Source: a virus
Lineage: Duplodnaviria; Caudoviricetes
Virus record (IMG/VR): IMGVR_UViG_2862465376_000001
Location: 92,950-156,949 of that record
Direction: 5' to 3' (one strand)
Length of the DNA stretch: 64,000 nucleotides
Part shown: positions 1-64,000 of the stretch, one piece after another
Layout of the letters: every line of letters begins with the position of its first letter
Position numbering within the stretch: the first letter of the stretch is position 1
Made by a program: the position numbers and the translations under genes
The notes under the pieces: generated by a model
What the model saw: only the letters and a program-made list of their open reading frames with translations
Told to the model about the DNA's origin: nothing
Databases searched by the model: none

Positions 1-267
1 CAGGAGCGCTTCGCCATGCAGCCCGAGGACACCCTGTGCTGGGACGGCAATCGTGTCTGGCTGCACTCCTCTCACCGTCAAGAGGTAGAGACCTGCGAAG
101 CCAAGGAGGCACGTATGCTCAAGAAGTTCGGCACCGGAACGATCACTGAAGCCACGGGCGGCACCGAGGAAGGGCTGACATCCCGCATCGGGAGCGCGCT
201 CACCCCCGAGGAGTGGGCGTCCGTGCTCATCGAGGCCGAGGAGACGGACAGCGAGGAGGAGTAGAGG

Positions 268-1014
268 ATGCCGGGACTGCAGCTCGTCGGCCGTCCCGAA
301 CGCGCGATCCTCTCCATCAGTACCGCCCTCGTACCGGCCCCGCCCCGACCGGCGCCCGTCGTCCACGACGTCAACGGCTACTACGCCCGGCTCGGCGTGC
401 CACCGACCGCGACCAAGCGGGAGATCCGCGAGGCGTACCAGGCCCGGGACGGCCAGAGCAGCGCCGAGCTGACCCGGATCTTCAAGACGCTCATCAACGC
501 CGACCGGCGGGCCGCATACGACGCCAAGCAACCCGGCACGACCCACTTCGACGCCTCCACCGTCGAGACGATCATGCGCTCCGCCGCCCTGCAGGCCGCC
601 CGCCAGAACGCCGAATACGGCACCGAGACCACGGCCAGAGACATTCTTTCAACTCTCACGGACGCCACCGGAAAACCGCTCCTCGAATTTCTTGCCTCCG
701 ACCCGGCGGACGGCTTTCATGATGACGAGACGAGGGACCGCCAACCCTCATCCAGCCCCCCGGACACCTGGGCTTACTCCTACCTTCTCCTGGGCTCTAC
801 CTGCGACGACGTCGCCAGGCTCGCCCAGTGGCAGGAAGGACTCGCCCAGGCCCTGCGCGGACGGGAAATCAGCGGATTCACCGTTGGATTCCACGCCGCC
901 GGGGACGCGCCGTTCCTTGTGGCGAAAGACCTCGGAACCCCCGTTTTCTTTCTCCACGAAGACCAGCCGGTGACCGAGGAGCTGATCGCGGCAGCCGCCA
1001 CTGCCGCTGGCTGA
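268..1014 (+). CDS. J-domain (DnaJ-like) protein, HPD motif absent
   Basis: YYARLGVPPTATKREIREAY...LINADRRAAYD matches J-domain helices; RBS AGAGG. Confidence 0.65.
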   Translation: MPGLQLVGRPERAILSISTALVPAPPRPAPVVHDVNGYYARLGVPPTATKREIREAYQARDGQSSAELTRIFKTLINADRRAAYDAKQPGTTHFDASTVETIMRSAALQAARQNAEYGTETTARDILSTLTDATGKPLLEFLASDPADGFHDDETRDRQPSSSPPDTWAYSYLLLGSTCDDVARLAQWQEGLAQALRGREISGFTVGFHAAGDAPFLVAKDLGTPVFFLHEDQPVTEELIAAAATAAG

Positions 1015-1050
1015 CACCCATCAGCATCATCAAGATCATCAGGAGCCATC

Positions 1051-2028
1051 GTGACCGCCAACACGAGCCCCGCCATCAACTTCCGCCGAGGCGGATCCGC
1101 CGCAGCCCAGGCCGAGAAGGAAGACAACGTCTCCTCCTCCGGCCGCCGTGGCCCGGACTTCTTCGGCATCAAGGAGGACGGCGAGTCGCTCGTCGTGCGC
1201 CTCCTGACCGACCACGACGAGTGGATCTGGGTCAAGCAGCACTCCTTCGTCCCGACCAAGCCGGGCCCCAAGGACGCCGAGAAGTGGCCCGAGGCCATGA
1301 CCAGCGTCTGCCGCTACGACGAAGCGTTCGGCGGTCACTACAAGGACTGCTACATCTGCGACGCCAAGATCAAGAGCAAGTGGGGCAAGCTCGCCTCCTC
1401 CCGCGTCCGCGTCTGGGCCCTCGTCGTCGAGCGCGAACTGGTGCGCGGCGACGGCAGCGAGGCCCTCGGCGGCCCCGCCAAGCAGGGCGTCGTCATCGGC
1501 GTCCGCGACAAGATCGACGAGATCGATGAACTGGACGCCGACGGCAAGCCCACCGGCGTCAAGCTGAACTACCCCCGCATCCTGGTCATCAACCAGCCGA
1601 TGAAGGGCTTCTTCAGCCACCTCAAGGCCATCCACGGCCTCAACGGCACCGTCGTCGACAGGGACTTCCAGATCACCCGCGACGGCAAGGGCACCGACAC
1701 CGAGTACAAGTTCGCCGCGATCGACCCGATCCGTGACCCGGCCACCCAGCAGAACCTCATCGCCCCCGGCACCCCCGCCTGGGACAAGTACCTCCAGGCC
1801 GTCGCCGAGCGCGAGATCAGCCTGGACTCCATCGTCGCCGACAAGGCCAGCGACGCGTACTACGCGAGGTTCTTCGACCCGTCCAAGACGGTCGACAAGG
1901 AAGGCAACGTCGTCGCCGTCGCCGGGGGCGCCGTGGGCATGATCAACGTTCAGAGCACCGACGGCCCGGCCGACATCTCGGACGACCTGCGCGCGAAGAT
2001 CGCCAACCTCGGCGCGCCCTCCGCCTGA
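1051..2028 (+). CDS. Putative phage ssDNA-binding protein (gp32-like)
   Basis: FFGIKEDGESLVVRLL, CxxC, DFQITRDGKGTDTEYKF; acidic tail; directly upstream of dnaE. Confidence 0.55.
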   Translation: MTANTSPAINFRRGGSAAAQAEKEDNVSSSGRRGPDFFGIKEDGESLVVRLLTDHDEWIWVKQHSFVPTKPGPKDAEKWPEAMTSVCRYDEAFGGHYKDCYICDAKIKSKWGKLASSRVRVWALVVERELVRGDGSEALGGPAKQGVVIGVRDKIDEIDELDADGKPTGVKLNYPRILVINQPMKGFFSHLKAIHGLNGTVVDRDFQITRDGKGTDTEYKFAAIDPIRDPATQQNLIAPGTPAWDKYLQAVAEREISLDSIVADKASDAYYARFFDPSKTVDKEGNVVAVAGGAVGMINVQSTDGPADISDDLRAKIANLGAPSA

Positions 2029-2164
2029 TCCAGGCGCACACACGCCGGTCCGCCCCGGGTGGCCGTCAGATACGGCCCCCAGTCGCTCCGCCAAGCGGCT
2101 GGATTGTTCGCCCGGGGCGGCCCGGACCACCTTTCGCCACCCTTCACGCGCAAGGACCACCACC

Positions 2165-5100
2165 GTGCTGCGCCTCATTACCTCCTACGCACCCGCCGAC
2201 GCTCCTTATGTGCAGGTCGGCGACCTTCGCACCACTGCACCGGCCCTCGTCGAGCATGACGGAGACGGCACCCGCTGGTTCCTGACGCCAGCAACGAACC
2301 CACTCGGCGCGAGGCTTCCGCTCTGGAACCGGGCTGAGCGCGATGGAGCGGCAGGCATCCTCATCCACCTGGTCAACGGCGTGCTGGCCGTCCCCGCGCA
2401 CCTTGTCGAGGAGCACAGCGGAGCCCAGCCCGGACAGATCCTCGACCTCAGCAACGTGCCCACTGCCGCCTTCGAGGACGCGCCGACCTACCACGAGGTC
2501 CTGGACCAGCTCGAAGCCGCCCAGGACCCGCCCAAGACGTCCTCCGGGTTCGTGCACCTCCACACGCACAGCGAGTACAGCCCGCTCGACGGCCTGTCCC
2601 GCATGGACGAGATCCTCCGCGAGGTCACCCGCCACGGCCAGACCGCCGTCGCCATCACCGACCACGGCACCTGCGCCGGGCACCCCGAGCTGCAGCGCGC
2701 GGCCGACAAGGCCGGGGTCAAGCCGGTCTTCGGCATCGAGGCGTACCTGTGCGACGACCGCGTCATCCGCGCCGAGAAGGGCGACAAGGAGTTGCAGGAC
2801 AAGCTCCGCAACGACTACTGGCACGTCTGCCTCTTCGCCGAGAACGAGACCGGCCTGCGCAACATCTGGGCCGCCAGCACCGAGTCCTTCCGCGACGGCT
2901 TCTACTTCCGGCCCCGCATGGACTGGGACACCCTCGGCCGCTTCAGCGAGGGCGTCATTGCCTCCACCGGCTGCCTGCGCGGCCCCGTCGCCGTCGCCAT
3001 CAAGACCGGAGACATGGAGCTGGCCCGCCAGCGCCTGACCCGGCTCATGGACCTCTACCCGGGCCGCCTGTACGTCGAGCTGCAGCCCAACGACATGCCC
3101 GACCAGGTCAACCTCAACCAGGCCCTCGTCTCCCTGGCCGCCGAGTTCGGCCTGCCGCTGCTGGCCACCGTCGACAGCCACTTCCCGACCGCCGACGACG
3201 CCCACGCCCACGACGTCTGGATCGCCTGCCAGACCAACAAGGACGTCCAGGACGAAGGCGACCTCTTCGCCGAGGACCTGAACCTCTACGTCATGGGCGA
3301 GGCCGAGGTCCGCGCCGGACTCGCCTACCTCGGCGAGCGCGTCGTCGAGGAGGCCATCGCCAACACCACGGCGCTGGCCGACCGCTGCAACGCCCGCATC
3401 GAAGGCGACACGACCACGCCCTCCTTCACCGGCGACCCGGCCGAGGACGAACGACGGCTGAACGCCCTGTGCATCGCCAACTGGGACCGGCTGCCCGCCA
3501 GCGCCCAGGTCGGCGCATCCGGCTCACAGCGCATCTACCGCGACCGCTACATGCGGGAGATGGACCTGCTGGTCGAGAAGGGCTTCTGCGGCTACTACCT
3601 CATGGTCGCAGACTACGTCGGCTGGGCGAAGGACCACGGCATCCTCGTCGGCCCCGGCCGGGGGAGCGGCGGCGGCTCGCTGGTTGCCTACCTCGCCCGC
3701 ATCACCTCGCTCGACCCGGTCCGCCACGACCTGCTCTTCGAGCGGTTCCTGACCCGGGGCCGCGCGGGCCTGCCGGACTTCGACGTGGACTTCCCCGCCT
3801 CGAAGAAGGCCGAGATCCTCGGCTACCTCCGCGAGCGCTGGGGCGAGAAGCAGGTCGTCTCCATCGGCTCCGAGCTGCGCCTGAAGAACAAGGCGGTCAT
3901 CAACGAGCTGGTCCGCGCGCTCGCCTCCCAGCTCCCCGAGGGCGCCGCCGCCGACCTCCGCCAGGTCTCCACCCTCATCGACGAGGCCGAAGCCGGGACC
4001 GCCGGACTCGGCATGTCCTGGGAGGACCTCTGGGCCCAGCACGCCGACCAGCTCCAGCCGTTCGCCGACCGCTACCCCGAGCTGTTCGCCATGGCCGAGC
4101 GCCTGGTCGGCCGCCTGAAGTCCTACGGCCGCCACGCCGCCGGAGTCGTCATCTCCACCGGCGCCCCGCTCACCGACTGGCTGCCGATGCGCACCATCGA
4201 CGGCGAAGAGCAGATGGTGACCCAGTGGGCCATGGGCGACGTCGAGGCCATCGGCCTGGTCAAGTTCGACATCCTCACCCTGCGCACCCTCGACACCATC
4301 CAGCAGACCCTCGACCTGGTCCGTGACCAGCGCCACTACGAGATCGACCTGGAGGCCTTCGAGGCCGAGTTCGAGGACCCGCTGGTCTGGGACGAGCTGC
4401 AGGGCGCCCACACCCTCGGCGTCTTCCAGGTCGAGACCCACTCCGGGACCCGCCTGTGCGAGCGCATGCGCCCAGGCAACGTCGCCGAGCTGGCCGACAT
4501 GGTCACCATCGTCCGCCCCGGCCCCATGAACTCGGGCCTGACCGACGCCTACCTCCGCCGCCGCGCGGGCGAGCAGGCCGTCTCCTTCCCCGACGAGCGC
4601 CTGCGCCGCGTTCTGGAGCCCACCTGGGGCGCCATGATCTACCAGGAGCAGGTCATGGCCGTCACCCGGCTCCTGGCCGGGTACGACGAGTCCGAGGCCG
4701 ACTACGTCCGCCGCATCCTCGGCAAGAAGAAGGTCTCCGCGATCGCCGAGGCCGGGCAGACGTTCCTGGAGCGAGTCGACATGCCGCAGGAGGCTGCCGA
4801 GCGTCTGTGGAACCAGATGGCCGAGTTCTCCAAGTACGGCTTCAACAAGTCCCACGCCTACGCGTACGCGTTCCTCGCGTACTGGACCGCGTTCCTGAAG
4901 GTCAATTACCCGCGAGAGTTCCTCGTCGCCGCCATGAGCACCGTCGACAAGGACCGCGTCCCCGAGTTCGTCAAGGAGGCCCGGCGCCTCGACGTGGACG
5001 TCCTCCCACCGGACATCAACCGGTCCGGCGCGGGCTTCCGCCCCGACCCCGACGCCTACGCGGTCCGCTACGGTCTCGATTCGGTAAAGGGCGTGGGGTC

Positions 5101-5857
5101 GGCCGCCGTCGCCGACCTACAAGCGGGCCAGCCGTATACAACCTGGGACGACTTCACCGAGCGCAAGGGCCCCAAGGCCAACGCAGGAGTCGTCGCCCTC
5201 CTCGCCCGCGTCGGCGCCTTCGACACCCTCGTCGACAACCGGCGCGGTCTGGAAGCCAAGCTGCTCGCCGCCAAGACCGGCGACGACGCCCAGTGCGTCC
5301 ACAAGAGGATAGAGACGGCCCCAGGCGCACTGCAGATCCAGAACGTCTGGTGCACCTTCGACTGGGCCAGCGAGCCCGCGCCGATCAACTCGCGCACCGG
5401 CAAGCTGCTCAAGCGCAAGCCGCTGCCCAAGCGCTGCACCAAGGCATGCCGCCAGTACACCGCACCGCCGCCGATGGAGATCCACAGCATCGATCCGTAC
5501 ACGCCGGTCGACGTACGGACCATCGAGCACGAGATGCTCGGCACCTACCTCTCCAGCACCCCGTTCGACGACCTCGGCGAGCAGGACCGCGCCACCCTCC
5601 GCGCGCAGGCCGAGCTGCTGGCCACCGGCCCGAACGGCACCTACTACGTCGCCGCGATCGTCGCCGGAGCCCGGCCGCACCGGTCCGGGGAGATGGGCTT
5701 CCTGACCCTGGAGACCGAGGTCTCCACTCTCCGCGCCGCCGTGTTCCGCGACGCCTGGACCGTCGAGCAGCGCCGCTTCACCAAGGGCGCCCTGTGCCTG
5801 GCCGAACTCCGCAAAACCGACCGGGGCCTGAGCCTCGTCACCTACCAGCCCCTCTGA
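2165..5857 (+). CDS. dnaE: DNA polymerase III alpha subunit
   Basis: PHP motif FVHLHTHSEYSPLDG; GPGRGSGGGSLVAY; PDFDVDF; KFDILTL; YGFNKSHA. Confidence 0.97.
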   Translation: MLRLITSYAPADAPYVQVGDLRTTAPALVEHDGDGTRWFLTPATNPLGARLPLWNRAERDGAAGILIHLVNGVLAVPAHLVEEHSGAQPGQILDLSNVPTAAFEDAPTYHEVLDQLEAAQDPPKTSSGFVHLHTHSEYSPLDGLSRMDEILREVTRHGQTAVAITDHGTCAGHPELQRAADKAGVKPVFGIEAYLCDDRVIRAEKGDKELQDKLRNDYWHVCLFAENETGLRNIWAASTESFRDGFYFRPRMDWDTLGRFSEGVIASTGCLRGPVAVAIKTGDMELARQRLTRLMDLYPGRLYVELQPNDMPDQVNLNQALVSLAAEFGLPLLATVDSHFPTADDAHAHDVWIACQTNKDVQDEGDLFAEDLNLYVMGEAEVRAGLAYLGERVVEEAIANTTALADRCNARIEGDTTTPSFTGDPAEDERRLNALCIANWDRLPASAQVGASGSQRIYRDRYMREMDLLVEKGFCGYYLMVADYVGWAKDHGILVGPGRGSGGGSLVAYLARITSLDPVRHDLLFERFLTRGRAGLPDFDVDFPASKKAEILGYLRERWGEKQVVSIGSELRLKNKAVINELVRALASQLPEGAAADLRQVSTLIDEAEAGTAGLGMSWEDLWAQHADQLQPFADRYPELFAMAERLVGRLKSYGRHAAGVVISTGAPLTDWLPMRTIDGEEQMVTQWAMGDVEAIGLVKFDILTLRTLDTIQQTLDLVRDQRHYEIDLEAFEAEFEDPLVWDELQGAHTLGVFQVETHSGTRLCERMRPGNVAELADMVTIVRPGPMNSGLTDAYLRRRAGEQAVSFPDERLRRVLEPTWGAMIYQEQVMAVTRLLAGYDESEADYVRRILGKKKVSAIAEAGQTFLERVDMPQEAAERLWNQMAEFSKYGFNKSHAYAYAFLAYWTAFLKVNYPREFLVAAMSTVDKDRVPEFVKEARRLDVDVLPPDINRSGAGFRPDPDAYAVRYGLDSVKGVGSAAVADLQAGQPYTTWDDFTERKGPKANAGVVALLARVGAFDTLVDNRRGLEAKLLAAKTGDDAQCVHKRIETAPGALQIQNVWCTFDWASEPAPINSRTGKLLKRKPLPKRCTKACRQYTAPPPMEIHSIDPYTPVDVRTIEHEMLGTYLSSTPFDDLGEQDRATLRAQAELLATGPNGTYYVAAIVAGARPHRSGEMGFLTLETEVSTLRAAVFRDAWTVEQRRFTKGALCLAELRKTDRGLSLVTYQPL

Positions 5858-5868
5858 GGAGCCCCTTC

Positions 5869-6306
5869 GTGGACAGATCCGACCGCAACCTCCTGATCAA
5901 GATCGTCGCCTTGGCATCCTGCGCTGCTGCCGTCATCGCCGTCGTGGCCTTCGGCATCAAGTGGGCCACGGCCGACCTGCGCGGCGCCGCCGACGCCCGG
6001 GAGAAGACCGTCGCCAACGGCGACTTCCGCATCGGCACCTACGAGCAGTTCTTCGACCTCTGCTCCTCCGTCCAGTCCGCCGAGGCCGCCATCAAGAACG
6101 CCGAGACCGAGCTGGCCACCAAGCCCCCGGCCGACCGCGCGGAGAAGCTCCAGCAGGTCATCACCGCCCAGCGCAACGTCCGGGCGGACTCCATCACCAC
6201 CTACAACTCCAAGGCCGCCCAGAACCACCGCCAGGCCTTCCAGGACACCGACCTCCCCTACACCCTCGACCTGAACACCCAGGAGACCCAGTGCGCAGCC
6301 GCCTGA
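5869..6306 (+). CDS. Membrane-anchored hypothetical protein
   Basis: GAGGAG RBS, GTG start, N-terminal TM helix. Confidence 0.65.
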   Translation: MDRSDRNLLIKIVALASCAAAVIAVVAFGIKWATADLRGAADAREKTVANGDFRIGTYEQFFDLCSSVQSAEAAIKNAETELATKPPADRAEKLQQVITAQRNVRADSITTYNSKAAQNHRQAFQDTDLPYTLDLNTQETQCAAA

Positions 6307-6869
6307 CCCACCGCATCCTCGCCGCCCTCGCGGTCGTCTTCCTCGCCGTCGGCCTCACCGCCTGCGAAGAGGAGTCCAAGCCCTCCTCGCGGTCCAAGGA
6401 GAACAAGGCCCGCAACAGCAACTACGACGAGCTGGTCGCCAAGCAGCCCGCCGCGAAGCTCGACTACTCGCCGACCCGCGAGACGAAGAACTTCTGGATC
6501 AAGACCTGGGGCAAGCAGGCCAACAAGCTGTCCTACGTCTACATCCAGAACGCCAACGGCCAGTACGGCTACTACGTCCTCAAGGGCCTGCCCGTCACCT
6601 ACTGCGTCAGCCTTCTCCCGCCGGAGACCAAGACGCGCGGCGACCTCGGCCAGTACGACGGCGACCTGGTCGTCCAGGGCCCCTCCATGGACGGCACCTA
6701 CTCCAGCCAGTCCAACTGCACCTCGTACTACGGCCAGGACGCCGAGAGCGGCGCCTACGTCGAGTGGAGCGTCGGCGCGAACCAGTCGTACTTCCTCTAC
6801 TCCGAGCCGATGGACCTGCCGCAGTTCAAGGACGCCGTCCCCCTCGGCAAGACCAAGATCAAGAACTAG
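6291..6869 (+). CDS. Putative lipoprotein
   Basis: Signal peptide with lipobox LTAC. Confidence 0.7.
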   Translation: MRSRLTHRILAALAVVFLAVGLTACEEESKPSSRSKENKARNSNYDELVAKQPAAKLDYSPTRETKNFWIKTWGKQANKLSYVYIQNANGQYGYYVLKGLPVTYCVSLLPPETKTRGDLGQYDGDLVVQGPSMDGTYSSQSNCTSYYGQDAESGAYVEWSVGANQSYFLYSEPMDLPQFKDAVPLGKTKIKN

Positions 6870-6891
6870 CTCGCCCTCTGGAGGCGCCGCC

Positions 6892-7359
6892 ATGGCCCGA
6901 CTGATCAAGAACACCCGCACCGAAGCCCAGCACGACTGGCCCGACGACGTCTTCATCCAGGGCGGCGAACGCGGCGTCGTGGTCGGCGGGCCGGGCGGCG
7001 CCTACCAGACTGCCTTCTTCGAGGCGTTCCCCGGAGGCACCTTCCTGCGCGGCGAGGGCAAGACCCTCGCCGAGGCCGAGGAGAAGTGCTGGAAGCAGTA
7101 CCAGACCTTCACGGCCTGCGACGGCACCGGCGAGCCCCACGGCCCCTTCGAGCGCCGCCAGTACCGCAACGGCGCCGGATTCTGCACCCGCTGCGGCACC
7201 TGGATGAGCAAGGTCTTCGAGCCGCTCCCCGAGGACCCCGACCGCAAGCGCAGCCTCGCGGAACGGGTCTTCGTCGACCAGGACTCCGAGGCCATCATCG
7301 AGGCCCTCGACACCGTCGCCAACGCCGCCTCCCTGCCCCACGCCCCCAGCGGCGAGTAA
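6892..7359 (+). CDS. Hypothetical protein
   Basis: GGAGG RBS, strong GC3 bias. Confidence 0.65.
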   Translation: MARLIKNTRTEAQHDWPDDVFIQGGERGVVVGGPGGAYQTAFFEAFPGGTFLRGEGKTLAEAEEKCWKQYQTFTACDGTGEPHGPFERRQYRNGAGFCTRCGTWMSKVFEPLPEDPDRKRSLAERVFVDQDSEAIIEALDTVANAASLPHAPSGE

Positions 7360-7376
7360 CCCCCGAAGGAGCCGTC

Positions 7377-7991
7377 ATGCCCAGCTTCATCCCCTCCATC
7401 CGCCACCCGTACTGGGGGCTCCTCGGCGTCAAGGCCCACGAGAGCCGCACCCGCCTCGGCATCTCCCAGGCCAAGGTCGCCCTGCAGGTCGGCCTCTCCG
7501 TCCGCGAGTACGCCGCCCTGGAGTCCGGCTTCATCCCGCCCGACGTCGCCGAAGCCCTCGGCCGCCTCGAACTCCTGCAGCTCGACTACGCCCTCGACTG
7601 GAGCGAGGGCACCTCACAGGAGACCGTCGCCCAATCCATCAAGGTCATGTCAGCCCCCACCTGGAACCCCTCCACCGAAGGCTTCACCCCGGACCGCTCC
7701 GAGTACAGCCAGGGCGCATGGGTCCGACTCGGCAAGGCCATCCAGAACGGCCGCCTCGCTCTGAAGATGACCCGCAACGTCTTCGCCTACGCCATCAAGT
7801 CCACCAGCAAGACCGTCATGCGCCTGGAGGAGGGCCGCGTCTACGGCGACCCCCGCACCGCACCGCCCGGCGACTACAACTCCGAGAAGTACATGCTCAA
7901 GCGCCTCCCGCTCATCGAGATGGCCCTGGAGTGGGACGCCGGACAAGCCCGCATCATCCTCGACGGCACCACTGTCAGTCGCACGGCGTAA
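7377..7991 (+). CDS. Tandem XRE-type HTH protein
   Basis: RTRLGISQAKVALQVGLSVREYAALESG plus a second HTH RLALKMTRNVFAYAIKSTSKTVMRLEEG. Confidence 0.7.
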   Translation: MPSFIPSIRHPYWGLLGVKAHESRTRLGISQAKVALQVGLSVREYAALESGFIPPDVAEALGRLELLQLDYALDWSEGTSQETVAQSIKVMSAPTWNPSTEGFTPDRSEYSQGAWVRLGKAIQNGRLALKMTRNVFAYAIKSTSKTVMRLEEGRVYGDPRTAPPGDYNSEKYMLKRLPLIEMALEWDAGQARIILDGTTVSRTA

Positions 7992-7994
7992 GCT
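7973..7994 (+). promoter_or_regulatory. RecA-NDp/PafBC-type DNA-damage promoter motif
   Basis: TGTCAG-N10-TAAGCT upstream of the operon containing recA. Confidence 0.6.
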
Positions 7995-8065
7995 CAATTC
8001 AGCCAACCGCCATTGGCCAACAGCTGACCGCCACAGCTGCCACTCCTACCGCCAAGGAGCCCTAC

Positions 8066-8272
8066 ATGCCCGACCCATCAGTACCCTCCCCCGACGTTGC
8101 TGCCGCCGACGTGGCTCAGCTCCAGCGCGCCGCCGACGCCGAACTCATCGACGGCTACCGGCAGGCGGTGCGATTCCTCGCCAGGGTCGAAGAGGTCAGC
8201 AACATCAACGTCAACGACGCCTACGACGGCCTCGCCAGCGCATTCGCGCGGGCCATCACCGCCATCGGCTGA
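8066..8272 (+). CDS. Small hypothetical protein
   Basis: AAGGAG RBS, ATG at 8066. Confidence 0.55.
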   Translation: MPDPSVPSPDVAAADVAQLQRAADAELIDGYRQAVRFLARVEEVSNINVNDAYDGLASAFARAITAIG

Positions 8273-8302
8273 CCAGCCTCTCCTCCCGCCAAGGAGCCCC
8301 GC

Positions 8303-9430
8303 ATGCCGCCCAAGTCCCGCCTCGCCAAGCTGCGCGCCGACCTCACCAAGGTCTACGGCGACCGCGTCACCCGACGCGACACCATGACCCGCCCCGACTT
8401 CATCTCCAGCGGATCCCTCACCCTCGACTACGCCCTCGGCGGCGGCTTCGCCCTCAAGCGCACCCACGAGATCGTCGGCCCCGAGGGCATGGGCAAGACC
8501 ACCCAGACGATCCTCGCCATGGTCGACGCCCAGAAGAAGTTCCCCGACCGGGGCGTCGCCGTCATCGACATGGAGCAGTCCTTCGACTTCGACTGGGCCG
8601 CCAGCCTCGGCCTCGACCTCGACGAGGACCGCTTCATCCACGTCTACCCGGACCACTCCGAGGACGTCTCCGACCAGATCACCATGCTGCTGCGCGACGG
8701 AGCGATCTGCCTCGTCACCGTCGACTCCGTCGGCGGCATGGAGTCCAAGGCCGCCTTCGAGAAGCGCGCCGAGGACTCCGCCATGGGCAAGAACTCCCAG
8801 GTCATCTCCCGCATGGTCAAGCGCGTCGCGGGCCTGTGCCGCGAGCAGAACGCGGCCGTGATCTTCGTGAACCAGTACCGCGCCGACATCGGCAACCCGC
8901 GCGGCGGCCAGAAGTCCGCCGGACCCTCGGCCCTGAAGTACAACACCACCACCAAGATCAAGATGAGCCGCACCGGCGAGCCCACGAAGAAGGTCTCCAT
9001 CTCGGACGCCGTCTCCAAGGCCCCCGCCGAGCTGGAGGTCGGCCGCCAGATCCGGGCCAGGGTCGAACGGAACAAGCTCGCCCCCCAGGGCCGCGTCGCC
9101 GACTACTGGTTCTTCAACAAGGCCAGCAGCAAGTACGGCCCCGTCGGCATCGACCGCGCCGACGAGGCCATCACCCTCGGCATCGCCACCGGCGCCATCA
9201 AGCGCCTGTCCACCGTCTCCTACGAGATGCCCGACGGCACCACCGTCAAGGGCGGACGCCCCGGCGTCGAGGCCGCCATCGCCGAGCGGCCCGAGCTGGT
9301 CGAGCAGGTCCGCCTCAAGGCCCTGGAGGCCATCTCGGCCGACATCAAGGACGACCACGAGGTCACCTACGACGACGCCCCCGACGGCGTCAACACCACC
9401 ACCGGCGAGATCACGGAGGCCGCAGCATGA
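8303..9430 (+). CDS. recA: RecA-family recombinase (phage type)
   Basis: ISSGSLTLDYALGGG; Walker A GPEGMGKTT; VTVDSV; IFVNQYR; ALKY; RNKLAP. Confidence 0.93.
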   Translation: MPPKSRLAKLRADLTKVYGDRVTRRDTMTRPDFISSGSLTLDYALGGGFALKRTHEIVGPEGMGKTTQTILAMVDAQKKFPDRGVAVIDMEQSFDFDWAASLGLDLDEDRFIHVYPDHSEDVSDQITMLLRDGAICLVTVDSVGGMESKAAFEKRAEDSAMGKNSQVISRMVKRVAGLCREQNAAVIFVNQYRADIGNPRGGQKSAGPSALKYNTTTKIKMSRTGEPTKKVSISDAVSKAPAELEVGRQIRARVERNKLAPQGRVADYWFFNKASSKYGPVGIDRADEAITLGIATGAIKRLSTVSYEMPDGTTVKGGRPGVEAAIAERPELVEQVRLKALEAISADIKDDHEVTYDDAPDGVNTTTGEITEAAA

Positions 9431-9861
9431 AGAACACCCTGAAGCGCGCGTGGGCCGCCACCGGCACCGAGACCTTCTTCTACGCCAGCGGAGCGATCAT
9501 CCTGTTCGTCCTCGCCGCCGCCTGGTACGAGCTGCACGACGAATTCGACATCGCCGCCGCCGCCGACACGGAAGGGTTCCGCCTCGCAACCCTGCTCATC
9601 GCGACCGCCCTGGGACTCGGCGTCGTGGCCGGGGGCATCGTCTGGCGCATCGTGTCCCGCTACCTCCCCGAAGCCCCCCAGGCGAAGGAACCCCTTCCGA
9701 TCGACCCCACCTTCCCGCCCTCCCGCATGGTGTACCTCCGAGGAGAGGACGAGCGGGAGAACTGCGTCTGCCACGACAGGCCGATCGAGGACGGCACGGA
9801 GATCTGGTACTGGCACCAGCCCGCCAAGCTCGTCTGCGCCGAGGAATACAACGCCGGATGA
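9427..9861 (+). CDS. Membrane protein
   Basis: Two hydrophobic helices; ATGA overlap with recA. Confidence 0.6.
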   Translation: MKNTLKRAWAATGTETFFYASGAIILFVLAAAWYELHDEFDIAAAADTEGFRLATLLIATALGLGVVAGGIVWRIVSRYLPEAPQAKEPLPIDPTFPPSRMVYLRGEDERENCVCHDRPIEDGTEIWYWHQPAKLVCAEEYNAG

Positions 9862-10316
9862 GCACCGACAAGGGCCTCAACAAGCGCATGGGCGACGCCC
9901 ATGAGGCGTACGTCGCCAGCGTCCTCGGCCAGCGCCAGACGCGCGGCAGTGGCAACCAGTGGCGCGATCAGATGGACTCCAAGCACGACCGCACCGAGTG
10001 TGTCTTCGCCTTCGCCAACGACGGCAAGTCCACCCTCGGCAAGTCCGTCTCCATCACCCGCGCCATGTGGGCCAAGGCCGTCGAACAGGCCGGGGGAGAG
10101 CGGCCCATGCTCACCCTCCGGTTCTACGCCGACGCCTCCCTGAAGGTCGACACCGACCTCGCCGCCTGCGACCTCCTCGACTTCGCCGAGATGCGTGAGG
10201 ACGCCGAACGCTGGCACAAGGCCAAGCCCGTCCTCGAAGCGCTCATCGAGCGCAGCCCCCGCTGCATCCCCGTCCTCGTGGAGCTGGCGCGGCACCTCAT
10301 CAACGACCATCAGTGA
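9858..10316 (+). CDS. PD-(D/E)XK nuclease, Holliday junction resolvase-like
   Basis: G..HE...GSGN...D...DGKST pattern typical of phage Hjc-like resolvases. Confidence 0.55.
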   Translation: MSTDKGLNKRMGDAHEAYVASVLGQRQTRGSGNQWRDQMDSKHDRTECVFAFANDGKSTLGKSVSITRAMWAKAVEQAGGERPMLTLRFYADASLKVDTDLAACDLLDFAEMREDAERWHKAKPVLEALIERSPRCIPVLVELARHLINDHQ

Positions 10317-10328
10317 AGTGAGCCCCCC

Positions 10329-10838
10329 GTGAACCTGCACGTCAACCTCGACGACTCCTGGAACTACATCCTCGGCGGCCTCGACCTCGTCGGCCTCGTC
10401 GCCCTGCGCGCCGTCGGCCAGAAGAAGGCCGTCGGCTGGATCTGGGCGATGTTCACCCAGGCCGTCTGGGTCATTTACTCGCTGGCCACCCTGCAGTGGG
10501 GATTCCTCGTCCCGGCCGTCATCAAGCTCGCCCTCTACACCTGGAACTACGTCTCCTGGGTCCGCAGCGACAAGGCGGAGGCGGAGGCGGAGGCGAAGAC
10601 CGTCGAGGACCTGGCGCTGGAGATGGCCAAGCTCGTCCTGCCCGACGCCCACGGCGGCCACCACGTCGCCGCCGCCTCGTTCCTCGTCCGGGCCAGCCGC
10701 GTCGCCGCCCTCTACCCCGAGAAGGCAGACGACATGCACCGAGAGAAGGGAGCCCCCGGTGGCCGCCCCCGTCTTCACCCCCAGCTTCCGCCGAGTCGTC
10801 GCGGACAGCCAGAAACTGGTCCTCGTACCGCTGATTGA
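10329..10838 (+). CDS. Small membrane protein (PnuC-like N-terminus)
   Basis: GQKKAVGWIWAMFTQAVWVIYS; three TM segments. Confidence 0.45.
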   Translation: MNLHVNLDDSWNYILGGLDLVGLVALRAVGQKKAVGWIWAMFTQAVWVIYSLATLQWGFLVPAVIKLALYTWNYVSWVRSDKAEAEAEAKTVEDLALEMAKLVLPDAHGGHHVAAASFLVRASRVAALYPEKADDMHREKGAPGGRPRLHPQLPPSRRGQPETGPRTAD

Positions 10839-11607
10839 GAACGCCGTCCAGCAGTGCGCGTTCCCCAAGAACTTCGTGGTCCGCCTGGAGTCGTACGCCG
10901 CCAAGCGCGAGCCCGACGGCTGGTTCCACCCGAGCACCCATCCGACGATGGACGAGCGGAAGCTGTACTACTACCTCGCCCACCCCGAGAAGTGGAACGA
11001 GCCCGAGTGGGACTACGGCCCCCGGATGTCCGTCCTCGTCGGCACGATCATGCACGAGGTCGTCCAGACCGTCATGATCAAGATGGGCCTCCTCGTCGCC
11101 CCGAAGGGCACCTGCGTCGCCTGCGGCAAGCCCCACGGCAAGGGCAAGGGGAAGTGCGACGAGTGGGGCGTACGCGACGACCTCCTCGGACGGCGCGGCC
11201 ACATGGACGGCCTCCTCGACATCCCCGGCTGGTGCGAGCCCGGCGCGGGCATCTTCGACCTCAAGACCGCCGCCCCCTCCTCCCTGCGGGGCATCGAGAG
11301 CCACGACCTGGACGCCTTCAGGCTCAAGTGGCCCTACTACTACGGCCAGGCCCAGGAGTACATGGCCCTCACCGGCAAACTCAAGGCCCTGATTCTCTTC
11401 CTCGCCATGAGCGACGGATGGAAGATGGTCGAGTTCACCATCCCGCGCGACGACCTGTACATCGCCCGCCTGGAAGCGAAGTACCGTGCCGTCAGGCAGT
11501 ACGTCGAGATGGGAACTCCGCCACCCGTCGCCTGCTGCACCGCCAAGGCAGCAGCCCGCAAGTGCCCCGCCAGCACCTGCTCCGTCAAGATCGGATTCGC
11601 CGCATGA
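10759..11607 (+). CDS. PD-(D/E)XK exonuclease (Cas4/RecB-like)
   Basis: FHPS, GTIMHE, GHMDG, FDLKT, QAQEYM, C-terminal Cys cluster. Confidence 0.75.
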   Translation: MAAPVFTPSFRRVVADSQKLVLVPLIENAVQQCAFPKNFVVRLESYAAKREPDGWFHPSTHPTMDERKLYYYLAHPEKWNEPEWDYGPRMSVLVGTIMHEVVQTVMIKMGLLVAPKGTCVACGKPHGKGKGKCDEWGVRDDLLGRRGHMDGLLDIPGWCEPGAGIFDLKTAAPSSLRGIESHDLDAFRLKWPYYYGQAQEYMALTGKLKALILFLAMSDGWKMVEFTIPRDDLYIARLEAKYRAVRQYVEMGTPPPVACCTAKAAARKCPASTCSVKIGFAA

Positions 11608-12173
11608 GCAAGCGCACCCGCCTCGCCAAGGCCCCCTACCGCTCCAACGGCAGCCTCATGGACTGGGTCGGCACCGTCGAACCCCACGAGTGGCGCGACA
11701 ACAAGCCCTTCCCCGCCATGTTGATCCTGCAGGGCACCGAGCGCGGCATGTCGGCCGCCCGGTTCGTCTGGCACAGCGACAAGGGCCACGTCTACAAGAT
11801 GTTCATGACCGACATGGTCAGCCTCGTCCAGAACGCCACCAACCTCTACAAGGGCACCGCCGACACCTGGTGGGTCGTCCAGAAGCGCGGCAAGAACTAC
11901 GGCATCCGCCTTGCCGACAACGACGACCTCAAGCACGCCGGGCACGTCGCCGGTCCCAAGGCCGACTGCCCGGCGTGCGAGGGCGTCGCCTACGGCTACG
12001 AGTCCTGGTGCCCCCTCCCGCCCACCGCCGACCAGCCGCACCAGGCTCGCCACAACATGGCCATCGTAGGTCGCTGCATCTGCGGTGAGCGGTTCGGCCA
12101 CCCCATCCACCGCTCCTGCACCTGCGCGCCCGAGGATCGCACCGCCTGCAGCGCCGACAACTGCCCCGGCTGA
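11604..12173 (+). CDS. Hypothetical protein, Cys-rich C-terminus
   Basis: ATGA coupling, codon bias. Confidence 0.55.
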   Translation: MSKRTRLAKAPYRSNGSLMDWVGTVEPHEWRDNKPFPAMLILQGTERGMSAARFVWHSDKGHVYKMFMTDMVSLVQNATNLYKGTADTWWVVQKRGKNYGIRLADNDDLKHAGHVAGPKADCPACEGVAYGYESWCPLPPTADQPHQARHNMAIVGRCICGERFGHPIHRSCTCAPEDRTACSADNCPG

Positions 12174-12175
12174 GC

Positions 12176-12934
12176 ATGACCATCCGCAGCCTGCTCGAAC
12201 ACTTCGGTCTCGACACCGCCGGTCGGGACATCTACGTCGGCGACCGCCTCGTCGACCCCGCCCCTCCGACCGCCAACGGAGCCCCCATGAAGACCGCCCA
12301 GCCCTCCATCCCCGGCCTGGACACCGCGATCCGCCACGTGCCGTTCCAGCCGCCGACGCTCGACCAGTTCGCCCACGCCACCGTCCAGGCCTACGACCAG
12401 TCCCTGGCCAACACCGGCGTCGTCCTGCTCAAGTCCAACGAGCTGGGCCTGCACCTGCTGTCCACCGCGATGATCCGGCCGCCCGCCGAGATCCTCGACA
12501 TCCCCTCCACCGACGGCAACTTCGCCCGCGCCGAGTACATCTCCAGCGGCATCATGCAGCACCGCCGGGGCTACGCCTCCTCGGTCGACGCCGTCCTCTA
12601 CGAGCGCCCGCCCGTTCACGGCCAGCGCATCGAGTCCATCCTGCTCGCCGGGCGCGAGGTCCACCGCGCCACCGGCGGCCGGGCCATCATGGTCGACAAC
12701 CGCCACGCCAAGAAGCTCCTCATCGGCCGCGCCGGAACGAAGCAGAACCCGGTCAAGAAGGCCCACGTCAAGGAGATGGTCGAGGCCTACCTGACCCCGC
12801 CCAAGGACCAGGGCAAGAACATGCCCTGGAACGAGCACATCCGCGACGCCTGCATGCTTGCCCTCGCCTGGCTCCTCGACGAGAAGGAACGCCAGGTCCA
12901 GTCCCAGGCCCAGTTCCTGGCCGCCGCCGCGTGA
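12176..12934 (+). CDS. RuvC-like Holliday junction resolvase
   Basis: AYDQSLANTGVV, VLYERP, KAHVK, HIRDAC acidic residue pattern. Confidence 0.6.
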   Translation: MTIRSLLEHFGLDTAGRDIYVGDRLVDPAPPTANGAPMKTAQPSIPGLDTAIRHVPFQPPTLDQFAHATVQAYDQSLANTGVVLLKSNELGLHLLSTAMIRPPAEILDIPSTDGNFARAEYISSGIMQHRRGYASSVDAVLYERPPVHGQRIESILLAGREVHRATGGRAIMVDNRHAKKLLIGRAGTKQNPVKKAHVKEMVEAYLTPPKDQGKNMPWNEHIRDACMLALAWLLDEKERQVQSQAQFLAAAA

Positions 12935-13067
12935 CTGCCCGGCACGCCCACGGCATGGACTGCTGCTGGGACTGCTTCTCCGGCCGCCGTACCCACCCCG
13001 AGACCGGGGACGGCGAGCCGGACCCCCACTGCGACGAGAACTGCCCACCGCCGGACGAGGACCAGAC

Positions 13068-13772
13068 ATGAGCGACATCAACGACAGCGACCTCATCGAC
13101 GACACCCGGCTGGCCGAGCAGGCCAAGCGCGTCATAGACGAGGTCTCCCGCGAGGCCGACCAGCTGCTCGCCCCCGACATCGCCCCCGACCGGGCCCGCG
13201 TCAACACCCCCAACTTCTCCCGCATGCGCCGCGAGTGGCGGCCGGGCGACGAGGCCGAGATCGCCGGAATCGTCGCCGAGGCCAACGGCGTCATCCACCG
13301 CGAGTTCCCCGGCATCTTCCTCATCCTCAACGACATCTGGGCCATCGCCCGTGAGCCGATCGTCAACCTGAAGACCAGAGAGATCGCGACCGATGCGTTC
13401 GGCTGGCCGCTGTGGAAGCGACTGCCGTCCGGCGCCTACGCCGAGGACTACTCCAAGCTGACCGGACGCGAGAAGGACGACTTCCTGCTCCGCATCACCA
13501 TGGGCCTGCTGGAGTGGCGCCGCCAGGCCGACCTGGCCCACCGCCTGCCCTCCATGCTCGCCAAGGGCCGCTGGGAGGAGGCCATGGCCACCGGCTTCGT
13601 CGCCCCCACCGGCCGCATGACGGTCGAGGAGCGCACCCAGCGCGGCCGCCAGTACTCCGCCCAGGACCGCTACTGGGCCATCTACCTCGCCGAGGTCTCC
13701 CGCGCCGCCGACCACCTCGTGTCCGGGATGGAGTTGTTGGGCCAGCGACTGAAGGACTCGTTGACGGCATGA
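13068..13772 (+). CDS. Hypothetical protein
   Basis: GAGG RBS, codon bias. Confidence 0.65.
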   Translation: MSDINDSDLIDDTRLAEQAKRVIDEVSREADQLLAPDIAPDRARVNTPNFSRMRREWRPGDEAEIAGIVAEANGVIHREFPGIFLILNDIWAIAREPIVNLKTREIATDAFGWPLWKRLPSGAYAEDYSKLTGREKDDFLLRITMGLLEWRRQADLAHRLPSMLAKGRWEEAMATGFVAPTGRMTVEERTQRGRQYSAQDRYWAIYLAEVSRAADHLVSGMELLGQRLKDSLTA

Positions 13773-14090
13773 GTGAGAAGAAGCGGCCGGACAGGACCGT
13801 CACGCTGACCGAAGCCGACCGGAAGTTCCTCTCCTTCGCCCTCGACGAGGCAGCGGACGAGATGTGCCACCGCGACGGATTCGTCGATGAGGACTGGGCT
13901 CTGCTGGAGAGGTGGCGCGGCCTGACAGACCCGCCGACCGCCTGATCCTGTCCCGCCCCAAAGTTCCTGCCACGAAAAGTTGGAGTTGCAGGAGGGACCA
14001 CACCTATGCTGACAGAAATCCCAGGTGCACTGCCGCCACATGAGCACCAGGTAAGGCGCGACCGCCACGCGTCAGCAAAGGAACCCGCCT

Positions 14091-14477
14091 GTGACAATTC
14101 CCGTACGCCTGCTCCGGGAACTGTTCCGGAACCTCCAGGCATGGAACGCCCTCTACGAGATCGAGGGCAAGGACACCATAACTGGCCCGGACCGGTCCGA
14201 GTACTGCATCCACGACATCGTCCACCTCTACCTGACAGCCGTGAACGGACGCGGCGCCAACGGAAAGCACCTGCTTTCCCCGCGCCAGCGCGAAGCAATC
14301 CAGCTGTTCCTTATCGAGAACAGGCCCGAGCGGGAAGTTGCCCGCATCATGGGCGTCTCCGAGGACAACCCCGTCGCCTCCTACGCCACCCAGGGCCTGG
14401 TCCGGCTCAACCAGCTCATCGAGACCGGCGTCATCCCCGGCGTCGGCGACCGCGAGGACGAGGCGGTGGCCGCATGA
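14091..14477 (+). CDS. Sigma-70 region 4-like HTH protein
   Basis: LSPRQREAIQLFLIENRPEREVARIMGVS. Confidence 0.7.
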   Translation: MTIPVRLLRELFRNLQAWNALYEIEGKDTITGPDRSEYCIHDIVHLYLTAVNGRGANGKHLLSPRQREAIQLFLIENRPEREVARIMGVSEDNPVASYATQGLVRLNQLIETGVIPGVGDREDEAVAA

Positions 14478-14767
14478 GCAACCGCGTACGCCACGGCGTC
14501 GACCCCGAGCTGGAAGCCCAGGCCGACGCCCTCCTGCGTCAGTCCTTCCTCGACCAGCCCGACCCCGAGGCCAAGTCGCTGATCCTCACGCAGTACAAGC
14601 TGCAGAACCGGCTCAAGCGCGAGGTCTTCGTCCCCGGCGGCACCCCCGACGGCGCCGTCCGCAAGGGCAGCTTCCACCGCAGCATCAACCGCCGCTACCC
14701 GCACCTCAACGCCACCGAGGGCGCCGCCCGGCCCCAGCACCGCATCCCCCTGAAGGCCGACGAGTGA
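14474..14767 (+). CDS. Hypothetical protein
   Basis: ATGA coupling. Confidence 0.55.
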   Translation: MSNRVRHGVDPELEAQADALLRQSFLDQPDPEAKSLILTQYKLQNRLKREVFVPGGTPDGAVRKGSFHRSINRRYPHLNATEGAARPQHRIPLKADE

Positions 14768-15414
14768 GCGACAACCTCCCCGCCCTCGCCGACCCGGACA
14801 GCGACGGCCCCACCAGCATGGTCCTGGTCAAGATCGGCGACCGCACGGTCCCCGCCAAGACCGGCCCCCGCTGCCGCGTCTGCCAGTCCCCCCACCGGGC
14901 CAAGATCGACTCCTGGATCATCGAGGGCTACACCCGGCCGACCATCCTCGAATGGCTCGCAGACATGGAGGAAGGCCCCGCAGGCCACCCCTCCGAGAAG
15001 GCACTGCGCGGCCACACCGACCGCCACCTGCCCCTGGAAGTCCGCGCCCAGACCGCCATCCTCGACCGCCGCGCCGGACAACTCGGCGAGGAGATCGAAA
15101 AATATGGCGGCCGTGTCGCCGACCACCTCTCCGCCCTCGATATGGTCGTACTGCAGGGCTTCGACGGCATCCAGAAGGGCACCATCAAGGTCGACGCCGC
15201 GACCCTGATGAAAGCCATCGACCTCAAGCACAAAATCGACACCACCGTCAGCGGGGGAGTGGACGCCAACGTCTGGCGAGACGCCCTCATGGAATACATG
15301 CGAATCGCCATCGGATTCATCCCGGTCGACCGCCGGAAAGACTTCGCAGCAGCCCTCGACGCAAGCCCCGTTCTCGCCGCCCTCTCGAAGAACGCACAGC
15401 AGAACAACATTTAA
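14764..15414 (+). CDS. Zn-finger/HTH protein, possible terminase small subunit
   Basis: CRVC...HTDRH then helical region; lies upstream of terL (function is inference). Confidence 0.4.
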   Translation: MSDNLPALADPDSDGPTSMVLVKIGDRTVPAKTGPRCRVCQSPHRAKIDSWIIEGYTRPTILEWLADMEEGPAGHPSEKALRGHTDRHLPLEVRAQTAILDRRAGQLGEEIEKYGGRVADHLSALDMVVLQGFDGIQKGTIKVDAATLMKAIDLKHKIDTTVSGGVDANVWRDALMEYMRIAIGFIPVDRRKDFAAALDASPVLAALSKNAQQNNI

Positions 15415-15476
15415 ATTCTTCCGGACCGCCAGCCGGGGACCACCACTCCTTACCGCCAGAGGAGAACACCGCCACC

Positions 15477-16466
15477 ATGCACCTGCGCGAACTGCCCACC
15501 AGGACCCTCGCCGACGTCGCCGTCGCCTGGAAGCACCACGACCGCGAATGGACCTCCGACGCCTGCGTCCCCCGCGCCGACTACGCGCGCGCCCCGCAGC
15601 AGGAACCCATCCTGATCCTCGGCGACCACGAGATCACCCTGGACGAGCAGGCCAGTGCCCGGCTGTGCGCCTTCTACCAGATCCCCACCGCGTACTTCCG
15701 CCGGATCACCCCGGCCGAGCAGCACTTCGTGATGAACGCCCGTATGGACCACGCCGAGGGCGAGATCACGATCACCTACAACGACCTCGGCATCACCGAC
15801 GTCCGCAAACCCACCAAGCCGCGCGTCGAGGCCGACGAGTTCGTCCGCATCGCCCACCGCATCCTCCCGGCCAGCGCCACCGTCCTCGACGCCTGGGTCA
15901 CCGCCGACGAACTCCGCCTGGACGTCATCAACCACGACGTCGAGGACGGCATCAGGGGCGGTCTGCGCTTCGGCCAGAACCGCAAGCAGAACCTGGCGCC
16001 GACCGTGGCACCGCTCCTCTTCCACGAGGACACCACCACGGTCATCGAGATCCCCGACCCCTCCCTGAAGATCGACGCACGCGGCATCTCCGTCGACAAG
16101 ATCGCCGAGCGCCTCGCGGCCGAAGCCCTCCGCGCCGCCGCCCGCCTCCACTCCGACGCCCAGCACCTGCTCCGCCTGGCCAACATCTCCATCGCCGGAG
16201 ACCGCATCACCCGCCTGCACCGCGTCGCCGCCGAGCACGGCCTGCCCGTCCGGCCCCTCTCCGACATCACCATCGCCCTCTCCCGCAGCGACGAGCCCAC
16301 CATGCTCGACCTCGCCCTCGCGATCGGCAACGCGGCCAACAGCCCCAAGCTCACCCTCGACTCCACCAAGCGCGCCGTCCGCATCAGGCTCCAGACCACC
16401 GCCGGAGCCCTCGTCGTGGACGAGGCCGAACGCTGCGCCTCCTGCCACGCCCTCGTCGCCGCCTGA
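15477..16466 (+). CDS. Hypothetical protein (possibly DUF932-like)
   Basis: GAGGAG RBS; QASARLCAFYQIPTAYFRR. Confidence 0.55.
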   Translation: MHLRELPTRTLADVAVAWKHHDREWTSDACVPRADYARAPQQEPILILGDHEITLDEQASARLCAFYQIPTAYFRRITPAEQHFVMNARMDHAEGEITITYNDLGITDVRKPTKPRVEADEFVRIAHRILPASATVLDAWVTADELRLDVINHDVEDGIRGGLRFGQNRKQNLAPTVAPLLFHEDTTTVIEIPDPSLKIDARGISVDKIAERLAAEALRAAARLHSDAQHLLRLANISIAGDRITRLHRVAAEHGLPVRPLSDITIALSRSDEPTMLDLALAIGNAANSPKLTLDSTKRAVRIRLQTTAGALVVDEAERCASCHALVAA

Positions 16467-16484
16467 CCGTCACAGGAGAACGCC

Positions 16485-17123
16485 ATGCCCGACTCCAGCC
16501 TCGACTTCGAGAGCCTCCAGCGCCTGAGCCAGCGCGGGGACAGTCTCCGTCAGCGCTCCGGAGACCAGCCCCTGCCCGCCGAGGGCCAGGAGAACGTCCA
16601 GGACAAGCTCATCGACCTGATCAAGGAACGCCGCGACCTCGGCGTCCAGCGCTACGGTCGCCCGCTGCAGACCTTCAACGGCCGCAACGCCGTCCGGGAC
16701 GCCCTCGAAGAGGCCCTCGACCTCTCCACCTACCTCATGCAGGTCGAGATGGAGAAGAAGGCCACCCAGGCCTGCATCCGAGAGGCCCTCCACCTCCATC
16801 GCGCGAACGAGATCGGCGTGTGCGTCACCTGCAGGTGCTACTCGCCCTGCTTCACCCGGCGCATCCTCACCAGCGTCACCCCGCCCGCCACCGAGCCGGA
16901 CATCACCGTCACCACCGTGCATCCGGTCGAGGAGATCGCGGTCCACCCCGACTCCGTGGACATCCTCAAGAGCCAGCTGAAGCTGCACGGCGCCGAGGAG
17001 CGCCTGGGCGCGCCGATCGGTCAGATGTTCGGTTACCCCATCGTCCACGACGACCGGCTCGCGCCCGGCGCCGTCCGCATGCGCCCGCGCGGCTACGACG
17101 ACCACCCCTCCGCCCGCCCCTGA
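16485..17123 (+). CDS. MazG-like all-alpha NTP pyrophosphatase-domain protein (tentative)
   Basis: RDLGVQRYGRPL...DALEEALDLSTYL. Confidence 0.45.
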   Translation: MPDSSLDFESLQRLSQRGDSLRQRSGDQPLPAEGQENVQDKLIDLIKERRDLGVQRYGRPLQTFNGRNAVRDALEEALDLSTYLMQVEMEKKATQACIREALHLHRANEIGVCVTCRCYSPCFTRRILTSVTPPATEPDITVTTVHPVEEIAVHPDSVDILKSQLKLHGAEERLGAPIGQMFGYPIVHDDRLAPGAVRMRPRGYDDHPSARP

Positions 17124-17148
17124 TCCCGCCCCCGCCAAGAGGAGCCTC

Positions 17149-17625
17149 ATGAGCACCGACCACCCTTCCGGCCTGATCCTGCCGCCGGGCGTCCAGTCCC
17201 CGGCCGCCGCCGGTCCCGACTACCTCGACCGCGAGTACGGCGGCGTCCACAAGCGCCAGGAGACCGCCCAGGGCGACATCCTCGACTCGGAGATCCTCCA
17301 GCTGGAGGCGATCTTCGAGGACATGCTGTACCGCTACAGCGCCAAGGCGTTCGACGTTGACGTCTTCGAGCGCGAGGCCAAGGAGCGCGTCCACTCCCAG
17401 CTCGGCCTCGCCATCACCGTCAGCTGGAAGCCCGTCATGGACACCGCCACCGGCAGGATCATCGAAGGCAAGCTCAGCCCGAAGATCGAGATCGCCGGAC
17501 GCGTGGAGAAGAAGGCCTTCGACCACGACCAGAAGGTCTTCGAGGTGACCCGGGACATCGCGGACCTCGGCACCCAGGGCGTCATCGAATCCGGCGAGGC
17601 CGCGCGCGGGGGACACCCGCACTGA
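17149..17625 (+). CDS. Hypothetical protein
   Basis: GAGGAG RBS, codon bias. Confidence 0.65.
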   Translation: MSTDHPSGLILPPGVQSPAAAGPDYLDREYGGVHKRQETAQGDILDSEILQLEAIFEDMLYRYSAKAFDVDVFEREAKERVHSQLGLAITVSWKPVMDTATGRIIEGKLSPKIEIAGRVEKKAFDHDQKVFEVTRDIADLGTQGVIESGEAARGGHPH

Positions 17626-17755
17626 TGAGCTTCCTGCGCACCTTCCTCGTCCGTCAGCTCACGATCGGGTTCGAGAACCCCGACTGGCACTGGGCGTATT
17701 CCACCGCCCAGCTCTGGCGCTGGTACGAGCAGCTTGACCCTGATCGGAGCGGCCG

Positions 17756-18037
17756 ATGAACCGGCTCCTCGACTGGGACGACGACAGCATCACCGTCACC
17801 GTCATCCCACACGCCTGCAACTCCTGCGGCGAGCGCAACGACAAGGTCCACCTGAGCCTGGAGGCCGTCGTCTCCGGCACCAGCGACTTCGTCGGCGTCC
17901 GGACAGTCGGCAAGACCCTGTGCTGCGGCGGCGAGTACCGCACCGCCTACCCGGCCGTCCGCACCGCCGTCATCCTGGAACGCCTCAAGACCTGCCCCAA
18001 ACACAAGAAAAGCATCGAAAACCTGAAAGGGGAATAG
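17756..18037 (+). CDS. Small Cys-containing hypothetical protein
   Basis: CNSC..CC; fits operon. Confidence 0.5.
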   Translation: MNRLLDWDDDSITVTVIPHACNSCGERNDKVHLSLEAVVSGTSDFVGVRTVGKTLCCGGEYRTAYPAVRTAVILERLKTCPKHKKSIENLKGE

Positions 18038-18038
18038 C

Positions 18039-18635
18039 GTGACCGCTGCCAGCGAGTGCGTCGGCAAGATCGTGAGTATCGAACGAATCGACGCAGACTA
18101 CCCCAGCTATCCGGCCTACCCCGAAGGTGAGTACCTGGTCAGTCACGCAACCGACAGCAAGTTCTGCGGGGTTCGCATCAACCGAGGGCACAAGCACGGA
18201 GGCTTTACCGCGCTTGCGCTTGCGGGTGCCGCAATCACCCAAGGCGTGCCCCTGACCGGCGACGACGCCTACAGGATCTACCGAGTCAGAGGCGTCGAGT
18301 CATGGATGGCGAAGTCCCTGGACGCCCTCTCCGCCGAGATCGCCTTCAACAGAGAGGACCTGCGTCAGCAGCCACCTAGCGACCCCTCCTTCTGGGAGAT
18401 GGCCGCACAGAGGGTCCTCAAGCTCCGCACCCTGCTGGAACGTGCAGAAATCACCAGCGACCCTGGCGTCAAGCCTTCATGCGCCTACCCCGGCTGCTGC
18501 AGGCAGCCCGCCCAGGCCCTGGAGGGGCAGGGCCGGGACGAACTGCCTGTCCTGGACGTCTACCTGCCGCCGGGCGCCGCCGTCCATGCCCGCCCCGGTT
18601 ACATCCTGCGGGTCCACCACGACGCGGCGGCCTGA
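18039..18635 (+). CDS. Hypothetical protein
   Basis: Fits operon; atypical codon usage in 5' half. Confidence 0.45.
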   Translation: MTAASECVGKIVSIERIDADYPSYPAYPEGEYLVSHATDSKFCGVRINRGHKHGGFTALALAGAAITQGVPLTGDDAYRIYRVRGVESWMAKSLDALSAEIAFNREDLRQQPPSDPSFWEMAAQRVLKLRTLLERAEITSDPGVKPSCAYPGCCRQPAQALEGQGRDELPVLDVYLPPGAAVHARPGYILRVHHDAAA

Positions 18636-18685
18636 CGCTGTCCCCGCGCGCCCTCCCCGCCCCAAGAGGCGAGGAGGGCGCCTTC

Positions 18686-20884
18686 ATGAGCACGCCGGAA
18701 GACACATCGCCGCTGGCCGGGTTCGACCCCACCGCGATCCACCACCTGTTCCTCGGGCTCGACGTCCCCGACCCGATCACCTTCGTCGTCTCACCGAAGT
18801 ACCTGAGCAGGCCCAACCTGTACCCCCGACAGGCCACCCTTCTGAAATGCTTTTTTCTCAGAGAGGACCTGTTCACCGAGTACGACTACCGCGTCGTCGC
18901 CGAGTGGGACGAGGCCTACCGCACCGCCAAGAGCGCCAACGAGCAGCGCGCCGCCCGCGCCGCCGCCCTCGCCGAAGAGCAGGACCCCGAAGCCGCCCTC
19001 GCGGCCGAGGTCGACGACATCATGACCGACGCCCTCGACGAGCTGGCCCAGCAGGTCCTCCTCGAAGGCAACGAAGACGCCCCCAAGATGCCCCTGTCCG
19101 GCACCCCGGACATCCTCGGCCGCATGCGCGCCTGCAAGGCGCTCGGCTACAGCTGGTTCAAAGAGATCCTCCTGGTCATGGGCCGCCGCGCCGGGAAGGG
19201 CCACATCAGCGCCCTGGCCATGGCGTACGTCCTGTGGTGCTACATGGCCAAGGGCGACCCCCAGGAGCACTACGGCGTCGACCGCGACAAGAAGCTCGCC
19301 GCCCTGATCTTCGCGGGCAAGCGCGACCAGGCCAAGCAGAACCTCTGGCGCGACTTCGTCAACGTCGTCACCGGAGCCCCCTGCTTCGCCCCCTACATCG
19401 CCAGCTCCCTCGGCGAGAAGCTGTCCGTCTACGCCCCCCACGACTTCGTCCGCATGGAGGAGATGCGCAAGAAGGGCATCAAGACCGCCATGGACATGGC
19501 CACCTTCGAGATCCTCCCGAAGGAATCCACCGTCATGGCCGGACGAGGCCCCGCCTCCTTCATCCTCGGCTTCGACGAGATGGCCCACGTCGTCAACGCG
19601 GGCGCCAACCGCTCCGCAGGCGAGGTCTACGACGCCTCCACCCCCTCCCTCGACCAGTTCGGCAAGGACGGCTTCATCGTCGAACCCAGCTCGCCGTGGG
19701 AAATGAGCGGCAAGTTCTACGACAACTGGCTGCGCGCCACCAGCTTCGAAGACGACGGCACCCCCACCTACCCCGCCGTCATGATGATCCAGCTCCCCAG
19801 CTGGGACATCTACCTCGACTGGCAGATCGCCCACGAACTGCCCCTCTTCCCCGAAGGCTTCCAGGGCGACAACGCCGAGTACGAGAACGCCCCCCTCCCC
19901 GGCTTCCGCGTCCTCAAGGGCGCCATCCAGACCTACGACGAAGAGATGCGCAAGCTGGAGAAGGCCGACCCCGACACCTTCAAGGTCGAACGCCGCGCCC
20001 AGTGGGCCACCGTCCTCGACGCCTACCTCGACCCCGCCAAGGTCGAAGCCGTCTTCTCCCCCTGGTACGCCCGCCCCGAACGCTACGGCAGCCCCCTCAT
20101 CGTCCCCACCGAGCGCGGCGTCCTCGCCTACGTCTACAAGGGCCACGCCGACCCCAGCTCCGTGAACTGCCGCTTCGGCATCGCCGTCGGCCACACCGAG
20201 ACCGACGACGAGGGGCGCCCCCACGCCGTCTTCGACAAGATCCACCACTTCGATCCGGCCGACTTCCCGAATCACACCATCGACTACGAAGAGGTCGAGG
20301 ACTGGATCTGGGAGGAGATCATCAGCGTCTACCAGCCCGAGGACTTCACGTTCGACCAGTATCAGAGTGTCGGCAGCATTCAGAAACTCGTCAAACAGGT
20401 CGCCCGCGCCCGCCTGGCCAAGCGGGTCAACATCTGGGAGCGCACCGCCACCAACCAGCTGAACTGGAAGTACGCCGAGACCTTCAAGGCCGCCATCAAC
20501 CTCGGCCTCGTCCACGCCCCCGCCTACGAGGACGGCGAACTGGAACTCAAGTTCCTGCAGAAACCGCCAGGCATCAACCGCGTCGACCACCCCACCGTCG
20601 GACCGGTCCAGACCAAAGACATCGCCGACGCGATCATGATCACCACCTACGCCCTCATCGGCGACTGGATCAGCGGCTACAAGGAGCAGCTCAACGCCGC
20701 CAGCGCCCGAGGCGCCATGCAGGGCGGCCTGCACGGATCCAGCCCGCACAGCCCCGAAATGACCTCGGCAGACCACGACCTCCAGGGCCGCCTCGACGCC
20801 TTGCGCCAGTTCACCCGCACCCGCACCGGCCGCCCCGGATGGGAACAGGGACTCGGCCGCACCCGGACCGGATATCGCCGTTGA
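18686..20884 (+). CDS. Terminase large subunit
   Basis: YPRQ; Walker A MGRRAGKG; Walker B ILGFDEMAH; SSP; nuclease HADPS, FTFDQYQS, KDIADA. Confidence 0.85.
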   Translation: MSTPEDTSPLAGFDPTAIHHLFLGLDVPDPITFVVSPKYLSRPNLYPRQATLLKCFFLREDLFTEYDYRVVAEWDEAYRTAKSANEQRAARAAALAEEQDPEAALAAEVDDIMTDALDELAQQVLLEGNEDAPKMPLSGTPDILGRMRACKALGYSWFKEILLVMGRRAGKGHISALAMAYVLWCYMAKGDPQEHYGVDRDKKLAALIFAGKRDQAKQNLWRDFVNVVTGAPCFAPYIASSLGEKLSVYAPHDFVRMEEMRKKGIKTAMDMATFEILPKESTVMAGRGPASFILGFDEMAHVVNAGANRSAGEVYDASTPSLDQFGKDGFIVEPSSPWEMSGKFYDNWLRATSFEDDGTPTYPAVMMIQLPSWDIYLDWQIAHELPLFPEGFQGDNAEYENAPLPGFRVLKGAIQTYDEEMRKLEKADPDTFKVERRAQWATVLDAYLDPAKVEAVFSPWYARPERYGSPLIVPTERGVLAYVYKGHADPSSVNCRFGIAVGHTETDDEGRPHAVFDKIHHFDPADFPNHTIDYEEVEDWIWEEIISVYQPEDFTFDQYQSVGSIQKLVKQVARARLAKRVNIWERTATNQLNWKYAETFKAAINLGLVHAPAYEDGELELKFLQKPPGINRVDHPTVGPVQTKDIADAIMITTYALIGDWISGYKEQLNAASARGAMQGGLHGSSPHSPEMTSADHDLQGRLDALRQFTRTRTGRPGWEQGLGRTRTGYRR

Positions 20885-21147
20885 CCAGGAAAGGCGTTCT
20901 TGCCGAACCCAAAAACGCGTGGCACGATGGCCCTGTCTCGTGGATAGGGCTGCTGCATGCAGCCAGCGGCGTACCTGGGTGACAGACCGCAAGGTCGGCT
21001 CAGGCGTGAGGGTCGTTCTTGGCGGGATCACCCCACTTAAAACGTCCCACGATGACCCAGCGGGCCTCCCGGCCAGGATCCACCGGGAGGCCCGCTCATC
21101 TGTGTCCACCACCTCACCTCCAGCGCCAAGGACTGGAGGTGCCAGGG

Positions 21148-22545
21148 ATGACGGACATCAGCGCGACCAGCTTCTTCCGCCAGGCGGCGGCCGACCCCCC
21201 GGGGCTCGACTTCGAGCACGAAGAGGTCGACACCGGTGGCAGTAAACGCCCTACCAAGATCCACCTGCACGCCGTCGAGCCCGGCACCGGCGACCGCATG
21301 GGCACCCTCACCTACCACGTGCCCCGCCGCAAAGCCGACAAGATCCTCATCGAACACCTTGGCACCGAAGAGGCCCACCAGCGCAAGGGCGTCGGCTCCG
21401 CCCTCATGGACGAGATGCAGCGCCGCCACCCCGGCACCCCCATCGATCACGGCGACCGGACGGACCAGGGAAAGGCGTGGTGGGACAAGTACACCGACGG
21501 CAAGAAGGTCACCCGAGGCCGCACCATCGCCTCGGCCACCAAGCCCTGCCCCTGCTGCGGCGGCACCGGCGAGCACGACACGGGCTTCGAGTGCTTCCAC
21601 TGCGACGGCGGCCTCACTGTCCCCGCCGACAGCCCCGATGACGCCACCTGTGACGGCCGCCTGCCCGACGGCGGCCAAGGCAAGACGGCCTTCACCACGC
21701 CTGTCCCTGACAACCACGAGCCCTACCAGCACGAGCACGACTGGCTGCCCCGCGACCACTTCTTCGCACCGGGGGAGAAGGGTCTGGACCCGCGCCTGTT
21801 CGACGAGCACGAGCGCATGCACCCGATCGTCCGCCAGCACCTGCTCAGCCTGCTCAACAGCTTCTGGGCGCCCAAGTACGGCGACTCCTGGCAGTCCTGG
21901 GCCCGCGTCTACCTCGCCGGATCCGAGGCCAGCCACTTCTACGGCAACGGCGACCTCGACATCCTCATCGGCATCGACCACGACGCCCTCAACCACCACG
22001 TGGACACCTTCACCGGCGAGCCCCCGGCCGCCGTGGACGAGAAGCTCACCGACGAGCTGCGCCACGGCCTCAACGACGAGGCCCGCATGCTCCCCGGCCC
22101 GGACGGCAAGGAAACCGGCCCCTGGGAGAATACTTGGTATGTAAACCCGTCAAGCTATGACATACGGGACATCAAGCCCTACGCCGCCTACGACATCACC
22201 CGCGACGAATGGGCCGTGAAACCTGTTGAAGTACCAGACGACTTCAGCCCCGAAAAGCTCCCCGAGTCCACCTGGGACGTGTTCGAGGCGCTGCAGAAGC
22301 TGATCGGCGCTGTCCGGGAACTTCCCGACGGAGTGCGCGAAAGGGAAGGCGCAGCGTTGTACGATTACCTCCACGCTGACCGCCACAGCGCATTCGGCCC
22401 CGAAGGAACGGGCCTCTACGACCCCAGCAACGCCGTCTGGAAAGCCCTCGACAAGGCCCCCGACGCACCGTTGCAGCAGCTGATTGACTGGAAGCACGCC
22501 CACGACGGCGTGGCCGCCGCCACGGACCAGGAGAAGGCCGCATGA
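21148..22545 (+). CDS. Multidomain protein: GNAT + CxxCxGxG Zn finger + pol-beta-like nucleotidyltransferase
   Basis: HQRKGVGSALM; CPCCGGTG..CFHCDG; LAGSEAS...GDLDILI. Confidence 0.75.
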   Translation: MTDISATSFFRQAAADPPGLDFEHEEVDTGGSKRPTKIHLHAVEPGTGDRMGTLTYHVPRRKADKILIEHLGTEEAHQRKGVGSALMDEMQRRHPGTPIDHGDRTDQGKAWWDKYTDGKKVTRGRTIASATKPCPCCGGTGEHDTGFECFHCDGGLTVPADSPDDATCDGRLPDGGQGKTAFTTPVPDNHEPYQHEHDWLPRDHFFAPGEKGLDPRLFDEHERMHPIVRQHLLSLLNSFWAPKYGDSWQSWARVYLAGSEASHFYGNGDLDILIGIDHDALNHHVDTFTGEPPAAVDEKLTDELRHGLNDEARMLPGPDGKETGPWENTWYVNPSSYDIRDIKPYAAYDITRDEWAVKPVEVPDDFSPEKLPESTWDVFEALQKLIGAVRELPDGVREREGAALYDYLHADRHSAFGPEGTGLYDPSNAVWKALDKAPDAPLQQLIDWKHAHDGVAAATDQEKAA

Positions 22546-24482
22546 CCGAGCACAGCGCCACGGCGTTCTTCCGCATGACTGGCGCGGTACTGGCCGGTGC
22601 CAACGGAGACCTGCCCAGCGGACTGACCTTCTCCCACCGAGAGCATGCAGATGGCCACGTTGTGCTCGCGCATCCAGATGACAGGCGTGACGTCTCCGTC
22701 GGGTCGCTTTCGTGGTTCAAGCACAAGCGGCCAGGGCCCGAAGACGGGTGGTGCAAGACGTGCGACGACGAGTACCCCGACGGGCACCACTCCCACCCGG
22801 CGGGTGAGGTTGAGGGTGTCCAGGTGCTGCCCAGCTACCGACGCCGTGGTATCGCCTCCGCCTTGTGGAGCTACGCCCACTCGCTGGATGTGACTCCCAA
22901 GCCGGTGCATTCTGCAGACCAGACAGACGACGGGGCAGCGTGGGCACAGCACAGCGCCACGGTGCACTTCCGTGCGGCAGCCGCTTCGAACGGCTGGCAC
23001 CAGGACCCCGGCCACGCGCACGTCTCACGCGGCATGGAGATCGAGCCGGACGGCGGCTGGCACCCCGACGTCGCCCACCGCATCCTGAACGGCACCGCCA
23101 CCCACGACGACGTCCTCGGCCACGTCGACACCGACCACGTCGGGCACTACTGGTCGACCCACAGCACCACGGACCCGGGCTCCCTCCGCGAGCCCCGCTC
23201 CTACGCCGAGCCCCACGAACCGATCTCGAACTGGACCCCGCACGCCGAGCCCGGCGAGAACGTCCTGGGCGCCGCCGGAGTCGTCCTCGTCGGCCACCGC
23301 CCCCACGGCTGGAACCCCGACGACAACCCCGATGACGGCCTGATGGGCAACTCCCACCTGCCCGACCACTCGCACATCCCCCTGCACGAGATCCACTACA
23401 CCGGCGACGGCGAGAACTGGCACACCCTCACCCCGCCCGCCGGAACCACCGTCCACACCGACGGCCAGCACCACACCGCCACCGCGCACGACGGCACCCT
23501 CCACATCGGCTACGTCGGCCTGCACGACTACGACAAGGCCATCAACCGGCTCTCCAGCCTCACGGACTTCTTCCGCGAGGCCAGCCTGCAGGAGACTGCC
23601 TCCATGGACGACGAGCACCTTGACCTCTACCACCGCACCACGCCGGAGGCCGCCGCCGCGATCTACCGCGACAAGCGCATGACCTCCAAGGAGCGCATCG
23701 GCAACGACCGGCCGGTGTTCTTCTCCACCTTCCGAGGCGACGAGGAAGATGCTCAGGGGCGCGGATATGGCGAAGGTGTGGTGCACGTGCGCGTACCGCA
23801 CGAGATCGCCAACATCGACGACGAGTTCCCCTCCGGCGAGGAGCACTACTGGGTGCACGCCGGTCACCTCAAGCCCGAGCACTTCGTCGAGCCGACCCAC
23901 CACACCGCTACCCTCCAGGCCACGGCGGCCGAGCAGCAGTTCCTGCAGCGGCAGGCAGCAGCCGTCCTCCACGACAAGGGCGTGATGGTGGCGCTCGTCC
24001 CGCCGCGCGAGGTCGCCGAGCAGCTGGCCCGCGAGGACGGCCAGCCCGCCGACCAGCTCCACGTCACCCTCGCCTACCTCGGCAACACCAGCGACTACAC
24101 CCGCGAGCAGCTCCAGCTGCTCCCGCAGATCGTCGGCGCCTGGGCCGTCCGCCGCAAGCCCGTCCACGTCCGTATCGGCGGCATCGGCACCTTCAACAAC
24201 GCCTTCAAGGGAGAGCACGTCCTGTGGGCGGCGGCCGACATCCCCGACGGCGCCCAGATGCACTCCAGCCTCGCCCACTACCTCGAAGGCCACGGCTACC
24301 GCCTGCCCTCCGAACACGGCTGGACCCCGCACCTCACCCTCGCCTACGTCGACCGGCACCACCGCTTCATGCCGCGCCTGGACGAGCACCACTGGGACGC
24401 CGAGGAAGTCGTCACCTTCATCGGCGGCACCCGCCACCCGGCCCGCCTCTTCGGCCGACCCAGCACACCCGCCACCCTGTAA
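22542..24482 (+). CDS. Multidomain protein: GNAT + ART-like domain(s) + 2H phosphoesterase
   Basis: YRRRGIASALW; LYHRT..VFFST..GYG..EEH; HVTL and HLTL 2H motifs. Confidence 0.75.
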   Translation: MTEHSATAFFRMTGAVLAGANGDLPSGLTFSHREHADGHVVLAHPDDRRDVSVGSLSWFKHKRPGPEDGWCKTCDDEYPDGHHSHPAGEVEGVQVLPSYRRRGIASALWSYAHSLDVTPKPVHSADQTDDGAAWAQHSATVHFRAAAASNGWHQDPGHAHVSRGMEIEPDGGWHPDVAHRILNGTATHDDVLGHVDTDHVGHYWSTHSTTDPGSLREPRSYAEPHEPISNWTPHAEPGENVLGAAGVVLVGHRPHGWNPDDNPDDGLMGNSHLPDHSHIPLHEIHYTGDGENWHTLTPPAGTTVHTDGQHHTATAHDGTLHIGYVGLHDYDKAINRLSSLTDFFREASLQETASMDDEHLDLYHRTTPEAAAAIYRDKRMTSKERIGNDRPVFFSTFRGDEEDAQGRGYGEGVVHVRVPHEIANIDDEFPSGEEHYWVHAGHLKPEHFVEPTHHTATLQATAAEQQFLQRQAAAVLHDKGVMVALVPPREVAEQLAREDGQPADQLHVTLAYLGNTSDYTREQLQLLPQIVGAWAVRRKPVHVRIGGIGTFNNAFKGEHVLWAAADIPDGAQMHSSLAHYLEGHGYRLPSEHGWTPHLTLAYVDRHHRFMPRLDEHHWDAEEVVTFIGGTRHPARLFGRPSTPATL

Positions 24483-24519
24483 CCCACCACCACGCAACAG
24501 CAGTCAGGAGAACAGTCGC

Positions 24520-25278
24520 ATGGCCACGGAGACCAAGGCCCGGGAGATCCCGCCCTACGTCGAAAGCATCATGAAGGCCGCCACCGACGCCGGGCTGGAG
24601 GTAGTCCGCAACACCAACAGCATCAAGATCAGCGCGGCGAACGGCAAGCGGGGCCAGACCTTCAGCATCCCCCGCAACCCGTACCCCACCGCACCCCAGC
24701 TGCGCTCCAGCATGGCCCGCCACGGCTTCCTCGCCAAGGTGAAGTACGACCCCAGCGCCGCCGAGGCCCCGGCCGAGAAGGACGAGCCGAAGAAGACCGC
24801 CGAGAAGACGGGCCACGCCTGCCCCGACTGCGACCACCCGCCGTTCGCCCGCCCCCAGGCCCTGGGCCTGCACCGGCGCATGAAGCACGGCGTCGTCGGC
24901 ATGAGCGACGAGGCGATCCGCAAGCGCGAGATCAAGGCGGCCAAGAACCAGCAGAGCCCCTCGGCAGACCCGGCCACCGGCCCGACTCCTCCCCCCGTCC
25001 CGGCCCAGGCCCCCGCCCCGGCCGCCGAGACGGACGCCCGCCCGCAGATCGTGACGCCCGCCACCTCCGGCCTCCCGGACAAGGTGTCGGCCGCCGTCGC
25101 CGCCCTCGTCCACGCCGTCGGCAGCGAGACCGCCAACACCGCCACCCTGCACGCCGAGAACGCACGTCTGCGTGCTTTCAAGGACAAGGTGACGGCCGAG
25201 GCCACCAACGGAAACCAGACCCCCATCCAGACCGTCGCCAACATCGAAGCCCTCTGCCGCGCCGCCGACCAGCAGTAA
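24520..25278 (+). CDS. C2H2 Zn-finger protein
   Basis: CPDC...ALGLHRRMKH. Confidence 0.65.
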   Translation: MATETKAREIPPYVESIMKAATDAGLEVVRNTNSIKISAANGKRGQTFSIPRNPYPTAPQLRSSMARHGFLAKVKYDPSAAEAPAEKDEPKKTAEKTGHACPDCDHPPFARPQALGLHRRMKHGVVGMSDEAIRKREIKAAKNQQSPSADPATGPTPPPVPAQAPAPAAETDARPQIVTPATSGLPDKVSAAVAALVHAVGSETANTATLHAENARLRAFKDKVTAEATNGNQTPIQTVANIEALCRAADQQ

Positions 25279-25335
25279 CACCACCACCACCCCAGGACAG
25301 GGCGCGCCACCGGCGCGCCCTTCCTGATCTCTTGC

Positions 25336-25360
25336 AATGCATACTCATGTGCATTAAGGT
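25336..25360 (+). promoter_or_regulatory. Palindromic operator/promoter, copy 1
   Basis: AATGCATACTCATGTGCATT then -10 TAAGGT. Confidence 0.75.
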
Positions 25361-25394
25361 GGGGGTCTCCCGTACCCGCCGCCGAGGAGATCTC

Positions 25395-25853
25395 ATGTCC
25401 GAGAACAACACCGCCCCGCCACTGCCCGCCCCGGAAACCACTCCCGCCATGGGCGCGCTGGGCCAGCTCGCTGAGATCCAGAACGCCCTGAAGGCCATCG
25501 GCGAGCAGATCACAGAACTCACCCTGGACGGCAGCGAACTCGCCCTCACCGAGAGGCAGGCCACCGCAGACGTCCTCCGCGCCCAGGGCAGGCCGATGAC
25601 CTACCGCTCCACCCTCTACCTGTACCTCAAGGAGCGGCGCGGCATCACCGTCGCCGCCAAGGGCAAGCGCCAGCGCAGCATCGGCGACATCGTCCCCCAG
25701 GAAGTCCCCAAGTACCTCTCGCCCGAGAGCCTCCAGGCCATCCGCGCCTCCCTCAGCGCCACCTCCTGGACCATCAGCAAGCTGACAGAGCAGCGCGAGG
25801 AGGAGTACCCCGACCTCCACGCCCGCGCCTGCAGCGAGATCATGGGCGTCTGA
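25395..25853 (+). CDS. Hypothetical protein
   Basis: GAGGAG RBS downstream of the palindrome promoter. Confidence 0.65.
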   Translation: MSENNTAPPLPAPETTPAMGALGQLAEIQNALKAIGEQITELTLDGSELALTERQATADVLRAQGRPMTYRSTLYLYLKERRGITVAAKGKRQRSIGDIVPQEVPKYLSPESLQAIRASLSATSWTISKLTEQREEEYPDLHARACSEIMGV

Positions 25854-25956
25854 GCACACAAAACAACGTCCCCGACTGGAACTCCTTGCCCGGATCCCAG
25901 CCAGGGACGCTGAACGCCACCTCCACCGCAATCATCCCGCCGAGGAAGACTGAGAA

Positions 25957-26931
25957 GTGATGACCGCCTCCAAGCGTACCTGGACCGACACGGCCAAGGC
26001 CACAATCACCACCACCGACTGGGACAAGACCCTCACCGACGGCGGCATCTACCTCCTCGGCCTCGGAGGCTTCTACGTCGGCTACCAGGTCCTCCACACC
26101 CAGGCCCTCGCCGTCGGCTTCCCCCAGGACCAGGCCGTTGTCGTCGCCGCCCTCGCCGACCTCGCCATCCTGCTCTACTCCCGCAAGGCCGTCCGCGAGG
26201 TCAGAGCCGGACGCTCCGCCCGGGTCATCCGCACCCTCGTCGCCCTCTTCTCCCTCGCCACCTTCGGCCTCCAGCTCCGCGACGCCTGGCCCGACCCCCT
26301 CTCCGTCACCTTCCACGCCCTGCCCCCCGCCGTCTGGATCATCGGCCACGAGATGATGCTGCGCGGCGACCTCCGCGACGCCAAGGCCGCCAAGCGCGAC
26401 CAGCAGATCGCCGACGGCCTCCGCCCCGCACCCCTCCCGGCCATCCGCCTGACCTGGTGGCTCCTCGACCCGTTCCACACCTTCAAGGTCTGGCGCCGCA
26501 CCAAGCTGTGGGAGGTCCCCCAGGAGGCCGTCATCCGCCACGAGGCCACCAAGCTGCAGGCGAAGAACAAGGACATCCCCCTCGCCTGGCAGCGCGTCCT
26601 CCTGGACACCCCGGCCGACAACGACGAGCCCGAGGCCCGCACTCGCGCACAGCAGGACTCCCAGAAGCAGGCCGCCTTCGCCGTCACGCTCTACCGCCAG
26701 TCCTCCCGCGACAAGGTCCCCACCGACGAGATGATGGACTTCCTCGCCGCCCTGCCGCCCGCCCCCGCCGAGGGCCGCCCCCTCGACAAGGCCCGCGACT
26801 ACGTAACCCTCGTCGAACAGGAGGCTGACACCCGCGACATCAAGGTCACCGGCGTCTTCCTCGGAGCCCTCCTCGGCGTCGACCCCAGCTACATCTCCCG
26901 CCTGAAGAAGGCCGCCCCCGTCGGCGCCTGA
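25957..26931 (+). CDS. DUF2637-type (plasmid Spd-like) membrane protein
   Basis: Four TM helices; HALPPAVW; IRLTWWLLDPFHTFKVWRRTKLWE; C-terminal HTH. Confidence 0.7.
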   Translation: MMTASKRTWTDTAKATITTTDWDKTLTDGGIYLLGLGGFYVGYQVLHTQALAVGFPQDQAVVVAALADLAILLYSRKAVREVRAGRSARVIRTLVALFSLATFGLQLRDAWPDPLSVTFHALPPAVWIIGHEMMLRGDLRDAKAAKRDQQIADGLRPAPLPAIRLTWWLLDPFHTFKVWRRTKLWEVPQEAVIRHEATKLQAKNKDIPLAWQRVLLDTPADNDEPEARTRAQQDSQKQAAFAVTLYRQSSRDKVPTDEMMDFLAALPPAPAEGRPLDKARDYVTLVEQEADTRDIKVTGVFLGALLGVDPSYISRLKKAAPVGA

Positions 26932-26950
26932 TCCCGATACGATGAACACA

Positions 26951-26990
26951 GCAGGGCCCCGGCGAGCGTGACGGCTCACCGGGGCCCTGC
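26951..26990. terminator. Bidirectional hairpin terminator
   Basis: GCAGGGCCCCGG...CCGGGGCCCTGC between convergent genes. Confidence 0.7.
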
Positions 26991-26998
26991 TGCCGTTC

Positions 26999-27352
26999 TC
27001 AGATGCTGTAGTACGCCCGGTTCAGCGTGTACAGCTCGTCCGCGAGCGGCGCCAGCATGTCGTCCCCCGCCTTCCGGCCGCACAGCGTGTCCAGATCCGA
27101 CGAGAACTGCTTCAGCGTGCTCGCCGACGGCGCCCGGTCCCCCTCCGCGCCGTCCGCACCCTTCGCGTTCACCAGCAGCTCCTCGGCCGCATCCCACCGC
27201 TCGGTGTCATCCATCCGCCCGGCCCAGTCCGAACACGTCCGCGCCCCGTACGGCACCGAACTGCTCTCCCCGCCGTCGCCGGAGCCCCCGCATGCCGACA
27301 CCAGCACCACCACGGCGGCGGCCGCCACGGCCAGACCCGATCTGCGCATCAT
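26999..27352 (-). CDS. Putative lipoprotein
   Basis: Lipobox VSAC after a hydrophobic stretch. Confidence 0.65.
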   Translation of the reverse strand: MMRRSGLAVAAAAVVVLVSACGGSGDGGESSSVPYGARTCSDWAGRMDDTERWDAAEELLVNAKGADGAEGDRAPSASTLKQFSSDLDTLCGRKAGDDMLAPLADELYTLNRAYYSI

Positions 27353-27475
27353 CCCCACCCTCCTGCCGGGCCTCCCCAGCCCGCGTGGGGACATTGAAGC
27401 ACTCGCCTCGGAACTTGCCGAAAACGGCCACTTTCCTGTCCGAGGAAAGTGGCCGTTTCAGGAAACCTTGCCGGA

Positions 27476-27805
27476 TCAGGCAGAGTCGCCGATCCGCTCC
27501 ACGTCGCCTGTCGCCGCCAGGCTCAGCTCCACGTCGTTGTCGAAGAGCACCCGGTACGGGAACGGGGACACGTACCGGCGCACGAGCGTGATGCGCCCCG
27601 GCGCCCCGGCGGGCACGTCGTAGGGGACCCGGCAGTCCTCACCCTCCTGTTCCAGGTCCTCGTCAATGTACGAGCCGCGTAGCCGCCGCACCGCCTGCAC
27701 CCGGTCACCCTCCCTCAGCGTGAGCGAGCCGACGTGCACGCGCCGGGCCACCTCCAGCTTCTCCTCGAAGGTCAGGGTGTCGAGCTTGGCGTCGAGGGTG
27801 CTCAT
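27476..27805 (-). CDS. Hypothetical protein
   Basis: Coupled to upstream ORF; codon bias. Confidence 0.55.
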   Translation of the reverse strand: MSTLDAKLDTLTFEEKLEVARRVHVGSLTLREGDRVQAVRRLRGSYIDEDLEQEGEDCRVPYDVPAGAPGRITLVRRYVSPFPYRVLFDNDVELSLAATGDVERIGDSA

Positions 27806-28158
27806 CGCGGCAGTGCTCCATTCGGTCGGTCGGGGAAGTCGGCGATCGGGCTGCAGGGGATCGTCCAGGTGTCCGGCCCGGTCCGCGTCCACCCAGCCGT
27901 CGCCACGGCGCTGAGCTTGTCGACCGGGTCGTCGAAACGTTGGGGGTCACCGGCCGACCGATCCGGCATGAACCCCCGCTCGATCAGCCGGTACCCTAGC
28001 CCGCCGCCCGGAATGTAGTCCGGGCCGGTGCTGTCCTCAACGACCATCACGTACTCGTCGTCGATGCCGGTGCCCTCGACGGTCAGCCACCACCGGCCCT
28101 TCTTGTCGGCCCGCGCCGTGGCGGTGCGGACATCGGCGGCGGTCTCGGTCTCGCTCAT
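27802..28158 (-). CDS. Hypothetical protein
   Basis: AGGAGG RBS. Confidence 0.6.
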   Translation of the reverse strand: MSETETAADVRTATARADKKGRWWLTVEGTGIDDEYVMVVEDSTGPDYIPGGGLGYRLIERGFMPDRSAGDPQRFDDPVDKLSAVATAGWTRTGPDTWTIPCSPIADFPDRPNGALPR

Positions 28159-28240
28159 CGGTTCCTCCTGGCGGGAAGTGAGCCCCCATCATCTCGCGGA
28201 AGCTCCTCCGGCCGCGCGAGATTCTGCTAACTTCGTAGAC

Positions 28241-28546
28241 GTGCTCCCCGCGACAGCGGGGATGGCCCCAGCCTCAGGGGCGTGCACAACTGCTCCCCGC
28301 ACCTGCGGGGATGGCCCTCGTTAAGGGCAGAGGTGCATTGTTCCCCGCATCTGCGGGGGTGTACCGGTTGACGAGCACGGTGGTTGAGTGCCCGGAGACT
28401 CTTCCCCGCCGACGCGGGGGTGGCTCGGCTTGGTACTTCGAGTAGTCCCCGCACTGGCGGGGGTGGCTCCGCTCCGGCGGAGGTGGATCGCAACGGCGCA
28501 AGCCACGTGGTCAGCAAGATCGCTCCGCGCACGCGGAGGTGAAGGG
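28241..28546 (+). CRISPR. Orphan type I-E-like CRISPR mini-array: 7 divergent repeats, irregular spacers
   Basis: 29-nt repeats such as GTGCTCCCCGCGACAGCGGGGATGGCCCC start at 28241, 28290, 28338, 28399, 28442, 28462 and 28518; no cas operon in the window. Confidence 0.85.
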
Positions 28547-28573
28547 CCCCGACCTCTTCCGGGGCCCTTCTTC
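28541..28573. terminator. Hairpin terminator closing the array
   Basis: GAAGGGCCCCG-N8-CGGGGCCCTTC. Confidence 0.7.
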
Positions 28574-28705
28574 ATGTCCGGCACAGGATCACCACGGCGG
28601 CGGCCAGGAGCAGGACGGTGCCCCAGAATCCTCCGATGAGGACCAGGGCGGCGCGGGCGTAGGGGTGCAGCGGTGTGTGGCGGGTCACGGCGCCCAGTGT
28701 GCCCG

Positions 28706-29548
28706 CTACGGCTTGGTTTCTTCCAGTTCGCCGAAGGGACTGGGGGAGAGGGCGACCATGTCGGGCTTGATCCGGGCGGGCAGCTCGGGCACGTCAGGGT
28801 CGGGGCAGGCGAGCGCGGCGGCCACGGCCTGGTGCAGCACGGTGCGCGGGGTGGCGTTGGAGTCGAGTCCGTGGCCCCGGTAGCTGACCAGCAGCGGTCC
28901 CCGGTCCTGGTAGGAGTGCGGCTCCTTGAAGGTGCGCACCGGCCTGCCGTCGTCGTCCACGTCCAGGTACTGCTTCACGGCCGCGCGGATCTCGTCGGGG
29001 AAGGCGAGGCGGCGGGTGCCGCCGCCCTTCTGCCAGACGTCGGCCGTCATGCGGTGCTGCTCGAAGACGAGGTCCTGGACGGTCAGTTCGGTGATCTGCC
29101 GTGAGCGCAGGCCGACCAGCAGCAGGTAGACGAGGAGCCGGTCGCGGGCGGGCAGCTGGTCGGCGCCGTAGCGGATGAGTGCCATCTGGCCGTCGGTGAG
29201 CTTCTCGGTCCTGGGGGCGTTCCAGGCGCCGGTGCCCATCTTGGGGTGCACTGGCGTGGTCTGCACGCAGTTCTTCTCGCGGGCGTAGGCGTAGAAGGCG
29301 CCGACGGCCGACACTCGCAGCGCCCGGGTGCGTGCGCCGCCGCCCTTCATGTCGAGCCAGGTGACGAAGTGGGAGGGCTGGGCGCGCCAGGCGCCGATGT
29401 GGACGGTGTCCTCGATGAAGTCGAGCCATGCCTTGGCGTGCTCGGCGTACCGCTCGGGGCTGGTGCCCTGCAGGAGGCGTCCCTGTTTGCCCCGGCGGTC
29501 GGGGTTGTGTTCGTCGAGCCAGGTGGCCAGCACGGTGCGCGCGTCCAT
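28706..29548 (-). CDS. Tyrosine-recombinase-family protein lacking C-terminal catalytic motifs
   Basis: SAM-like N-terminus, RDRLLVYLLLVGLRSRQI, KGGGTR; no HxxR, LGH or terminal Tyr. Confidence 0.7.
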   Translation of the reverse strand: MDARTVLATWLDEHNPDRRGKQGRLLQGTSPERYAEHAKAWLDFIEDTVHIGAWRAQPSHFVTWLDMKGGGARTRALRVSAVGAFYAYAREKNCVQTTPVHPKMGTGAWNAPRTEKLTDGQMALIRYGADQLPARDRLLVYLLLVGLRSRQITELTVQDLVFEQHRMTADVWQKGGGTRRLAFPDEIRAAVKQYLDVDDDGRPVRTFKEPHSYQDRGPLLVSYRGHGLDSNATPRTVLHQAVAAALACPDPDVPELPARIKPDMVALSPSPFGELEETKP

Positions 29549-29590
29549 GGCGCACCATCCTGGCATGCGGCTACGACAGGGGGCGCAGCG

Positions 29591-30352
29591 TCAGGTGCTG
29601 CTGCTGCGGTCGTTGATGGCTGGGGGACGGAAGTTGTAGCGCTGCGGGTTGCGGAATTCGTCGTCGAGCCGTTCTACGAGCCATGCTCGGATGATCTGTG
29701 TGACCTTCGGGGCCCACGTCAGTTTGCCGTGGGCCAGCAGTTCGTGCCCTAGGTCCTCGGCCTGCTTCCGCAAGGCGGGGTCCACTCGGATGTTCAGGTT
29801 GACCGACTTCGCCCCGTCGCCTCGGGCTGCTCGTACGGGCTGCTTAGGGGTGAACCGTCCGGCGAGGAACTCCTGCAGCGCCTGGTGTGCCTCGCCGTCA
29901 AGGCTGGCTCCGGAGATTACTGCAGCGGCCTTGATGTCGTCCCTCAGTGTTTCCGGCAGTCTCAGGGGCAGGTTCGGCTTCTTCTGGATCACCCTCTTTT
30001 GGTTGAGGCGGCGGGCGAAGTCTTCCCCCTCTTCGGTGAGCATGGAGGCCACTGCCTCGGCCATCTGTCGGAGCGAGGCGGGAGCCGGGAATGCAGGGGA
30101 GGGCAGGGCTGAGTCGATGGTCGTCATGTCTGCCAGCTTGTGCAGAGTGGCAGCGGCCTGCTGAATCTGTTCGGCACGTTGCTGGTCGTGGAGATCTTGC
30201 CTCTCGTCCTCAGCAAGGTGCCCCTCGCAGGACGGCTGCGTTCCAGCGGGGTAATAGCACGCGGGTTCCCGACAGAGGACTCCGTCGCTGTAGCGCAGGC
30301 ACAGCAGCTCGCTGGTGACAGTGGAGTGCATGGACCGCACTCTACTCAGCAT
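29591..30352 (-). CDS. Tandem ribbon-helix-helix DNA-binding protein (start uncertain)
   Basis: PNLPLRLPETLRDDIKAAA and VNLNIRVDPALRKQAE. Confidence 0.55.
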   Translation of the reverse strand: MLSRVRSMHSTVTSELLCLRYSDGVLCREPACYYPAGTQPSCEGHLAEDERQDLHDQQRAEQIQQAAATLHKLADMTTIDSALPSPAFPAPASLRQMAEAVASMLTEEGEDFARRLNQKRVIQKKPNLPLRLPETLRDDIKAAAVISGASLDGEAHQALQEFLAGRFTPKQPVRAARGDGAKSVNLNIRVDPALRKQAEDLGHELLAHGKLTWAPKVTQIIRAWLVERLDDEFRNPQRYNFRPPAINDRSSST

Positions 30353-30354
30353 CG

Positions 30355-30474
30355 ACTTTATACAAAAGCCGGACCCTCACCCCGATGCCGGGTCGGCTGA
30401 GGACAGTGCGGAACGTGCGGGGCGACGCCGCGCGTGTGCGGGTAAGAGGGTGGTGTCCGGCTTTTGTATAAAGT
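30355..30474. repeat. Perfect 20-bp inverted repeat, 80-bp spacer
   Basis: ACTTTATACAAAAGCCGGAC (30355-30374) and GTCCGGCTTTTGTATAAAGT (30455-30474). Confidence 0.9.
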
Positions 30475-30657
30475 GACCGTATCGAGGGGAAACGCGGGTG
30501 CCCCGGGGTGGATCAGGAGGAGAACTCCGGCTGGCGGGCCGGTACGGCGGAGACCCCGATCCTGCCACGGCCGCCACCACGAACGCCAACACCACGGCGC
30601 TGACGACCGGTAGGCTCCCCCGCATGAGGAGCACCGAGCCCGACCCGGGAGGGAGAC

Positions 30658-31299
30658 ATGAACAAAAAGGGCATGCGCAAACACCGCATCGGCATTGCCT
30701 ACGTGAAGGAATTCCTTGACCAGCACGGCCACAGCCGCATTCCGCCAAGGACCGTGGTGGACGGCCTGGACGTCAGCGCCTGGTGGTCCTCCGTCCGTAC
30801 CCACCTGCGTGAGATGCCCGAGATCAAACGCGCCGACATCCTCGCCCTCGGCGCCCTCGGCGCCGACCTGCGCACCGAGAAGCAGATCAAGGCAGAGCGC
30901 CTGGCGGCCGAGGCCCAGTGCCGCGCACTGAAGGCCCTCAAGCACGCCGAGCACGAGGCGCAGCAATTCGAGCAGGCACGCCAGAAGGCCCTGCGTCCGC
31001 ACCAGGCCGTCCTGGACGCCGTCGAGGCCTTCGCCGCCGACCGCCTGCACACCCTCGTCCCCCTGGGCGCCACCACCCCCACCGGCATCGCCTACGGCCG
31101 CGTCCTCGACCGCTGGCGGGAGAACCCCCAGGGCCTCGGCAGCCACCTGAAGCAAGCTCTGGAAGACATCCCGTACTGGACCTGGACCCGCACCCCGCCC
31201 CCTGTCCGGCCAGCCCCGCGCCCCCGGCCCGCGCCCATCCCGGCCGACATCACCCGCATGAACCGCACCGGCCTGCGCCAGTTCCTGCCCGCAGACTGA
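30658..31299 (+). CDS. Helicase-associated (HA) domain protein
   Basis: FLDQHGHSRIP..VVDGLDVSAWW; LEDIPYWTW. Confidence 0.55.
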   Translation: MNKKGMRKHRIGIAYVKEFLDQHGHSRIPPRTVVDGLDVSAWWSSVRTHLREMPEIKRADILALGALGADLRTEKQIKAERLAAEAQCRALKALKHAEHEAQQFEQARQKALRPHQAVLDAVEAFAADRLHTLVPLGATTPTGIAYGRVLDRWRENPQGLGSHLKQALEDIPYWTWTRTPPPVRPAPRPRPAPIPADITRMNRTGLRQFLPAD

Positions 31300-31458
31300 C
31301 ACCCGCCACGCCAGCGACCCCGCCGGAAGCGCTGGGGGGGGCGTGCGCTGCGTCGGCGGGGCCTGGAGGGCGTGTACCCGGCGTGCACGGTCCTACACAG
31401 CAGGAAGCCCCGCCCGCGCGCCACGGGGGCGACGCACGGACGGGGCGGTCGGGCGGTG

Positions 31459-31650
31459 CTACTGGGCGGACCTGCAGGCCGAGCACGGCACGGTGATGGG
31501 CTGCCTCGTGGTGAGGTCGACCATCATCACGGAGCCGAGGCCGTGGAGGCAGGAGCGGCACGGCCGGGTGACGGGACGCTCCTGGCGCAGCTGGTCGTAG
31601 GTCTCGACCAGGTCGGCGTACCGGGGGTCGGTCCATGAGGCGAGGGCCAT
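31459..31650 (-). CDS. Small CxxC..CxxC protein
   Basis: AGGAGG RBS; CRSC...CSAC. Confidence 0.5.
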   Translation of the reverse strand: MALASWTDPRYADLVETYDQLRQERPVTRPCRSCLHGLGSVMMVDLTTRQPITVPCSACRSAQ

Positions 31651-31720
31651 CGGGTTCCTCCTGGGTGGATGGCACTCACTGTACCGTCGCCCGTACCGTG
31701 TGTGAGCGGGTTTGGCGGGA

Positions 31721-32269
31721 TCAGGCAGTGGCGGGGAGGGGCGGGCTGGGGGTGAAGCCCGGGTTGGTGCAGCTGTTGCACTCCACGTTGCACTCGGTGT
31801 GGCAGTCGCCGCCCAGGGGTGCATCGCCGACGCCGCCCCACAGGTCCAGGTTGGGCTCGTAGCCCATCTCCCTGATGACCCTGATGCTGTCGTCCTGGGT
31901 GACGGCCACCGGGCGGCGGGTCTCGGGGCCCTCGGGAACGTGGTGGACGAAGCGGCCGAGTCCCTGGCACAGCTTGACGTAGATCGTGGTGTGCAGGATG
32001 AGGGCGTGCCAGCCCATGTCCACGCGGCGGGAGGGGCGGACCGCCGGGTCGGCCGGGTGCTTTGCGGCGGCGGCGACGAACTTGAGGGCTTCGTCCACGA
32101 TGCTCAGGGCGAGGGCCAGGTCGGTGATCTCCGGGTTGTCTCGGATGACGAGGGAGGCGACGCTGTTGGCCTCGTCGGGGGTGAGCAGGTCCAGGGCGGA
32201 GGACTTCGGCTCGGCCTCGGGCTGGGTGACGGTCACGGATTCCCCTTCGGTCGTGGAGCATGGCGGCAC
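31721..32269 (-). CDS. Glycine-rich-domain-like protein (start uncertain)
   Basis: PSRRVDMGWHALILHT..Y...C....GRFVHHVP. Confidence 0.6.
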   Translation of the reverse strand: MPPCSTTEGESVTVTQPEAEPKSSALDLLTPDEANSVASLVIRDNPEITDLALALSIVDEALKFVAAAAKHPADPAVRPSRRVDMGWHALILHTTIYVKLCQGLGRFVHHVPEGPETRRPVAVTQDDSIRVIREMGYEPNLDLWGGVGDAPLGGDCHTECNVECNSCTNPGFTPSPPLPATA

Positions 32270-32453
32270 GCGGTGATCGTGGGATCACTGCGTGTGCTCT
32301 GACGTGATGAAGGTATGACACATTCTCAGATCGAGAAAAGACCCCCGGGATGGTTGGCATATGCCCGGCCGCCGGACGGCGCGTGTTTCGGCCAGGGTGC
32401 GGCCGCTGTCGGCGGGGGCGTCCGGGGCGCCAGGGGGTAGAGAGGAGTCCGCC

Positions 32454-32702
32454 ATGCCGCCACGTGCCAAGAAGTCCCCCGCCCGCACCCAGATCCGCCT
32501 CCCCGTCTTCCCGGAGCGGACCTGCCGCGACCAGGTCTCCGGGGAGTTCGCCATCCACTCCTGCGAGGTCGTCGAGGGGCACCGGGGCCCGCACGCCTCG
32601 CAGTCCGTGGCGACGTCGATGACGGCCCGCCTCGCGTGGGAGAACCGCAACCCGGACCAGCTGGAGCCGGTGGCCGACGACCCGTTCGTGAGCGGCTGGT
32701 GA
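32454..32702 (+). CDS. Small hypothetical protein
   Basis: GAGGAG RBS. Confidence 0.5.
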   Translation: MPPRAKKSPARTQIRLPVFPERTCRDQVSGEFAIHSCEVVEGHRGPHASQSVATSMTARLAWENRNPDQLEPVADDPFVSGW

Positions 32703-32902
32703 CCGCCCCAGGGGCCTTCCCGGCGCCCCCGGCCCAGGACCCGGCCGCCGCCCTCCACGACGACACCGTGGCGGCCCTGCAGCGCCTGCACAACCACCTC
32801 GCCGTCCACCGGCCCCGGGCGCTGGCTTCCTTCAACGGCGCGGCCGTCGACCTCGCCATCCACCTGATGCAGCAGATGACGCCCGAGCGCCCGTGAACGA
32901 CA

Positions 32903-32938
32903 AGGCCCCCTCTCCAGGCACAAACGGAGAGGGGGCCT
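32903..32938. terminator. Bidirectional hairpin terminator
   Basis: AGGCCCCCTCTCC...GGAGAGGGGGCCT. Confidence 0.7.
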
Positions 32939-32953
32939 CGCTGGCGGGTACGG

Positions 32954-33553
32954 TCAGTCGTCGAAGATCGCGCCGGTCTCCTCGGCCTTCATCTGCCGCA
33001 GCTCCTCGCGAATCGCCTTCAGCAGCGGGGGTACCACCGGCCGGACCGGAACACCCGTCTCCCGGGCCTCCGCGCGGGCGGCCTCCACGGCCGCGTGCTC
33101 CTCGCGCATCAGCACCCGCATCATCGCCCGCATCGTCTTCTGGAAGATCCGCAGGTCCGGGTTGCGCACCCTGAACATCTGCCAGTGCGCGTCGAGCGCA
33201 TAGTCGACCACGAGCGGCTTCTGCTTGTCCGCCGCGTACACGCCCTCCGGGAGCAGCAGGTCGCCCGGCGGCACCATGAAGTTCAACTCCTCGGCCTCCG
33301 GCTCCGGCTTGTGACGTCGTGCACGCGCGCTGCCGTGCTGCTCCCGCCGGTGCCGCTCCATGGCCTGCGGCTGGGGAGACGTAGTCACCACCCCCTCCCG
33401 GGCGCAGTCAGGACAGTGCAGTTCCTCCGGCTCGGGCTCCGGCACGGCCGCCAGGACGGGCTGTACGGGCTTCGGAGCGGCAGGGGCCTGCTCCTTCTGC
33501 TGGGCGGCCTTCTCGGCGGCGCGACGGGCCTTGCGGGCTGCACTGCTGGCCAT
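32954..33553 (-). CDS. C2H2 Zn-finger protein
   Basis: CPDC...MERHRREQH; GAGGAG RBS. Confidence 0.6.
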   Translation of the reverse strand: MASSAARKARRAAEKAAQQKEQAPAAPKPVQPVLAAVPEPEPEELHCPDCAREGVVTTSPQPQAMERHRREQHGSARARRHKPEPEAEELNFMVPPGDLLLPEGVYAADKQKPLVVDYALDAHWQMFRVRNPDLRIFQKTMRAMMRVLMREEHAAVEAARAEARETGVPVRPVVPPLLKAIREELRQMKAEETGAIFDD

Positions 33554-33610
33554 GAGTGGCGGTCTCCTCGGCGTGTGGTGGGCAGATCACCATTCTAGCG
33601 GCTCAGACGT

Positions 33611-34213
33611 TCAATTCTTTTTCATTGCCGGTGTCCGGCCCTCGCGAGCCATACCAAGCCGTGTGGCCATGTCCAGCAGCATGCTGGGAGGAAGATCGTC
33701 GTACTCGCCCATCCTCCTCACCCGCTGACCGATCCGGCTGGCCAGGCCATCGGCGAAGTCCAGTGACGCTGTCGTGCGTCGGTACATGAACACCGGCGGC
33801 TTCACCCGGTGAATCTCGCGCCCCAGGGACTCGACCACCTCGGCGAGGAACGGCAACGCTCTCGTCCGCTGTGCCGTGCGACCGTACTGGTAGTCCCGCA
33901 GCAGCCCCTGGGTGCCCCTGCAGTCGCTGAGCACGACCGGAGACCGCTCCCCGGCGGAGCGCGCCATGATGTGGCAGGCGATGACGCCGAGCAGCTCCGC
34001 CTGCGCCGACGCCGGAGACGGCACGGGCACCCGTATGAGGTGTGCGGGGCCGTCCACCTCTCCCCAGCGGTTCGTCGGGACGATGGCCACCCTCGCCATG
34101 TCTTTCTCGGCATGCATGGAGGCGTCGCACGCCCACAGCGTGCTGCCCTCTGGCACCGTACCGACGTCCACCGAGAGGTAGCGGCTGCCAGGCTTCCTTC
34201 CTCGTCGAGACAT
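33611..34213 (-). CDS. Divergent RNase H-fold protein
   Basis: WACDAS, AQAELLG, VLSDC, FADGLA give a D-E-D-D tetrad. Confidence 0.6.
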   Translation of the reverse strand: MSRRGRKPGSRYLSVDVGTVPEGSTLWACDASMHAEKDMARVAIVPTNRWGEVDGPAHLIRVPVPSPASAQAELLGVIACHIMARSAGERSPVVLSDCRGTQGLLRDYQYGRTAQRTRALPFLAEVVESLGREIHRVKPPVFMYRRTTASLDFADGLASRIGQRVRRMGEYDDLPPSMLLDMATRLGMAREGRTPAMKKN

Positions 34214-34222
34214 GGCTTCCTC

Positions 34223-35197
34223 CTACGCCTTCGCGAGGTATCCGGCGAGGTCGTACACCGGAGAGCCGTCCAGGTCGTGCCGGGCCAGGTCGTAGCGGTT
34301 CGTGGTGCGGGGATCGGCGTGACCGAGGAAGCGCTGCACCTTCCGCAGCGGCACACCTGCGTCGAGCATCAGCGTGGCGCAGGTGTGGCGCAGGCCGTGC
34401 GGGGAGAGCGCCTTGTCGATGCGGGCAGCCCTGCAGCAGCGCTGGACGATGCCCGCGATACGCCGGTTGGTCAGCCGCTTGCCGTCGGCGCACAGCACGA
34501 GAGCGTCGCCGTCACGGCGACCGGGCCGCCGCGCGAGGTGCTCGTCCAGCGCGCGGGCGGCGTCCGGCGGCACCACCAGGGTCTGCTTCTTGGTGCGCTT
34601 GCGGACGATCTGCAGAGTCCGGTGGCCGCGCGCCCCGCCGTAGCTGGCCACGTTCGCGGCCTCCAGCTCGGCCGACCGCAGGCCCATCCCCAGCAGGATC
34701 TCGATGACGGCCGCGTCGGCCGCCCCGTACTCCCAGCTCATCGCCCGCAGCCGCTGGGCCTCCTCCTTGTCCAGCCCGAGCGTCTGCGACTCGTCAGAGG
34801 TCTCGACCCGGTGCTTCTTCCGCCACGGCGTGTGCTCGATCTCGAACGCCTGCGGGTACTCGTCCAGGCCGTACTCGTACCAGGAGTTCATGGCCGACAG
34901 GGCCTGGTTCACCGCCGAGGCGCCGAGCACCTCCTGCAGGTCCGCCGACCACTGCGCGGAGTGCTGGCGCCGGGCAGCCAGCGGCGAGACCCCGTTGTCC
35001 AGCGTCCAGTCGAACCAGTTGCCGACGCACCGTCGGTAGGCCCGCTTGGTATGGGCGTTCTTCAGCTCCAGCGCCCACTGCCGCTCGATCTCCTCGCACA
35101 CCCGGCGGACGTACGCCTCGTCCTCGTCGCGGACCAGTGTGCCCGCCGGGGCGACGACAAGGTCTGTGGTCACTGTGCTGATGGGCCTCGGGCTCAC
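34223..35197 (-). CDS. Tyrosine recombinase (XerC/D-like), intact
   Basis: GLRSAEL, KRTK, SPHGLRHTCAT, LGHADPRTTNRY. Confidence 0.92.
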   Translation of the reverse strand: MSPRPISTVTTDLVVAPAGTLVRDEDEAYVRRVCEEIERQWALELKNAHTKRAYRRCVGNWFDWTLDNGVSPLAARRQHSAQWSADLQEVLGASAVNQALSAMNSWYEYGLDEYPQAFEIEHTPWRKKHRVETSDESQTLGLDKEEAQRLRAMSWEYGAADAAVIEILLGMGLRSAELEAANVASYGGARGHRTLQIVRKRTKKQTLVVPPDAARALDEHLARRPGRRDGDALVLCADGKRLTNRRIAGIVQRCCRAARIDKALSPHGLRHTCATLMLDAGVPLRKVQRFLGHADPRTTNRYDLARHDLDGSPVYDLAGYLAKA

Positions 35198-35793
35198 ATG
35201 GTCTCCGCTGTATAGCGGCTGAAGTCGCCGACTGCGAGGGCGGCCCACTGCGGAGCATGCCGTCGGACGACGTCCCCCTTGACCTTGCCCGTGCTGTATC
35301 GCAAGCCGAGTTTGGCGAGCGAGTCGGCGGTCTCATTGAGCGGATGACCGGTGTGGCCCGGGACGAGGCGGAAGCTGAGTTCCTGGAGGCGGCGCACCTT
35401 GCGTTGCAGGGCGACCAGGGTGGCGACCCCGCCCTGGGACCGTGAGCGCAGCGAGTATCCGGGCGGCATGTCCTCCGCCCCTTCCTTCCACTTGGTCAGG
35501 TAGCTCAGCGCGTCTTCGCTGTCGGTCAGTACACGGATCGGCTTGCGGTCGCTCTCATCCACGAGGTTCTCCAGAGCGTCCATGACCGCGCGCAGCTCGT
35601 TGACGGTCGATCGGTGCCTGCCGCCCATGAGATGCAGGGAGTAGGGGTGAGCGCGCATGCCATAGTGGCCCTGGCTGCTGACATAGGCGATTGCCACGTG
35701 AGTGTCGTTGACTGATGCGTCAGTAGCTACGACCAGGCGCTCCGCGCACTGGTACCCCTCTACCAGGCCGTATTCCTTGATCTGTCCGGTCAC
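35194..35793 (-). CDS. RNase HI-like protein
   Basis: ATDAS, NELRAV, LTDS, VPGHTGHPLNETADSLAK. Confidence 0.85.
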   Translation of the reverse strand: MTGQIKEYGLVEGYQCAERLVVATDASVNDTHVAIAYVSSQGHYGMRAHPYSLHLMGGRHRSTVNELRAVMDALENLVDESDRKPIRVLTDSEDALSYLTKWKEGAEDMPPGYSLRSRSQGGVATLVALQRKVRRLQELSFRLVPGHTGHPLNETADSLAKLGLRYSTGKVKGDVVRRHAPQWAALAVGDFSRYTAETM

Positions 35794-36935
35794 GGCAGCT
35801 TTCCGTACCTCTCCTCGATCTCGGCCTTGCAGGGCTTGCAGGTGCTGTGCCCGAGCGTCCAGGCGCCGACGGCGAGCTGGTCAGGGTCGACCCAGAGGAA
35901 GCAGGAGCCGCACAGCTCCTGGTCCTTCGACGTCGGCGGCCCGCAGCGCAGGCGGAAACCGGTCCGCCGCTCCTTGCCGTGGGCGGTGGTGCCGCTCTCG
36001 TGCAGGTTGCGGCGCGCCACCCACCGAGAGCCGCCCATGCGCTGGCCGCCGGTGGGATCCCACACCTCGACCTTGTCGCCGTCCACGGCCGTCACGACGA
36101 ACGGCTTGCCGGGATAGGCATAGCTCGGTGGGCGGCACGGCACGTACGTCTGCCACAGCTTCACCTCGAAGGTCACGACTCAACTCCTGCAATGCGCTCC
36201 AGGTTCTTGACACAGTCGGCGCGGAGTTCGTACCCCTCCTGGTACGGATCGGGGTCGCAGGCCCAGTAGACCTCGCGGTAGTCACGCACCCTCGGCTCGG
36301 GCCGCCCCGACTTCCAGGTCATCACCGTCTTGTGGGCGGGCCTGTCGTACTTCGTGATGGTGCCGAGCACCTTGCCGTCACGGCTGGCCTCGTAGGTGAC
36401 TACGGCGAAGTCCTCGTCGACCGTGTCGATCTTGCGGAGCCGAGTCTTGCTGGCGGGGGTCGTCACGAGCGCTCCTCTGGAGTACTGAGCAGGTCGTCGC
36501 CGTACGTCTCCAACTCCTGCTGGGTGGGAGGCCGTCCGGCGCGAGTCTCGAATGCGACGGGGAACCATTCTCGGATGACGTCGAGCTGGTCGCGCCGCCC
36601 GCCAGGGGTGAGCGAGCTGCGGTCCAGCTCGAACTCGCCCTGTCGCCCAGACGTAGCGAGGGCCTTGCCGATCCATGCCAGCGTCGGCCTGGGTCGGCCG
36701 ACTCCCCTGAACGGGTTCGTGGGGGTCACAGCCATTCGTCTTCCCCTCCGAAAAAGTCACGCTGGTACTCGCGAGCCAACTGCAGGCCGAGCCGAGTCAG
36801 TCTCCGTTTGGGGCTGATGAGGGAGGCGGCGCGCAGCTCTGCCTCAGCTTCCTCACTGCCGATGCCGACCTTGCCTCCGATCCGAGGCTCGGCGTTGGTG
36901 AGCATGTCCTTGGCCTGTTCGCTGAGCGCTGTCAC
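35790..36935 (-). CDS. Four small coupled hypothetical ORFs (36935-36726, 36735-36463, 36466-36173, 36176-35790)
   Basis: Overlapping stop/start codons leading into the RNase H-recombinase operon. Confidence 0.55.
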
Positions 36936-37108
36936 GGTCCTGCTCCCGCGTGCCTGGCAGTGGTGGTCATGCGAGAGATTTTTACATACCCCCCGTGGGT
37001 TCGCGTCAATAATGCCAGTTATCGACGCGCCGACAGGGGGTTGACGGTACCCAAAACATCGGCCAGGATTCTGGGTACCTTAAACCGACGGGAAGAGGGG
37101 GCTCCGCC

Positions 37109-37600
37109 ATGGGGCGCATCAACGTCTACCGCTACGACGAGATCGAGGGCAGGCAGTACGCCGGACACTTCGATGACACCTCCGCCGAGAAGTTCCTGAA
37201 CGCGGCCGACAACGACATGTGGGAGGACACCCGCCTGCACGAGGAGCTGTACCGCACCAAGGGCGGCCGGTGGGTGCGCTGCGACTGGGACCAGTGGCAG
37301 GGCAGCGTCGCCAAGTACTGGTTCGTCACCCCTGACGAGGCCCGGCAGTGGCTCCTGACGGAGAAGCACCACGACGTCGTCGAGAAGTACTTCGACGAGC
37401 TGGAGGAGGAGGCCGGACCTGCCGTCGGCGGCCGACCGGCGATCGGCCCGAAGCGCAAGGTCAACCTCAGCGAACAGACCCTGGCCCGCGTGGCGGCCTA
37501 CCGCGAGCAGAACTCCAAGGGCGACAAGCTCATGACGGAGGCCGAGGCCCTGCGTCTGCTGATCGAGGCCGGACTGGACCTGTGGGAGAAGTCCGCCTGA
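37109..37600 (+). CDS. Protein with C-terminal RHH-like domain
   Basis: KRKVNLSEQTLARVAAY...EAEALRLLIEAGL. Confidence 0.65.
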   Translation: MGRINVYRYDEIEGRQYAGHFDDTSAEKFLNAADNDMWEDTRLHEELYRTKGGRWVRCDWDQWQGSVAKYWFVTPDEARQWLLTEKHHDVVEKYFDELEEEAGPAVGGRPAIGPKRKVNLSEQTLARVAAYREQNSKGDKLMTEAEALRLLIEAGLDLWEKSA

Positions 37601-37857
37601 TGACACGTACGTGGGGTGTGGAGGTCACGTCGGTGCACGGGATGATCGGCTTCGGCCGTGTCACCGGCGAGACTCCCGGGGAGGCGCTGCGCCGGACGAA
37701 GGAGCGAGTCCGGGACGCGATGCTCGCACAGATGCCGGACGGTGCCAGCGAGTACACGGTGTCGGTCTACGCGCCAGGGCATCGCATGGGAGACGCCTCG
37801 GTTGCTGCAGAGCGGGTGACACTGGTGAAGCTCCGCCCCGGCCCAGAATCGCTGTGA
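37600..37857 (+). CDS. Small hypothetical protein
   Basis: TGATG coupling. Confidence 0.5.
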   Translation: MTRTWGVEVTSVHGMIGFGRVTGETPGEALRRTKERVRDAMLAQMPDGASEYTVSVYAPGHRMGDASVAAERVTLVKLRPGPESL

Positions 37858-38054
37858 TGGGCGGGCTTCCTGCGGGCAGTGGCACGGACCGTCGGATCCC
37901 TCACGTCACACACGGCCGTGGTCGCGTGCTGCTTCACCCGGGGTGCTGGCCGCAGCCCCTGCAGACCAGGGCGCGGTTACTCCGTTCCTCACCTCCCGGC
38001 CGTGACCGGGTCCGTGCGTACTTCGGAGCAGGAGCACGACCAACGTAGCACCCT

Positions 38055-38091
38055 GCAGAGTTAGTTACCTCCTGGGCGTAACTAACTCTGC
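38055..38091. repeat. Perfect 14-9-14 inverted repeat (recombination-site-like)
   Basis: GCAGAGTTAGTTAC-CTCCTGGGC-GTAACTAACTCTGC. Confidence 0.85.
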
Positions 38092-38362
38092 GTCGGAGAC
38101 GCGTACGGCCCTCTCCGTCGAGACCGGTGAGGGCCGTACTGCTCGCGCCGTCGTGGGGAGTTGTGAGGGCTCGGCTCCCAGCACCGGCGCCCGGCGAGCG
38201 CAGGCGTCAGCGTGGAACCCTCCCCACGGTGGTGGCCTCACGGTAGTGGCTCCTTGCCGTCCTCACGTCTCTTTCACGGAACGGTCACGCCACCCGGCGT
38301 GACCTTGTTCGAGGTCTGTTCGTTGACCAGGGCGACGACACGCCACCGTTTCACTCGCGTGT

Positions 38363-38378
38363 TCGAATAGGTGTTCGA
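38363..38378. promoter_or_regulatory. Possible LexA (SOS) box
   Basis: TCGAATAGGTGTTCGA versus actinobacterial consensus TCGAAC-N4-GTTCGA. Confidence 0.5.
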
Positions 38379-38670
38379 TACGGTGGCGGGGAACCGGAGG
38401 GAGGTGCGCGGTCGTCCGGAGCGGAGAATCGTTCTGACAGAACTGTGTCGACATGAAGATGTTGAAGTGGTGAACGGACGGATGATCGTCAAGGCCGTGG
38501 CCAGAGCGTTGCGGCCACCCCAGAGATGGGGTAGGTTCCATTTGCCTGCATATTCAACCACCGATCTCGATGCACTCTGCAGTCGTTCGGCCACCCGCCA
38601 CCGGACGAATTCTCCATCGAGTGAATGAAGGCGATATTCACGCACGTGCCGACAGGGAAAAGGCTGGTTC

Positions 38671-39141
38671 ATGAATGGGGAATCCACCGAGGTCGACGGC
38701 GACTCGGACTCCCGTACAGAGCGACCCAGGAGAATGCCGCCCCGGGCCTACGTGCTAGGGGCGACTCTGCTTGTTGTCGGGATATTCGCCGGTTTCTCCA
38801 TAGCGTCGAAGTCAATCCCTCCGGCACCGACCCCCAGCGTCACACACGTGGGCGCACCGACGGAGACGACGATCCCCGGCGACGGAACGTTCCTCGTCGG
38901 CAGGACCGACCACACCGACGTCCGCCCGGGGCTCTACCACTCGACGGGCAACACCCGCCCCTGCACCTGGACGCGCGCCGAGGACGCCAGCGGCGAGGTC
39001 CGGTCCGTCATCGCGCAGAACACGTCCCGTGGCGACGCGTATGTCGAGCTGCACGCGGGCGAGTTCTTCGACAGCAGCAACTGCCTGGTCTGGGAGCGGG
39101 TGGAAACCCCGCAGGGACCCCGTACCGGCGGGGTTGAGTAA
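38671..39141 (+). CDS. Membrane-anchored/secreted protein
   Basis: TM helix; IPGDGTFLVG..DVRPGLYHS..CTWTR. Confidence 0.6.
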   Translation: MNGESTEVDGDSDSRTERPRRMPPRAYVLGATLLVVGIFAGFSIASKSIPPAPTPSVTHVGAPTETTIPGDGTFLVGRTDHTDVRPGLYHSTGNTRPCTWTRAEDASGEVRSVIAQNTSRGDAYVELHAGEFFDSSNCLVWERVETPQGPRTGGVE

Positions 39142-39171
39142 CCGCCTCCGCTGGCCGATCCTGATACAGGA

Positions 39172-39206
39172 GAAGCCCCCGGCCAACTCATCTGGCCGGG
39201 GGCTTC
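39172..39206. terminator. Bidirectional hairpin terminator
   Basis: GAAGCCCCCGGCCA...TGGCCGGGGGCTTC. Confidence 0.7.
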
Positions 39207-39223
39207 CTATGTGAGGTGGTACG

Positions 39224-39421
39224 TCAGGCGCGGACGCTGTTCACGAACGCGGTCCAGGCGGCCGGGGCGACGCCGATGATGACGCGCTCCTTGCCCTGCT
39301 GCTTGCTGTCGTAGAACCCGACCTTGGCAAGGGTCCCGTCGGTGTCGCGGGCCTCGCCCTTGAAGAGGCAGTTTTCACCCACTCCGCTGCGGGTCGACTT
39401 GTGGAAATTGGTGAACTTCAC
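39224..39421 (-). CDS. DUF397 protein
   Basis: FHKSTRS...NC...YDSK...AAWTAFV. Confidence 0.8.
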   Translation of the reverse strand: MKFTNFHKSTRSGVGENCLFKGEARDTDGTLAKVGFYDSKQQGKERVIIGVAPAAWTAFVNSVRA

Positions 39422-39445
39422 GGTGTTCCTTTCTCTGTCCTCGGC

Positions 39446-40312
39446 TCACAGTCGTCCGAGGAAGTTGTGGAGGTACTGACGGGACTCCTGGACGCTCAGA
39501 GCTTCGCTCAGGAGCCGGTCGTACCGGGCCCGGTACATGGCGACCTGACTCCCATTCTCCACGAAGATGCCGTCACCGTAGCCTTCGCGGTAGGCCAACT
39601 CCACGTCAACGACGGTCATCAGGACAAATGACCCCGATGTTCCCGCGTGCATGCCGGAGCTGAAGGGGAGGACCTGGATGCTGGCCTTCGTCTCGCCCAT
39701 GTTGAGCAGGTGCTGGATCTGCTCGCGGTGGGCGTCGATGTCGCCCTTCGCGGGAGGCGTCATGATGGCCGCCTCTCCGATGATGGCCCATACCTGCGGA
39801 CGTACGTCCGCATCCAGGAGCTGCTTGCGCGACTCGCGCAGGGCCATGTGCCCTGCGACAACGTCAGGACTCACGAGGGGCTGGCCGGGCTGGGCAAGCA
39901 AGCCTCGGTTGATGGTCTCCTCAGAAGTCCGCGCGGTCTGGAGCAGGCCGGGGATCACGTAGGGCTCCCACGTCCGCAGTGCTGTCGACAGGACCTCTGC
40001 TTCCGCGTAGTCGGTGTAGGTCGGACCGACGTTGCTGGCCGCGCCGAGCGGGGTGCGCTTCTTCGCGCGGTCGGCCCACTCCTCCAGACGCCGGATCCGC
40101 ATCTCCTTGTCGATCCCGTAGAGGTCGCACAGGGGCCAGATCAGCGCCTTCCTCGGGGTGGTGTGGCCAGACTCGTAGCGGTAGAGGGTCGGCTTGGAGA
40201 TGCCCAGCTTCTCCTGCACCTCGGCGGCGGTCATCCCCGCCTCTTCGCGAGCGGCCTTGAGCATCTTGCCGAGGATCTGGGTTCGGATGTTCGGCTGCGA
40301 GCCGTATGCCAT
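39446..40312 (-). CDS. XRE HTH + DUF5753 regulator (WhiJ-like)
   Basis: LKAAREEAGMT..YRYESG; IPGLLQT; WAIIGEAA; IQVLPF; ALSVQES. Confidence 0.85.
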   Translation of the reverse strand: MAYGSQPNIRTQILGKMLKAAREEAGMTAAEVQEKLGISKPTLYRYESGHTTPRKALIWPLCDLYGIDKEMRIRRLEEWADRAKKRTPLGAASNVGPTYTDYAEAEVLSTALRTWEPYVIPGLLQTARTSEETINRGLLAQPGQPLVSPDVVAGHMALRESRKQLLDADVRPQVWAIIGEAAIMTPPAKGDIDAHREQIQHLLNMGETKASIQVLPFSSGMHAGTSGSFVLMTVVDVELAYREGYGDGIFVENGSQVAMYRARYDRLLSEALSVQESRQYLHNFLGRL

Positions 40313-40490
40313 GCCTCTCCTCCCCTTGTCGGCCAGGGCGTTGGTGGCCTGGGTAGGGATCAGTCTGCACCCCGGGCGGGTGATCAGGCCAGCCACACGT
40401 TCGTGCACATTCTCATCATGAGGACTTGCAGAATGCGAGATCTTCCGGAACGGTAGGTGCCAACCTGCTTACGCTGGGTACCGCAACGGT

Positions 40491-41096
40491 GTGAGCCGGA
40501 CTCATCCGCCACTCCTGCCTGGGAGTTACCTCATGCACTCCCCGCACCACCAGGCGCCCAGACCGCCACTGGGATCGCTCCGCAACCTTATCTACCGGCG
40601 CATCTACCTCACCGACGGACACAGTATCGCCGCCGTCCGGGACGACTTTGGCCAACGGGCCAAACGCAGCGGGCTCGACCGGGACATCGCCGACGCCGCC
40701 CTGCTGTGCTTATCGGAACTGTCCACCAACGTCGTCCGGCACGCCTGCGACGTCCGCGACCGGCCACGCTTCCAGGTCACCAGCGCCATCGTCGGCGCCC
40801 GGCAGCGCTGGCTGCGCATCGGCGTCCACGACCGCGACCGCGACCACATCCCCCGCCTCCCCGACCGGGACAAGGCCATGAGCCTGCTCATGGACCTCGA
40901 CGAGGACCGGGAGGACGGCCGGGGTCTGCTCATGGTCGCCACGTGCGCCCCGGACGCCGGAGTCGACTACGGCCCGTTCTTCAACGGCAAGATCATATGG
41001 TGCCGCTGGCCCCTGGACGGCCAGGAGGCCACGCCGGGGCACTCTCTCCGCCCCCGCGTGGCCTCCTGGGCCTCGTCGGCTACACCTTCGCCATGA
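40491..41096 (+). CDS. HATPase_c ATP-binding (anti-sigma-like) protein
   Basis: LSELSTNVVRHA, IGVHD, EDGRGLLMV, GKIIWC; in-frame TTA at 40710. Confidence 0.85.
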   Translation: MSRTHPPLLPGSYLMHSPHHQAPRPPLGSLRNLIYRRIYLTDGHSIAAVRDDFGQRAKRSGLDRDIADAALLCLSELSTNVVRHACDVRDRPRFQVTSAIVGARQRWLRIGVHDRDRDHIPRLPDRDKAMSLLMDLDEDREDGRGLLMVATCAPDAGVDYGPFFNGKIIWCRWPLDGQEATPGHSLRPRVASWASSATPSP

Positions 41097-41280
41097 CGCT
41101 GTGCAGGTACTGGAGAGCCGTCTCCAGGTCGTAGACGGCCTCCGTGCCGCCCTCGATCTCCAGGGGGTCCGGCGCCCCCTTGTACTTCATCAGATTCCGT
41201 ACGTGGTTCGGGGTGCGGCCGACCCGGTTCGCGAGCCCCTTGACCGTGATGAGCCGCCGAGAGGCTCGCTCGTCAGTCAT
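41080..41280 (-). CDS. Excisionase/AlpA-like small HTH protein
   Basis: LITVKGLANRVGRTPNHVRNL...APDP...VYD. Confidence 0.55.
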   Translation of the reverse strand: MTDERASRRLITVKGLANRVGRTPNHVRNLMKYKGAPDPLEIEGGTEAVYDLETALQYLHSVMAKV

Positions 41281-44200
41281 GACACCTCCTCAGCAGGCTC
41301 GGCCTTGGTGTCGGTGTCCTTGCCGCAGGAGGCGATGACGGTGTCGACGTGCCACCAGCCCTTGCCGATGGGGCCGTTGCTGAGCAGGATGCGGCCCGAG
41401 CAGTGCTTACAGTGGGTGACGGGCTGCTCGGCGAGGAGCGCGGAGATACCGGCCGTCAGGATCGACTGCAGGACGGCCACGTTCTCGTCTCCCCAGGCGT
41501 GGATGGTCACGCTCACGTCGCGCTCCTCGGCGGCCACCTTCTCCTTGTGCCGCTCGGGGTCTTCGAGGTAGACGCTGGTGCCCATGGAGGCGAAGCGGTC
41601 CTGGTGCTCACGGACGTCCGTGCTGAGCATACGGAGCGTGCGCAGGGACCGCTGGAGGCCGGGGAAGCGGCGGCTGATCTCCTGGCGTTCGATCTTCTTC
41701 TCGTCCTGGCGTGCCTGCCGCTCGGCCTCCTCCTTGGCCTTCTTCTCGTCGACCAGCTGCTGGACGTACTCGCGGATCTGCTCGGGGTCGGTCACGTACG
41801 TGGTATTGCCGGGGCCGTAGGAGCTGGGGCGCATCTTGGAGTCGTCGGTGGTGATCACCTTGCGGTGCTCGCGGCCGGTGCCCGTCCACTCCTGGGCGAT
41901 GTAGAACGGGCCGAGACCGGCGGCCTCCGTGCCGGGCAGCTTGATGATGAACTTCCGCGACCAGGGGGTGAGTTCGAGGATGTCGCCCTCCTCGACGGCG
42001 GCGCGCAGCCACTTGCGGGTGGTGCCGGTAGTGACGTCGGCGTGGGAAGCGACCCTCTCGGCGGCCTGAGTCAGGGTGAGCAGCGCGGGGTGGGCGTCGC
42101 GGATCGCCTCCAGGGCGACAGCGGCGGCCTCTTTGGCCTTCGGGTTACTCATGGGTCAGTTCTCCTTCGCTGCCTGGCACTGCGCCTGGCGCCACGTCTT
42201 CAGGTCGGCCGTCATGCGGTCCTTGGCGTCCTTGGGCATCCACGAGTTCGGCAGGCCCGTCGGCGCCCACTCGCCCGCGTAGTCGAGGTGGTCGGCGACC
42301 CAGCGCTGGGCCAGCTCCAGGTTCGCCACGCGCTTCTCCGTCAGGCCGACGCCCGTGTGCGCGCGCAGGGTCTTGCGACGCCACCTGTCGTCACGCCACA
42401 CGTTCACCTCGGCCCGGTAGTCCCAGTGGCCCTGCGCGTGCGCGTGGGCGGTCCGGAAGCTGATCACCGGGCAGTCGTACCTGCGGGCGATCTCAACCAC
42501 GTTGTGGAGGCCAAGGCCCTTCGCGAGGTCGTCGGTGTACCTGCTCACGTCTCCATCTCCCTCAGGTACTTGTACAGCGCGTCACCGGCGTCCGCCCGAC
42601 TGGCGAACTGCTTGCTGAGGTAGCTGTCCGGGGCGGCGAAGTACCAGCGGCGCGGGCCGATGGTGAACGTCACGCCCCTCACGCCGGTGGGCGGGGCCAT
42701 CTCGAACCGGTCGGCCTGCGGCCACACGGCCCACACGAAGTCCTGCAGCTCACCCGGCTCCCTCGGCTCCGGCGTCCAGTCCGGCTTGCCGTGCACGCGG
42801 CGCACGTCCTCGATGGCCTCGGCGAGGCCGTACAGGCGCACGTACTGCGGGAAGGCGGGGCGGAAGGGGCTGAACCCCGCGCCGGGGCAGGCGCCCCCGA
42901 CGTTCTCCCGGCCCGCGTGCCCGGCCTTGTGCGGGCGCAGGCCGCCCCGGTGGGTGCCCTCGGTGTACACCGTCACGTGGCGGTGGCACATCGGACAGGA
43001 GAACCGGTCGCCGGGCTTCAGCGTGTCCAGGGTTGGCATGGTCACCATCCGATCTGGGGCGGTCGGGGCTTCTTGGCCTTCTTGGGCTTGCGGACGGTCA
43101 CGGTGCGGCCGTCGAGGCTGACCGTGTACTTCTTGCGGCGTAGGGCCTCGGTGACGCCCGTCAGGACCTCGTCTGCGGCGTCGTCGGCCACGAGGACGGT
43201 CACGGTTGTGGGGCCCGTCTGCTCCACGGTCACGCCGTCGCGTCTCCAGTAGCCCGCGATCATGAGGTTGGCCTGAACAGCGTCGGCCTGGAGCCGGGTC
43301 CACTCCGGGTCCGGCTCGGCCGGTGCCGTCTTGCGGCGCTCGGCGGGCGGGGGCGGGGCGGGGTGGCGGAAGCGCACATGCGCCGTCAGGATGCCGTCCT
43401 TGTGCGTCATCTCGCTGATCTCGGGGGCAAGGCCCCATGACGTCACGATGCGAGCGATTTCCTGAGCGGCTTCCCTGACGGCGTCCTCGCCGCCGAGGTC
43501 GACGTAAACCGAGATGTACTCGCCCCGGGCGGAGACGAAGATGCCGTACCGCGTGTGCTTCGCGGCGTTCGGGGAGACGTTGACCCCGGCCGCCTTCAGC
43601 CGTCGGGTCACGCCGGGGCCGAGGCGGAGTTCCTTCTTGTTGCCCCGGTTCTGGGGTCGGTAGCCGGACATCGTCAGCGCCCTTCCTTTCCGCCGAAGCA
43701 GCGGGACTTGCGGCACAGCGGCCAGTACGAGCGGGGCTCGTCGGCCTCGGTGTAGTTGGCGTTGGCCAAGTCGAGGCGGGCACCGCAGGCGGGCACCGGC
43801 TCAGTGTCGTCGGGGCCGCTGGCCTGGTAGTGCGACGACTCGTTCACCGGGATGCCTCGGTGGTAGACGGCGTTGTGCGCGAAGCGCGAGTTGATGAACT
43901 GCACCGTCACCACCGCTCCTGGGAGATCTCGTCGAGGACCTTGCTCATGGAGTCGAGGGGGAGGATCACGTACGGCTCGTCGTGGAAGCCGTCGGCGTCG
44001 TGGATGGCGAACGGGCCTCGGTCGGAGGCCGCGTGGCCGGTGAGGATGAAGCTCAGGGCACCCGCAACGTCCGTGGGGGTGGCCGATCGCTTCACCACGT
44101 CGGCCGGGGATTCCTGGGTCGGCTCCTCAGCCGCAGGGCGCTCGTCGCCCTGGAGGCTGGCGATGTACGCCTTCGCGGCCTCCTGGACGGCAGGGATAGT

Positions 44201-45325
44201 GCCGTCGGTCGCCTCGATGGCCTCGCGCAGGCCCGCCACCTCGGGGCTCTGCCAGTCAGCCCAGGGGTCGACGTCCGGCCGCAGGACGGCGTCGGGGTCG
44301 AACCCATAGTTGATGGGGCTCGGGTCGCCGAGCGGAGAAACGATGGCGCGGGCGCGCTCCACGCCTGCTCGGACGTGTGCCTCCCACTGGCGCTTTGCGC
44401 TGATCTCGATGCGCAGGCCCTCGGCGGCGAGCAGCTTGTCCATGTAGTGGCGCAGGCGGTGGCCGACGGGGCTGTCGAACAGCTCCCCGTCGGTCATGTC
44501 GTCGGCGGGTACCGGGGTGAGGTAGGGGGCGCACTGCTCGTTGGCGAAGTCGAGGAGCCAGGAGGGCGTGTCGTCACGGTGCGGCGCGCCCGGGTCGAAC
44601 CAGAGGTTGCCGGGCGCGTTGGCGGGGGTGCCGTCCTTCTTCGCCTGCGTACCTCGCAGCTGAATCCGCCCCACGTAGCGGGAGCCGTCCTTGCGGGTGT
44701 ACAGGGTGACTTCCATGATCTGGGCGATCACGGGCTTGAAGTCCTTGGCCTCGACAACGGGAAAGCCCGTGACGTCGAAGTGCAGTTCAATCTTGCGGGG
44801 GGTGGAGGTCGGCGTCGGCTGCGCCTGGTCCTGCTCAGGCATCGTCGTCTCCTCGGTGGCGGGCGGTCGGCGGAAGCCGTCCAGTGGCGGCGCGTCGGTC
44901 TCGTCGTCCTGCGGGTACTGGAGGGGCACCACGTTGTCCGTCGGCGTGCCCGTCGGCGTGGGGCGCTTCTTCGTGCGGAGGTTGCGGGCGGTGATGCCCT
45001 CCAGCAGCTCGGGGGCGCCGTGGTGCTTGCGGTACCAGCGGATGATGTCTTCGTTCCGGTAGAGCCCGACGCGCTCGGCGTCCTCGCCGAACGCGGCGAC
45101 GTTGTCCGGGGTGTAGACGAACAGGCGGTAGAACGTGCCGTTCTCGTGCACCCAGAGCACCTCGCAGGTGCCGCCGTGGCGGGCGTTCTCCTGGGCCTGG
45201 TGGTCGATGGCGCTCAGGTTCGCCGACGAGGCGGAGAAGATCCGGCCCTTCGGCAGGTGTTCGTTGGGCGGGGTGATCGTGAGGGCTCGGTAGGGCTGGC
45301 GCTGGCCTCGGCCAGAGTTTCCCAT
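41277..45325 (-). CDS. Operon of hypothetical genes (45325-43907, 43913-43674, 43671-43042, 43039-42545, 42548-42156, 42152-41277)
   Basis: Tightly coupled ORFs with RBSs and GC3 bias on the minus strand. Confidence 0.6.
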
Positions 45326-45357
45326 GGGGTGTCTCCTCGGCGGGTGGTGGTGACAGA

Positions 45358-45409
45358 GACGACTTTGGCACAGCACTTGCGTGTGCACAAGTGCTGTGCC
45401 AAAGTCGTC
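45358..45409. repeat. Perfect 22-8-22 inverted repeat at the divergent transcription switch
   Basis: GACGACTTTGGCACAGCACTTG-CGTGTGCA-CAAGTGCTGTGCCAAAGTCGTC. Confidence 0.9.
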
Positions 45410-45520
45410 CTCGTCGAGTTGCTTTCATCTCGCCCTCCGGCCGCCAATCGGAAGGTGCGTAGCGTGAACAGCCCGCCGCGTAAGGATCCCGCCACATCCT
45501 CACCGTCAGGAGTCCCCTTT

Positions 45521-47246
45521 ATGGACCCCGTGAATTTCTCCCGGCTCATGGACGAATTGCGTTCCGTGGACGCGGAAACGGAATTGTCGCTCGTCGAGGA
45601 CCTGGCGCCCGGCCACGTCCTGGCGTCTGACACCTGGGACCGCCACATCGTCACCGGCCTGCCGACGTCCCGCCGTGAGCACGGCGCCGAGCTGATGACC
45701 GTGCCCGTGCGCCACCTCCACGGCGGCCACGCCCTGAGCCTGCCGTTCCACGCCGGTCGGCCGGTGCAGGTCTACGCCGCCCGCGCCAGCAGGGCCGCCC
45801 TGCACCAGGTGCCGGTCATCCCGCGCTGTGTCATCCCCGAGGCCCCCGCCGTCGGGGACCGCGTCGTCCTCCAGCCCTACACGGCCGACAGGCTCGGCGT
45901 CGGCTCCAGCGCCTTCCAGTTCAACGGCTCCAGGTGGCAGCAGGCCGTGACGGCCGCCAGTGGCCACACCGAGATCCGCACCTTCCCCACGCGCAGCATC
46001 GAGACCATCGTCAGGCCGACGGCGTACGCCAGTTCCGTCGGCTGGCACGTCTACCTGCCCGCCGGACACGTCCCGCACCTGTACGCCGACGGCCGCCCGG
46101 TCCCCGCCCGCACCGCCGATCAGCTCACGGACCGGGACGTCATCCTCATGCCCGGCGGCGGGCGGCTCCAGGTCGACTCCGTCACCCGGCACGCCGACGG
46201 CCGCACCCTGCGTCTGACCGTCCTCACCGCGTCCGCGCACACCGGCCTCCACCTGACGTGGGCCAGCCGCGAGGGCGACCGCATCGAGGTCGAGGACTCC
46301 GGCCGTCAGGGCCTGCTCTACGCCACCGAGCCCCGCGCGGTCGAACTCCGGTCGGCCGCCGAACTCGTCGTCGGCGACACCGTCATCGCCGCCTGGGGCA
46401 CCCCGTACAGCAACGTCGCCACCGTCGAGGAGATCTGGCAGCAGCAGCCGGGCGTGCTGGACCCCCAGCGCACCAGCATGCACGTCCACTCAACCACGGT
46501 CGACGGCCGCCCCGTCCGCACCCAGACCGGTTTCGACAACCGGTACCTTCTCCTTCACCGCCCCTCCGTCGACCACGCCTCCGCGCCCGGCGTCGCGGCC
46601 CTCGCCAGGAGTCACGTATGACCATCTACAAGCGGCATCACGACGGAGTCATGATGGTCCCCGTCCGGACCGAGCACCGCATGGACCTGCGGGCGCTGAC
46701 ACTGGCGCTGTACCACTCGAACGAGGAGCTGGGGGCGGAGCTGTCCGTACGTGCTGTCCGCAAGGCTGTCGCCGACGAGCTGGCCTGCCACGGAAGCGAA
46801 CTGATCACGAGGGTCGCCGACTACATCCACGAGGCCGAGGAGTACGACGAGGGCAGCCTTGTCGGCCGTGCCGTCGTCGCCCGTCTGGAGTGGGCGCGCC
46901 GGATGGTCGTCAAGGCGTACGGGCCGGAGTTCGAGCGGTACCCCGAGGCACTCGCCGCCCTCCACGCGTTCGAGGCCCTCACGCCGAAGGCGATCGTGTG
47001 AGCGCCGAGACCTGCGGCGCCGAGCACCCCGACACGCCCGGCACTGTGTGCGACCGGAAGCCGCACCAGAACGCCGGATACCACCGCGAGCGGGCCACGG
47101 GGACCGTGTGGGCCGCCGACCCGCTGCCCGTCGTCCAGGGCACCGGCCGGGGCGCCCTGGCCGCCATCGCCGCCCGCACCACCCGCCACCACCACACCGG
47201 CCCCGCCGCCGAAGCCGTCACCGCCTGGAGACGGTACGACGGCTGA
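45521..47246 (+). CDS. Three coupled hypothetical genes (45521-46621, 46618-47001, 46998-47246)
   Basis: AGGAG RBS; ATGA and GTGA overlaps. Confidence 0.6.
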
Positions 47247-47299
47247 CCGCCCCGGCGCCGCCCCCTCTCCCAGGGGGCGGCGCCGTCTTCACTCACGGC

Positions 47300-47329
47300 T
47301 AGACAATGCATATCCATGTGCATTAGGTT
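47300..47329 (+). promoter_or_regulatory. Palindromic operator/promoter, copy 2
   Basis: TAGACA-ATGCATATCCATGTGCAT-TAGGTT. Confidence 0.85.
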
Positions 47330-47364
47330 GGTCGCATCATCCCGCCAAGGAGGAGAGAACGACC

Positions 47365-48744
47365 ATGCACGAGACCCAGACAATCCACCTTCAGGCCGTC
47401 GGCCGGGTCCCGGCCGTCCCGGCCGATGACCTGAAGCCCGGCGACCAGATCATGTACAACTACGGCAGTGTCTCCCAGGTCGTGAAGATCGTGGACGCCT
47501 CGCCGAAGTTCTTCAAGATCCACGAGGTGAGCGCCGAGACCGGTACGGAGTCCGTCCTCCGCGTCAAGAAGACCACCATGGTCGCCCGCGTGCCCGAGAA
47601 GCACCGCCGCCCCCTCGGTCACACCGACGTCCCGGCCAACCACTACCGCGCCCAGGTCCAGGCACCCACAGCGAGCGGTCTGGGATGGATCACCGTGAGC
47701 CACGGCGAGACCGTCGAGGCTGCCACGAACGGCATCACCGCATCGGGTGCGACGCGGTCCTACTTCGGTACGGTGATGCTGGACGATCACGGCCTCGGCT
47801 ACGCCGCTGATTCCCCGGAGGGGCGCGCCAACAGCGTCAAGGCCATGGCCGAGGGCGCCGTTCTCACCGCCGCCGACGGCCACAGCTTCCGTATCCTGCG
47901 GCCCAGCCAGCCCGACCCGACCGTCGCGCCCACCCTCACCGAGGCGCTCACCATCCGGCCCAAGCAGCTCACGAACCTCACGCCCGTCGAAGTCGACCGG
48001 TACAACGCCGTCGTTGCCGACGAGCTGTCCCGGCTCGCCGGTGAGGCGGACAAGGCGGCCGACGGCGTTCACCGCGCGCTCCTCCAGCGCAAGGTGAGCA
48101 AGCGCCAGGGGCGCGGTTACTCCGAGGTCTGGCCGACGACGCTCGCCGAGGCCGAGCGCATCGCCCGTCAGCACCTCGACAGCGGCTACACCCCTGACCA
48201 GATGGCCCGTGTACAGGCGGGCCTCACCGCGCCCGGGGCCTACACGAAGCGGCTCCGCGCGGCCGTCGGGCACCTGGAATCGACCCGCATGCAGACGCGC
48301 ATCATCATGGACGGCCCCCTCGTCATCCTCGACGAGGAGTTCCGCCGCCGGGGTGGCTGGTCGCGCATGTACCTGTGCACGTCCGACGGCGGGCACGTCC
48401 ACACCGGCCGCGACTGCCCGAGCATCGGCCTCCGCACCCCGCTGAAGTGGATCCCGGAGGTTTCCGGGATGGAGTGGCGCGAGGCGTACCGGCTGGTGAT
48501 CAAGGGCGCCACGGCGGGCACCGAGGCGATCATGTGCACGAAGTGCTACCCCGACGCGCCCACCGAGTGGACCGAGCGGCAGGTGCCCGAGACGGAGTGT
48601 CCCGGCTCGCGCACGAACGCGTACGACTACATGACGGAGAAGGAGCGCCGCCTGTACAGCAAGCGCGGCACCTGCCCCGAGTGCGGGCAGGGCGTCTCCG
48701 TCACCTCCGCCTGGAAGTTCCGCAAGCACGACCGCCCCCAGTAG
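47365..48744 (+). CDS. Hypothetical protein with Zn-binding C-terminus
   Basis: GGHVHTGRDCPS, MCTKCYPDAP, CPECG. Confidence 0.7.
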   Translation: MHETQTIHLQAVGRVPAVPADDLKPGDQIMYNYGSVSQVVKIVDASPKFFKIHEVSAETGTESVLRVKKTTMVARVPEKHRRPLGHTDVPANHYRAQVQAPTASGLGWITVSHGETVEAATNGITASGATRSYFGTVMLDDHGLGYAADSPEGRANSVKAMAEGAVLTAADGHSFRILRPSQPDPTVAPTLTEALTIRPKQLTNLTPVEVDRYNAVVADELSRLAGEADKAADGVHRALLQRKVSKRQGRGYSEVWPTTLAEAERIARQHLDSGYTPDQMARVQAGLTAPGAYTKRLRAAVGHLESTRMQTRIIMDGPLVILDEEFRRRGGWSRMYLCTSDGGHVHTGRDCPSIGLRTPLKWIPEVSGMEWREAYRLVIKGATAGTEAIMCTKCYPDAPTEWTERQVPETECPGSRTNAYDYMTEKERRLYSKRGTCPECGQGVSVTSAWKFRKHDRPQ

Positions 48745-48806
48745 GGCCGCCCCGGGCGCGCCCCACGACCGGGGCGCGCCCGCCCGGGAGGAATCCCGGA
48801 ACCGGC

Positions 48807-48836
48807 TAGACAATGCACATCGATATGCATTAGATT
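48807..48836 (+). promoter_or_regulatory. Palindromic operator/promoter, copy 3
   Basis: TAGACA-ATGCACATCGATATGCAT-TAGATT. Confidence 0.85.
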
Positions 48837-48878
48837 CCTTCTTGAGCCCGCCAGGGAAGAACGACCGAGGAGACCAGC

Positions 48879-49505
48879 ATGTCCGCCTTCACCTACACCC
48901 CCGAGTACCGCACCGGCCTCACCTTCACGTGGGAGGGCGGCGAGTACGTCAACACCAACACCGGCGCCGTGGTCAACGTCTGGCACATCAGCGACGACGG
49001 CAAGTACGAGGGGCCCGCGATCGAGCGCACGCAGGAGGCGTTCGAGGCCGCGTGCGACGAGTGGACCCGCGAGCAGGACCCGAACGACGGCGAGATCGGC
49101 GGCAAGGTCTCCGACCTGCCCCTGTCCCTCCTGCTGCGCCGCGACGGCGTCACGATCTCCTCCGAGCACATCGCCACGGGCGCCGACGCCGAGGGCTGGG
49201 TGCACCGCGAGTACCGCGTCACGCTCGCTTACGACGGCCGCACCTACACCCAGACCGTCAAGCACGGCGGCGAGGAGGGCGACGCGCCGGAGCTGGTGGA
49301 GACCGTGGGCATGCTGGTCCGCCAGTCGGCGACCGCCTACTACGCCGACAACTACGAGGAGTGGGCGAGCGACTTCAGCAGCGACCCCGCCAAGTGGATG
49401 CCCCGCGAGACCTATGACGAAAACGTCAAGATGGCCGAGGACCTGCGCGCGCTGTTCGGCGCCGACCGCTTCGACGAGTACGCCATGGCCGACCACGACG
49501 ACTGA
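48879..49505 (+). CDS. Acidic hypothetical protein
   Basis: GAGGAG RBS. Confidence 0.7.
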   Translation: MSAFTYTPEYRTGLTFTWEGGEYVNTNTGAVVNVWHISDDGKYEGPAIERTQEAFEAACDEWTREQDPNDGEIGGKVSDLPLSLLLRRDGVTISSEHIATGADAEGWVHREYRVTLAYDGRTYTQTVKHGGEEGDAPELVETVGMLVRQSATAYYADNYEEWASDFSSDPAKWMPRETYDENVKMAEDLRALFGADRFDEYAMADHDD

Positions 49506-49511
49506 CCAACG

Positions 49512-49578
49512 GCCCCGGCCCCGCCCACCACGGGCGGGGCGGCCCGAGCCGGGTTCGATGCCCGGTCGGGGCACTCCA
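49512..49578 (+). ncRNA. tRNA-like element 1 (acceptor stem + T-arm)
   Basis: GCCCCGG..hairpin..CCGGG-TTCGATG-CCCGG-TCGGGGC-ACTCCA. Confidence 0.6.
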
Positions 49579-49609
49579 CCATCATCCCGCCTACCGAGGA
49601 GAACAGATC

Positions 49610-50026
49610 ATGCGCATCACCGCCCGCACCGTAGAGCAGGTCTCCGACTACGTGAAGGAGGTCACCGAGGGAAGGTTCGCCCTCGGCTACCACAACAACC
49701 CCGGCGACGGTCGCACCTACGTGGACGGTCACAGGATGGCCCTGTCCTGGAAGGGGCGTAACGCGGCCATCATGGCTATCGCGTACTACCTCGGCGCGGC
49801 CCGCGCCTACCTGGGCCCGGAAAAGCCCTTCCCGGCGGAGATCCAGGCCATCCGCGAGGAGATCCACACCGGGGGAAACGCGGCGGCCTCCAGCTTCGTG
49901 GACGGCCAGAAGGAGGGGCGCGCGTCCATCGAGGCGAACAAGTCCAAGATCAAGGACGAGTCCCTTCCGGTCGAGGAGCGGCGCGCGGCCTTCCGCGCCC
50001 ACAACCGGCGCCAGGCCAACAGCTAG
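49610..50026 (+). CDS. Hypothetical protein
   Basis: GAGGAG RBS. Confidence 0.7.
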   Translation: MRITARTVEQVSDYVKEVTEGRFALGYHNNPGDGRTYVDGHRMALSWKGRNAAIMAIAYYLGAARAYLGPEKPFPAEIQAIREEIHTGGNAAASSFVDGQKEGRASIEANKSKIKDESLPVEERRAAFRAHNRRQANS

Positions 50027-50033
50027 CACCGCA

Positions 50034-50102
50034 GCCCCGGCCCGCCCCCGCGAGGGGGCGTGACGGTTCGGGTCCGGTTCGACTCCGGCCCGGGGCGCTC
50101 CA
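50034..50102 (+). ncRNA. tRNA-like element 2
   Basis: GCCCCGG..hairpin..CCGG-TTCGACT-CCGG-C-CCGGGGC-GCTCCA. Confidence 0.6.
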
Positions 50103-50130
50103 CACCATCCCACCTGCCGAGGAGAAGATC

Positions 50131-50484
50131 ATGGGTCTGACCATCACCGCCGACCACGTCAAGGAACTTGCCACTCTCTTCGGCGATAACGTCCTTGTTC
50201 CCATGCCGAGCAAGCACGGACCCGCCGGTGACCTGTGGGTGATCTCCACCAAGAATAAGCACTATGACGGCTGGCACACGGTCTACGCCACCGTCGAGCA
50301 GGTCAATGACATGGCGCTCGACACCGATTACGACGTGGACGGCCAGATGACCGAGGCCGCCGCCGAGCGTATCGCCCGCAAGCTCAACGAGACGCCGCGC
50401 GAGGAGGCCCGGGGGTACGCGCGCAGCGCGGGCAACCCGGAAGGTTTCTCTGCCCGTGCCATGGACGAGTTGCACAACAACTGA
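50131..50484 (+). CDS. Hypothetical protein
   Basis: GAGGAG RBS. Confidence 0.7.
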   Translation: MGLTITADHVKELATLFGDNVLVPMPSKHGPAGDLWVISTKNKHYDGWHTVYATVEQVNDMALDTDYDVDGQMTEAAAERIARKLNETPREEARGYARSAGNPEGFSARAMDELHNN

Positions 50485-50519
50485 CCAGCCCACCATCCCA
50501 CCACCACCAAGGGGAACCC

Positions 50520-51047
50520 ATGCCGGACATCGATCTGAGCAGTCAGCCGCATTGGACCGAGCAAGACCGCACCATCATGCCGACCGTCGAGCCCAGCTTG
50601 TTGGGCGTCCGCCGGGTCACGGTTGGACGGATCGGCCGCCTGAGGGCCGATGTTGAGCTGTACGCCCCCGTTCCTGACATCAACCAGGGCGGCACGCTGG
50701 AGCTGGGCCAGGCCCAGGTGCGCCACCTCTACGCCGAGTTCGGCAAGATGATCGAGCAGTGGGACACCGAGCCCCGCGACCTGGCCGCCGAGGCAGACAC
50801 GATCTTGCGCGACGCCAAGAACCTCGGCCGCAGCCGGGCAAGCAGCGGATACGAGATCGAGACCGACGGCACCGCCGTGTACGTCTACCACAACGACGGG
50901 CGCGAGCGGTCCCCTCACCTGCGCGCGCTCTACCCGTACTCAGACGTCCTCAGGGACTCCGGATATACCGGCGTGAAGCTGGAGGAGCAGACCGACGACC
51001 ACGCCGCCCGCGTCGTCGCCACCCCGCCCGCCGCCGAGGACTTCTAG
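50520..51047 (+). CDS. Hypothetical protein
   Basis: RBS, codon bias. Confidence 0.65.
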   Translation: MPDIDLSSQPHWTEQDRTIMPTVEPSLLGVRRVTVGRIGRLRADVELYAPVPDINQGGTLELGQAQVRHLYAEFGKMIEQWDTEPRDLAAEADTILRDAKNLGRSRASSGYEIETDGTAVYVYHNDGRERSPHLRALYPYSDVLRDSGYTGVKLEEQTDDHAARVVATPPAAEDF

Positions 51048-51054
51048 CACCACC

Positions 51055-51122
51055 GCCCCGGCCCCGGCATCCAGCCGGGGCGACGGTCCGAGACAGGTTC
51101 GATGCCTGCCCGGGGCACTCCA
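51055..51122 (+). ncRNA. tRNA-like element 3
   Basis: GCCCCGG..hairpin..CAGG-TTCGATG-CCTG-C-CCGGGGC-ACTCCA. Confidence 0.6.
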
Positions 51123-51150
51123 CCACCCGCCAAGAACACCATGGGGAGTC

Positions 51151-51854
51151 ATGAGCGAGCACAACAGCACCATCGTGAAGAGGTTCGAGGAGGCGGCCCG
51201 TGCCGCCGTCGCCAACGCGCAGGCGACGCGGGAGAAGGCACAGGCGGCCATCGGCGTGGACGGCCGGACCGACGAGCACGCCGACGCCGAGCGCATGTTC
51301 GCCGAGGGCATCCTGTGTCACTACGTCGAGCGCAGCATCAACGAGGACGGCACCCTTGTGCGCGAGCTGGACGAGAGCGACGACGACATGGTCAAGCACC
51401 TGCGCCGGGGGCGGCGGAACCTGATCAAGCGCCTGTTGTTCACGCCCGAGCAGCAGCGCGAGGGGATCGCCGGGCTTCAGCAGCACTACCGGCGCGAGGG
51501 TGCCAAGCGCTTCCTTGGCGAAACGACGTTCGTGCGCGTCGAGGGCGAGCTGTGACCGCCCAGACTTTCGATCTCTGGTTCGATACGGAGCCGCTAAACA
51601 CGATGATCCGCGACCCCGAGGGACGTCTGTCCCGGGCCGTGGAGGCGTGGGAGGGCGGCGACCCCGAGGGGGCCGCCAGGATCGCCCGGGGGCTCGCCGG
51701 GGACATCAAGGGACTGCACCCGCGCATGCCCTGGCGGGCCGCCTACGCCCTCGCCCGGTTCATGGTGGAGAACACCGCCGACGCCCGCCGCGAAATCCGC
51801 GAGGAGGCCGAGAGGTTCAGGGGCGCCGACCACATCAGCGACTCGGGGAGGTGA
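51151..51854 (+). CDS. Two coupled hypothetical genes (51151-51555, 51552-51854)
   Basis: GGGGAG RBS, GTGA overlap. Confidence 0.6.
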
Positions 51855-52046
51855 TCGGATGAGCCACCCGCGCCGACCGCGCCGACCGAAGAGGCCCGGA
51901 CGCCCGCACTAGGGCCGACGGCCAAGACAGGAGAGGAGTCGCCTAGACGGCAGCCATGGCGGGGAAGAACGGGGCAGGAGACAGGGCTACGCGCCCGCTC
52001 CTGCCCCGTTCGCGTGCCCGGAAAAGATCTTCAGCGAATCGCTTCC

Positions 52047-52071
52047 TATGCACATCGATATGCATTACGTT
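52047..52071 (+). promoter_or_regulatory. Palindromic operator/promoter, copy 4
   Basis: TATGCACATCGATATGCATT then -10 TACGTT. Confidence 0.8.
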
Positions 52072-52114
52072 GGTGTCGTTCCCGCCAAGGACACCCACCA
52101 CAAGGAGCGCCACC

Positions 52115-54166
52115 ATGGGCAAGAAGCTCAGTGAGCCGATGATCCGCACCATCCGCACGGCCTACGAGACCGGCGCCGACGCCGAGGGCCGGTTCGAGGT
52201 CGCCCCCGGTTCGGCCAACCCCCGCACCGTCGAGGCGCTGAAGTCGCGCGGCATGGCCGAACTGGGGGAGGTCGTCACCGTCCGCGATTACGAGACGCGC
52301 AAGCCCGTGCGCACCGTCACCCGCACCTACCTCACCGCCGACGCCGTCGCCCTGGTCCGCGAGATGAACGGCGAGACGGCCGAGGAGTCCCCGGCTGTCG
52401 TCGACCGGGTTAAGGCGGCGGAGGCTCACGCGGCCACCCTGATCACCGACGACGGCGAGCGTTTCCGCCCCGTGGAGCACATCGCGCCGGGATGGCAGAT
52501 CCGGCAGGCCGACGGCTCATGGAAGACCGTAGAGAAGACGAACGTTAGGAATGGCCCGAACTGCGTGGTGCGTGTCGACTTCACCGACGGTGCTACCGAT
52601 GATCTGCCCACTCACACCGAGGCGTACAGCCGCATGCACGCGCCCGCCGACGTCTCGCCGATCGAGCTGGAGCCGGTCATGTACACCCGTATGACGGGGG
52701 CGTACGGGATTGGTTGGGCGCTGCGGGTGTGCGACGACAACCGCGCTTCCGTCCGCGACGCGATCGCCCGCGCCCGGAAGCGTGGCAACGACGTCACCGT
52801 GTGGGACAACGGCGTGATCCAAGTCAACGGCGCCGGAAAGATCCATCACAGCTACAACGACGCGGGCAAGCCGTGCCCGGTCTGGTTCCTTCCGCAGCGC
52901 CCGGCCGCCGAGGAGCCCCCGGCCGCCGGTAACGAGTGCGACGAGTGCGGCGAGGCCATCCCGGACACGGCCGCCAGCATGGCCAACCCCCACCACGCCC
53001 AGACGTGCTCCCTGTACGAGGAGTCCCCGGCCGCCGACGGGCACCGTGCACTTATGGAGGCGGGGCACGCCCAGCTCGGCGCGCTGGCAAAGAAGTGGAG
53101 CGCGGCCGTGGACGCCGCCACGGCCCCGGCCGCCGACAAGGGCATGCCGTCGGGTGCGCACCGCATCACGAACACGGGCGAGAGCATCGAGGGCGGCACC
53201 GCGTACGCCTTCACCTGCTCGCGCTGCGACCAGCGGGCCACCCTGGTCGGGTTCGACTCGCTCAAGTGCACGCCGACGGCGGAGCGCGACCACGCCCGAG
53301 AGCGCGCCGATGGCCTGCTGAGCGACGTCACGTTCGAGGGCGCAACCGCCTACGCGCTCACGTCGCCGGACCGCTTCAGCGGTGAGCCGTCCACGCGCAC
53401 CGTGCTCCGTGGTGAGGCGCGCGAGGCGCTCGCCCTGTGGCTGGACGCCGGAGCGCCGCACACCTGGGGGCGCGGCGAGTTGCGGGTGCGGTGCTTCCAG
53501 GGCGATCACACGATTCAGCCCGTCGTCACCGCCGGTGCGGTGATCCGCACCGGCGCCGATGTGGTGGAGCTGTCCCGCGAGCCGTGGCGCGGCGGTCAGG
53601 TCTGCGGCCATCAGACCCAGTACGGCATGGGCGCGTACAGCGAGCGCTACTGCGGCAAGCGCAAGGCGCCGGGTCTGGTGGAGTGCCGCGAGCACTACGA
53701 CGACACCCTTTCGAACTACGGTCCCCGTGCGCTGCGTCAGGCCATCGCGTCGGGTGTCGCCGTCGGTGACCCGTCCGCGCCCGTGGTGCTGCTGTGGGAG
53801 CCGTACGAGGGTGACGTGCCCGAGGAGCCGACCGAGGAGGAGCGGGCCGCGTACGCCGCCGCCACGGGCGCCCCGGCCGCCGTCGAGGACCCGGCCACGC
53901 CCGCCGACGCGCCCGCGTCCGCGAGCATCCTGGACGTGTCCGAGCATGCCGCCGGGGCGCTTGCCGAGGACGTCACGCCTCACCGTGACCGACTCACGGT
54001 GCGGGTGGTGCGCGGGATGGACGACAACGTGACCACGGAAGAGCGGGCGTTCGTGGTGGGCATGGTGGCGTGCCTGATGCGGGCGGGCGCCCGCTACACC
54101 CGTACCGATGAGTCCCTGGTGCTGCGCCACGACGACGAGACGGTGACGGTGTCCCTGGCGGCATAG
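52115..54166 (+). CDS. Large mosaic hypothetical protein
   Basis: AAGGAG RBS; several CxxC modules. Confidence 0.7.
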   Translation: MGKKLSEPMIRTIRTAYETGADAEGRFEVAPGSANPRTVEALKSRGMAELGEVVTVRDYETRKPVRTVTRTYLTADAVALVREMNGETAEESPAVVDRVKAAEAHAATLITDDGERFRPVEHIAPGWQIRQADGSWKTVEKTNVRNGPNCVVRVDFTDGATDDLPTHTEAYSRMHAPADVSPIELEPVMYTRMTGAYGIGWALRVCDDNRASVRDAIARARKRGNDVTVWDNGVIQVNGAGKIHHSYNDAGKPCPVWFLPQRPAAEEPPAAGNECDECGEAIPDTAASMANPHHAQTCSLYEESPAADGHRALMEAGHAQLGALAKKWSAAVDAATAPAADKGMPSGAHRITNTGESIEGGTAYAFTCSRCDQRATLVGFDSLKCTPTAERDHARERADGLLSDVTFEGATAYALTSPDRFSGEPSTRTVLRGEAREALALWLDAGAPHTWGRGELRVRCFQGDHTIQPVVTAGAVIRTGADVVELSREPWRGGQVCGHQTQYGMGAYSERYCGKRKAPGLVECREHYDDTLSNYGPRALRQAIASGVAVGDPSAPVVLLWEPYEGDVPEEPTEEERAAYAAATGAPAAVEDPATPADAPASASILDVSEHAAGALAEDVTPHRDRLTVRVVRGMDDNVTTEERAFVVGMVACLMRAGARYTRTDESLVLRHDDETVTVSLAA

Positions 54167-54246
54167 AGCGGGAGCGCCCGGGGGCGGGAGTCGTCGGCCC
54201 GCCCCCGGGCGCTCGTCCTCCGAAGATCCTTCCCCGGACGACTTTC

Positions 54247-54271
54247 AATGCACATCCATATGCATTAGTCT
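54247..54271 (+). promoter_or_regulatory. Palindromic operator/promoter, copy 5
   Basis: AATGCACATCCATATGCATT then -10 TAGTCT. Confidence 0.85.
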
Positions 54272-54309
54272 GGCGGTCCCGCCGAGGACGACAGCACGAG
54301 GAGCACACC

Positions 54310-55497
54310 ATGACCGACACCACCGTAAAGATCCATTTCGAGGAGGAGCCCTGCGGCCGTTGCAACGGCACCGGGCGGTACTCCTACAACCAGCGTGACG
54401 GTCACGTGTGCTGGGGATGCTCCGGCAAGAAGGTGCGCCTTTCCCGCCGGGGGAAGACCGCGTTCGAGGCGTACGAAAAGGCGCTCGCCGACTCGGCCGC
54501 GACCGTGGCCGTCCGCGACGTCAAGCCCGGTATGCGCATCATGTCCCAGGCGCACGGCGGCGTGGCGGGCAACAAGCCGTGGGACTACAAGGCGGCATGG
54601 CGCACGGTGGCCACGGTGGAGGTGACCGAGTACACCGGGCGAGGCGTCGAGAACGACAGGTATGTCGACGTGCCGTGTGTGCGCGCCGAGATCGCGTTCG
54701 AGGACGGGAAGTCGTGGACGGCGGAGTCGTCCGACCACCCCGCCTACTGGAACAAGGGCGCTTTCCACACCATCTACACCACCCTCGCACTCACCGTTGG
54801 CGGTCCCGAAGCACAGGCCGCCCGCGAGGAGGCACGCCGCGCAATCGCCCGCCGTTTCAAGGGCGCGTGGCTGGACGGCGAGGAGCCCCCGGTGCCGCCC
54901 GCGCCGCGCAAGCCCAAGAGCAAGGCGCGCAAGCCCCTGCCTGCCAACCTGTACCCCGGGCAGTGCTGGCTCTGCGAGACCCTCGTGCCCACCGGTGAGG
55001 GTGAGCGGTTCAAGCCGGAGGGGGACACTCAGTGGAAGGTTCAGCACAAGCCGGGTGAGTGCCCCCAGGAGCGCCAGGAGCCGAAGGAGGCACCCGCGCC
55101 CGCCCCGAAGGCGCCGCAGCGCGAGGAGCGCCCGGCCATGCCGAACAAGTACGCGGGAGAGTGCGCGCTCTGCGGAGTCCTGGTCGAGGCGGAGAAGGGG
55201 GAGCGCATCCGCGTCGAGGGCACGTGGGCCGCCCGGCACCCCAAGGGTGAGTGCCCGCCGCCCCCCGGCCCGGCCGCCGACGGCACGCCTGCCGTCCTGA
55301 TCACCCGGCACAAGCTGTACCCGGAAGTCGCCCGGCGTGGTCCGGCGTGGCGGTGGACCTACGACTACGCCGTGAACGGCGCCGCCGCGATCGGGTACGG
55401 CACGGGTCTCGAATCGCTGCGCGACATGCTGCGCAGTAAGTACGGCCGCCGGGTGCGCATCGTGGAGGGGTGGAAGACGGCGGTGCCCGCCGACTGA
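54310..55497 (+). CDS. Zn-finger-rich hypothetical protein
   Basis: CGRCNGTG..CWGCSG; two N(L/K)Y(P/A)GxCxxC..GE..H...C repeats. Confidence 0.7.
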   Translation: MTDTTVKIHFEEEPCGRCNGTGRYSYNQRDGHVCWGCSGKKVRLSRRGKTAFEAYEKALADSAATVAVRDVKPGMRIMSQAHGGVAGNKPWDYKAAWRTVATVEVTEYTGRGVENDRYVDVPCVRAEIAFEDGKSWTAESSDHPAYWNKGAFHTIYTTLALTVGGPEAQAAREEARRAIARRFKGAWLDGEEPPVPPAPRKPKSKARKPLPANLYPGQCWLCETLVPTGEGERFKPEGDTQWKVQHKPGECPQERQEPKEAPAPAPKAPQREERPAMPNKYAGECALCGVLVEAEKGERIRVEGTWAARHPKGECPPPPGPAADGTPAVLITRHKLYPEVARRGPAWRWTYDYAVNGAAAIGYGTGLESLRDMLRSKYGRRVRIVEGWKTAVPAD

Positions 55498-55556
55498 CCT
55501 TGTCCCTGCGCCCGGCCCGCCCGCCGGGCGCCGTGGGACGGATTCCTGACACCCGC

Positions 55557-55586
55557 TAGACAATGCATATCGATATGCATTAGCTT
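55557..55586 (+). promoter_or_regulatory. Palindromic operator/promoter, copy 6 (perfect palindrome)
   Basis: TAGACA-ATGCATATCGATATGCAT-TAGCTT. Confidence 0.85.
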
Positions 55587-55625
55587 GGTCCCCGTACCCG
55601 CCGAGAACGACCACAGGAGCACACG

Positions 55626-56459
55626 ATGACGAACACCACGATGCGCCTGCCCGCTGACACCCCGGACAACGCGGCGGCCGTCTCCGCCCGGTTCGCCGCC
55701 GTTCAGTCTGGCCAGAACCCCCAGAAGGACAAGATCATGACCGACCAGGAAAGCGCCTCCCACTCTTCCGCGACGTTCGCCGCCGCCCAGCGCCCCGCCC
55801 CGGCCGCCGACAGCAACCCCGAGCACTACGTGACCGTGAACGACGGCACCCGCATGGCGAACGCCCTGGGCCCGTACCTCACCGACGACGACGCCCGCGC
55901 CAACCTCCCCCGCGTCCGTGCCTTCCTGAACGCCAACGACACGAACGCCGACGCGTACGAGTACGGCACCTTCCGCGTCCGCAGCTACGGCCGCACCCTG
56001 GGACCGGGCAGGCTCAACGACCGCATCGGACTGCACGCCGCCGAGGAACCCACCTACACCATCGAGGTCACCACGCGCGTGGTGAGCACCGAAGCCGAGG
56101 AGTGCGCCTACGCGGCCGAGGACGACCACGACTGCACGGGCGATTGCCTGTCGCTGGACGGGGACGTGCGAGAGCTGGAGGAGCCCAGCACCGAGGAGAT
56201 CGCCGCCGACGCGGACGACCTGGAGGCGCACGACGGGGACCCGGTCGCCTGGGCCGCCGACTACATCCGCTCCAAGACCGACGCGACCGAGGTGTCTTCC
56301 AGCCCCATCGGAGACACGGCGCGCGAACACGAGTGGCTGTCCGGCACCTACACCGACCCGCACAACAACGCCAAGGAGACGCACACCACCGTGCGCCTCA
56401 CGGGCGACTGGACCGAGGAGCAGCGCGCCCGGGTGTTCACCGCCGCCACCACGTTCTAG
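55626..56459 (+). CDS. Acidic hypothetical protein
   Basis: AGGAG RBS. Confidence 0.65.
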   Translation: MTNTTMRLPADTPDNAAAVSARFAAVQSGQNPQKDKIMTDQESASHSSATFAAAQRPAPAADSNPEHYVTVNDGTRMANALGPYLTDDDARANLPRVRAFLNANDTNADAYEYGTFRVRSYGRTLGPGRLNDRIGLHAAEEPTYTIEVTTRVVSTEAEECAYAAEDDHDCTGDCLSLDGDVRELEEPSTEEIAADADDLEAHDGDPVAWAADYIRSKTDATEVSSSPIGDTAREHEWLSGTYTDPHNNAKETHTTVRLTGDWTEEQRARVFTAATTF

Positions 56460-56528
56460 CCAACCCCCACGGGGCGCCGGGCCACCACATCCGCCCGGCG
56501 CCCCCGCCGACCGCCCAGGAGCGCCCCC

Positions 56529-56837
56529 ATGGACATCACCCCCGACAACGACCTGATTACCTATCTCGCCCGGGGTGCCATTACGGGGGAGCGCCCGGAG
56601 TTCACCATCACGTTCGGCGCCGGGGGCACGTACGTCGCCACCCGGTATGAGTGCCGGTTCACGTACAGCGGCGGCAAGTGGCTCGCCAACAGCATCAGCA
56701 TCACCGGCGCCGCCAGGAAGGCGGACGGCACCGTCGGCCGCCGCACGCGAGACGTGCTCTTCGTCCTCTCCGCCGACGACACCCCCGACTGGGCGGGACC
56801 GCTCGTCGACCGCATCCGCGCCACCATCGCCCTCTGA
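56529..56837 (+). CDS. Hypothetical protein
   Basis: AGGAG RBS. Confidence 0.6.
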   Translation: MDITPDNDLITYLARGAITGERPEFTITFGAGGTYVATRYECRFTYSGGKWLANSISITGAARKADGTVGRRTRDVLFVLSADDTPDWAGPLVDRIRATIAL

Positions 56838-56862
56838 CCGCCGACCCCGCCGAGGAGCAGCA

Positions 56863-57234
56863 GTGAGCACCGCAGACAAGCCCAAGAGCTACACCTTCAC
56901 CGCCCAGACCTACGGGGAGAACGGCGGGTACGTGGAGAAGACGTTCACGGTCGAGGGCCCGCTGTACCACGGGGGCGGCCGACGGCTCCGTGAGGGCGCA
57001 CAACTCACCGCCGGGCGCCGCACCAACCCGTGGGGCGACGAGGGGCCCAGGAGCCGCTACGTCCACTTCACCACGCGCTTGGACGTCGCCGCCGCCTACG
57101 CCAGACAGAGCGGCGGCCACGTGTACGTCGTGGAGCCCACGGGGGACTTCACCATCGGCTACAGCGGCGAGGAGTACAAGAGCGTTCACCCGCTCACTGT
57201 CGTGAGGCGGCTTGCCCCCGCCGACTGGCAGTAG
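56863..57234 (+). CDS. Arr-like ADP-ribosyltransferase
   Basis: GPLYHG..L..G..L..G...VHFTT..AAAYA..VYVVEPTGDF...YKS..PLTVV parallels rifampin ART Arr. Confidence 0.7.
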   Translation: MSTADKPKSYTFTAQTYGENGGYVEKTFTVEGPLYHGGGRRLREGAQLTAGRRTNPWGDEGPRSRYVHFTTRLDVAAAYARQSGGHVYVVEPTGDFTIGYSGEEYKSVHPLTVVRRLAPADWQ

Positions 57235-57240
57235 GCCCGC

Positions 57241-57262
57241 TGTCAGACCCGTCCGCTAGACC
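57241..57262 (+). promoter_or_regulatory. Second possible PafBC-type motif
   Basis: TGTCAG-N10-TAGACC, intergenic, last base deviates from consensus. Confidence 0.4.
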
Positions 57263-57308
57263 AGTCACCACCACACCGCATCATCATCCCGCCGAGGAGA
57301 CACAGACC

Positions 57309-58657
57309 ATGAACATCACTACCGGCTACGGCTCGTGGGTCAACCACGGTGACCGAGACAACGTGAGCGTGGAAGCCAGCATCGCCGACGCCGTGTCCGG
57401 CGGCCCGCGCGATTGGCTGGAGCGCATGGAGGAGTCGGGCGCGTTCGACCGGATCGCCGCCGACTACCGCACTGCCATCGATGAGGCGCTCCCCCGGGGG
57501 ATCTCCATCTCTGGGAACGAGTTCATCGGACTCCACCAGACGGACCCCGACTACACCGACGCGATCGGCGACTTCGACATCGCTCACGCGATTTGCGGTA
57601 TCGACTTGCAGGAGATCATCGAGCGCCACGACGTGGACGCCACGCCCGGCAACAAGCAGCGCCACATGCGCGACAGCGCCATGACTGCTCTGTACCGGGC
57701 ACTGGCCGCCGCCGGACTGAACCCCCTGACCAGTGTGGATCACGTCGTCACGCCGGGGTGGACGGTTGTCTACCGGACCGACGCCACCACGCCCGCCGTG
57801 TGGGACGCGTACACCGACCGCCAGGCCCCCGCGCCCGGCCGGTACCGCGAGCAGGTCTCCGAACGTCTCATGACCACGGATGAGGTGGTGTCCATGCTCG
57901 CGCCCGCCGACGACGCCACGCCCCTGGGCGAAATGGGGACCGACGACCTCTTGGAGGTGCTCCGCGCCCACGTGGGGGAGCTGCCCGAGGGGAGCACGTT
58001 CGCCGCCGCGTGGAATCTCATGGACCGCATCCTGACCGACGGGGGTATCGAGTGCCTGCCCGCCCCGTGGGACGGCTACGGCGACCACGCGCCCGAGGGG
58101 GCCGACGACGAGACCCGCGCCAACCTCAACGCGCGCTTCCTCCCGCAGGATCCCCACGACGAGAACACTCGCCCGGCCGTGGAGATTGGCACGGCGCACG
58201 TGTACACCTACCGCGACGCCGGGAAGCTGATCGTGAGCGTGGAGACCGTCGAGGACGACACGATGCCGGTGGAGTTCAGCGTGAACGGGAAGACGGTGCA
58301 CGAGGGATGAGCGCTCCAGACGCGGGGGCCACCTTCGAACACGAGGGGCACACGTACCGCGTGGACGGATGGCTGAAGCGTATGGCGCCGCCGGAGCCGC
58401 CAGGGGGCCAGCGCTCCCCGTTCGCAGACATCCTCGGAGAGCTGCTCTACGAGACTCAGCAGCGCACCGGCCCGGACAGGGAGCGGCTCGTGTTCTGCAC
58501 CCAGGATGAGGCGGAGTACGTGAGCGGCTACGGGGTCGCCGGGTGCATCGTGCGCGTGAGGGACGTGAGGGTGACGGGGATGGTGGCCTGGAGTCCTGAG
58601 GAGATCAGGAAGCATCAGGAACGGGCCGTGCGCATGGCGGGTCTCACGGTGGGATAA
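57309..58657 (+). CDS. Two coupled hypothetical genes (57309-58310, 58307-58657)
   Basis: GAGGAG RBS, ATGA overlap. Confidence 0.6.
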
Positions 58658-58882
58658 CCCAGGGGCAGCAGAGCAGTGGAGGCAGGGGCAGGACAGCGAT
58701 CCCGCCCCTGCCTTTATGTAGTGGTTGGTACAGATATCGGGTGAGTCCACCACCCTGGAGACGGGTGCGAATGCGGGCCGGGCCTGCGCTGCCTCGCGTG
58801 CGTGCACGAGGGGGCGGCCGACGGGGCGCAGCGGCGGGGGTGTGGCGGGGGCCGGGGGAAGGATCTTGGCCGTTCGGCTTCC

Positions 58883-58907
58883 AATGCATATCGATATGCA
58901 TTAGGGT
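58883..58907 (+). promoter_or_regulatory. Palindromic operator/promoter, copy 7 (perfect palindrome)
   Basis: AATGCATATCGATATGCATT then -10 TAGGGT. Confidence 0.85.
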
Positions 58908-58953
58908 CGCGGGAGTACCCGCCAAGAACGACAGCAGCAACGAGGAGCACCGA

Positions 58954-60387
58954 ATGATCGAGATCAAGCGCAAGCCGACCCCCCGCCAGGTCGAAGCGCT
59001 GCGTACCGCCCTGGACAACGAGGACGGCATCGTGGAGGTGAGCGCCGACAAGCGCACTCACGAGGGTCTGGTGGGCCGTGGGCTGGCCGACTGGAAGCAC
59101 GGGAGCGAGCTGGGGCGTAGCGTCCATGCGCTGACGTACTGCGTGATCACGGACGCGGGCCGGGCGTACCTGGCCAAGCTGGACGGCACCGTGCACGAGA
59201 CCGCGCACGACGTGATGTTTCTGGACGCTGAGCGTCAGTTCCGTCACGCCGACCGTTCCCACGGTGCCTACATGAGCGCTGGGGACAACGCGGACGAGAC
59301 CGCCCGTGAGGAAGGGTTCGGGCGGTACACGGAACGCTGGTACCAGGTGGTCATGTCGTCGTACGCGTCGCTGATCGATGACGGGGCGTGGGTGGAGCCG
59401 ACCCCGGCGGCCGTGGAGGCGCAGCCGACCGAGGAGCGCCCGGCGGTCGGTGTGGGGCGCATCGTTGCGGAGTTGGACGCGCTGAACCGTGAGGTGGAGG
59501 CGGGCAGGCGTGAGCGGGAGATCATCACCGATCGGAACGGCGTGCGATGGTACGAGGGTTGGGACGGGATCTTTCGTGACGGCTACGGTGCTGCGGTGCC
59601 GCGCGCCCTTGTCTCCGTGAACGCGGCTGAGGCGCAGCAGCGCGAGGGGCGTCCGAGCGTGGCGCAGTGCGATGTGCACGCGTGTGGTGGGTGCTCGTAC
59701 GACTGCTGTGCGCCGGTGGAGACGTTCACGGCGGTGCGGGAGGGGTCGGGTACTCAGGTGAACGCGTGCCGTGCGTGCATCCGTGTGCATGGTCTGGCGG
59801 TTGTGGACGGGTGGACGGGTGAGCGGGTGGCGCTTCCGGCCGTGGGGGCGCAGCAGGAGTCCGTGAGCGCCCCGGCGGTCGTGGAGGGTGAGGGGCAGCA
59901 GTACGGCGGGATCACGCGTGAGGACGTGGCGAACGGCAACGGTCCGGCGGAGGCGTTGTGGCGTGCGGGACAGTTCTTCCGTATGTACGACGCGCGGCAG
60001 CAGCGGGAGGCGTCCCAGGGGGCCGTGGAGCGCCCGGGAGCGTCGTCGGTGGCCGTGGAGTCGCAGGAGTGCCGGGAGGGCGCTGAGGGGGGCGTGTGGG
60101 CGCTGCACACGGCGGGGACGCCGGACCGTAGTGAGGCGGACGGGCAGGCTGTTGCGTGGGCGCTGGTGGGCGGTGGCGCCCGGGGGTATGCGGAGACGCT
60201 CACTACGGTGTGGGACGACGTGGAGCCGGGGCCGACGGGGTACGTGGCGGGCGTGGAGGAGGTGCGGGCGGCCGTGGCGGCTTTCGTGTGTGGGTTTGGT
60301 CGCCGTGTGGAGACGGACGGGCGTGGCGGTATTCGTCTGGTGGGGCGTGGGGGTGGGGTGCGGGTGCTGCGCCCGGCGTGGGTGTAG
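58954..60387 (+). CDS. Hypothetical protein, G/T-skewed coding strand
   Basis: GAGGAG RBS downstream of the palindrome promoter. Confidence 0.6.
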   Translation: MIEIKRKPTPRQVEALRTALDNEDGIVEVSADKRTHEGLVGRGLADWKHGSELGRSVHALTYCVITDAGRAYLAKLDGTVHETAHDVMFLDAERQFRHADRSHGAYMSAGDNADETAREEGFGRYTERWYQVVMSSYASLIDDGAWVEPTPAAVEAQPTEERPAVGVGRIVAELDALNREVEAGRREREIITDRNGVRWYEGWDGIFRDGYGAAVPRALVSVNAAEAQQREGRPSVAQCDVHACGGCSYDCCAPVETFTAVREGSGTQVNACRACIRVHGLAVVDGWTGERVALPAVGAQQESVSAPAVVEGEGQQYGGITREDVANGNGPAEALWRAGQFFRMYDARQQREASQGAVERPGASSVAVESQECREGAEGGVWALHTAGTPDRSEADGQAVAWALVGGGARGYAETLTTVWDDVEPGPTGYVAGVEEVRAAVAAFVCGFGRRVETDGRGGIRLVGRGGGVRVLRPAWV

Positions 60388-60496
60388 GTGCGGATTTAGT
60401 TGTCTGCCCGTAGGGGGCGTGCCACGGATTTCGTTGTGGTGCGCCCCTGTGGCTGCGGATTCCGTCGACTTGATTTGTTTGGGCCCTTCCCGCCCC

Positions 60497-60521
60497 CATG
60501 CATATCCATATGCATTAGGCT
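60497..60521 (+). promoter_or_regulatory. Palindromic operator/promoter, copy 8
   Basis: CATGCATATCCATATGCATT then -10 TAGGCT. Confidence 0.8.
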
Positions 60522-60560
60522 GGGGCCCTGCCCCGCCGAGAACGCACCGAGGAGCCCACG

Positions 60561-61652
60561 ATGACCACCACCACCCGCCGCCCCCTCCGCAAGAGCGACG
60601 TATCCCGCATGATCGGCCGCATCCTCGGCAAGCAGCACCGCAGCGCCGCCCACGGCTGGGACGTCATCGACGAGGGCACCGGCCCGGTCATCACCCTCAA
60701 CTACGGCGACAACGACCGCGACCTCGACGCATACCGCAAGATCGCAACCGCCCTCGACGGCCGCTACACCCTCACCTACACGGCCACCTGCGCCGACTAC
60801 AGCTACCTGCCCGACGACTACGCCTACTGCGCCATGGCCGACATCCGCCGCACCCCCGCCCCCGCCGCCCAGGAAGAGACCCCCGTGCCCGACACCACGC
60901 CCACCGTGTCCATCACCCTCCCCGCCCCCTTCTGCGCCTGGTTCGACGGCACCAGCCTCGCCCTCGGGCACGACGACGCCGACCCCGACTGCAAGGCGCT
61001 GCGCCTCGCCTACGAAGCAGCCGCCACCCGCAAGACCGCCCAGGGCCGGTCCGCCAAGATCATCACCAGCAACCCCGACATCCTGAAAACGATCACTGAG
61101 TACGCCGAGACCCTTGCCGACGCCGCCTACGACGACGCCAACGACGAAACCGCAGGCGCCGACCAGACCGCCGCCGCGCAGCGCGACCTTGACGCCGCCC
61201 ACACCGTCAAGCAGCGCGCCACCACCGCCCGCCGCGAACTCCGCGCCGCCCTCACCGCCCACCAGGCGCAGCAGGCCCCCCAGCAGCCCGCCACGGCCGC
61301 CCAGGAGACCGAGGAGCCCGCCGACGACGACACCCACACCCCCCGCACCATCACCGCCCCCGTCGTCGCCCACGTCGAGTGGTCCGAGACGGTAGCGGGC
61401 CACCACAACGGCACGATGACCTTCCCCAACGGCGCCACCTACAAGGTCACCCACATTGAGCACGCCACGCCCGCCCGGGGCGCCCTCGCCGACCACGTCG
61501 CCCACGACCCCACCGCCGACGCGGGCCCCGCCCGCCGCGTCGCCCGCACCTGGGGCCTGGACGCCCTGGCCGCCGACTGCGCCCGCCACGCCGGATACAC
61601 CGGCCCCGTCACCATCGAGCAGACCGGCGCGCACCGCCTCACCCGCCGCTAG
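60561..61652 (+). CDS. Hypothetical protein
   Basis: GAGGAG RBS. Confidence 0.65.
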   Translation: MTTTTRRPLRKSDVSRMIGRILGKQHRSAAHGWDVIDEGTGPVITLNYGDNDRDLDAYRKIATALDGRYTLTYTATCADYSYLPDDYAYCAMADIRRTPAPAAQEETPVPDTTPTVSITLPAPFCAWFDGTSLALGHDDADPDCKALRLAYEAAATRKTAQGRSAKIITSNPDILKTITEYAETLADAAYDDANDETAGADQTAAAQRDLDAAHTVKQRATTARRELRAALTAHQAQQAPQQPATAAQETEEPADDDTHTPRTITAPVVAHVEWSETVAGHHNGTMTFPNGATYKVTHIEHATPARGALADHVAHDPTADAGPARRVARTWGLDALAADCARHAGYTGPVTIEQTGAHRLTRR

Positions 61653-61742
61653 GCAGCCCCACACGGGCCCGGCCGGACCGTCACCCCGGCCGGGCCCCCA
61701 CAACCCGCCACACACCCACCCAGACCCCCTGGAGCGCCCCGC

Positions 61743-64000
61743 ATGATGACCTGCCGCCGCCACCCCACCGCCGGACGCTTCATGCGCACCTGCCCCGGCT
61801 GCGCCCAGGAGCTGTACGACATCGAAGCCCGCAACCGCGCCCACGCCGCCGCCCGCACCGCCCTTACCCTCATCGGCACCCCCCACGCCGAAATCACCGA
61901 CGTCCACGCCACCGACACCACCCTGATCGTCGCCAGCCGCCAGCCCGGCGAGCACTACGCGTACGCGGTCGACGTCTTCCGCCTCCCCACCCCCGCCGAG
62001 ACCGACCCCGACCTGACCGACGACTACCGCCTCACCCCCGGACAGTGGCTCCTCGACTGGCAGGCCGGAGACCACGACCCCGCCACCATCCCCGACATGA
62101 TCACCGCCGCCCGCCGCCACCTCACCCGCCACACCGCCTGACAGCCCCGCTGCGCCCCTCCCACGCCGACGGAGGGGCGCGGCGCCACCCACCACCCGCC
62201 AGCCCGCACACACCCCAGGGAGCGCCCCATGAGCATGTTCCAGCCGAACGGATGGACCGAGGAAATGCGCTACCACACCGACGCCGCCCTGATCAGCCAG
62301 CGCCGCAGCATCGCATCCGCCCTCCGGTTTGAACTCAGCATGAGCCCCGCCCAGGACGTCAACCGCTCCGGCAAGATCCGCGCCGCCGCCGACCGCTCCG
62401 ACCGCGCCGCCGACATGCTCGCCCTGCGCGCCGAGGGCATGCGGGACGACGTGACCCCGCCGCGCCGCCCCCGCTTCCGCGTCAACGCCTGACAGCCCCC
62501 AGGAGCGCCGGGGCCGACCCCACCGGCCCCGGCGCCCACCGACCGCCCGCCAGCCCGCCCTAGACGCCCTGGAGCCCGCCGTGACCGTCACCGCCGACAC
62601 CATCCCCGCGCCCGTCCGCGTGGAGATCGTCTGGACCCGCCGCGACGGCACCCGCCTCACCGGGCTCATGAACGTCATCACCCCCGCCGACCGCGCCCCC
62701 TCCAACGACCGCGAACCCCAGTGGCACATCACCGGCGGCACCCGCCGCGCCACCCTCGACGCGGTCAACGACTACGACCCCGCCGACAGTCACACGGTCC
62801 TCCGCGCCACCCCCGACCAAGCAGCACGCGCCGCCGCCGCGTGGCTTGGCCACACCGACCGCCCCGTGCACGTCACCACCGTGCACGAGTGGCGCGACAA
62901 CGCCTGACCCGACCGCCCGCCACACGACCACTGGAGCGCCCGCCATGAGCACGCCGACCACCACCGAGACCGACGCCCGCGCCGCATCCCGCGAGCGCCT
63001 GCGCACCGTCGTCGCCGCCACCCTTGCCGACGTCCACGACCGCACCCTCAACCTCACCGACGCCGAGGAAACGATCATGGCCGCCGCTCAGCAGTGGGCC
63101 ATGGAGGGATACATGATCAGCACCGCCCCCGCCGCCAAGCCGTGCCCCAAGAGCGGCGGCACCGTGGACCGATGGCACGAGGGAACCAACCTCCTCTTCG
63201 CCCCCGACGACGACAAGCCCGACCCCGGCCCGTACACCGAGGGCGAGCACGTCACCTGTCCCGGCTGCGGCGCCGACGTCCCCGTGACGCCGGTCGCCAA
63301 CAACCTGCGCAGCGCCGGACGTCAGTACGTCGCCCGCCTCCCCCAGCACACCATCCCGACCCCCTGACAGCCCCCAGGAACGCCCGGCGGCATCCCGCCG
63401 ACCGCCGGGCGCTCCCCGACCCCGCCAGCCCGCCACACGACCACGGAGCGCCCACCATGGCCCTGATCAACGACATTGAGTTCTACGGCCGCGCCGTGGA
63501 CGCCGAGGAGCTGTCCCCCGAGGAGGCGGCCCGACAGTTGGCCGACTCCAGCCGGGGCGGACTCACCCCGCGCGGCGCTGCTCAGATCCTCGCCGACTGG
63601 CGCGGCGCACTGGAACGGTACGAACGCGGCCACGCCGACACCACGACCGTGCTGCGCGCACTGCGCAACGGCCGCCCCGCCCCCGAGTTCATCACCCGCC
63701 GCTGGAACGAGGAGCAGCGCGCAGCCGCGCGCCGCCTCGCCCACCGACCCCAGGAGCGCCCCTGATGACCAACACCAGCCCGTACCGCCCCCTCGGCGAC
63801 TCGCCCGGCTACGGCAACCCCATCGACCCCGCCGACATCCCGCCCCCCTTCGAGACCCCCACCGGCGCCCGCTACACCCCGGCCGCCGCCGACCGCGCCG
63901 ACTACGCCCCGCGCACCGCCGACGACGTCACCACCGAACTGGTCAACATGACCGTGAGCATCGTGGACGGCTGGTACGCCGACACCCGCATTGACTGGGA
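61743..64000 (+). CDS. Run of small orphan genes (61743-62141, 62229-62492, 62581-62907, 62945-63367, 63457-63765, 63765->64000)
   Basis: Each preceded by a GGAGC(G)CCC RBS and related intergenic repeats. Confidence 0.6.

Follow-up and report, generated by a model that had tools for sequence, protein, structure and literature searches.

Genomic setting of genes A and B

In the 64,000-nucleotide stretch of DNA analysed here (hereafter the window), two + strand genes, A and B, follow the gene for the large terminase subunit. The window is identified as phage DNA by this terminase together with DnaE, RecA/UvsX and RuvC-like genes, and the element carrying A and B belongs to the pRLB1-9.1 type of temperate Streptomyces phage-plasmids, a family of ~155 kb. 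The relative pRLB1-9.1, a circular plasmid of 154 kb, encodes baseplate J, NlpC/P60 and ParA, and the IMG/VR relatives are ~155 kb each, with completeness rated 100%. The features that precede gene A are:

18479..20884, + strand, large terminase subunit gene, terL (tblastn; phrog_2, E 1.9e-16)
21063..21094, + strand, GC-rich hairpin downstream of terL and ahead of gene A (direct reading of the inverted repeat GGGCCTCCCGG..CCGGGAGGCCC)

The terL product matches the terminases of Myrna, Rhodococcus E3, Finch and Gordonia phages (~30% identity over ~80% of the length, E to 5e-83, tblastn). An 846-aa ORF at 18442-20982 is an Arg/Pro-rich wrong frame overlying terL and was rejected as a gene. Judging from its sequence, the hairpin is possibly a terminator or processing site; it was not called in our terminator scan because it has no T-tract, and the promoter/terminator scan gave nothing exceeding shuffled expectation.

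In the pRLB1-9.1-type family, terL is located apart from the structural genes. No portal, MuF or head protease was detectable adjoining A and B or in a complete relative. PHROGs assigned no portal, capsid or protease to window ORFs at 43.9–61.7 kb, and HMM searches of the complete relative (G001) for MuF, Peptidase_S77 and Peptidase_S78 found none, which in phages this divergent does not imply absence. Since A and B do not stand beside portal or capsid genes, their adjacency to terL says little about the timing of their expression. The region from 23888 to 25955 (the 2H region of B and the downstream genes) is 85% identical to one relative (L006), and the downstream genes are conserved.

Domain composition of protein A

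21148..22545, + strand, gene A, 465 aa (ORF, exact database protein P0035): tag, mini-GNAT, Zn finger and NTase-like domain
21160..21180, + strand, N-terminal junction tag of A, SATSFFR
21202..21492, + strand, mini-GNAT of A (residues 19-115), motif A QRKGVG
21547..21612, + strand, DnaJ-type Cys4 zinc finger CPCCGGTG..CFHCDGG (residues 134-155; sequence and conservation)
21682..21690, + strand, K-T-A joint ahead of the NTase module (residues 179-181; homologue alignment)
21715..22512, + strand, Pol-beta-type nucleotidyltransferase-like domain with a helical C-terminal part (residues 190-455; motif, model and Atlas)

The ATG start of gene A is preceded by a Shine–Dalgarno sequence (GGAGG) 8 nt upstream, and its homologues begin at the same MTDI; they range from 460 to 1330 aa with constant ends. 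The first module is of the GNAT fold and contains acetyl-CoA motif A (Q/R-x-x-G-x-G/A). The zinc finger is kept in 9 of 16 homologues and is disordered in the predicted model. The [KR]-T-A joint that follows is conserved among close homologues, and both DNA and protein homology blocks shared with relatives begin there.

The C-terminal module carries the motif AGSEAS..GNGDLDILIG, in which the homologue alignment shows no variation at G258, D269 or D271 and almost none at S259. Its model (pLDDT 80-91) runs helix–strand–GS–helix–strand(DxD), with helices at 226-244 and 258-261 and strands at 252-257 and 269-276, i.e. G[SG] followed by DxD on adjacent strands of a minimal alpha-beta-alpha-beta core, as in Pol-beta enzymes. 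Among its ESM Atlas neighbours at 0.96 (viral clusters), 23 of 30 carry PF01909, on 12-33% of their members. The domain itself has no match in Pfam (isolated segments, E up to 10), NCBIfam or PDB sequences, and PF01909 has no match in a whole 156-kb relative. A PDB profile search with the A alignment returned GNATs only, and in a fold search with the whole A model the listed rows were all GNATs, so that the list bears little on the NTase fold.

Domain composition of protein B

22542..24482, + strand, gene B, 646 aa (ORF): tag, mini-GNAT, tag, B2, RelE scar, tag, mini-ART, linker and 2H
22554..22574, + strand, junction tag SATAFFR (residues 5-11)
22614..22949, + strand, mini-GNAT of B (residues 25-136), motif A RRRGIA with a CxxC..HHxH insert (Pfam 22.3 bits)
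22953..22973, + strand, junction tag SATVHFR (residues 138-144)
23004..23456, + strand, B2, an unnamed domain (residues 155-305; RG..GxWW..RPxGWxPDDNP..GLMGNS..Y; weak ART-like fold)
23475..23555, + strand, scar of a RelE-like module (residues 312-338, ..HDGTLHIGYVGLHDYDKAINRLS; comparison with relatives)
23556..23576, + strand, junction tag SLTDFFR (residues 339-345)
23610..23897, + strand, mini-ART (residues 357-452; LYHRT..FFST..DDEFPSGEEHY)
23898..23972, + strand, linker HHTATLQ..LQRQAAAV ahead of 2H (residues 453-477; conserved in relatives)
23973..24461, + strand, LigT/ThpR-like 2H phosphoesterase (residues 478-640; HVTL, HLTL)

The start of B overlaps the stop of A in the sequence ATGA, both genes being on the + strand; the public gene call for B (P0004) begins at an internal GTG and gives 506 aa. 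Homologues of B are 640-1323 aa long, again with constant ends. Its GNAT is a full-length paralogue of that in A (E 3e-5) and is 40% identical to one repeat of P0123, a protein with Pfam GNAT matches; its alignment is shallow, with only 2-3 homologues found. The RelE scar lies inside a conserved DNA island (23474-23614), and in relatives an intact module of ~100 aa, annotated as RelE by JGI, terminates in the same peptide.

Two parts of B had been described from their motifs, one as clearly and the other as possibly ART-like. The mini-ART has Y363-H364-R365-T366, S395-T396 and D427-E428 on predicted strands, with no variation at these positions among 15 homologues, so that putative catalytic residues are conserved on each of strands 1, 2 and 5 (H/R, Y or S-T, E/D). 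The site could be of either the R-S-E or the H-Y-E type, and toxin ARTs are matched as well as Tpt1; a PDB profile search found nothing. In B2, the conserved catalytic Glu/Asp and strand-2 motif that accompany the ART fold were not found, and the 'YWST' motif on which its earlier assignment drew is unconserved. For B2, the PDB profile search gave chance-level matches only, and no Atlas lead reached the threshold (the best one with a name was TNT at 0.81). Neither B2 nor the mini-ART has a Pfam match (isolated segments, E up to 10, ART-PolyVal PF18760 included) or an NCBIfam match.

The C-terminal domain of B has the two HxT/S motifs and the duplicated alpha+beta fold of 2H enzymes. It is nearer to the LigT/ThpR RNA 2',3'-cyclic phosphodiesterases (5h7e/5h7f, 1iuh, 4qak and 5ldm) than to phage Acb1 (7t27), so anti-CBASS activity is only one possibility; unlike LigT/ThpR, it is fused at the end of a polyvalent protein. 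We know of no 2H enzyme that erases ADP-ribosylation, acetylation or nucleotidylation, and the 'paired writer and eraser' activities proposed in the preliminary description are thus unsupported.

The same description had placed two polyvalent enzyme proteins directly 3' of a terminase, and this is right: two + strand ORFs occupy precisely the coordinates given, with a genuine large terminase upstream. Each of its named domain types (GNATs, NTase, ART-like and 2H) is at least plausible.

A joint peptide and the exchange of inner cassettes

The tag [ST][AL]TxFFR occurs in four strict copies in the window, every one within A and B. No other place in 446 kb of related loci has it. Searches of complete phage genomes (156 kb) and of host genomes (8-9 Mb) likewise showed no further copy, with zero control matches. 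It opens both A and B and stands alike ahead of GNAT, Arr-like, ART-PolyVal-like, mini-ART, B2 and 2H modules. Its codons differ synonymously among copies while the peptide is retained, which indicates that the peptide itself is under selection and led us to reject a DNA-only recombination signal. A joint core, [RKH][QTSE]A[ATS], occurs seven times in linkers and never in domains, for a motif that was defined after the data were inspected. In the predicted models, the tags are located in low-confidence, helix-like linkers.

DNA homology islands shared with relatives start or stop at the joints. In five relatives, for instance, homology ends at 22559-22582, at or just past SATAFFR. Homology with relatives picks up again between 23888 and 23955. 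Across the family, A retains its GNAT and NTase anchors and B its 2H anchor, and the inner cassettes are exchanged. Cassettes seen in the family include RelE-like, ART, Arr-like, NUDIX, GNAT and NTase modules.

Comparison with known systems

The described repertoire of polyvalent proteins lists GNAT, ART, Pol-beta NTase and 2H domains (Iyer, Burroughs, Anand, de Souza, Aravind 2017, PMC5512222). Such proteins combine at least two unrelated conflict-type domains in one polypeptide and are carried by a phage, prophage or conjugative element. Protein A has three modules and B has five plus a scar; the terminase and replication genes, as well as the plasmid and IMG/VR relatives, indicate an element of this kind. 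As in the published proteins (PMC5512222), several unrelated conflict-type enzyme domains share one phage or plasmid polypeptide and architecture varies between relatives; by contrast, A and B (i) have no MuF, portal, peptidase or N4-RNAP module, (ii) form two coupled genes with fixed ends and exchangeable inner cassettes and (iii) carry a joint peptide marking cassette starts, which was not found in the text of that paper. The A/B family is an expected member of the described class, and a clear, fast-changing example of these toolkits, which phages presumably deploy against their hosts.

T4 Alt and other internal proteins reportedly carry a capsid targeting sequence that is cut by the prohead protease gp21, and the SPN3US ejection proteins are said to be cut by gp245. 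These systems provide a working model for A and B, in which enzymes (including an ART) with a short N-terminal peptide would be loaded into the head, trimmed and injected. However, A and B are not related to these proteins in sequence and have no detected head protease, and their tag also occurs internally, between modules. Virion delivery of A and B, as proposed in the preliminary description, is suggested only by analogy.

Polymorphic toxins offer another comparison. MuF polymorphic toxins of temperate phages were reportedly described by Jamet et al. in 2017, and CdiA and Rhs proteins have pre-toxin motifs (VENN and DPxGL, respectively). Like A and B, these toxins join variable effector cassettes to constant parts at a short conserved swap motif, but in A and B the variation lies within the protein instead of at its C-terminus, one protein contains several cassettes and immunity genes are not found next to them. 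Phage_Mu_F, the N-terminal domain of MuF toxins, has no match in A, B or the complete relative. A classical polymorphic toxin was rejected because the variable parts are internal, with no immunity genes after them.

Proposed function and alternative explanations

Our results make it probable that A and B are translationally coupled polyvalent effectors, whose chains of cassettes are swapped at joints, whose tag serves cutting or loading and which act early in infection. Alongside the gene structure, domain folds (GNAT, NTase core and 2H), family-wide cassette exchange, tag specificity and protein-level constraint observed here, we infer enzymatic activities, targets, cleavage, packaging and timing as follows. 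Each protein would be a string of small, independently folding enzyme cassettes, most likely modifying host proteins or nucleic acids. The predicted cofactors are acetyl-CoA for the two mini-GNATs, NAD+ for the mini-ART (and perhaps B2) and NTPs for the NTase. The cleavage targets of a LigT-type 2H would be phosphodiester bonds, either 2',3'-cyclic or 2'-5'. Inner cassettes would be swapped by recombination at the joints, which are short and conserved. The peptide at these joints ([ST][AL]TxFFR, with its basic-polar-Ala core) is most likely a mark for chain cutting and/or capsid loading, and capsid-loaded enzymes would act as the next infection begins. Against this, cutting has no obvious need of a tag that starts only four residues after the initiator Met. 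Several homologues are linked to heads: (i) phages of Streptomyces and Arthrobacter have 2H domains in fusion with MuF, capsid protease or portal; (ii) B2 is fused to MuF in P0138; (iii) in mycobacteriophage Tonenili, a B1-B2 homologue precedes the portal by ~4.5 kb; and (iv) BFVD matches include 'structural' and 'capsid morphogenesis' proteins.

Alternatively, A and B could be made in the infected or lysogenic cell and act intact, unpackaged and uncut, the joints being flexible linkers and microhomology for exchange. This is consistent with the lack of MuF, portal or protease linkage, the separation of terL from the structural genes in the family, homology islands at joints that fit recombination and tags in low-confidence, helix-like linkers. 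We nevertheless regard it as unlikely: the tag peptide is retained despite synonymous codon variation and heads both proteins, a position needing no linker, and a neutral linker would not remain so exclusive and constant. It is quite improbable that A and B are a weapon of the plasmid state (defence, abortive infection or addiction toxins), directed like polymorphic toxins against other phages or plasmid-free cells. RelE-like, ART, Arr-like, NUDIX, GNAT and NTase modules are typical of toxins and defence, the element is a ParA-bearing plasmid and exchange at conserved pre-cassette motifs recalls the CdiA and Rhs toxins; yet there are neither cassette-specific immunity genes nor a secretion domain, the variable cassettes are internal with conserved genes downstream, and both the post-terL position and the relatedness to head-linked proteins favour the lytic cycle. 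An RNA-repair set against host anticodon/tRNA nucleases, in which 2',3'-cyclic ends would be healed by 2H, tRNA 3' ends restored by the NTase and 2'-phosphates stripped by a Tpt1-like mini-ART, appears very improbable, since HMM searches of A and B found no RNA ligase or polynucleotide kinase domain, polyvalent-type 2H domains are never associated with RNA ligases according to Iyer et al. (PMC5512222) and the mini-ART fits toxin ARTs equally well.

For the joint of the coupled effectors, a more specific role is conceivable but doubtful: [ST][AL]TxFFR may be a dedicated address-and-cut signal for a head protease or loading factor, with A and B of these actinobacterial phage-plasmids packaged as cleavable polyproteins and injected as interchangeable enzymes. 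If this were true, the injected arsenal, including undescribed domains like B2, could be read from sequence.

Significance

Polyvalent proteins are a class defined computationally, with almost no experimental work, and the pRLB1-9.1-type family could make such work tractable. The hosts are cultivable Streptomyces, pRLB1-9.1 comes from an isolated strain, and dozens of close relatives that differ only in the cassettes carried are natural swap experiments. The sharply defined joint peptide predicts cut sites, making packaging and cleavage testable. Should the 2H or ART modules act against defences based on nucleotide signalling or NAD, they would be additions to the known phage counter-defence enzymes. 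Two compact domains are missing from family libraries: B2, which is widespread in giant phage proteins, and the 95-aa mini-ART, whose putative active site is fully conserved.

Genomic setting and gene boundaries

The pair of genes A and B, located right after the large terminase gene (terL), is genuine and clearly delimited, and its products are polyvalent effector proteins. New relative to known polyvalent proteins are their cassette-and-joint organization and two unlisted domains. A heptapeptide of the [ST][AL]TxFFR type (hereafter the tag) stands at module borders, and the order in B is tag, mini-GNAT (B1), tag 2, domain B2, RelE scar, tag 3, mini-ART (residues 357–452), linker and 2H domain. 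The features are as follows.

Features of the A/B stretch
21063–21094, between terL and A: strong GC-rich hairpin, GGGCCTCCCGG..CCGGGAGGCCC, without a T-tract
21148–22545, + strand: gene A, 465 aa; ATG start 8 nt after GGAGG
22542–24482, + strand: gene B, 646 aa; start within the stop codon of A (ATGA)
23475–23555, B residues 312–338: RelE scar, the C-terminal ∼27 residues of a RelE-like module that relatives have in full

Because B starts inside the stop codon of A, the two genes are translationally coupled. The spacer between terL and A is 263 nt long and includes the hairpin, which could be a Streptomyces-type terminator or processing site. The public call for B (P0004, 506 aa) takes as its start a GTG within tag 2 and misses the part encoded at 22542–22961; database copies of B are therefore devoid of the N-terminal mini-GNAT. 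Downstream of B (24520–25853 and 25957–26931) lie two small ORFs without family hits and then a DUF2637 gene.

The G+C content of the window is 67–74%, and about 67–68% across A and B. In the first 28 kb, transcription runs rightward and the genes code for an SSB-like protein, a DnaE-type polymerase, a RecA/UvsX-like recombinase and a RuvC-like resolvase. The large terminase (18479–20884) shares ∼30% identity over ∼80% of its length with those of Myrna, Rhodococcus phage E3, Finch and Gordonia phages (E to 5e-83); a longer ORF at 18442–20982 was rejected as a wrong frame over terL. Among annotated relatives, the closest (81% identity over this stretch) is the 154-kb circular plasmid pRLB1-9.1 from a soil isolate of Streptomyces; the plasmid has genes for baseplate J, an NlpC/P60 protein, ParA, helicases and DnaE. 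Given this circular plasmid, IMG/VR relatives of ∼155 kb with a CheckV completeness of 100%, and 150–158-kb contigs with the same genes in several Streptomyces assemblies, the family is one of temperate phage-plasmids with a Myrna/E3-type terminase. pRLB1-9.1 has the same gene order (terL, A, B, two small genes, DUF2637 gene, tyrosine recombinase), and in other relatives one or two long multi-module ORFs always come after terL. The tail genes of pRLB1-9.1 lie ∼40 kb from terL, so adjacency to terL alone does not prove a head gene.

Domain content of the two proteins

The domains listed in the preliminary description (GNAT, nucleotidyltransferase, ART and 2H) are essentially right, except for a second ART-like motif and a closeness to Acb1. 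Protein A begins with a minimal GNAT of ∼95 residues (motif A QRKGVG; Pfam Acetyltransf_1 22.4 bits against a cut-off of 20.7). Residues 134–155 contain a DnaJ-type Cys4 finger (CPCCGGTG..CFHCDGG), which is present in 9 of 16 homologues and disordered in the structure model; a finger of the same DnaJ/Anti-TRAP type (CxxCxGxG) occurs in the ORF at 54112–55497 (Pfam Anti-TRAP E 3.8e-5, below cut-off). The best conserved part of the family is residues 190–455 (AGSEAS..GNGDLDILIG), where G258, D269 and D271 are invariant and S259 nearly so. These GS..DxD residues, together with the modelled helix-strand-GS-helix-strand topology, match the Pol-beta nucleotidyltransferase signature. A language-model search with this region returned viral clusters at 0.96, and 23 of the 30 hits came from a set with PF01909 on 12–33% of members. 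HMM and PDB-sequence searches gave no match to the domain, and the result list of a fold search with A was saturated by GNATs. Residues 190–455 are thus likely, but not proven, to be a Pol-beta nucleotidyltransferase.

AF2 modelling of protein B from an alignment of 36 rows gave three confident domains and no structure for residues 1–150, where there are almost no homologues. B1 (residues 25–136; motif A RRRGIA; Pfam 22.3 bits) is a full-length paralogue of the mini-GNAT of A (pairwise E 3e-5). Its insert at residues 61–85 (22722–22796), WCKTCDDEYPDGHHSH, contains CxxC and HHxH and, judging from these motifs, could bind metal. Cys/His-rich mini-modules, such as CGNCGYGHHTACCEE, occur directly ahead of tags in relatives.

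B2 (residues 155–305, pLDDT 93–98) has no match in any family library or PDB sequence. Its family comprises 54 cluster representatives, either standalone (165–190 residues) or within proteins of up to 2380 residues with MuF, 2H or NUDIX. R163-G164, G201, W204, P254 and Y286 are invariant and LMGNS nearly so. The 'ST' previously read as part of a second ART-like domain is not conserved, and the sole candidate Glu, E283, is found in just 13 of 23 sequences; the modelled B2 is therefore ART-like in shape only. In the mini-ART, Y363-H364-R365-T366, S395-T396 and D427-E428 are invariant in 15 homologues and lie on predicted strands. The proposed pairing of 'writer and eraser' activities is baseless, because 2H enzymes are not known to remove ADP-ribose, acetyl or nucleotidyl groups.

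Cassette exchange and the joint peptide

We then compared A and B with their relatives. Homologues of A span 460–1330 residues, with the mini-GNAT first and the nucleotidyltransferase last in nearly all and the extra length inserted between them; A of the window is a minimal version of its family. Homologues of B span 640–1323 residues, and the 2H domain is last in all. The inserted cassettes include Arr-like and ART-PolyVal ADP-ribosyltransferases, RelE-like modules and more GNATs; a NUDIX cassette is found only in a more distant relative (L024; TerL 51% identical). There, A and B are replaced (L024:12724–20114) by one 1988-aa protein (GNAT..RelE-like..NTase..NUDIX) and a separate 484-aa protein ending in 2H, neither of which has a strict FFR tag.

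Nucleotide homology with five relatives breaks off exactly at the joints. It runs from terL through A to 22559–22582, at or just past the first tag of B (22573 in the closest relative), and is absent across B1, tag 2 and B2. An island of 84–141 nt within 23474–23614 (RelE scar, tag 3 and linker) is 80–91% identical in all five, after which homology is lost again across the mini-ART and returns from between 23888 and 23955 with the HHTAT linker and 2H domain. Unlike the variable cassettes upstream of it, the DNA from the 2H domain through the stretch downstream of B (23888–25955) shares 85% identity with relative L006. The combination of B1, B2 and mini-ART was not found in any of the relatives' loci compared. 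Residues 312–338 of B are a recombination scar, and this RelE-like remnant shows that a cassette may be lost without a clean break at the tags.

All four copies of [ST][AL]Tx[FH]FR in the six frames of the window lie in A and B: after residue 4 in both proteins and at two internal module starts. Homologues carry up to four tags per protein, always at a module start, whatever the module type, and every copy in 446 kb of related loci is inside a polyvalent gene. In two complete 155–156-kb phage genomes, one plasmid and two whole 8–9 Mb Streptomyces assemblies, the back-translated DNA pattern matches those copies only, and the reversed control pattern matches nothing. The sole near-match in the window outside A and B, a relaxed TATMHLR at 15468–15488 (ORF 14952–16466), is probably due to chance. 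Between copies, the Ala, Thr and Arg codons vary synonymously, and Ser is once TCC, once TCG and otherwise AGC. This indicates selection on the peptide and not on the DNA alone.

A basic-polar-Ala core recurs in shorter joints: HHTAT (twice in B), KTA ahead of the nucleotidyltransferase, and RQAA ahead of 2H as well as within the tag. The pattern [RKH][QTSE]A[ATS], chosen after seeing the data and hence descriptive only, occurs 7 times in 227 linker residues (0.4 expected) versus 0 in 884 domain residues.

Possible roles of A and B

The content of A and B (GNAT, ART, NTase and 2H in phage polypeptides) fits the class of polyvalent proteins described by Iyer et al. 2017 (PMC5512222). These authors proposed that proteins of this class accompany the DNA into the new host, which they disarm or re-programme, and also discussed release of parts by proteolysis. 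In other actinophages, related 2H and B2 domains occur in fusions with MuF, portal or capsid-protease proteins, and the BFVD neighbours include proteins with a structural or capsid morphogenesis annotation. Neither a head protease nor MuF was found in a complete relative.

Overall, we consider A and B to be, somewhat probably, exchangeable effector polyproteins. Rival readings are that (i) both act within the cell without processing; (ii) they are a plasmid-state defence or toxin; or (iii) they form an RNA-repair set. Under the effector-polyprotein reading, the tag, which opens each protein as well as each cassette and is selected at the protein level, would best be explained as a mark read by another protein; that reader could be an enzyme-separating protease or a capsid-loading factor. 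A precedent is the T4 capsid targeting sequence, which is cut by gp21. Cleavage or packaging specifically at the joints may occur, a suggestion we hold only tentatively and with some doubt.

A homologue from a cultured phage comes from Mycobacterium phage Tonenili, whose gp097 (L026 33543–35798), a 751-aa hypothetical protein, is 30% identical to B residues 18–293 (mini-GNAT and B2). It lies ∼4.5 kb upstream of the portal gene, with a tRNA cluster and the gene for a 1095-aa hypothetical protein between it and the portal. Cluster C mycobacteriophages that are in culture thus offer a way to look for B2 in virions.

Follow-up and report, generated by a model that had tools for sequence, protein, structure and literature searches.

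A hairpin array in a cas-less element

The window considered here (the whole stretch of DNA that was analysed, 64,000 nucleotides) has a G+C content of 69% and encodes, besides a large terminase, a DnaE-like polymerase, a RecA-like protein and tyrosine recombinases. Synteny links the region to pRLB1-9.1, a 154-kb Streptomyces plasmid in which the array described below is absent at the equivalent position. A tblastn search of the window with all eight Cas proteins of one Streptomyces I-E locus returned zero matches, in agreement with a preliminary description of this DNA, which had seen no cas operon. Because of the terminase, the synteny with pRLB1-9.1 and the lack of Cas matches, we assign the element to the cas-less phages or phage-plasmids, with Streptomyces as its putative host.

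Within this element lies a compact array of seven hairpin-bearing, repeat-like units (R1 to R7) separated, with one exception, by pseudo-spacers (S1 to S4 and S6; Table 1). A motif scan recovered, far above chance, all seven hairpins with the stems and loops that the preliminary description had given: five have the form CCCCGC-N4-GCGGGG (0.07 expected from shuffles) and two the form CTCCGC-N4-GCGGAG (0.02 expected from shuffles). Both motifs are confined to 28241-28546 and absent from the rest of the 64-kb window, and each hairpin is flanked as in the type I-E repeat consensus. Successive hairpins start 49, 48, 61, 43, 20 and 56 nt apart. The five pseudo-spacer lengths proposed earlier were confirmed, and the apparent overlap of the fifth and sixth units resolves into two abutting hairpins; having no spacer, the R5 unit cannot serve as a guide. 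None of its shuffles folds as well as the whole stretch (z = -4.5), and Rfam, searched at a permissive E-value over positions 26000-31000, returned no family.

Table 1. Features at and around the array, with positions in the window.
Feature	Position	Strand	Remarks
Large terminase	18380-20884
118-aa gene	27802..28158	-	Divergent; 76% identical in the orthologous element L188, where it accompanies the array
Inverted repeat, 8 bp, ATCTCGCG / CGCGAGAT	28191-28198 and 28215-28222		Directly 5' of the -10-like motif
Extended -10-like motif TGCTAACTT	28225..28233	+	7 nt 5' of R1; identical in L188
R1	28241..28269	+	Hairpin 28246-28261, loop GACA; 5'-handle ATGGCCCC
S1, 20 nt, AGCCTCAGGGGCGTGCACAA	28270..28289	+	Copy of a CreA-like host crRNA-like RNA
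R2	28290..28318	+	Hairpin 28295-28310, loop ACCT; handle ATGGCCCT
S2, 19 nt, CGTTAAGGGCAGAGGTGCA	28319..28337	+	Copy of a CreR-like host RNA; matches the casA 5' region
R3	28338..28366	+	Hairpin 28343-28358, loop ATCT; handle GTGTACCG
S3, 32 nt	28367..28398	+	PAM-proximal 16 nt kept except position 6, distal part drifted in L188
R4	28399..28427	+	Hairpin 28404-28419, loop CGAC; GGGGGTG; handle GTGGCTCG
S4, 14 nt, GCTTGGTACTTCGA	28428..28441	+	14-nt CreR-like class
R5-R6, fused, no spacer	28442..28490	+	R5 hairpin 28447-28462, loop ACTG
R6, in fused pair	within 28442..28490	+	Hairpin 28467-28482, CTCCGC stem, loop TCCG; handle GTGGATCG
S6, 27 nt, CAACGGCGCAAGCC...	28491..28517	+	26 of 27 nt kept in L188
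R7, terminal hairpin	28518..28546	+	Hairpin 28523-28538, CTCCGC stem, loop GCAC
Terminator-like stem-loop GGGCCCCG-N8-CGGGGCCC with T-rich TTCTTCAT	28544..28575		Seen in sequence and fold

The -10-like motif upstream and the terminator downstream, both noticed in the preliminary description, are kept in an orthologous element, although a simple consensus promoter/terminator scanner called neither. Analogous motifs (TGCTAACAT or TGCCATAGT) precede related arrays in six other elements (L224, L204, L187, L168, L238 and L281). The inverted repeat has identical arms in the orthologue, with 6 differences among the 16 intervening nt, and is possibly an operator within the 82-bp divergent promoter region. 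The array shares its terminator with a convergent small ORF. For the divergent 118-aa gene neither Pfam nor PHROG gave a match, no homologue adjoins other arrays, and we therefore claim no protein partner.

Conservation between orthologous elements

That all of the repeats differ, that the spacers are irregular and that syntenic pRLB1-9.1 carries no array at this position might suggest a non-functional remnant, either an orphan CRISPR array in decay or recombined fragments of a host cas locus. The orthologous element L188, whose flanks are ~87% identical, speaks strongly to this point. It has the same seven hairpins, leader and terminator, and across 305 nt the two arrays differ at 21 positions, none of which breaks a stem; the single C to T change in the R2 stem retains a G-U pair. 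Eight of the differences fall in the distal half of S3 and three in the R7 loop, so that three of four loop bases have changed over an intact stem. The terminator has behaved likewise, with an identical stem and a wholly different loop. The promoter-like motif and the terminator are thus conserved as parts of the array, and this architecture is met again, together with the same pseudo-spacer families, in many unrelated contexts (see below). We therefore give the remnant explanation hardly any credence.

The pseudo-spacers follow a similar pattern, in that their PAM-proximal parts are kept between elements while loops and distal parts drift. In type I Cascade, every sixth base of the guide is flipped out and unpaired, and position 6 is the only one of the first 16 nt of S3 to have changed. 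Some seed bases do vary, as L188 differs at S1 position 1 and at S4 positions 9 and 11. Because all stems are kept in L188 and the changes are concentrated in loops and distal spacer, the array is, by this comparison, a selected RNA cassette rather than a decaying CRISPR array. The earlier proposal of a selected RNA cassette on a cas-less mobile element is borne out to this extent, and the random decay, stems included, that would have spoken against it is not seen in the orthologue.

Three natural repeat classes

The regular CRISPR arrays of the sampled hosts fall into three classes (CTGCTCCCCGC..GCGGGGATGGTCCC; GTCCTCCCCGCCGACGCGGGGGTGTTCCG; and GTCCGCTCCGCGCATGCGGAGATGTTCCG), and R1/R2, R4 and R6/R7, respectively, correspond to these three natural Streptomyces I-E repeat classes. 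R1, GTGCTCCCCGCgacaGCGGGGATGGCCCC (flanks GTGCTCCCCGC..GCGGGGATGGCCCC), resembles the repeat of a genuine Streptomyces plasmid array, and its class is that of the natural repeat [C/G]TGCTCCCCGC..GCGGGGATGG[T/C]CCC. The loop and 3' flank of R4 match the natural repeat GTCCTCCCCGCCGACGCGGGGGTGTTCCG, its CGAC loop and GGGGGTG being common to another natural array that adjoins cas3. The stem class of R7 matches the natural repeat GTCCGCTCCGCGCATGCGGAG. The preliminary description had read the CTCCGC stem as compensatory change; the pairing stands, but mere compensatory drift does not, given the natural third class GTCCGCTCCGCGCATGCGGAGATGTTCCG. To judge from these matches, the CTCCGC stem is a natural variant and the array samples several host I-E types, which agrees with the earlier suggestion that the repeats are tuned to different host I-E variants.

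Host crRNA-like RNAs and their counterparts in the array

Cse1/CasA is encoded in 167 of 401 sampled Streptomyces genomes, and ~120 casA-adjacent host regions were examined (the unpublished genome G131 is the basis of no claim here). Many of these regions contain one crRNA-like unit (crlRNA), with a pseudo-spacer of 14, 20-21 or 32 nt. The lengths in the array, noted earlier as non-standard, are therefore better regarded as inherited from host regulators than as a phage-specific design.

S1 has the closest counterparts. It is identical at 17 of 20 positions to a host crlRNA in the genome G223 (L271/L278), and in G223, G030 and G126 the string ATGGCCCC followed by AGCCTTAGGGGCGT... and then CTGCTCCCCGCACCT reproduces the handle, guide and next repeat of the first unit in the window. 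PAM-proximal identity of S1 to the G223 and G030 units is 13/14, and in G030 and G126 the unit lies ~650 nt from casA. The target, AAC followed by AGCCT[A/T]AGGGGAGT, is present in three genomes ~340 nt upstream of the host RNA unit on the same strand, with positions 6 and 12 as its only mismatches to the guide; in G126, AGTCT occurs in both pseudo-spacer and target. In all three genomes the sequence matched by S1 (AAC followed by AGCCTAAGGGGAGT) is at the 5' region of a small ORF. This conserved ORF of 69-73 aa, whose ribosome-binding site is spanned by the target, encodes two hydrophobic helices and is located, divergent from casA, in the interval from the target to the RNA gene. It has no family match. 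From its position and by analogy to CreTA, its product, a small membrane protein, is a likely candidate for a CreT-like, CRISPR-guarding toxin.

For S2, the counterpart is a host crlRNA (ATGGCCCT followed by CGTTACGGGCAGAG...) downstream of cas6e on the S. anthocyanicus plasmid NZ_CP109103.1 (L371), to which it is identical at 13 of 14 positions. Directly upstream of casA on the S. anthocyanicus plasmid, S2 matches AAC plus 13 bp; this target, AAC followed by CGTTAAGGGCAAAGAGG, lies ~10 nt before the casA start (L372 7328). Of 16 effective positions, 13 agree between S2 and the casA site; at position 6, too, S2 agrees with the site, unlike the host RNA.

We had considered that the first bases of the spacer (GGGGC) might pair with the handle (GCCCC) into a second hairpin that occludes it. 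This idea was dropped, since the same pairing occurs in the host regulators and is a consequence of guides that match G-rich ribosome-binding sites.

The remaining pseudo-spacers are matched less closely. Units with 14-nt pseudo-spacers adjoin casA in 7 genomes, each with its own PAM (AAG, AAT or AAC) and a 10-11-bp target ~130 nt upstream, and guide and target co-vary between genomes. S4 falls in this class by its length, its flanking repeats and its identity at 9 of the first 11 bases to its closest relative, GCTTGTCACTTGAT in G081. No exact cognate of S4 was found in a pattern search of the 401 Streptomyces genomes, where five matches to its seed pattern, without hairpins, were set aside as chance. 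S3 resembles, without equalling, the 32-nt crlRNA of L244. Its resemblance to the 32-nt unit between cas3 and casA on plasmid NZ_CP108001 does not extend to the seeds; that unit comes with an AAG-flanked target of its own and with a small hydrophobic frame. The relation of S3 and S4 to host regulators is thus at the level of family only (9/12 effective positions). No cognate was found for S3 or S6, the latter having no counterpart among the host loci or plasmids searched, so that cognates are in hand for only two of the five pseudo-spacers (S1 and S2).

A scan of the ~120 host loci for PAM plus seed, the kind of spacer search that the preliminary description had proposed, found only the S1 and S2 sites at host cas loci and nothing for S3, S4 or S6. 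Because the other guides gave nothing, false positives must be rare, and the S1 and S2 matches stand out from background. The earlier suggestion of short-guide repression without cleavage fits S1 and S2, which copy host regulators and have PAM-flanked matches over only 12-13 effective bp, at the creT-like gene and at casA.

Viral mini-arrays are used in virus-virus conflicts, and with this precedent one could imagine that the guides serve the element's own ends, directing Cascade against rival plasmids or phages or regulating the element's own genes. S3, at the canonical 32 nt, and S6, at 27 nt, neither with an identified target, would be the natural candidates. We found, though, no seed match to any array pseudo-spacer within the 64-kb window, and no protospacer for S3 or S6 beyond chance among 50,697 phage records and 72,556 plasmids; blastn matches of the two to plasmids (e.g. 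to SARP regulator genes) were at chance level only. Further, the distal half of S3 is unconserved in L188, unlike what a full-length cleaving guide would show. Guides of this kind are in our estimation very unlikely.

Related arrays in other elements

A scan of IMG/VR for pairs of such hairpins at a distance of 20-40 nt found many I-E-like arrays with differing loops and short periods. Such arrays occur on dozens of IMG/VR contigs and on at least several Streptomyces genome contigs; in the scan of genome contigs with the same two-hairpin pattern, unrelated CCCCGC hairpins from Sphingomonas and other Proteobacteria predominated among the matches listed. The cultivated phage-plasmid ZL12 has a three-hairpin unit with a terminator, as has a plasmid of S. 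tubercidicus.

Across 56 heterogeneous arrays, the periods peak at 43 (6 cases), 48-50 (56), 55-56 (6) and 60-62 nt (26), although the totals, and not the peaks within the allowed range, are biased by a search pattern that demanded one short interval at each locus. These peaks correspond to guides of ~14, 20, 26 and 32 nt.

Families of pseudo-spacers also recur across elements, including AGYYTCAGGGGCGTGCA (20 nt), GCTTGSTACTYSSA (14 nt) and GTTGA-N-GRGCACGG (32 nt). The family to which S3 belongs (GTTGA-N-GRGCA-N-GG) is present in L204, L277 and L243, and that of the S4 14-mer in L188, L187 and L175. A fused pair of the R5/R6 type followed by GTGGATCG is common to L188, L204, L175 and L305. 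S6 shares only [C/A]AACG with the last three of these. Because they are common to unrelated elements, the array spacers are not acquired immunity spacers.

Public sequencing runs contain two soil DNA relatives and, from a soil metatranscriptome, one 249-nt contig that is 95-99% identical, lies wholly within the array (28256-28503) and leaves the flanking genes uncovered. This contig from an RNA library is a weak hint of expression; it derives from a relative, could reflect DNA carry-over, and does not itself show strand, ends or level.

Discussion

The array is best understood in relation to the Cracrs, viral crRNA-like regulatory anti-CRISPR RNAs that retarget the effector so that it represses the cas promoter or a guarding toxin (bioRxiv 10.1101/2024.10.29.618823). 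We consider it quite probable, on the pattern of repeats, seeds and target matches described above, that the array is a multiplexed Cracr-type anti-CRISPR RNA that hijacks host Cascade, carried by a Streptomyces phage or phage-plasmid. Thirty Cracr arrays have been reported, with at most three I-E pseudo-spacers, each directed against a different variant; those with two or three I-E pseudo-spacers are Cas-processed and repress PcasA, and the CracrIE of the Salmonella enterica Se29 prophage shows Cas-dependent processing and seed-dependent anti-CRISPR activity (bioRxiv 10.1101/2024.10.29.618823). The hijacking cassette of the preliminary description is thus not a novel principle, since the same concept had been set out by Liu et al. 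in that preprint.

The features by which Cracrs are recognized can be compared one by one. First, a Cracr pseudo-spacer and that of a host CreR or CreA have 9 or more PAM-proximal bases in common (bioRxiv 10.1101/2024.10.29.618823); S1, S2 and S4 share that many (S4 9 of its first 11, with G081), and S3 and S6 do not. Second, the array sits on a cas-less mobile element and its repeats are host-like and of one type. Third, S1 and S2 have partial, PAM-flanked matches, S1 at the 5' region of the creT-like small ORF and S2 before casA. On these counts S1 and S2 have, as sequences, every attribute of a Cracr.

In the mechanism that we propose, the array would be transcribed from its own promoter at ~28240 to the terminator at ~28570, and host Cas6e would cut the transcript at the seven I-E hairpins. 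Each unit, in which a pseudo-spacer of 14, 19-20, 27 or 32 nt would lie between an 8-nt handle and a 3' hairpin, would then load into host Cascade, displacing immune crRNAs. Because only ~10-13 PAM-proximal bp of the target match, the complex would bind DNA without cleavage by Cas3 and so act as a repressor. By these means the phage would titrate Cas proteins, tighten repression of cas and keep the guarding toxin silent, and its counter-defence would span several of the I-E variants that it may meet.

Titration by itself could be thought sufficient. In a pure decoy of the Racr kind, hairpins soak up Cas6e or Cascade subunits and the sequence between them guides nothing, a reading congenial to an array that places seven Cas6e-type hairpins of three repeat classes on one transcript, fuses R5 to R6 without a spacer and follows R7 with only a terminator. 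Phages and plasmids are known to carry Racrs, which act by sequestering Cas and do not depend on a match to a target (PMC10651486), and the Cracr model, too, includes titration (bioRxiv 10.1101/2024.10.29.618823). A mere decoy, however, would not call for PAM-proximal halves that are kept from element to element amid drifting loops and distal parts, for S1 and S2 that reproduce the seeds of host regulators and match PAM-flanked host targets, or for spacer lengths that follow the classes of host regulators. As the whole explanation, the decoy is in our view improbable, and the sequestration suggested in the preliminary description becomes the weaker of its two readings, given the conserved PAM-proximal parts. 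A decoy role probably contributes, yet it leaves the seed conservation and the target matches unexplained.

Returning to the Cracr-type reading, comparison with known systems brings out both likeness and difference. As with the Se29 Cracr, a cas-less mobile element carries degenerate I-E repeats with short pseudo-spacers that copy host CreR/CreA, partially matching PAM-flanked casA or guarding-toxin sites, and one transcript serves several variants. In contrast to the published Cracrs, with their three I-E pseudo-spacers at most, the window array has five pseudo-spacers and seven hairpins, apparently unites mimics that silence a toxin (S1) and casA (S2), and includes three repeat classes (the CTCCGC stem among them), a 14-nt pseudo-spacer and a spacer-less fused pair. 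Streptomyces is not named as a host in the main text of the Cracr paper.

The host CreR and CreA of CreTA systems have the same layout, in which a short pseudo-spacer stands between a degenerate repeat and a second repeat. S1 and S2 closely copy units of this kind beside Streptomyces casA or cas6e; CreR has been described in I-B, I-E and V-A systems (bioRxiv 10.1101/2023.03.10.532045). CreTA and CreR units lie in cas loci by their targets, one per locus, whereas the window array strings several units together with neither cas genes nor a seed match in the window. To Racrs (Camara-Wilpert et al., Nature 2023, PMC10651486) the array is related as a phage/plasmid repeat mimic that would bind Cas, and R5/R6 and R7 resemble their spacer-less repeat units, but the other units carry pseudo-spacers with conserved seeds that match host targets. 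Finally, like a bona fide I-E array it has 29-nt repeat-like units, an I-E stem-loop, an 8-nt handle and the orientation of a crRNA gene, and unlike one it has repeats that all differ, spacers of 14-32 nt that are kept across unrelated elements, and neither adjacent cas genes nor the usual leader.

The short guides imply Cascade with fewer backbone (Cas7) subunits. Shortened crRNAs in E. coli yield I-E Cascade with fewer backbone subunits. For I-F complexes, fewer backbone subunits on short guides are reported in the Cracr preprint (bioRxiv 10.1101/2024.10.29.618823). Taken at its fullest, the transcript might be a "master key" to Streptomyces I-E systems, combining a CreA-like toxin-guard mimic, which would silence a hitherto undescribed CreT-like gene for a small two-helix membrane protein beside casA, with CreR-like mimics of cas autoregulators in three repeat classes, with guides that step by six bases (14, 20, 26-27, 32) and so take fewer Cas7 subunits, the whole forming a catalogue of the I-E regulatory circuits in circulation among the hosts. 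We hold this more specific picture tentatively, as somewhat short of probable.

These findings would extend the recently proposed Cracr counter-defence to Streptomyces phages and phage-plasmids, in an array of about twice the reported length. They also point to casA-adjacent crRNA-like regulators with 14-, 20- and 32-nt guides, some accompanied by a toxin-like membrane gene, which are apparently undescribed in Streptomyces. Native I-E systems of Streptomyces serve genome engineering, and the pseudo-spacer/target pairs are testable predictions for CRISPR autoregulation in this industrially important genus. The recurring 6-nt steps in guide length would, in addition, be natural examples of shortened Cascade complexes.

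Conservation of the array and its surroundings

Comparison with L188, an orthologous element carrying the same seven-hairpin array, indicates that the array and the divergent 118-aa gene are a single conserved block that moves between variable neighbors. On one side, within window 28701-30488, unrelated DNA in L188 takes the place of two genes, that of the tyrosine recombinase (28706-29566) and the one after it; on the other, L188 has an additional 1.8 kb near window position 27401. An inverted repeat (see the table), whose arms are kept in L188 while its center varies, may be an operator that controls how the array, or else the divergent 118-aa gene, is expressed. The terminator hairpin of the array is shared with a convergent 38-aa ORF, the DNA of which L188 also keeps.

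Streptomyces I-E loci

In host I-E loci, a small hydrophobic ORF of 63-73 aa, divergent from casA or placed after cas6e, has a PAM-flanked target site on one side and the gene of a crRNA-like RNA on the other. Pfam holds no family for this ORF. The three elements together resemble a guard module of the CreTA type whose toxin would be a membrane protein. Separately, of the best Cse1 matches across many host loci, roughly one in three falls within an open frame of 1500-1800 aa, which suggests that many I-E loci of Streptomyces encode Cas3-Cse1 fusions.

Features of the array region, related arrays and host loci
Feature	Location	Strand	Remarks
8-bp inverted repeat	window 28191-28222		ATCTCGCG/CGCGAGAT; immediately 5' of the array's -10
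38-aa ORF	window 28572-28688	-	VTRHTPLHPYARAALVLIGGFWGTVLLLAAAVVILCRT; one hydrophobic helix
10-hairpin array	L277 (G313:C20) 1360-1890	+	Streptomyces genome contig
8-hairpin array	L204 4717-5160	+	IMG/VR contig
Related array	L305 (G204:C2) about 1500-1700
Three-hairpin I-E-like mini-array and terminator	L373, Streptomyces phage ZL12, GQ919031.1 about 83.79-84.0 kb		unannotated
Small hydrophobic ORF	L271:944-1165	-	two predicted helices
Small hydrophobic ORF	L279:1665-1874	-	two predicted helices
Small hydrophobic ORF	L282:1666-1881	-	two predicted helices
Small hydrophobic ORF	L244 about 11190-11500	+
Small hydrophobic ORF	L371:2236-2427	+

Related arrays

Arrays longer than that of the window (seven hairpins) occur in L277 and L204. 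These two, L305 and the window array have a 3' module in common, in which two fused hairpins are followed by GTGGATCG, a CTCCGC hairpin and a terminator, and the three relatives contain several compensatory stem variants (CCCCAC/GTGGGG and CCCTGC/GCAGGG). The mini-array of ZL12, a cultivated phage-plasmid, has periods of about 61 and 49 nt and could serve as an experimental model.

Follow-up and report, generated by a model that had tools for sequence, protein, structure and literature searches.

Three short elements, each resembling the acceptor stem and T-arm of a tRNA, stand directly past stop codons in an operon of orphan genes carried by a virus of the class Caudoviricetes, a Streptomyces phage-plasmid. 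Here, we ask what these elements are, whether they have relatives elsewhere, and what they might do in the operon RNA. The window is the whole stretch of DNA that was analyzed (64,000 nucleotides; positions 92,950 to 156,949 of IMG/VR record IMGVR_UViG_2862465376_000001).

Operon layout and architecture of the elements

The operon starts at a promoter-like site (TAGACA-N18-TAGATT, 48807..48836, + strand), the only one found within 48300-52200, which encloses an 18-bp palindromic operator (48813-48830) that occurs seven times in the window against an expectation of zero. All of the genes downstream, taken from the list of open reading frames (ORFs), are orphans on the + strand. Gene 1 (48879..49505; 208 aa) has no Pfam match and falls in a PHROG of unknown function; gene 2 (49610..50026; 138 aa), also searched against PHROG, has no Pfam match; gene 3 (50131..50484; 117 aa) is called an orphan from Pfam and PHROG searches; and gene 4 (50520..51047; 175 aa) has SnoaL_2, below threshold, as its sole Pfam match. 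Gene 3 has no element on its 3′ side and is separated from gene 4 by a 35-nt gap, while genes 5 and 6 (51151-51555 and approximately 51552-51862) overlap without a spacer. A plain 10-bp GC hairpin (51971-52007, + strand) that is not tRNA-like marks the operon end, and the next promoter/operator follows it at 52048. A scan of 48300-52200 found no promoter-like or terminator-like site inside the operon. With one promoter/operator at its start and a plain hairpin at its end, the operon is probably polycistronic, in agreement with a sequence-only reading that had placed the elements inside one polycistronic operon of orphan genes.

Element 1 (49512-49578, + strand) begins after a 6-nt gap from the TGA stop codon at 49503-49505, and elements 2 (50034-50102, +) and 3 (51055-51122, +) begin 7 nt past TAG stop codons at 50024-50026 and 51045-51047, respectively. 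G1 and the discriminator base are G 49512 and A73 at 49573 in element 1, G 50034 and G73 at 50097 in element 2, and G 51055 and A73 at 51117 in element 3, each followed by a CTCCA tail (to 49578, 50102, and 51122); the length from G1 to the discriminator is 62 to 64 nt in all three. The elements share a common plan of a 7-bp acceptor stem, a GC hairpin, a linker of the form CGGNNCGRG, a T-arm, and a tail R-C-U-C-C-A. In element 1, the acceptor stem is GCCCCGG/TCGGGGC (with G7.U66), the hairpin CCCGCCC-ACCAC-GGGCGGG, the linker GCGGCCCGAG, and the T-arm CCGGG-TTCGATG-CCCGG. Hairpin and T-arm are CGCCCCC-GCGA-GGGGGCG (loop GCGA) and CCGG-TTCGACT-CCGG in element 2 and CCCGGC-ATCCA-GCCGGG and CAGG-TTCGATG-CCTG in element 3, and the bases that follow the three hairpins begin GCGGCC, GTGACGG, and GCGACGG. 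Because the fifth T-stem pair (49:65) is mismatched in elements 2 and 3, the acceptor/T stack in these two is 7+4 bp. Every feature that the sequence-only reading described is present: the positions, the spacing of 6 to 7 nt past the stop codon, the 7-bp acceptor stem, hairpin, linker, T-arm, and RCTCCA. A match to CGGGGCGCTCCA at 61730 on the − strand is a chance occurrence unrelated to the elements.

Folding with ViennaRNA gave the tRNA-like structure as, or close to, the minimum-free-energy fold in elements 1 and 3; in element 2 alone, the tRNA-like fold was not distinct from shuffled sequence (z of −0.5). The inner GC hairpins are very stable (−15 to −20 kcal/mol).

Relatives in Streptomyces mobile elements

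The sequence-only reading had proposed searching other genomes with a covariance model, and this search recovered relatives in Streptomyces plasmids, phage-plasmids, and genomes. A model built from the three window copies (R1) scored elements 1, 2, and 3 at 79.7, 77.2, and 90 bits, respectively, a range (77 to 90 bits) that is expected because R1 was built from them; it also returned full-length matches on other replicons, with E values of 1e-9 to 1e-12 and likewise just past stop codons. With covariance models, we found 13 further copies of the long form, spread over six related phage-plasmids or plasmids of Streptomyces, and a short form of 51 to 55 nt in 19 of 151 Streptomyces genomes and 15 PLSDB plasmids. 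The short form is frequent in TraA/TraB transfer operons; its copies act as spacers in conjugation (tra/spd) operons and also occur in integrated elements. A second model, R2, matches both forms, and independent copies scored 43 to 69 bits with R1 and 32 to 62 bits with R2. The short form shares with the long form the acceptor stem GCCCCGG/CCGGGGC, a 5-bp T-stem, a 7-nt T-loop, the R73-C74 tail, and the same orientation and position past the stop, but it has a 3- to 4-bp GYGA/UGA mini-hairpin in place of the 6- to 9-bp GC hairpin and linker. Its T-loop is mostly AUCGAAU (A54), whereas the window copies have UUCGAUG or UUCGACU.

Genes neighboring the copies are varied (orphans and NUDIX, DUF4097, DUF6284, and Tra/Spd genes). 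The called ORFs adjacent to a copy are always on its strand, and the element lies at least 5 nt, mostly 6 to 12 nt, past the stop codon. The window copies have the acceptor type, the T-arm, the R73-C74 tail, and the sense-strand position past a stop codon that characterize the family. They represent the long variant of a far broader family found on Streptomyces mobile elements, which the sequence-only reading had missed. A class-level search with R2, a sequence-specific model that reveals little on more distant mimics, found no copy outside Streptomyces among the genomes searched. Searches of a phage collection by blastn gave no match with the 2.9-kb region and only chance or true-tRNA fragments with one element. 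A pattern scan of genome contigs returned a single plasmid, and a scan of metagenomes returned no new copy, only true phage tRNAs (Lys and Arg) and one chance match in a coding sequence. One odd tRNA-like RNA was found by a scan of viral contigs with the same pattern. The family is absent from Rfam 15 and from the features listed under the matches in PLSDB plasmid records; literature keyword searches turned up no bacterial or phage elements described in these terms, and a literal sequence search of papers gave no match.

Conservation across the family is concentrated in positions characteristic of a tRNA top half. U55, C56, R57, the G53:C61 pair, R73, and C74 were each present in 41 of 41 copies, A58 in 40, C76 in 33, and U75 in 29. 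With U55, C56, R57, A58, G53:C61, a 7-bp acceptor stem, a 5-bp T-stem, and a 7-nt T-loop, the family has the stack of a canonical tRNA, except at 49:65 in elements 2 and 3. In the long form, 95.8% of cells are paired and the acceptor stem hardly varies in sequence, while T-stem pair 51:63 is A-U in seven copies, C-G in five, and G-C in four. In the short form, 99% of cells are paired and 7 of 12 stem pairs change on both sides, including the acceptor pairs C3:G70 and C4:G69, both of which change to U:A. None of 500 shuffles reached this level of compensatory change, slid controls collapsed, and the tRNA-like fold was the minimum-free-energy fold in nearly all short copies. The covariation of stems that the sequence-only reading had pointed to is thus borne out in homologues. 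On the sense strand, G.U cells outnumber A.C cells (12 versus 3), which, together with the co-oriented placement past stop codons, indicates that the constraint acts on the sense-strand RNA. The window elements are conserved mimics of a tRNA top half, more than chance resemblances.

Some additional interactions were considered and rejected. For base pairing between CGA in the linker and UCG in the T-loop, covariation is absent: CGA persists in copies whose loop is UUCAAUG. If the CUCC tail were to mask the next Shine-Dalgarno sequence, no more than 4 bp would form, and short-form copies do not keep this tail constant. A downstream CCCGCC motif that might compete with the hairpin is inconsistent across element types.

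Between 48.7 and 51.8 kb, the elements and approximately 10 nt of flank are almost the only DNA conserved between the window and seven relatives, and the genes around them are nonhomologous or mosaic between relatives. Gene 1 has an 88% identical homologue in the relative G004, and only the last 34 amino acids of gene 2 are common to relatives. Element 2 is 91 to 92% identical to copies in G004 and in pRLB1-9.1 (carried by Streptomyces sp. RLB1-9), where the flanking genes differ. An A-type element follows gene 1 in the window and its homologue in G004, whereas the homologue in pRLB1-9.1 is followed by a B-type element; copies also differ in which hairpin type is joined to which T-arm type. 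That the elements are far better kept than the surrounding genes indicates that they are under selection. This pattern of conserved islands suggests a mechanism for mosaic exchange of orphan genes, in which the ~65-nt elements likely serve, as a side effect, as homology patches for exchange between plasmids and phage-plasmids.

Conserved islands amid nonhomologous genes, a gene 1 homologue with differing element types, and recombined hairpin and T-arm types might instead reflect a role at the DNA level, with the elements acting as cassette borders, attC-like recombination sites, or protein-binding sites (TraB recognition repeats) for gene shuffling or transfer. We consider such a role improbable. 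Any conserved patch of 65 nt can give rise to mosaicism through ordinary homologous recombination, the stems covary rather than hold a fixed binding sequence, and the tolerance of G.U with A.C mostly excluded fits RNA and not duplex or bottom-strand DNA. The comparison with attC sites is divided: the elements stand behind genes and have mosaic flanks, as would fit such sites, but the wobble bias of RNA type, the strict co-orientation with genes just past their stops, and the lack of a copy-linked recombinase are contrary. As for TraB, GACCCGG(A) in some short copies resembles the pSVH1 recognition repeat, but the GACCCGGA motif is absent from the three window copies, and TraB recognition repeats were rejected as a candidate.

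Comparison with known RNA classes

ARAGORN called no canonical tRNA at the three sites, and the tRNA family RF00005 gave no match there at its gathering score, nor at an E value of ≤10 on the + strand. When one host genome and its plasmid were scanned with RF00005, 70 tRNAs were listed and the plasmid's element was not among them. Rfam 15 as a whole gave no match at gathering scores in the window or in 19 short-form loci, with the best subthreshold matches at E values of 0.8 to 9. The view that elements of ~62 nt without an anticodon arm are not tRNA genes therefore holds, since neither ARAGORN nor Rfam 15 calls one. The closest host tRNA to the element top half is tRNA-Arg(CCG), identical at 27 to 28 of 32 positions; a search of one host genome gave no tRNA that shares the T-arm and acceptor 3′ strand with the elements. 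The likeness to tRNA-Arg could mean that the elements are what is left of decaying tRNA genes and now have no function, which we think very improbable: relics would not be expected to be far better conserved than the genes around them, to maintain their stems by compensatory changes, or to keep one architecture in 41 copies on many replicons.

The elements are not ordinary terminators either, as the sequence-only reading had allowed might be the case; no terminator-like site was found in 48300-52200, and no U-run follows any copy. They could still be structures that are never cut, such as blocks to 3′ exonucleases, partial terminators, insulators, or translational couplers that hold the stop codon near the next ribosome-binding site, with the tRNA shape incidental or inherited. 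Such structures would fit the placement directly past stop codons and the very stable GC hairpins, the acceptor-stem ends would draw the stop codon and the next ribosome-binding site together, and a minimum spacing of 5 to 7 nt puts the stem at the edge of the terminating ribosome, as judged from footprints. Yet the operon end has a plain hairpin of another fold, the short form dispenses with the big hairpin while keeping the T-arm and acceptor stem, and a simple block needs no invariant U55, C56, R57, G53:C61, R73, and C74 or nearly invariant A58. On this evidence, with the missing terminator signals, we regard an uncut structure as unlikely.

Several known RNAs combine an acceptor stem with a T-arm. 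The tRNA-like domain of tmRNA has an acceptor stem stacked on a T-arm without an anticodon arm, and tmRNA is processed by RNase P; the window elements, however, lack its tag reading frame and pseudoknots and have single strand and helix in the opposite order. Assignment to tmRNA was rejected, as ARAGORN calls none and position 3:70 is C:G in every window copy, not the alanine identity pair G3:U70. The one weak resemblance in Rfam is to bacterial Y RNA (YrlA), by way of the T-arm and the short hairpin that precedes it (Deinococcus_Y_RNA, 18.9 bits and an E value of 3.2, far under the gathering score of 80 bits), and the window elements have no Ro-binding stem and are not stand-alone genes. In vertebrates, the long noncoding RNA MEN-beta and the precursor of mascRNA carry a tRNA-like module from which RNase P and RNase Z free an RNA of ~60 nt, setting the end of the upstream RNA. 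The mascRNA system differs in being eukaryotic and nuclear, with a full cloverleaf, one copy per transcript, and an upstream RNA protected by a triple helix.

The closest parallel is with the t-elements of plant mitochondria, noncanonical tRNA-like folds with a GGTTCRANYCC arm at which cuts by RNase P (5′) and RNase Z (3′) make mRNA ends and also yield a small stable RNA (Forner et al. 2007, PMC1920247). The window elements likewise combine a conserved pseudouridine (T) arm with an acceptor stem in a noncanonical tRNA-like fold and occupy cistron borders within long transcripts, and the arm of element 2 matches the plant motif exactly. Unlike plant t-elements, with which they share no homology, they are bacterial, are carried on plasmids and phage-plasmids, have one GC hairpin and a linker in place of the D and anticodon arms, and keep a short, fixed spacing past the stop codon; their processing is a prediction.

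Candidate signals for RNase P and RNase Z

We propose, with a probability of about one-half, that the elements are bacterial counterparts of plant mitochondrial t-elements, acting as RNase P/RNase Z processing signals. They are most likely substrates of the host tRNA-maturation enzymes because the 12-bp acceptor/T-arm stack, T-loop, purine 73, and C74 mimic a pre-tRNA. The operon would be transcribed into one polycistronic mRNA from the promoter at 48807 to the hairpin near 52000, in which each element would form a three-way junction with its 7-bp acceptor stem on a 4- to 5-bp T-stem closed by a canonical T-loop, and the GC hairpin and a 9- to 13-nt linker would take the place of the D and anticodon arms. 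Cleavage by RNase P is predicted on the 5′ side of G1, 6 to 7 nt past the upstream stop codon, and cleavage by RNase Z or the 3′ trimming pathway at position 73/74 or immediately beyond it. These cuts would leave the operon RNA in single-gene or two-gene units, each cut freeing a tRNA-top-half RNA of 62 to 64 nt, and the stability and translation of neighboring cistrons would be uncoupled. Streptomyces genomes with relatives of the elements encode a type-A RNase P RNA (291 to 295 bits) and a full-length RNase Z-like gene (279 to 286 bits). Among distinct host tRNA genes, 25 of 33 have no encoded CCA and all 33 have C74, as the elements do.

Several observations count against processing. The base 5′ of G1 is G, A, or C, whereas bacterial RNase P prefers U at this position; elements 2 and 3 have a 7+4 stack; and the tRNA-like fold of element 2 is not clearly preferred energetically. 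The benefit of cutting is not obvious, because a 5′ cut leaves the upstream cistron without a protective 3′ structure. The near-invariant acceptor sequence of the long form could also point to a sequence-specific binder. Conservation of U75 and C76 exceeds the presumed need of RNase P or RNase Z.

Alternatively, the freed top-half RNA might itself be the product, made at entry of a phage-plasmid or plasmid as a decoy, sponge, or cofactor for a protein that binds acceptor ends (acceptor-end-modifying toxins, the CCA-adding enzyme, or EF-Tu). The acceptor GCCCCGG/CCGGGGC and the tail R-C-U-C are held more tightly than pairing alone demands, operons carry several copies, the elements are confined to mobile elements, and the top half resembles host tRNA-Arg. 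A decoy, however, needs no fixed short distance past a stop codon, and no tRNA-targeting toxin or partner gene consistently adjoins the copies, so that we give this explanation little credence. The sequence-only reading had offered a decoy against anticodon nucleases in particular, which fails because the elements have no anticodon arm as a target; no linked toxin or sensor was seen.

Extending the processing interpretation to the whole family, we tentatively suggest a dedicated punctuation of operon RNA common to the plasmids, integrated conjugative elements, and phage-plasmids of Streptomyces: RNase P and RNase Z would excise top halves modeled on a host tRNA-Arg, to which CCA would then be added. 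It is possible, though doubtful as a whole, that this is the first bacterial equivalent of mitochondrial tRNA punctuation, with minihelices that may have their own role at entry into a new host and elements that double as joints for swapping orphan genes. If the cuts are real, bacterial mobile elements would split polycistronic messages by means of the host tRNA-maturation machinery. Such splitting is known for organelles and a few eukaryotic noncoding RNAs and is, to our knowledge, not known to occur systematically in bacterial operons. Gene-by-gene control of RNA stability in packed operons of small, fast-evolving genes would thereby be explained, and the elements would provide both an RNA family unannotated in Rfam 15 and in the PLSDB features listed and a simple signature in the sequence from which the operon structure of Streptomyces plasmids and phage-plasmids could be read.

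Architecture and operon context of the elements

The three tRNA-like elements of the window, all on the + strand, are el1 (49512 to 49578), which starts 6 nt past the TGA of the gene at 48879 to 49505; el2 (50034 to 50102), 7 nt past the TAG of the gene at 49610 to 50026; and el3 (51055 to 51122), 7 nt past the TAG of the gene at 50520 to 51047. These positions and their post-stop placement were as described in the sequence-only reading. Each element spans 62 to 64 nt from G1 to the discriminator and has a 7-bp acceptor stem, GCCCCGG/(U/C)CGGGGC, C at position 8, an inner GC hairpin of 6 to 8 bp, CGGNNCGRG within the linker, and a T-arm (loop UUCGAUG or UUCGACU) that abuts the acceptor 3′ strand directly, followed by a purine and CUCCA. 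The tRNA-like three-way junction was the minimum-free-energy fold of el1 and el3 or a few kcal/mol off (ViennaRNA; z = −2.9 to −3.0), and the fold of el2 on its own was not distinctive (z = −0.5). ARAGORN called no tRNA or tmRNA at the three elements, in agreement with the earlier view that they are not tRNA genes, and Rfam 15 gave no match to them at gathering score; permissive settings returned chance-level matches only, the most telling being a Deinococcus Y RNA T-arm fragment (E = 3.2). Elsewhere in the window, ARAGORN called an 86-nt tRNA-Ile(GAT) at 14779 to 14864 (−), with its anticodon at position 30; the Rfam tRNA model stayed below gathering score window-wide, which leaves either a doubtful call or a very unusual tRNA.

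The surrounding genes belong to no Pfam family and match only PHROGs of unknown function, consistent with their description as orphans. Between 48300 and 52200 we found one promoter-like site, TAGACA-N18-TAGATT (48807 to 48836), and no terminator-like site, which argues against the elements being ordinary terminators. A plain 10-bp hairpin at 51971 to 52007 follows the last gene and precedes the next putative operator and a start codon at 52116. With one promoter-like site ahead and this hairpin behind, el1 to el3 lie within a single unit of six genes, and an ordinary hairpin closes that unit. The promoter spacer is an 18-bp palindrome, ATGCAYATCSATRTGCAT, with seven occurrences between 47.3 and 60.5 kb (47306, 48813, 52048, 54248, 55563, 58884, and 60498; + strand) versus none expected. 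Its copies mark successive transcription units, the next after 48813 being at 52048, and in two promoters of the form TAGACA-N18-TAGATT/TAGCTT, at 48807 and 55557, it occupies the spacer; the pattern suggests an operator through which a single repressor governs a series of transcription units over 47 to 61 kb. Each element is separated from the following ribosome-binding site by a C/A-rich leader motif, CACCAYCCCRCC (49579 to 49600, 50103 to 50120, and 51123 to 51140). The motif is also present at 50485 to 50519, the element-less 35-nt gap of genes 3 and 4, and recurs in relatives.

Long-form relatives and a short form in Streptomyces

R1, a covariance model trained on the window copies for a search proposed in the sequence-only reading, recovered 13 additional full-length long copies (E = 1e-6 to 1e-12). 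Three are on Streptomyces plasmid pRLB1-9.1, which also has a virus entry in IMG/VR; plasmids of Streptomyces sp. NBC_00015 (545 kb) and Streptomyces sp. cg35 carry one each; and the other eight are on three IMG/VR contigs of 79 to 156 kb. In 15 of the 16 long copies a stop codon precedes the element by 6 to 8 nt, element and flanking genes share the sense strand, and a ribosome-binding site and start codon come 20 to 35 nt further on; no stop codon was seen adjoining the NBC_00015 copy. Alignment of all 16 showed a nearly invariant acceptor stem, two positions varying to G·U or U·G, and T-stem covariation, first noticed among the window copies, at pair 51:63 (A-U in 7, C-G in 5, G-C in 4, unpaired in 0/16). 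The A-type hairpin is combined with three different T-arms. In pRLB1-9.1 (L001; 5092 to 5173) and in an IMG/VR relative (L009; downstream of 10393, −), a promoter-like TAGACA-N17-TAGAGT directly follows an A-type element, which there stands at the end of a transcription unit, not inside it. A different tRNA-like RNA, uncalled by ARAGORN, was seen in IMG/VR UViG_3300033388_004178 (L027, 6520 to 6595, −); it has a GCCCCGG/CCGGGGC acceptor stem, a UUCGACU T-arm, and a D-like stem of 4 bp, and its anticodon arm is replaced by a 7-bp stem whose loop is 15 nt long.

A short form of 51 to 55 nt was found with R1 and R2 (a model from 20 copies) in at least 19 of 151 sampled Streptomyces genomes, a lower bound because 34 candidates were scored per genome, and by blastn in 15 Streptomyces plasmids of PLSDB, in all of which no annotated feature lay beneath the match. 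It retains the acceptor stem, a 5-bp T-stem, a 7-nt T-loop (mostly AUCGAAU), and the A-C tail, with 4 to 7 nt and a 3- to 4-bp mini-hairpin where the long form has its big hairpin and linker. For nearly all short copies the tRNA-like fold was the minimum-free-energy fold, and no ARAGORN tRNA or Rfam family overlapped them. Across 25 short copies, 99% of stem cells were paired and 7 of 12 pairs showed two-sided changes, including acceptor C3:G70 to U:A and C4:G69 to U:A; these values were reached by 0/500 shuffles, and sliding the partner columns abolished the covariation signal. For most short copies, the stop codon of a small co-oriented ORF is 5 to 23 nt upstream. Genes neighboring the short copies encode a NUDIX protein, DUF4097, DUF6284, or a RapZ C-terminal domain. 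In annotated plasmids (e.g., pFP11) they sit among small transfer/spread-operon genes, near TraA, TraB (FtsK/SpoIIIE), DUF2637, and a divergent GntR regulator, and two of five chromosomal copies have an FtsK/SpoIIIE-family gene 3 to 8 kb away. In a class-wide sample, the sequence-specific model gave no copy outside Streptomyces among the genomes searched. Downstream of the short copy in six chromosomal loci (L034, 1569 to 1660; L039, L044, L046, L048, and L043) is a second conserved module, a hairpin and then ..AACGGCGCGCGGCCCCGG.. forming a terminator-like hairpin; in L034, L039, L046, and L043 it is upstream of a DUF6284 gene.

Constraint on the elements

Over the 41 copies of both forms, U55, C56, and a purine at position 57 occur in 41/41, A58 in 40/41, and G53:C61 without exception, and positions 73 and 74 are a purine and C in all; this set comprises the invariants of the tRNA T-loop and pre-tRNA 3′ end. 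Unusually high conservation continues past C74 (U75 in 29/41 and C76 in 33/41). The trailer of host tRNA-Arg(UCU), ..GCCTCTCCACA, resembles the tails of the window elements (49574 to 49578, 50098 to 50102, and 51118 to 51122). Among 492 stem cells, G·U/U·G outnumbered A·C/C·A by 12 to 3, a bias pointing to RNA-level selection on the transcribed sense strand rather than on duplex DNA or the opposite strand. This asymmetry weighs against one rival reading, that the elements are DNA-level recombination or binding sites.

When window positions 48.7 to 51.8 kb were compared with the syntenic regions of seven relatives (blastn), the elements with ~10 nt of flank were conserved at 75 to 92% identity; the only other conserved stretches were gene 1, in a single close relative, and the final 100 nt of gene 2, in another. 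Proteins between elements are unrelated or alike in parts only; gene 1 or its homologue precedes an A-type element in the window and in a relative (G004), and a B-type element in pRLB1-9.1. As nearly the only conserved DNA between unrelated genes, the elements are more strongly constrained than the genes, and they probably act as homology patches for gene exchange as well.

Candidate processing signals of the t-element type

Two Streptomyces genomes with relatives carry type-A RNase P RNA (291 and 295 bits) and an RNase Z-like gene of full length (279 and 286 bits, slightly below the equivalog cut-off of 293). In one of the two, CCA is unencoded in 25 of 33 distinct tRNA genes read and C74 is present in 33/33, so the R73-C74-not-CA context of the elements is that of an ordinary host pre-tRNA, which must be processed at its 3′ end and completed with CCA. 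Among host tRNAs, tRNA-Arg(CCG) (27 to 28 of 32 positions) and tRNA-Arg(UCU) come nearest to the 32-nt top half of the elements, and no tRNA in one host genome had an identical T-arm and acceptor 3′ strand. This likeness speaks for a rival reading, that the elements are neutral relics of a tRNA gene, and the constraint on them speaks against it. Two metagenome contigs hold dense actinophage-type tRNA arrays, one with 10 tRNAs and a tmRNA (L023) and one with 24 tRNAs in 2.5 kb (L024); their tRNA-Lys(CUU) has a GCCCYGG acceptor start, as in the elements.

The best-supported reading casts the elements as t-element-type processing signals. Recognition by RNase P and RNase Z would be expected, since minihelices are RNase P substrates: the folded element would present a 12-bp acceptor/T-arm stack and T-loop recognized by both enzymes, RNase P would cleave on the 5′ side of G1, and RNase Z would cleave at the discriminator or immediately past it, splitting the operon RNA and releasing a small tRNA-like RNA. 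The earlier idea of tRNA punctuation is partly supported in this form, with every cleavage step a prediction. If the fold acted uncut, the elements could instead be 3′ protectors, insulators, or couplers; if the released RNA were the true product, it could be a decoy or cofactor. A decoy against anticodon nucleases is the weakest of the proposals, because the elements have no anticodon arm.

Plant mitochondrial t-elements, defined by a T-arm motif, work as RNase P/RNase Z-type processing signals (PMC1920247). The elements described here share that motif, and their cleavage is predicted. Keyword and literal-sequence literature searches found no published description of such elements in bacteria or phages, and we found no Rfam family for them and no annotation under any plasmid match. 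The principle is known from tRNA punctuation, t-elements, and mascRNA, of which these elements are a variant; what is new is the bacterial mobile-element setting, the miniature architecture, and the fixed post-stop position.
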